A stretch of 15,972 bases of DNA from Candidatus Izemoplasmatales bacterium (lineage in GTDB: Bacteria > Bacillota_I > Bacilli_A > Izemoplasmatales > Hujiaoplasmataceae), in NCBI GenBank assembly GCA_050177605.1, contig JBFXGX010000034.1, forward strand, positions 1-15,972, written 5' to 3'. The position numbers were made by a program, and so were the translations under genes. Position 1 is the first letter of the stretch. Every line of letters begins with the position of its first letter. The notes under the pieces are model-generated. The model had not been told where the DNA came from. It did no database searches and worked only from the letters and a program-made list of their open reading frames with translations. Below, piece after piece: positions 1 to 15,972 of the stretch.

Positions 1-1077
1 CTCACCATTAAGCACAATTTTTGATACTTGTTCTCCAATATCATTTTTACCAACAATTCTTATACCATCGCCTACCGATAAACTCTGCGTTAATAAAATC
101 GTTGTTTTTCCATAATGATACGATAATACTTTTCCAACAAGTACCCCTTGATGATTGGGTCTTGTCTCATAATTGATTTTATAAGGTTCTTCACCTAGAC
201 TATAACCTTTTGTAAAATCTCGATTAAACAGTTTTGCGAGGGTGTAGATGTCACTTTCTACCGAAGAAGACGCAACACCTCCGTAATATTCATCAATATA
301 CTTTCGATACATTTTAATGGTCTCAACAGTATATTCTAAACTTCTCATTCTTCCTTCTATTTTTAAAGAACAAACTCCTGCCTCAATCAGTTCTCCTAGA
401 TGTGGGAGTGTCATTAAATCCTTTGTGCTTAGTAAATAAGCTTCTTTATGAAACAATGTCTCATCTTTATACATTTCATATGGTAAACGGCAAGGTTGAG
501 CACACTCTCCTCTATTCCCTGAACGCGAACCATTCATCTGTGATAAATAACAGTTTCCAGAATAGGATACGCATAGCGCTCCATGAGCAAATATTTCAAA
601 TTCGATGCTTGTTTCTTGTCTGAACTCTTGGATTTTTTCGATACTTGTTTCTCTCGCTAAAATAATACGCTTCACACCGAGATCTTCCAAAAACTTCACT
701 TGATGAAGATTGAGTGTGTTCATCTGTGTTGAAACATGGATTTCTGTTTCAGGATAACGATGAATTAGTTGCCTTAACATGCCATAATCTTGAACAATAA
801 GTGCGTCTACATGAAACTTGATAAGCTCGTCTGTATATTCAAAAAAAGAAGATAGTTCATCTTCAAAAATAATCGTGTTGATTGTTACATAAACTTTGGC
901 ATTGCGTAGATGTGCAAACGTAATTGCTTCTTTGATTTGTTCAAGTGAAAAGTTATCTGCATTTGCCCGTGCGCCAAATCTTTTCCCGCCAATGTACACA
1001 GCGTTTGCTCCAGCGTTTATCGCGCCAATGAGTGCATCTATATTTCCTGCTGGTGCTAGTAATTCTACTTTTTTCAT
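1..1077 (-). CDS. Peptidase U32 family protein (RlhA/TrhP-like Fe-S-dependent RNA hydroxylase family), 3' end outside the window
   Basis: Not in the ORF track because it has no stop in the window. Manual translation from ATG 1077 gives MKKVELLAPAGNIDALIGAINAGANAVYIGGKRFGARANADNF, later HGALCVSYSGNCYLSQMNGSRSGNRGECAQPCRLPY and KIEGRMRS, which are U32 signatures. RBS AGGTGA lies upstream. Confidence 0.93.
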   Translation of the reverse strand, partial: MKKVELLAPAGNIDALIGAINAGANAVYIGGKRFGARANADNFSLEQIKEAITFAHLRNAKVYVTINTIIFEDELSSFFEYTDELIKFHVDALIVQDYGMLRQLIHRYPETEIHVSTQMNTLNLHQVKFLEDLGVKRIILARETSIEKIQEFRQETSIEFEIFAHGALCVSYSGNCYLSQMNGSRSGNRGECAQPCRLPYEMYKDETLFHKEAYLLSTKDLMTLPHLGELIEAGVCSLKIEGRMRSLEYTVETIKMYRKYIDEYYGGVASSSVESDIYTLAKLFNRDFTKGYSLGEEPYKINYETRPNHQGVLVGKVLSYHYGKTTILLTQSLSVGDGIRIVGKNDIGEQVSKIVLNGE

Positions 1078-1115
1078 CGATATATCACCTGATTCTATTA
1101 TATCTTATTTTTAAG

Positions 1116-1137
1116 AAAAAAAGCCACAAAGTGGCTT
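1116..1137 (-). terminator. Intrinsic terminator after the 99-aa ORF
   Basis: AAGCCAC-3nt-GTGGCTT hairpin directly after the TAG stop, followed by a U-run on the minus strand. Confidence 0.7.
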
Positions 1138-1437
1138 CTATTCTTTATATATATTCGGTAAGTTATCCCTCTGATCGACTAAGATGCTTTCTATTTTTTC
1201 GAAGACTTCATGTTTTTTCATAGGGAAACAATCTTCACAAAAATGAGGCTTGTTACAGTTTGCGCAAAATACACTCGTCATGTCCTTATACTCATTGATT
1301 ATTGCCAAAGTGGCATTGATTGTCTCAATTTCATCGTGTCTTCTCAAGAAATAGTAAGCTTCTAAAACTTCTTCCACCACTTTGTCTTGTAATTCATCGA
1401 TTCCGCGTAATTCTTTAATACGATGACTGGTTTTCAT
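1138..1437 (-). CDS. Hypothetical 99-aa protein with CxxC-x5-CxxC motif (putative metal binding)
   Basis: Strong RBS GGAGGAGG, TATAAT at 1472-1477 (minus strand), own terminator, and motif CANCNKPHFCEDC. Confidence 0.75.
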   Translation of the reverse strand: MKTSHRIKELRGIDELQDKVVEEVLEAYYFLRRHDEIETINATLAIINEYKDMTSVFCANCNKPHFCEDCFPMKKHEVFEKIESILVDQRDNLPNIYKE

Positions 1438-1542
1438 ATTTTCCTCCTCCTGTATGTATTTAATTAATATTATTATACCTCTAATTCATGAAAAGAAAAG
1501 GCTTTCATCAAAAAAACGAAAATTTTCTTACTAAGTTCAAAT

Positions 1543-1572
1543 AAAAAAGCGCGTTTTACTTTTCGCGCTTTT
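1543..1572 (-). terminator. Intrinsic terminator overlapping the GGDEF stop codon
   Basis: AAAAGCGCG...CGCGCTTTT inverted repeat (1545-1572) with a U-run on the minus strand. Confidence 0.7.
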
Positions 1573-2692
1573 CGAGTTTTAATTGATTCATTTGTTTATT
1601 ACTTTTTTTTGTATGATATAGTTTTCGGTCAACCGAAATGTACAGTCTATCAATAGTGTCTCCTGATTTCGAATACTCACAACCATAACTGAATTTAACA
1701 TTCCTGCATATTTCATCTTCTAAAGAAAATATATAATGATATAGATTGTCAATAATCTCATCTACGGTGCATTGATGTTCGATTACACATATAAACTCAT
1801 CTCCACCTAATCTAGCGGCCATCTTGCTTGGATAGATTGCGGCCACAAGTCCTTTTCCAAACTCACGCAATACTTCATCACCTTTATGGTGCCCGTAGGT
1901 GTCATTAATTTCTTTAAAATGGTCAATATCAATCGATAATAACTTAAAATTTGCTTGATTATCGATTCGCTCATTAACATAGTTTTCATAGCTTGAGCGA
2001 CTAAAAAGATGGGTTAAGTGATCAATTTCTCCATTGGTCGATTCAAAAAATATATAGATGACCAAAAGGCCGAACCCGATGGATGTCCAGGATAGATACA
2101 AACGTGTGTTTAACATCGATAAAAAAGTTCCAAGCATCGGTGTAAAGAAAAATGCAATAAATAAGAGGTATTGATGGTTTCTAATTCTTTTACGATTTTG
2201 AATCGCTAAAACAATAATATATACGTACGCCAAAAACAAAACAATATAGTGAATCCACTGATAATCTCCAGAAAAATAGGCATTAGTTCCTTTTTGAACA
2301 CCAAAATAAATTGGATAGAACAAATTGATGACTAACAATACAAAAGTAATAATCGTTGGAGTCATATAAAACCATCTTTTTTTTAGCCTTTTATACTGAT
2401 GAAAAATAACATAATCCATATAGTTTAAGAACATACCAACAATTAAAGGCGCGATAAGAATAAGGAGAAAATTAGAAGCATACTCGAGAAAATAAGCGCC
2501 TGGATAAGTTTGAACATCAAGAATCCAAGTAAGCGGCTCTAATAATACTGCAATGGCAGTAAGAATTAATGTATGATTTAAAAAATTCCGCCGTACACTG
2601 ATTACTTTGGATCGAATGAGTATGGTTCCAAATAATATCATTAACATTAGAAATGCATAAATATTCAATTGAAATTGCACCAAATAGTCCAT
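1556..2692 (-). CDS. Membrane-bound GGDEF-domain protein (putative diguanylate cyclase)
   Basis: Roughly seven hydrophobic N-terminal segments, then DIDHFKEINDTYGHHKGDEVL and ARLGGDEF motifs. Confidence 0.92.
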   Translation of the reverse strand: MDYLVQFQLNIYAFLMLMILFGTILIRSKVISVRRNFLNHTLILTAIAVLLEPLTWILDVQTYPGAYFLEYASNFLLILIAPLIVGMFLNYMDYVIFHQYKRLKKRWFYMTPTIITFVLLVINLFYPIYFGVQKGTNAYFSGDYQWIHYIVLFLAYVYIIVLAIQNRKRIRNHQYLLFIAFFFTPMLGTFLSMLNTRLYLSWTSIGFGLLVIYIFFESTNGEIDHLTHLFSRSSYENYVNERIDNQANFKLLSIDIDHFKEINDTYGHHKGDEVLREFGKGLVAAIYPSKMAARLGGDEFICVIEHQCTVDEIIDNLYHYIFSLEDEICRNVKFSYGCEYSKSGDTIDRLYISVDRKLYHTKKSNKQMNQLKLEKREK

Positions 2693-2715
2693 ATTCTATC
2701 CCCCTTTGCGCTTTC

Positions 2716-2724
2716 ATTATAACA
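2716..2724 (-). promoter_or_regulatory. Extended -10 promoter element for the GGDEF gene
   Basis: TGTTATAAT (TGnTATAAT) on the minus strand, just upstream of the GGGGG RBS and ATG 2692. Confidence 0.55.
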
Positions 2725-2851
2725 TGTTGTTTATCAATTGCATCAATTATAACGAAAAAGTAAAGATTTAGAAAATAAAAAAGCTCCCTTCATCAGAGTG
2801 GTATTTTAGTATACCATATCTCCAACTTTTGGAAGCTATTTCAATCTTTGA

Positions 2852-2926
2852 TGGCAGGGGTGACAGGATTCGAACCCGTACAAACAGTTTTGGAGACTGC
2901 CGTGCTACCGTTGACACCACACCCCT
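2852..2926 (-). tRNA. trnW: tRNA-Trp (anticodon CCA)
   Basis: Minus strand AGGGGTGTGGTGTCAACGGTAGCACGGCAGTCTCCAAAACTGTTTGTACGGGTTCGAATCCTGTCACCCCTGCCA: acceptor AGGGGTG/CACCCCT, anticodon loop CTCCAAA, T-loop TTCGAAT, encoded CCA end. Confidence 0.97.
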
Positions 2927-2945
2927 AGAAAAAGAGTCTACTAAT

Positions 2946-2974
2946 ATTATTAATGATTTACGTCTATTTGTCAA
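2946..2974 (-). promoter_or_regulatory. Sigma70/SigA-type promoter of tRNA-Trp
   Basis: TTGACA (2974-2969), 17 nt spacer, AATAAT (2951-2946). Confidence 0.7.
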
Positions 2975-2996
2975 GGAAAATAAGACGTAGGTGATG

Positions 2997-3026
2997 AAAA
3001 AAGAAGGCAAATATCCATCGCCTTCT
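2997..3026 (-). terminator. Intrinsic terminator of the V/A-ATPase operon
   Basis: AGAAGGC...GCCTTCT stem followed by a U-run on the minus strand, right after the atpD stop. Confidence 0.7.
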
Positions 3027-3029
3027 CGT

Positions 3030-3644
3030 TTAAGCTTCTTTTGAACTTTTAATCACTTTTTTTCTGGAAAACTCTTCTCGATCTTTTTCCTCTAAAGCTT
3101 CAGTGATGTACTTAATATTTTTCTCAAATTCTGGAATAACAACATTTTTCAATGCGTTCGCTCTTTTTCGAGCTTTTCGAATTGCATTTGCTAAACGATA
3201 GACTGAGTTGTCAATTTCAGCTAATAAAATAGTGAGATCACGGACTTTAACAAAATTTTGATAGGCATAATCAAATTTAGTATTTGTCATGGCAAAACCA
3301 TATTCCATTTCTATCGGTTTTGGCTGATAAATGATTTTTGGAATTTCAACGCCCATTACACTTCGATAGGTGATATTTAACCCTGTTTCTACAGGAATCG
3401 CCTTGGCGATATCACCAACAAACCCAAGCGTGATATTTGCTTCTTGTAATGCAATATAAGCTTTAGCATATGTCGACGAAATCTCATCTCGGAGTTTTCT
3501 AACGCTGTCAATCAACGTCATCATCTCTCGAATCAAAATATTCCTTTTTCGGTCCATCAAATCATACCCTAAATGCGCCAAGGAATTGGTTTTCTTAATC
3601 GCCATCAAGTTCCCTTTTGTTGGAAATACTTGTTTTTGCGCCAT
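3030..3644 (-). CDS. atpD: V/A-type ATP synthase subunit D
   Basis: N-terminal PTKGNL...GYDLMDRKRNIL, VMGVEIP, KRANALKNVVIP, LEEKDREEF; last gene of the operon. Confidence 0.96.
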   Translation of the reverse strand: MAQKQVFPTKGNLMAIKKTNSLAHLGYDLMDRKRNILIREMMTLIDSVRKLRDEISSTYAKAYIALQEANITLGFVGDIAKAIPVETGLNITYRSVMGVEIPKIIYQPKPIEMEYGFAMTNTKFDYAYQNFVKVRDLTILLAEIDNSVYRLANAIRKARKRANALKNVVIPEFEKNIKYITEALEEKDREEFSRKKVIKSSKEA

Positions 3645-3646
3645 GA

Positions 3647-5089
3647 TTAATTCCCCCGATCTTTGAGTTCTTTAATCACCGATTTAGATTTGATGCCGAA
3701 TAACTCGCCCGCTTTATCGGGGTGATAATACTCCTCTAACAATTCGTCATCTGTACGATCTAGTTCTTGTCTTGGAAGTATCGACAGTAAAGACCATCCC
3801 AAATCTAAAGTCTCATCGATGGAGCGATTGGATTCACTACCTTGAGATAGAAAATGTTCTTCAAATAGATTACCAAACACAATATATTGTTTGTCGGCAG
3901 GTGAAAGTTCATCTTCACCAATAACACTGGCTAAACTTCTGGCATCTTGAACTTTTGCATAGGAAGCAAATAATTGGTTCGCTAAAGATTGATGATCTTT
4001 TCTGGTGTATCCCTCACCAATTCCATCTTTCATTAATCTTGACAAGGATGGCAAGACCCCAACTGGTGGATAGATACCCACTTGATGAAGCTCTCTATCT
4101 AAAACAATTTGTCCTTCTGTAATATAGCCTGTAAGGTCAGGAACTGGATGAGTAATGTCGTCATTTGGCATTGATAAAATCGGGATTTGAGTTACAGACC
4201 CTTTGGATCCTCGAATTATCCCTGCACGCTCGTACATGGAAGCCAAATCTGAATATAGATATCCTGGATATCCTTTACGTCCTGGAATTTCTCCTTTTGA
4301 ACTTGAGAATTCACGAAGTGCTTCACAATAAGAAGTGATATCCGTTAAGATAACTAAAACATGCATATCATGTTCGTATGCTAAATATTCTGCGGCAGAT
4401 AACGCACACCTAGGTGTTAAAATTCTTTCAATAATTGGATCATTTGAAACATTAATAAACATCACTACTTTTTCAAGTACCCCTGCTTCTTCAAAGGACC
4501 TTTTAAAATAATCGGCAACGTCATTTTTTACGCCCATCGCGGCAAATACAACGCAGAATTCACTTCCTTCTTCTTCAGCAATCTTTGATTGCTTTACGAT
4601 TTGGACTGCTAGTTCATTATGTGGCATCCCTGATCCAGAAAATATCGGTAATTTTTGGCCACGAATCAAAGTTGTTAAGGCATCGATACTAGAAATTCCG
4701 GTATTGATATAGTTTCTTGGATAAACACGTGATACAGGATTCAATGGCGTTCCATTAATGTCTTGGTATTTGTCCACAAAGAGTGGCCCAAAACCATCAA
4801 TCGGTTCTCCAGAACCATTGAAAGTTCTTCCTAATATTTCTTTGGACAGACCAATCTCCATTGGTTTTCCAGTAAATTTAATTTTTGTATTATTGAGCGA
4901 CATACCATTGGTACCTTCAAACACCTGGATTGCAGCTCTTTTGCCTTCAATTTGAACTGTACGTCCATATCGAATGCTTCCATCTTTCATTTGTATTTCG
5001 ACCATTTCTTCGAAACCAACATTTTCCACATTATCTAAGAATATGAGTGGTCCATTGATTTCTTCTAGTCCAATATATTGAAGATTCAT
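3647..5089 (-). CDS. atpB: V/A-type ATP synthase subunit B
   Basis: [64 protein letters not shown]. Confidence 0.98.
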
Positions 5090-5104
5090 ACGCTTCCTCC
5101 TTTG

Positions 5105-6859
5105 TTACTTAATTTGTTTAAAGGTATCATCAATCAATGTGAAGTAGTCATCAAACTTCTCTATTTCATTGTTGGCGACATCATATTTCATTTTTATGAC
5201 TTTTTCAAACATTCCAGTAGCTTGTAATAAACTGAAGGCTTTTCCATCAGCTAAAACAAGTTGTGATTTCTTATATAAATATAAGATGACATCCATCATT
5301 CTTAATTGCTTTTGAAGAGGAACATACGTATCTTCTTTATGGAATGCGTTTTGTTGTAAGAAACCAACACGTATCACTTTTGATATTTCAATAACAAGTT
5401 TTTGATCATCTGGAAGAACATCACTACCAATGAGTTTCACAATTTCCATTAGTTTATTTTCTTCGGCGAGTAACGCCATAATCTTTTGTCTGTTTGTTAA
5501 AAAACGAATATCAATATTTTTATTAAACCATTTTGTTAAATCTGTAATATATTCTGAATAACTTAAATTCCAATTGATTGCGGCGTAGTGTCTTGCATAG
5601 GCTAGTTGTTTATCAAGCGCCCAGAAACAGCGTACGAAACGTTTTGTATTTTGAGTGACTGGTTCTGAAAAGTCAGCCCCTTGAGGAGATACCGCCCCAA
5701 TAACTGTAACACTACCGACAGTATGATTTAAGTTTTCCATGTAACCTGCACGTTCATAGAATTGCGAAATTCTACTTGGTAAATACGCTGGAAACCCTTC
5801 TTCTGCAGGCATTTCTTCCAAACGACCACTAATTTCTCTTAGCGCTTCTGCCCAACGTGAAGTAGAATCCGCCATAACAGCTACATGATATCCCATGTCA
5901 CGATAATATTCAGCAATCGTTAATCCTGTGTAAATCGAAGCTTCACGAGCAGCAACTGGCATATTGGATGTATTCGCAATGAGCACTGTTCTATCCATTA
6001 AAGGACGATTTGATTTCGGATCGATAAGTTCTGTCATTTCTTCCAAAACTTGAGTCATTTCATTTCCACGTTCACCGCATCCTACGTACACAATAATATC
6101 AGCATCACACCATTTTGCGAATTGATGTTGCATCATTGTCTTTCCTGTGCCGAATCCTCCAGGAACTGCAGCAGTTCCTCCTTTTGCGATTGGAAAAATA
6201 GTATCAATAATTCTTTGTCCACTAATGAGTGGAACAGAAATAGGTAATCTTCTATAAATTGGTCTAGCTGTTTTAATTGGCCATTTTTGTTGCATAGATA
6301 GTTTATGCGTTCTACCTTGTTCATCTTCAACTTCAACGAGCGTTTCGGTAATCTTATATTCACCGCTCTTTTTCAAGTTCACTACTTTTCCCTCAACACC
6401 GGACGGAATTAACATTCGATGTTCAATGAGTGGAGTTTCTTGTGTCGATGCATAAGTATCTCCAGGTTTCACAACCTGACCTAATTCAACTTTAACCACT
6501 ACCTGCCAGGTTTTTGATGTGTCAAGCGGTTCTACATCCGACCCCGCAGGAATAAATGCGCCCTCTTTTTCTGCTATTGAAACAAGTGGACGCTCTATCC
6601 CATCAAAAATATTGGTTAGAATTCCTGGCCCTAACGTAACTGATACTGGATTTCCACTTGCAAAAACAGGTTCTCCTGGTTGAAGCCCTGTCGTTGATTC
6701 ATATACTTGAATGGTAGTGAAATCTTTTGTGATTGAAATGACTTCACCCATTAATTTTTGATGTCCTACATAGACCATTTCTAGCATTGAAAAAGACACG
6801 GTATTGTCAACTTTGACAACCGGTCCATTGATAGAGAAAATCTTAGCTTGGTTCATCAT
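5105..6859 (-). CDS. atpA: V/A-type ATP synthase catalytic subunit A
   Basis: Walker [67 protein letters not shown]. Confidence 0.98.
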
Positions 6860-6875
6860 ACCACCTCACTTTAAA

Positions 6876-7481
6876 TTATTTCTTAATAAATAAGTTTGAC
6901 TTCTCATAGAACCATTGTTTTTTGCTTTCAAGAATCGAATCGAGAGTTTCATCAAGTTCAATTCCCTTTTTTTCACATCCAGCTAAAAAACCACCTAATT
7001 CTATTGAAGCGGTTTTTTCAATTTTGAATTTACCTAAAAATTCCTTTTTAATGACATCTTCAATTAAGTTGTCGCCGTTCTTAATGTAGAACACGATCTC
7101 ATCATGTTCAAAAAGAGGATTTAATTTCTTAACTTTGGAAGAAAGAAGCTCCTTATATTCATCTGTTTGTAAATAGGATTGTAATTTCTTTTTGACTTCA
7201 TCAAAAACGCTTTGGAATAAATCTTGTCTTCGAATCATTAATTCTTTGGCGTTCTCAGTTAATAGTTTATTCATCTCATAACTATGATCTGTCTTCAAAT
7301 CTTTTAGTTCGAGTTCTAGGTCATGATTGATGCTTTCTTTTAAGTCTTGATCTATTTTTGCAATTTCAGCACTTTTTATCGCGTTGATTTCTTTTGTTAG
7401 TTCATCAATTTTCTTTTGAGATGCCTCATGTATTTCTTTTTCGAAATACTTCAGCAATTGTTCAGATGATAAATATTCCAT
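6876..7481 (-). CDS. atpE: V/A-type ATP synthase subunit E
   Basis: Coiled-coil N-terminus, C-terminal LGGFL...IELDETLD pattern, position between F and A. Confidence 0.85.
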   Translation of the reverse strand: MEYLSSEQLLKYFEKEIHEASQKKIDELTKEINAIKSAEIAKIDQDLKESINHDLELELKDLKTDHSYEMNKLLTENAKELMIRRQDLFQSVFDEVKKKLQSYLQTDEYKELLSSKVKKLNPLFEHDEIVFYIKNGDNLIEDVIKKEFLGKFKIEKTASIELGGFLAGCEKKGIELDETLDSILESKKQWFYEKSNLFIKK

Positions 7482-7490
7482 TCTTCCACC

Positions 7491-7799
7491 TCACAGTTTC
7501 ACGCCGATAGCTTCACTTACATAACGGTCAATCGCTTTTCCGATATCTGTAGATCCATGTCGATCTGGAATCTCGACAATCAGTGGCTTCGGCTGTTTGA
7601 GTTTTAATTCAGAGACAACATCAGGACACAATTCAACTAATTTTGTCGTGATTAAAACAATACAGATTTCAGGGTCCTGTATTGCTTTTTCAAGTTGCTC
7701 GAGAACAGCGTTTCGGTCATGAACTACCACGCCTTCGATGCCCGCAAGCCTCATGCCAACTTGAGTATCAATATTGTCGCTAATTAAATAAAATTTCAT
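7491..7799 (-). CDS. atpF: V/A-type ATP synthase subunit F
   Basis: ISDNIDTQVGMRLAGIEG, PLIVEIPD, VSEAIG; 102 aa; operon context. Confidence 0.95.
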   Translation of the reverse strand: MKFYLISDNIDTQVGMRLAGIEGVVVHDRNAVLEQLEKAIQDPEICIVLITTKLVELCPDVVSELKLKQPKPLIVEIPDRHGSTDIGKAIDRYVSEAIGVKL

Positions 7800-7820
7800 T
7801 TAGATCACTTCTTTTTTTTA

Positions 7821-8258
7821 CTACAGTTTGAAATAGATTAATGCAGAGATGATAAGACCATAAATCGCAACCCCTTCACCTAAGGCAACGAAGATTAATG
7901 ATTTACCAAAGTTCTTCTCGTTTTCAGAGAATGCACCAATTGCAGCAGGAGCTGCAGCTGCTACGGCAATACCAGCACCTAACGCACTTAACCCTGTAGA
8001 TAAGGCAGCACTTAAGAATCCTAAACCTTGTGCGGTTGTACCCGCAATACTAACAGTGGTCGTTGCAGCAAAGACATGTACATTTGAAAACATAAAAATC
8101 ATCGTAAATGCAATAAATCCAAAGAAACTAGCCACATGTGTAATTAAGCGATTTTTCGCAACTTTTTTAGATGTTTTTCCTTGAAAAACTTTAATCAGTG
8201 GTAAAGAGATTAAAATTAAAAATAGTAATGGTAATAAAATTTCAGCTGTGTTTAACAT
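7821..8258 (-). CDS. atpK: V/A-type ATP synthase rotor subunit K (c/proteolipid)
   Basis: Gly/Ala-rich hairpin GLSALGAGIAVA...FVALGEGVAIYG with the conserved Glu; hydrophobic N-terminal extension. Confidence 0.93.
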   Translation of the reverse strand: MLNTAEILLPLLFLILISLPLIKVFQGKTSKKVAKNRLITHVASFFGFIAFTMIFMFSNVHVFAATTTVSIAGTTAQGLGFLSAALSTGLSALGAGIAVAAAAPAAIGAFSENEKNFGKSLIFVALGEGVAIYGLIISALIYFKL

Positions 8259-8282
8259 AATAAATCCTCCTAAAATATTTTT

Positions 8283-10202
8283 TTATTTTAATGTTTGAAA
8301 TGGCACTCCGTCACCTTCATAGTAACGAGAGAACATTTCGTAAAATTCCAAACGTAAAACCTGGATTCCAACAATCATACCTTCTAGAGCCATAACGAAT
8401 AAGTTTCCGAAGATAAAAATGATTGTTGTAATAATAGCATTGGATGACATTCCCATTACTGTAAATACAACGAGCATCATTGAGGCATGTGATAGTAAGA
8501 ATCCTCCAACCCTCATAAATGACATTGTATTTGTAATATAGGATAAAACGACTTCGAATAATTCAAAGAATCCTTCAACAAAGAATCCGCCAAAGCCAGT
8601 TGGAAAAGCCTTATGTCCTTCCAATTTTCTTTCGAGTGGTTCCTTTAAGAAAATTAAGAGTAATGGCGCAACAATAAAGGTTACAATGAGTAGTGGCGTG
8701 AATGCTTTGACACTAAAAATCATCGTTAAGACGATTCCTACAATAATATATCCATAAAACAAGAAACCGGATATACCATTTGGAGAAAAGAGTACATCCG
8801 CATACTTTTTCTTTTTGAAATTGGTATAGGTATTAATAATAATCGATATCAAAATAAGGATGGCACCAATCGCGACTGCAGAGAGCAATAGATATAATGT
8901 CATATTTGAATCCAGAACACGAATAGGTAAGAAGCCAATTCCTATCTTTTCATAAAGTGTCAACAAGATTTCTTCGTTTCCAAACACTGAACCAAACAAC
9001 AATCCAAAGAAAGCTGAGAACAAACCAATTCTCATCCCAACTTCTCCTAATTGAAGATGTTTCTTTTTATAGAAATAATATCCAATAAGTGCCAGTAATA
9101 AACCTTGTCCAAAATCCGCAAACATAATTCCAAATAAAAGCGAATAAGTCAACGCAACAAATGGGGTAGGATCAATTCCTCCATATTTTGGTATCCCATA
9201 CATCTCAACAAACATCGAGAAAGGACGAGTAAACCAATTATTCTTAAGTTTCGTAGGAGGTAGCAACCGTTTATCGCTTAACGCTGGCCGGAAAAGCACT
9301 TCTACTTCTTTTAAATCTTTATACTTTTCTATAATGATTTTTTCATCTTTTTGTTCGATAAATCCTGTGATTGTGAATTTATCGCCAAGACCAACAACAT
9401 ATTTCTTTGCATCATAGATTTTATTTAACATTAATAACTCTGATTTGATATGAGAGATATCATGGTGCGCTTCTTTCAGCACTTCAAAAAGAGATTGTTT
9501 TACCTTTTCAAGATGTGATGTTGTAAGTTCTATCTCTTGAATTAATTTTACTTCGGCATCTTCTGGTGTCCCGTGCACAAAGTCTGGAATGTGAATTCGT
9601 TCAAAAAACAAGGATGAGAAAATATTATCAACTTCTCGTTCGTAATCATTGGAGGTAAAATACATACACCAACTATAGTTTTTATCTACACTAAATGACT
9701 TAAAGATAAACGGTCGATTACGATAGAATCTTAATTTTTCAACACTGTCCATTGGAAGTCTTCCTACACGAGAAACAACATAATCACAAGAAAACACATC
9801 ATCAAGGGAAATATCTAAACTATTAATGTTTTTCACTTGAATGAGCGCATCTTGATATTTTCGAACTAAGTCAAGTGTTACCTTCTTTTGATCAAGCAAC
9901 GCTGTTAATTTATGATGAGTAGATTCAACGTACTCCTTCATTTTATCGAGTGAATCATCAATTTGGCACATTTCTTGCACTTCGATATCAATATTAAACT
10001 CGGCCTCAATCTCGAGGATTTCTTTCAATATTAAATTACATGGATTATCAGAAGAAAATGATGTTAATCCATGAACTTTATCAACAAACTGCGTTGCTGG
10101 AACTGGGTGAATATCATGAAGTTCCACAAATCTAGCAAGGACACGATCAAGATAATCGATGTTTGATGTAATATTCACAAGTCTGGTTTTTGCGATTGCC
10201 AT
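8283..10202 (-). CDS. atpI: V/A-type ATP synthase subunit I (a), full length
   Basis: Soluble N-half, PPTKLKNN, YGIPKYGGIDPT, FGIMFADFGQG, essential-Arg region NTMSFMRVGGF, LRLEFYEMFSRYY. Confidence 0.96.
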   Translation of the reverse strand: MAIAKTRLVNITSNIDYLDRVLARFVELHDIHPVPATQFVDKVHGLTSFSSDNPCNLILKEILEIEAEFNIDIEVQEMCQIDDSLDKMKEYVESTHHKLTALLDQKKVTLDLVRKYQDALIQVKNINSLDISLDDVFSCDYVVSRVGRLPMDSVEKLRFYRNRPFIFKSFSVDKNYSWCMYFTSNDYEREVDNIFSSLFFERIHIPDFVHGTPEDAEVKLIQEIELTTSHLEKVKQSLFEVLKEAHHDISHIKSELLMLNKIYDAKKYVVGLGDKFTITGFIEQKDEKIIIEKYKDLKEVEVLFRPALSDKRLLPPTKLKNNWFTRPFSMFVEMYGIPKYGGIDPTPFVALTYSLLFGIMFADFGQGLLLALIGYYFYKKKHLQLGEVGMRIGLFSAFFGLLFGSVFGNEEILLTLYEKIGIGFLPIRVLDSNMTLYLLLSAVAIGAILILISIIINTYTNFKKKKYADVLFSPNGISGFLFYGYIIVGIVLTMIFSVKAFTPLLIVTFIVAPLLLIFLKEPLERKLEGHKAFPTGFGGFFVEGFFELFEVVLSYITNTMSFMRVGGFLLSHASMMLVVFTVMGMSSNAIITTIIFIFGNLFVMALEGMIVGIQVLRLEFYEMFSRYYEGDGVPFQTLK

Positions 10203-10229
10203 GACGTGGCCTCCTTTCTTGCCAAAAAG

Positions 10230-11210
10230 TTATTTTAGACAAGATTTACTAGTAATCTTCTTTGGTGCTCTTAATCTTTTATCACTATCAGCTGGTCGAA
10301 TTTCAACCTCAACATTAGAGATATCTGAAAATAATGGCCGTAAAAATTCTTCCTTCTTTTCGTCGATAAAACCAACAATGGAGAATCTTGTGCCCAAACA
10401 GACAACATATTTCTCCGATTGATATATTTTTTTCATTACTTCAAGTTCGCTTTTCATACGATTAATAACAAGTTCGTGTTTTTGAAGATATTCATCAAGT
10501 AATTTTTTTGATTTATCAATCTGTTTTTTTGTTGTGGATAATTCTTTTTCCAACATACCTAAAGCTTCTGCGGGCGTCCCGTGTACAAAATCCGGTATAA
10601 AAACTCGTTCAAAAAGTAACGATGAAAAGATATTATCCACCGCTCTTTCATATCCATTCGTTGCGAAATACATACACCATGAGGATTCCTCGTCTTCAGC
10701 AAATGATTTAAATATGAAGGGTGTATTATGATAATATTCTAGTTTTGCAACACTATCTAAAGGTAGTTTACCGACGCGCGCATTCACATAATCACACTCA
10801 AAAATATCATCAAGACTAACATTGAGCGTCTCTAAATACCCTACTTGTTTTTTTGCATCATCATATTTAGAATAGAGGGTTTCAAGCATAACCAATTCTT
10901 CGTTATATGATTGAATATGCAGATGCACTTCTTTGATTTCTTTTGATATGTCATCGAGTGTATCATTAATACCCTCTATTTTTGAAGGTTCAAAAGATGT
11001 ATGACATTCTTTTTCAATTTCGCTTAGTTCTTGTAATAATGGTGTAGCGTTGTCTTTGGAAGACAAGGATTTACTGCCATGAACTGTTTGAACGATTTTT
11101 TCTGATTCAACAAGTTCAATACAAGGAAATGATGTGATGCGTTCAAGCACTTTTGAAACATCATCCATGTAAGCAAGTATATTCACAAGTTTCATTTTAG
11201 GCTTTGCCAT
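10230..11210 (-). CDS. Paralog of the subunit I N-terminal soluble domain, lacking the membrane domain
   Basis: Aligns by eye with the atpI N-half (SLDDIFECDYV/SLDDVFSCDYV; PFIFKSF; WCMYF; VDNIFSSL; IPDFVHGTP) and ends near the PPT linker; GGAGG RBS. Confidence 0.88.
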   Translation of the reverse strand: MAKPKMKLVNILAYMDDVSKVLERITSFPCIELVESEKIVQTVHGSKSLSSKDNATPLLQELSEIEKECHTSFEPSKIEGINDTLDDISKEIKEVHLHIQSYNEELVMLETLYSKYDDAKKQVGYLETLNVSLDDIFECDYVNARVGKLPLDSVAKLEYYHNTPFIFKSFAEDEESSWCMYFATNGYERAVDNIFSSLLFERVFIPDFVHGTPAEALGMLEKELSTTKKQIDKSKKLLDEYLQKHELVINRMKSELEVMKKIYQSEKYVVCLGTRFSIVGFIDEKKEEFLRPLFSDISNVEVEIRPADSDKRLRAPKKITSKSCLK

Positions 11211-11220
11211 CGTGTCCTCC

Positions 11221-12258
11221 TTAATAAATAAGCATTTTTTTAATTTCTAATTCCTCTAAGTCGTACCTTATACCTTCAATAATATTGAAGATATTTTGTT
11301 GTTCAATTTCTGATAAGATGACATAGGCTGCAAAAACGGTCGGTGCATCATAGGAGAAATTCATAAATCTCTTTGCTAAATTGTATTTTAAATGATCTGC
11401 AAGATACTCGATGTAAACATAGTCATCTTCGTCAATATATTCTTTATACTCTGAACTATGCATATTCTTCAAAATATCGTCAGGATTAGCTAGTGACATT
11501 AAATCCAACATTTTATTTCTACTGATTCTAGAATACTTTAGTAACAACGAATCCTCAATAACATTATTGGGTGCGTGATAGAACTTTTTCATTCTATAAA
11601 TTTTAACAATATTCAGCAGTTCAATATTAGTCAAAAAGATATTTCTTAAATCCTTTAATATTTTTCCTTTATATAACTTTTCAATTCTAGCGAACACGGT
11701 ATCATAATAATATTCTTGGAAAGCGCGCTCTAAAATTGCATGATTTAATTCTTCCTTTGGCATATTTGTAAAAGGCAACAAGATTTGATAATAAGGAGTA
11801 TCTTTGATCACTTCTAACAAGTTTTGAAAACTTCGTGCTTTGGATAACTCTAGAATATCAAAACTTGCATGACGGACAAAATAGATTGGCAATTCCGCAA
11901 TCGCTAATTGATATTCCCCTGATATGACAGAGTGCGCAGCGGTAAGCAAAATATCTGTTTCCCTTCGAATGATATTCATTTCAAAAAATCCTTTATCACT
12001 CGAATCAATGAACTTAATCAAACGAATAACATAATTAAAATTCGCTTTTTTGATTAATTCCTCAAGTTGTCCGCGATGAATAGAATTTTCTTGAATATCT
12101 TGTAATATTTCTTTAAATTTTTTGGAGTTCTTTAGGTACTCCGCAACATCACCAACAGTATTCTTCTTTGTAAGTTCAGTATAATCTAGTGGAGTTAATC
12201 TTCTTCCGTAGATGGCCTTTGCTTTCGTGATTATTGCATTACTAGCCCATTTAGACAT
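11221..12258 (-). CDS. atpC: V/A-type ATP synthase subunit C (d)
   Basis: N-terminal AIITKAKAIYGRRLT, HRGQLE, C-terminal EQQNIFNIIEGIRY; 345 aa; operon context. Confidence 0.9.
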   Translation of the reverse strand: MSKWASNAIITKAKAIYGRRLTPLDYTELTKKNTVGDVAEYLKNSKKFKEILQDIQENSIHRGQLEELIKKANFNYVIRLIKFIDSSDKGFFEMNIIRRETDILLTAAHSVISGEYQLAIAELPIYFVRHASFDILELSKARSFQNLLEVIKDTPYYQILLPFTNMPKEELNHAILERAFQEYYYDTVFARIEKLYKGKILKDLRNIFLTNIELLNIVKIYRMKKFYHAPNNVIEDSLLLKYSRISRNKMLDLMSLANPDDILKNMHSSEYKEYIDEDDYVYIEYLADHLKYNLAKRFMNFSYDAPTVFAAYVILSEIEQQNIFNIIEGIRYDLEELEIKKMLIY

Positions 12259-12278
12259 ATTGTCTCCCCCTTTCGGAG

Positions 12279-12590
12279 TTATTCTTTAATACAGTCTTGA
12301 TAGATTGATTCAATCCATTCGTCACTTTTCAATGCAAAAGAAGACTCGAGTTCCTTGAGTGATTTCTCGAATTCAACTCTGTTTAGTTTTTTTCTTTCTT
12401 CAAGTTCGGCTAACATTTTTGTTTTTTCGATGTTTAACTTCTCTTTCGCCTCACTCTTATATTTTTTTTCGAGGCGCAATCTTTCTTCTCTTAAAACATC
12501 ACTGATATGTTCTTTCTCTTTAGTGAGTTTCAAAACTTCATTTCGCGCTTTTTTGTCAAGTTCAATGACGTCCCTAATTAGATTTTCCAT
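12279..12590 (-). CDS. Probable V/A-type ATPase peripheral stalk subunit G/H
   Basis: About 103-aa highly charged helical protein, first gene of the operon. Start chosen at ATG 12590 (MENLIRDV) behind RBS GGAGTG; the track start at 12629 overlaps the -10 box. Confidence 0.7.
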   Translation of the reverse strand: MENLIRDVIELDKKARNEVLKLTKEKEHISDVLREERLRLEKKYKSEAKEKLNIEKTKMLAELEERKKLNRVEFEKSLKELESSFALKSDEWIESIYQDCIKE

Positions 12591-12627
12591 GGATTTCACT
12601 CCTTTTGTAATTGAAGAGTACTTCTTC

Positions 12628-12656
12628 ATTATAGCACCGATTTTTGAAGGTGACTA
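12628..12656 (-). promoter_or_regulatory. Promoter of the V/A-ATPase operon
   Basis: Extended -10 TGCTATAAT (12636-12628) and TAGTCA 17 nt upstream of TATAAT. Confidence 0.6.
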
Positions 12657-12688
12657 ATCTATTGATTATTTTCTCCAAAATTCCAAAA

Positions 12689-12702
12689 TTAAAACGTTTT
12701 CA
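12689..12702. promoter_or_regulatory. cre-like / LacI-family operator palindrome
   Basis: TGAAAACGTTTTAA on the minus strand (core AAAACGTTTT palindrome), upstream of the ATPase promoter. Confidence 0.4.
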
Positions 12703-12715
12703 AAATCCTTTTCTT

Positions 12716-12745
12716 AAAAAGAAAAAGCTCCCAGAAGAGCTTTTT
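12716..12745 (-). terminator. Intrinsic terminator after the HMA gene
   Basis: AAAAAGCTC-6nt-GAGCTTTTT hairpin with a U-rich tail on the minus strand. Confidence 0.7.
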
Positions 12746-12950
12746 ACATTTTCACGATTTGTTCAAGGTGATACCCTTCTTCTTGTAAGGCTTGAGATAT
12801 AACTTTTTCTGATACATATCCTTCGAAAGTAGCATAGCCTCCATCTTTTGATACAGTAACGTCAGTTATCCCATAGATGTTTTCTAACACATACTTAATA
12901 TCTCTTGCACAACCTTCACAACAAATGTTAGATATGATGGCTTTTTTCAT
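12744..12950 (-). CDS. Heavy-metal-associated (HMA) domain protein, CopZ-like chaperone
   Basis: 68 aa, CxxC in NICCEGC, C-terminal ALQEEGY typical of HMA domains; RBS GAGGTGA. Confidence 0.85.
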   Translation of the reverse strand: MKKAIISNICCEGCARDIKYVLENIYGITDVTVSKDGGYATFEGYVSEKVISQALQEEGYHLEQIVKM

Positions 12951-12992
12951 TGATCATCACCTCAATCATAGATATAGTTAATTACACTCATA

Positions 12993-13021
12993 ATTATAAT
13001 ACTTTCATAATTAAGTGTCAA
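12993..13021 (-). promoter_or_regulatory. Consensus SigA promoter of the HMA gene
   Basis: TTGACA (13021-13016), exactly 17 nt, TATAAT (12998-12993). Confidence 0.85.
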
Positions 13022-13064
13022 ATGGGAATCCCCAGATAAGCGATTTCATCACACAATCTACATA

Positions 13065-13898
13065 TTATGATAACTTAGGAATGTATGCAGATACATTTAT
13101 TCCAAGGTTTTCAGCAAATTTGATTGCCTTATCAATATCATTATGATGTAGATGATCTGGATGATGTGCATCAACACCAATAATCACTTTAATCTCTTTA
13201 TAAGTGGTAACAATTTTCCAAAAATCATATCTCGGATAAGCATATTTTTCAATACCACCATCAAAAAATCTAGGACGATGAAATCCACCAACATTAATTT
13301 CTAAAAAGACATCGTTTTTGATGGCTGCTTCAACAATCATCCTTGTAGCTTTTTCACACACTTCATCAAAAACATATTGATTGTTTTTTTTGTAATGATA
13401 GACAAAAATATCCGGGTGTGCCATAACCGTGAATAGTCCGGAGTTCAGTGCCTCAACTGTGATACTTGCATACTTCATGATCAAATCTTCATTCATTAAC
13501 TCATATACATTATAAAACTCATCTCCATCAGGAAAATAATGCATTCCTAAGATGAGGTAGTCTAGTTCTTTTCTTAGTTTTGAAAGATAAGGTTGAATTG
13601 CAGGAAAATATTCAATCTCTAGGCCTAAAAACAAATTGATTTGCTTTGTATATTGTGACTTTAAAGAATGGAACGTTGGCAAATAAACCTGCTTGAAATC
13701 ATCATAATTCATTTGTAAGTCCAACCCAAAATCCTTGTAATAGTGTTTCGGTAAATCACTCGTAAGTATCGGGCCGTGATCCGAAATCCCTAAAATAGTA
13801 TATCCGCTCCTAATAGCGCTTTTTATATAATCTTCCATTTCGCCTTCCGCATGTCCACATAAGGCAAGATGAGTGTGGTAATTCGCTGTTAACTTCAT
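13065..13898 (-). CDS. PHP-domain phosphatase, histidinol-phosphatase (HisJ/HisK) family
   Basis: NYHTH...CGHA, GISDHGP, GLEIEY, AHPD and GVDAHHP metal-binding motifs. Confidence 0.88.
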   Translation of the reverse strand: MKLTANYHTHLALCGHAEGEMEDYIKSAIRSGYTILGISDHGPILTSDLPKHYYKDFGLDLQMNYDDFKQVYLPTFHSLKSQYTKQINLFLGLEIEYFPAIQPYLSKLRKELDYLILGMHYFPDGDEFYNVYELMNEDLIMKYASITVEALNSGLFTVMAHPDIFVYHYKKNNQYVFDEVCEKATRMIVEAAIKNDVFLEINVGGFHRPRFFDGGIEKYAYPRYDFWKIVTTYKEIKVIIGVDAHHPDHLHHNDIDKAIKFAENLGINVSAYIPKLS

Positions 13899-13945
13899 AA
13901 TTTATCACCCTCTACATTCTATCATTTTTAAGGGTAAATAGAAAT

Positions 13946-13984
13946 GAAAAAGAAAAAATAAAAGAACCCCCAGGGAAGGGGTTC
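13946..13984 (-). terminator. Intrinsic terminator after the TPR regulator
   Basis: GAACCCC-7nt-GGGGTTC stem followed by a long U-rich tract on the minus strand. Confidence 0.85.
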
Positions 13985-14001
13985 AATGTATGGGGAAAAC
14001 C

Positions 14002-15297
14002 TTAAAGGATGTAATCTGCTGGTTGGGAGTCCGAAGGAAGTTTTGTTTGTTTCTTGTTGTTCGTTCCTTCGAATAAACTTTTTGCTAATTCTTGAATGTA
14101 GCTACCTCTTAATGCATAACCAGGCATTTGTTCTTCTGCAGTCCTGTATGCTTTGTCGAGATTATCTTCCTTATTAAAGTAAGAACGGAAGAATTGGATA
14201 AGACTTAAATACTCATAATTATATTTTTTGTCTTTATGAAGCAATTCTAACTCCACAGTGTAGTTATTTGCTTCATCGATGCGATTTAATTTATATAGGC
14301 AATAGGTTTTCATGATAGACTCGTAATCTGGCTTTTTCAAAACGCCATCGAGAATTATGTTATAGTGTTCAAGTGCTTCAGAATAATTTTCCTCCATAAG
14401 TAAGCAGTCTGCATAGTTCAGTTCTGTTGCACGAAGTAGTTTATCAAGCTTACTATAAGAAATATATACCAAGTTTTTCCTTAATAATCGTTTTGCTTCA
14501 TCAATATTGCCAAGTTTCTTATATAGTGCAGCAATATTCACTCTACAGAAAACAGCACGTACATAATTTAGTTGTTCTTCTAGTTTTGGAAGTGCTTTGT
14601 TCGCATAAATTAATGCGTTAATAAAATCACTTATTAAAGAATAACTAAATGAAATATGATAATTTGCAGTTGGTTCTAATTCTGGATAATTCACAGCTAA
14701 ATAAGACGTGAGTCGTGCATAATGAACAACATTTTCGCGATCTTTTTCGATTGCGGATTTGGTACACATAAAATCATAATATAAGAAACGATGTTCACTA
14801 GACATTTTATCCACGAAATTGGATAAAAATGCGATGGCTTCATTTTGTTTCTCACGGTGCATTTGTCTTGAATAGTTTATGTCGGTAATATAGAAGATTA
14901 ATTGAGCTAAATAAAACTCAATCATTAATATCGAATTTTCATAGAGGGCTTTCTTTTCATTAATACTATCAAAGTGCTTTTTGACCTCATCAGATTGAGA
15001 AAAACAAACAGACGTATAAAAACGGCTAAAGTTTTGGTCCAATTCTTCAATAGTGCTTGGATCAATTTTAGTCTGAATATTAAGATAATTAGCCATTTTG
15101 TCAACCATCTCTTCATAACCGATAAACCCTTTTAATTGGGCTCTTCGATAATTAGAAGTTGCGATTTTGGCTGACTCGTTGATTTCTTTCTGTGTTACTT
15201 GGTCCTTCTTTTTTAAATACTCAATCATGACAAGTTTGTCAAAATTTTCTTTAAAATAGAACGCACACGAAAAGTCATAGATAGTCATGAAAATCAT
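14002..15297 (-). CDS. Tetratricopeptide-repeat protein with putative N-terminal XRE-like HTH (RRNPP-like peptide-responsive regulator)
   Basis: N-terminal KKKDQVTQKEINESAKIATSNYRR resembles an XRE HTH. TPR-like helices include FINALIYANKAL, VNIAALYKKLGNIDEAKRLLRK and NYADCLLMEENYSEALEHY. True start may be ATG 15288 (better spacing from AGGG). Confidence 0.75.
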   Translation of the reverse strand: MIFMTIYDFSCAFYFKENFDKLVMIEYLKKKDQVTQKEINESAKIATSNYRRAQLKGFIGYEEMVDKMANYLNIQTKIDPSTIEELDQNFSRFYTSVCFSQSDEVKKHFDSINEKKALYENSILMIEFYLAQLIFYITDINYSRQMHREKQNEAIAFLSNFVDKMSSEHRFLYYDFMCTKSAIEKDRENVVHYARLTSYLAVNYPELEPTANYHISFSYSLISDFINALIYANKALPKLEEQLNYVRAVFCRVNIAALYKKLGNIDEAKRLLRKNLVYISYSKLDKLLRATELNYADCLLMEENYSEALEHYNIILDGVLKKPDYESIMKTYCLYKLNRIDEANNYTVELELLHKDKKYNYEYLSLIQFFRSYFNKEDNLDKAYRTAEEQMPGYALRGSYIQELAKSLFEGTNNKKQTKLPSDSQPADYIL

Positions 15298-15360
15298 CCC
15301 TTGTTAAATATATGCTAAACTCATGTCGTACTCAGCACATCTCAACAAGAATAATACTTT

Positions 15361-15819
15361 TTAGATTGAGAATGCGTGAGTTGGGTACATGAATTCTGGC
15401 TCGTCATCATCTGCTACAAATTGGAATCCTTTTCCTGGATACATGAATTCTGGTTCATCGTCATCCGCTAGTAATTGGAATCCTTTTCCTGGGTACATAA
15501 ATTCTGGTTCATCATCATCTGCTAGTAATTGGAATCCTTTTCCTGGATACATAAATTCTGGTTCGTCGTCATCAGCTACGAATTGGAATCCTTTTCCTGG
15601 ATACATGAATTCTGGTTCATCGTCATCAGCTACGAATTGGAATCCTTTTCCTGGATACATAAATTCTGGTTCGTCGTCATCAGCCACGAATTGGAATCCT
15701 TTTCCCGGATACATGAATTCTGGTTCATCATCGTCTGCTGCATTAACAACTGCTAGTGATCCTGCAAATAAAAACGTAAATAAAACTACAAATAAAGATT
15801 TCACAAATAAATTTTTCAT
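15361..15819 (-). CDS. Secreted precursor with Sec signal peptide and seven tandem peptide units (putative multi-copy signalling propeptide)
   Basis: MKNLFVKSLFVVLFTFLFAGSLAVVNA (basic N-region, hydrophobic core, V-N-A cleavage site), then 6x ADDDEPEFMYPGKGFQ(FV/LL) and ADDDEPEFMYPTHAFSI; RBS AGGGGG. Confidence 0.88.
   Translation of the reverse strand: MKNLFVKSLFVVLFTFLFAGSLAVVNAADDDEPEFMYPGKGFQFVADDDEPEFMYPGKGFQFVADDDEPEFMYPGKGFQFVADDDEPEFMYPGKGFQLLADDDEPEFMYPGKGFQLLADDDEPEFMYPGKGFQFVADDDEPEFMYPTHAFSI
15364..15738 (-). repeat. Coding tandem repeat, 54-bp unit, about 7 copies
   Basis: Head-to-tail 54-bp units with no spacers; differences are mostly at third codon positions of the minus-strand frame. 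Confidence 0.97.
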
Positions 15820-15896
15820 AAAATTGCCCCCTGAATGTTTTTAATTTTTTTTGTTGTACATGACTAAAAAAACTGTGTGTTCTATGATTAATTACC

Positions 15897-15964
15897 ATAT
15901 TATCACACCATTCAAGGTTTGTAAATATTCTTAATTGATAATATTTTACATTATTATTATACCA
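15897..15964 (-). promoter_or_regulatory. Candidate promoter region of the precursor gene
   Basis: Extended -10 TGGTATAAT at 15964-15956, a second candidate TTTACA...TGTGATAATAT at about 15925-15897, and an imperfect inverted repeat at 15920-15950. Confidence 0.45.
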
Positions 15965-15972
15965 TTTCCAAG

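Follow-up and report, generated by a model that had tools for sequence, protein, structure and literature searches.

Why would a bacterium keep seven copies of one short acidic peptide inside a single small gene, spelling the peptide with different codons from copy to copy? This question is raised by a minus-strand gene in a contig of a Candidatus Izemoplasmatales bacterium, where the window (the whole stretch of DNA analysed, 15,972 nt in length) ends 153 nt from the gene. The following sections deal with the propeptide and its relatives, the selection acting on its repeat units, the neighbouring gene and the regulatory DNA. We conclude, at a probability of about 0.7, that the propeptide is a multi-copy pheromone precursor belonging to an RRNPPA-type quorum-sensing pair in Izemoplasmatales.

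A propeptide with a signal-like N-terminus and seven repeat units

The propeptide gene (15361-15819, minus strand) is an ORF of 152 aa that comprises a signal-like N-terminus followed by seven units. It is preceded by a ribosome-binding site, AGGGGG (15827..15832, minus strand), read from the sequence 7 nt 5' of the ATG, and the aligned relatives carry AGGAG or AGGGG at the same position. By inspection, the first 27 aa (15739..15819, minus strand) constitute a Sec-type signal peptide, consisting of MKNLFVK with its two Lys at the start, approximately 17 hydrophobic residues and then VNA, and this N-terminus is kept in relatives. The residue after VNA is the Ala that opens unit 1. The array (15364..15738, minus strand), delimited by translation and Tandem Repeats Finder, is made up of six units of 54 nt and one of 51 nt. 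Units 1-6, of 18 aa each, occupy 15738-15685, 15684-15631, 15630-15577, 15576-15523, 15522-15469, and 15468-15415, respectively, and unit 7, of 17 aa by translation, occupies 15414-15364, all on the minus strand, with the stop codon at 15361..15363 (minus strand). Tandem Repeats Finder reported a single strong array in the window (15382-15729, period 54, 6.4 copies), with 91% matches and a score of 549. The linker reads GKGFQFV in units 1-3 and 6 and GKGFQLL in units 4 and 5, and unit 7 closes with the tail THAFSI.

The repeat region of the propeptide is highly acidic and periodic. A signal peptide followed by strongly acidic, periodic sequence would also suit a protein that acts intact, secreted or at the cell surface, for example in acidic cation binding, in adhesion or as a protease decoy, with the neighbouring TPR-HTH protein either regulating it or being unrelated. 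We regard this alternative as unlikely, and a first point against it is that neither an anchor motif nor a transmembrane segment was seen by inspection past the signal peptide. Pfam and NCBIfam searches with the propeptide returned nothing beyond repeat-inflated matches. The match to Ribosomal_L24e was rejected as spurious and repeat-inflated; not one stretch passes by itself.

Related loci and copy number

The product of the adjoining gene, the candidate receptor described below, has 32 close homologues with 49-100% identity, one of them named from an Izemoplasmatales MAG. A genome scan with one genome per species, using an alignment of 31 receptor homologues as the query, recovered 12 loci, mostly from Izemoplasmatales or Mycoplasmatota MAGs. 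A repeat ORF was found directly upstream of the receptor gene in 10/12 of these loci, including two (L004 and L008) in which the contig start cuts the ORF and the signal-peptide end falls outside the sequence. As for the other two, the contig starts within the receptor gene in L003, and the propeptide gene and proximal promoter are absent from L010, where the receptor directly follows the distal promoter. In addition, a first propeptide search detected two relatives, and a nine-propeptide profile run against the protein collection detected 14 proteins, namely those two and 12 others, one of which (P0103) is the propeptide of L012.

Comparison of copy number and unit sequence among the relatives, as the sequence-only reading had proposed, revealed 1 to at least 9 copies, with the core held and the linkers specific to each lineage. 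Next to the seven copies in the window, one copy was counted in L012, five in L007 and L011, six in L005, eight in L002 and L006, and nine, with one unit degenerate, in L009. Lower bounds apply to L001 (at least nine, with an N-run inside) and to L004 and L008 (at least four, with the contig end cutting the array), and the 12 other propeptide proteins had 1-4 copies. Propeptide length ranged from 55 to approximately 200 aa and unit length from 13 to 18 aa, P0104 having longer linkers. In the single-copy propeptides, such as those of 55 and 63 aa, the core lies near the C-terminus, like in classical propeptides. Copy number that varies in this way is familiar from many surface repeat proteins and to that extent would suit an intact product, but the 55- and 63-aa single-copy members would leave only about 25-35 residues after signal cleavage, too little for such a role, and the pairing with a Rap/NprR-like receptor in 10/12 loci likewise speaks for a different function.

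Between lineages, the core changes at D/P, F/I, and M/V/A only, giving DDDEPEFMY, DDPEPEFAY, DDPEPEIVY, and DDPEPEFVY; the extra proteins from the profile search also have a few substitutions at the acidic edge and a single A-to-E change. The linkers of other lineages take forms such as xKVIQL, DRRFL, KEV, and xxLRGGVE.

Selection on the core peptide

The sequence-only reading had stated that ADDDEPEFMYP is invariant although its codons vary, and translation found this peptide identical in 7/7 units, with exactly the codon alternatives that had been named (GCA/GCT/GCG, GAT/GAC, GAA/GAG, TTC/TTT, TAT/TAC, and CCA/CCG). Its further statements, that units 1-6 differ in amino-acid sequence only by FV to LL in units 4 and 5 and that no two units are identical in DNA, were also borne out, the smallest pairwise difference in units 1-6 being 2 nt. 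Within the 33-nt core, 8/33 columns vary, and 8/8 of these are third codon positions at which every change is synonymous. Alignment of the units yielded nine minimal core substitutions, of which 9/9 were synonymous. Random single-base changes on the core sequence are expected to be synonymous in a fraction of 0.16 with kappa set to 1 and of 0.27 with kappa set to 10, and nine of nine would accordingly arise by chance with P = 7.5e-8 and P = 7e-6, respectively.

In the relatives, constraint was counted over 66 units from 11 arrays, anchored on EPE[F/I], as the minimal within-array changes per codon column. No repeat period was skipped within any of the 11 arrays, and therefore no degenerate unit was hidden by the anchor. 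Positions -2 to +5, D-[D/P]-E-P-E-[F/I]-x-Y, showed 51 synonymous changes and 1 non-synonymous change, with 33 and 1, respectively, at the core positions left free by the anchor (-2, -1, +4, and +5). Across the same 11 arrays, positions -4 and -3 had 13 synonymous and 8 non-synonymous changes, position +6 had 11 and 4, and the linker positions +7 and +8 had 10 and 34. The core is thus held among orthologues and the linkers vary, a result that clearly favours selection over free drift of the core. The earlier claim that every copy is under purifying selection as peptide is strongly supported, in the array as well as in the relatives, with its extent limited to approximately eight residues. The selected element is D[D/P]EPE[F/I]xY and not the whole 18-residue unit; the Ala in front of the core and the Pro behind it, like the GKGFQFV linker, are lineage-specific. 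That constraint falls on a core of 7-9 residues and the spacers drift is a further point against an intact secreted or surface protein. As such, the locus represents a clean natural example of selection on every copy of a short peptide in a tandem array, and selection outlines the probable signalling peptide without experiment.

The synonymous pattern had also been said to fix the minus frame as the coding frame; the sense frame is indeed coding, but the pattern alone does not fix it. Relative to the unit consensus, the sense frame had 15 synonymous and 4 non-synonymous codon differences, and one antisense frame, which shares its wobble positions with the sense frame, had 12 and 5. Freedom from stops in 11/11 arrays is seen in the sense frame only, each antisense frame being interrupted in most of them. 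The sense frame is assigned as coding because it is open in all 11 arrays and is accompanied by the AGGGGG site, the signal peptide and orthologue conservation. An antisense ORF at 15389-15844 (plus strand), of 151 aa, was rejected as a by-product of the repeated stop-free unit; its frame is broken in 8/10 related arrays. The same observations bear on the explanation that misassembly produced the array or the differences among its units, or that this is non-coding repeat DNA with an accidental open frame. We hold this to be very improbable, given that the same architecture occurs in 11 independent assemblies with the sense frame alone open in 11/11, and that the variation is limited to synonymous sites, a pattern that errors would not follow.

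Age and turnover of the array

The view that the array is not a recent slippage product proved right for the units, which have diverged at synonymous sites, and holds only in part once the whole array is considered. The mean pairwise core codon difference between units was 3.76, compared with 4.44 +/- 0.54 expected from random draws from the window's own codon usage (P = 0.11). Core codon choice therefore lies near that of random draws, and the units are not fresh copies of one another. In addition, the 15 nt encoding GKGFQ were identical in 6/6 units (P < 0.0002, same codon-usage draws), A-ending codons were near-fixed across the array (CCA 13/14, GGA 12/12, and GAA 13/14), and most of the array's variation was found in C/T-ending two-fold codons and in Ala. 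Codon preference combined with homogenisation of units by unequal recombination may lie behind this codon pattern, an account that only partly explains it.

The linkers are uniform inside an array and different between lineages, and the terminal units are distinct, carrying THAFSI in the window and PNPVFSC or PKPVFSC, common to L005 and L006, elsewhere. Moreover, a 62-aa relative, P0102, corresponds to the window protein minus units 2-6 (two copies) and is otherwise identical. Lineage-specific linkers, distinct terminal units and this two-copy variant fit an array that turns over with its core held fixed. P0102 represents either a genuine contraction or an assembly in which units collapsed, and in the latter case it would count towards the artefact explanation, together with the N-runs in or beside the gene in 2/12 related loci, the three contigs that end in or next to the array, and the window itself, which is seemingly a whole contig ending 153 nt from the gene. 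Repeats of this family upset the assembly of 5/12 related loci in all. These points touch copy number only; that the array exists is not affected by them. The number of copies is labile or else exposed to assembly error, and the seven copies in the window need confirmation.

A divergent candidate receptor

The gene following the propeptide gene on the same strand, after a gap of 72 nt from propeptide stop to receptor start and with no terminator between them, encodes a candidate pheromone receptor of 428 aa with a Rap/NprR-like TPR fold (14002..15288, minus strand; Pfam, AlphaFold2, Foldseek, and hhalign). The receptor start at 15288 is conserved. Pfam TPR_12 matched at E 1.1e-6 with 29.2 bits, just below the cutoff of 30.1, and TPR_12, TPR_2, and TPR_1 together spanned E 1e-6 to 5e-4, all slightly below their curated cutoffs; NCBIfam returned nothing meaningful for the receptor. 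The AlphaFold2 model, built from the 31-sequence alignment, was all-helical with a pLDDT of 87 and a pTM of 0.80. Foldseek placed Rap phi3T, RapF, apo RapI (TM 0.64/0.75), NprR, RapJ, pLS20 Rap, and phi105 Rap at the top of the PDB matches, with E values of 9e-7 to 9e-5 for the Rap/NprR matches; these took ranks 1-12, 14, 15, 18, 20, and 33, and generic TPR proteins came next.

Compared with PDB sequences, the receptor-family profile (A1) recovered no Rap or NprR and only two insignificant TPR matches. A profile search of 1.84 billion representative proteins gave 61 matches at E <= 1e-3, of which 13 reached 1e-10 or better and 4 reached 1e-30 or better, which shows a very small receptor family. 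From the 61 matches, 34 proteins of approximately 390-470 aa, most with long or near-full-length matches, were scanned; fragments, long multi-TPR proteins and the receptor family's own representative were left out. An N-terminal Pfam HTH_3 was present in 18/34 of these distant relatives, and RapH_N as well in 2/34. A bridging alignment (A4) of 16 HTH-TPR proteins, drawn from the receptor family's own profile matches, was aligned to A1 by hhalign with probability 100 and E 3.4e-42 over 343 columns, the match beginning in the HTH region, and A4 in turn matched PDB sequences of NprR (7e-50), RapF (1.6e-36), and Rap proteins (1e-36 to 1e-23). The receptor is therefore considered a divergent relative of the NprR/Rap branch, on account of the fold matches and the profile chain from A1 through A4 to NprR and Rap. 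Its homology to the RRNPPA superfamily (Rap, NprR, PlcR, Rgg, PrgX, and AimR) is indirect, running through the bridging HTH-TPR relatives.

For the N-terminus, invariant columns and hhalign delimited a probable divergent XRE-type helix-turn-helix at residues ~21-72 (15073..15228, minus strand). T32, Q33, and K34, as well as S45, R48, R49, A50, and Q51, are invariant across the family, and receptor residues from 24 onward align to the HTH_3 region of the relatives by hhalign. Direct matches were weak: of six N-termini, one matched Pfam HTH_3 at E 0.088 and a second matched HTH_24 at 0.13, and a Foldseek search with a 72-aa N-terminal model returned mostly XRE/HipB-type structures at E above 2. 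Taken together, the receptor N-terminus is probably an XRE-type HTH. A complex prediction from the receptor alignment and propeptide residues 118-152, run without controls, scored 0.02 against a mark of 0.32 and weighs neither way.

In the receptor tree, four clades coincide with the four core variants; three of them have full support, and the DDPEPEFVY clade, supported at 96/95, is drawn unresolved inside. Each core variant arises once on the tree, and therefore the pattern fits co-divergence, with co-evolution unproven; shared descent alone could explain the match between core variant and receptor.

Promoter-like sites, operator-like dyad and genomic setting

Two promoter-like sites were identified upstream of the propeptide gene. 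The upstream promoter P1 is represented by an extended -10-like element, TGGTATAAT (15956..15964, minus strand; consensus match only), with its -35 lying outside the window end; the family form is TTGnCA, 17 nt, TGnTATAAT, and across the alignments of 9 and of 8 upstream regions TGnTATAAT shows little or no variation. The promoter-like site P2 (15897..15925, minus strand; sequence and alignment) consists of TTTACA, 17 nt and TAATAT with a TG before the -10, and its ATATTTACA is invariant in 9/9 aligned upstream regions. A putative operator-like dyad, ATATTA-N8-GAATAT (15925..15944, no strand assigned), with one mismatch to the family consensus ATATTC-N8-GAATAT, abuts the -35 of P2. In the relatives, the dyad occurs once or twice per upstream region, at a site just 5' of the first -35 and at another adjoining the second -35; in L001, L002, L007, and L011 the spacing between the two is 63-64 bp. 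In 95 kb of loci, 14/19 dyad matches with at most one mismatch fell in the intergenic regions upstream of propeptide genes. No second dyad with at most one mismatch was found in the window, and matches with two mismatches were at chance level (6 found, 2.7 expected). The probable recognition helix, which is conserved, and the conserved dyad together suggest possible autoregulation.

A strong intrinsic terminator-like hairpin with a T-run (13964..13984, minus strand) lies 18 nt after the receptor stop and closes the two-gene unit, and the propeptide and receptor are probably co-transcribed. The conserved neighbourhood upstream includes a 7TM-GGDEF protein, a protein of approximately 420 aa without a Pfam match and a 95-aa membrane protein, and downstream it includes a PHP phosphatase, to which the window, L001 and L002 add an HMA protein and a V-type ATPase operon. 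Searches found no match in the phage collection and one weak match (23% identity) in the plasmid collection, and Rfam on the window returned tRNA only.

A possible quorum-sensing circuit

In the proposed circuit, the precursor would be exported by Sec and extracellular proteases would cut on both sides of each core, such that one translation could release up to seven identical acidic peptides of approximately 7-10 residues. The core is never at the extreme C-terminus of the propeptide, and two cuts per peptide would therefore be needed. Pro after Tyr, as in the window's units, is a poor site for many proteases. Processing is an inferred step, and this counts somewhat for a product that acts intact. 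Under the pheromone reading, the peptides would then be re-imported to occupy the receptor's TPR groove, and their binding would alter receptor contact with the ATATTC-N8-GAATAT dyad at its own promoter, resulting in autoregulation. Identical copies would serve signal dosage and not diversification; unequal recombination between units would shift copy number and keep the linkers uniform, and selection would remove changes to the core.

Compared with the five-part RRNPP signature given in PMC10075063, four parts were found here: a Sec signal sequence on the propeptide (by inspection only), a receptor of 250-500 aa (428 aa), peptide-binding-type TPRs (sub-cutoff Pfam TPRs, an all-helical model and a Rap/NprR fold), and adjacency of receptor and propeptide genes (a 72-nt gap, with 10/12 related loci alike). 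The fifth, a propeptide of 10-100 aa, differs from the 152 aa observed, an excess due entirely to the repeats, and 100 aa was set as a working limit allowing for intragenic duplications (PMC10075063). The receptor falls outside the NprR subfamily proper, with no NCBIfam or PDB sequence match and with the propeptide upstream.

A multi-core RiPP precursor, whose cores are modified by an enzyme encoded elsewhere and set free as a natural product, with the TPR protein serving in regulation or as a peptide chaperone, would offer another explanation of an invariant core between variable spacers. Several RiPP classes typically have multi-core precursors with just such invariant cores and variable spacers, and in some clades a Cys directly follows the core Tyr; this Cys is missing in the window's clade, the conserved neighbourhood contains no tailoring enzyme, and a Sec signal peptide in place of a leader recognised in the cytoplasm speaks against most RiPP routes. 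We therefore consider a RiPP precursor improbable and retain the pheromone precursor as the preferred reading.

We would give even odds to the broader proposition that this is the first RRNPPA-type system in Mycoplasmatota, at a conserved chromosomal site of free-living, wall-less Izemoplasmatales, with a precursor able to hold at least nine identical copies, copy number acting as a fast-evolving output dial, and four pherotypes set apart by two or three core positions only. In the open-access literature searched, no paper containing the core motifs was found, nor one linking Izemoplasma or Mollicutes-type taxa with RRNPP systems; two papers that mention both Izemoplasma and quorum sensing seemed unrelated, judged by title and abstract. 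Izemoplasmatales are described in PMC10868615 as lacking peptidoglycan, non-sporulating and free-living, with aquatic and sediment habitats. If the pair does operate in quorum sensing, communication by peptides extends to a free-living relative of the mycoplasmas that neither sporulates nor has peptidoglycan. The majority of this family's propeptides are longer than the 100 aa allowed by the main detection tool, and therefore multi-copy precursors may be missed systematically in screens of that type. Direct testing is feasible for the core peptides, the receptor and the conserved dyad, which are all of small size.

Comparison with known systems

The NprR-NprX system of the Bacillus cereus group resembles the present pair in its receptor of approximately 420-430 aa, where TPRs come after an N-terminal HTH (the HTH being probable here), and in a gene for a Sec-exported propeptide that adjoins the receptor gene. 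NprR structures are also among the best fold matches, and among natural proteins the bridging profile matches NprR best. The two show no direct sequence match, and the propeptide gene, which lies downstream of the receptor in NprR systems, is upstream here and probably co-transcribed. The NprX core is SKPDIVG, in contrast to the acidic D[D/P]EPEFxY found here. The host also differs, the order here being non-sporulating and without peptidoglycan (PMC10868615).

In Rap-Phr systems of Bacillus and its phages phi3T and phi105, one propeptide contains several identical or near-identical pheromones, released by proteases and all active (PMC11343458), and Rap phi3T structures are the top fold matches of the receptor. 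Rap proteins are without an HTH, their targets are proteins, and phr is downstream of rap; the receptor here is probably DNA-binding. The relatives of the present precursor, moreover, reach at least nine copies, and the locus is chromosomal with conserved synteny.

PlcR-PapR, also of the Bacillus cereus group, is like the reading proposed here in that an HTH-TPR regulator is activated by a re-imported peptide. PlcR-PapR pherotypes differ at few peptide positions and track receptor clades, and the mature PapR heptapeptide, ADLPFEF, is similar to the core here in its acidic-Pro-aromatic character. PlcR is shorter, papR is downstream and usually single-copy with a C-terminal pheromone, and PlcR was neither a sequence match nor a top fold match to the receptor. 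Fungal mating-pheromone precursors such as yeast alpha-factor share the signal peptide, the tandem identical copies, the removable spacers and the variable copy number, a parallel with fungal tandem precursors that is drawn in PMC5199041; they are eukaryotic, are processed in the secretory pathway and act on a surface receptor, and the likeness is one of analogy only.

Multi-copy propeptides are already known. Published work reports NprX genes with internal duplications and intragenic duplications in phr and nprX genes (PMC5199041), up to six pheromone copies in AimR, NprR, PlcR, and Rap propeptides, with 17/17 atypically large NprR-associated propeptides being repeated (PMC9765709), and duplicated pheromones, in up to eight identical copies, that are released by specific extracellular proteases and are active (PMC11343458). 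What is new here is the lineage, a receptor subfamily invisible to direct family searches, a propeptide upstream of its receptor with probable co-transcription, an acidic core and copy numbers of at least nine.

Codon usage and copy number of the repeat array

In the seven-unit array of the propeptide gene, the linker GKGFQ, which follows the core peptide in units 1-6, was encoded by the same 15 nt (GGA AAA GGA TTC CAA) in all six of these units (window 15415-15738), a uniformity with P < 0.0002 under random codon draws; the synonymous sites of the neighbouring core were nearly randomised. Codons ending in A were nearly fixed throughout the array, and our guess is that codon preference combined with homogenisation accounts for both the uniform GKGFQ codons and the A-ending bias. 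An antisense ORF of 151 aa (15389-15844, + strand) spanning the array was rejected as a gene: it is open solely because the repeated unit is stop-free, and of the 10 related arrays, 8 had this frame broken. With regard to copy number, P0102, a 62-aa protein recovered by the propeptide profile search, lacked units 2-6 and was otherwise the same sequence as the propeptide of the window, which means either that a close relative has genuinely contracted its array to two copies or that the assembly collapsed.

Genomic context of the propeptide-receptor pair

The window appears to be the entire contig, as the longest contig listed for the receptor in the protein search has 15,972 bases. Its end at position 15972 lies 153 nt before the start of the propeptide gene, within the conserved promoter region, and stops just before the place where relatives have the first operator-like dyad. 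In six of the seven loci scanned for that upstream gene, the third gene upstream of the pair encoded a 7TM-GGDEF diguanylate cyclase; the exception was the single-copy relative L012, which had an ABC transporter gene at this position. At its far end, the window encoded a membrane protein with GGDEF domain (1556-2692, - strand) that differs from the 7TM-GGDEF protein of the loci. It is conceivable that the peptide signal is linked to c-di-GMP. Downstream of the receptor, L012 (5660-8318) carried genes for a DncV-like nucleotidyltransferase and a ThiF-family protein in place of the usual PHP gene, which looks like a CBASS-type defence insertion.

Elsewhere in the window, the V-type ATPase operon included genes encoding the 639-aa subunit I (8283-10202, - strand) and a 326-aa protein (10230-11210, - strand) that shared 45% identity over 319 residues (E 3e-88) with the cytoplasmic N-terminal half of subunit I. 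The latter is a separate, stand-alone paralogue of the cytoplasmic N-terminal domain of subunit I, and it was also found in the related loci L001 and L002 as 325-aa ORFs. Between the GGDEF gene and this operon lay a tRNA-Trp gene (anticodon CCA; 2852-2926, - strand), and the 80-aa ORF overlapping it (2768-3010) is probably spurious.

Among the relatives, L010 (region 3480-4005) had two in-frame TAG codons in the neighbouring gene for the 95-aa membrane protein, where the other loci encode Trp and Tyr. The receptor itself was present in L010 with neither a propeptide gene nor the proximal promoter, an arrangement of the 'eavesdropper' type.
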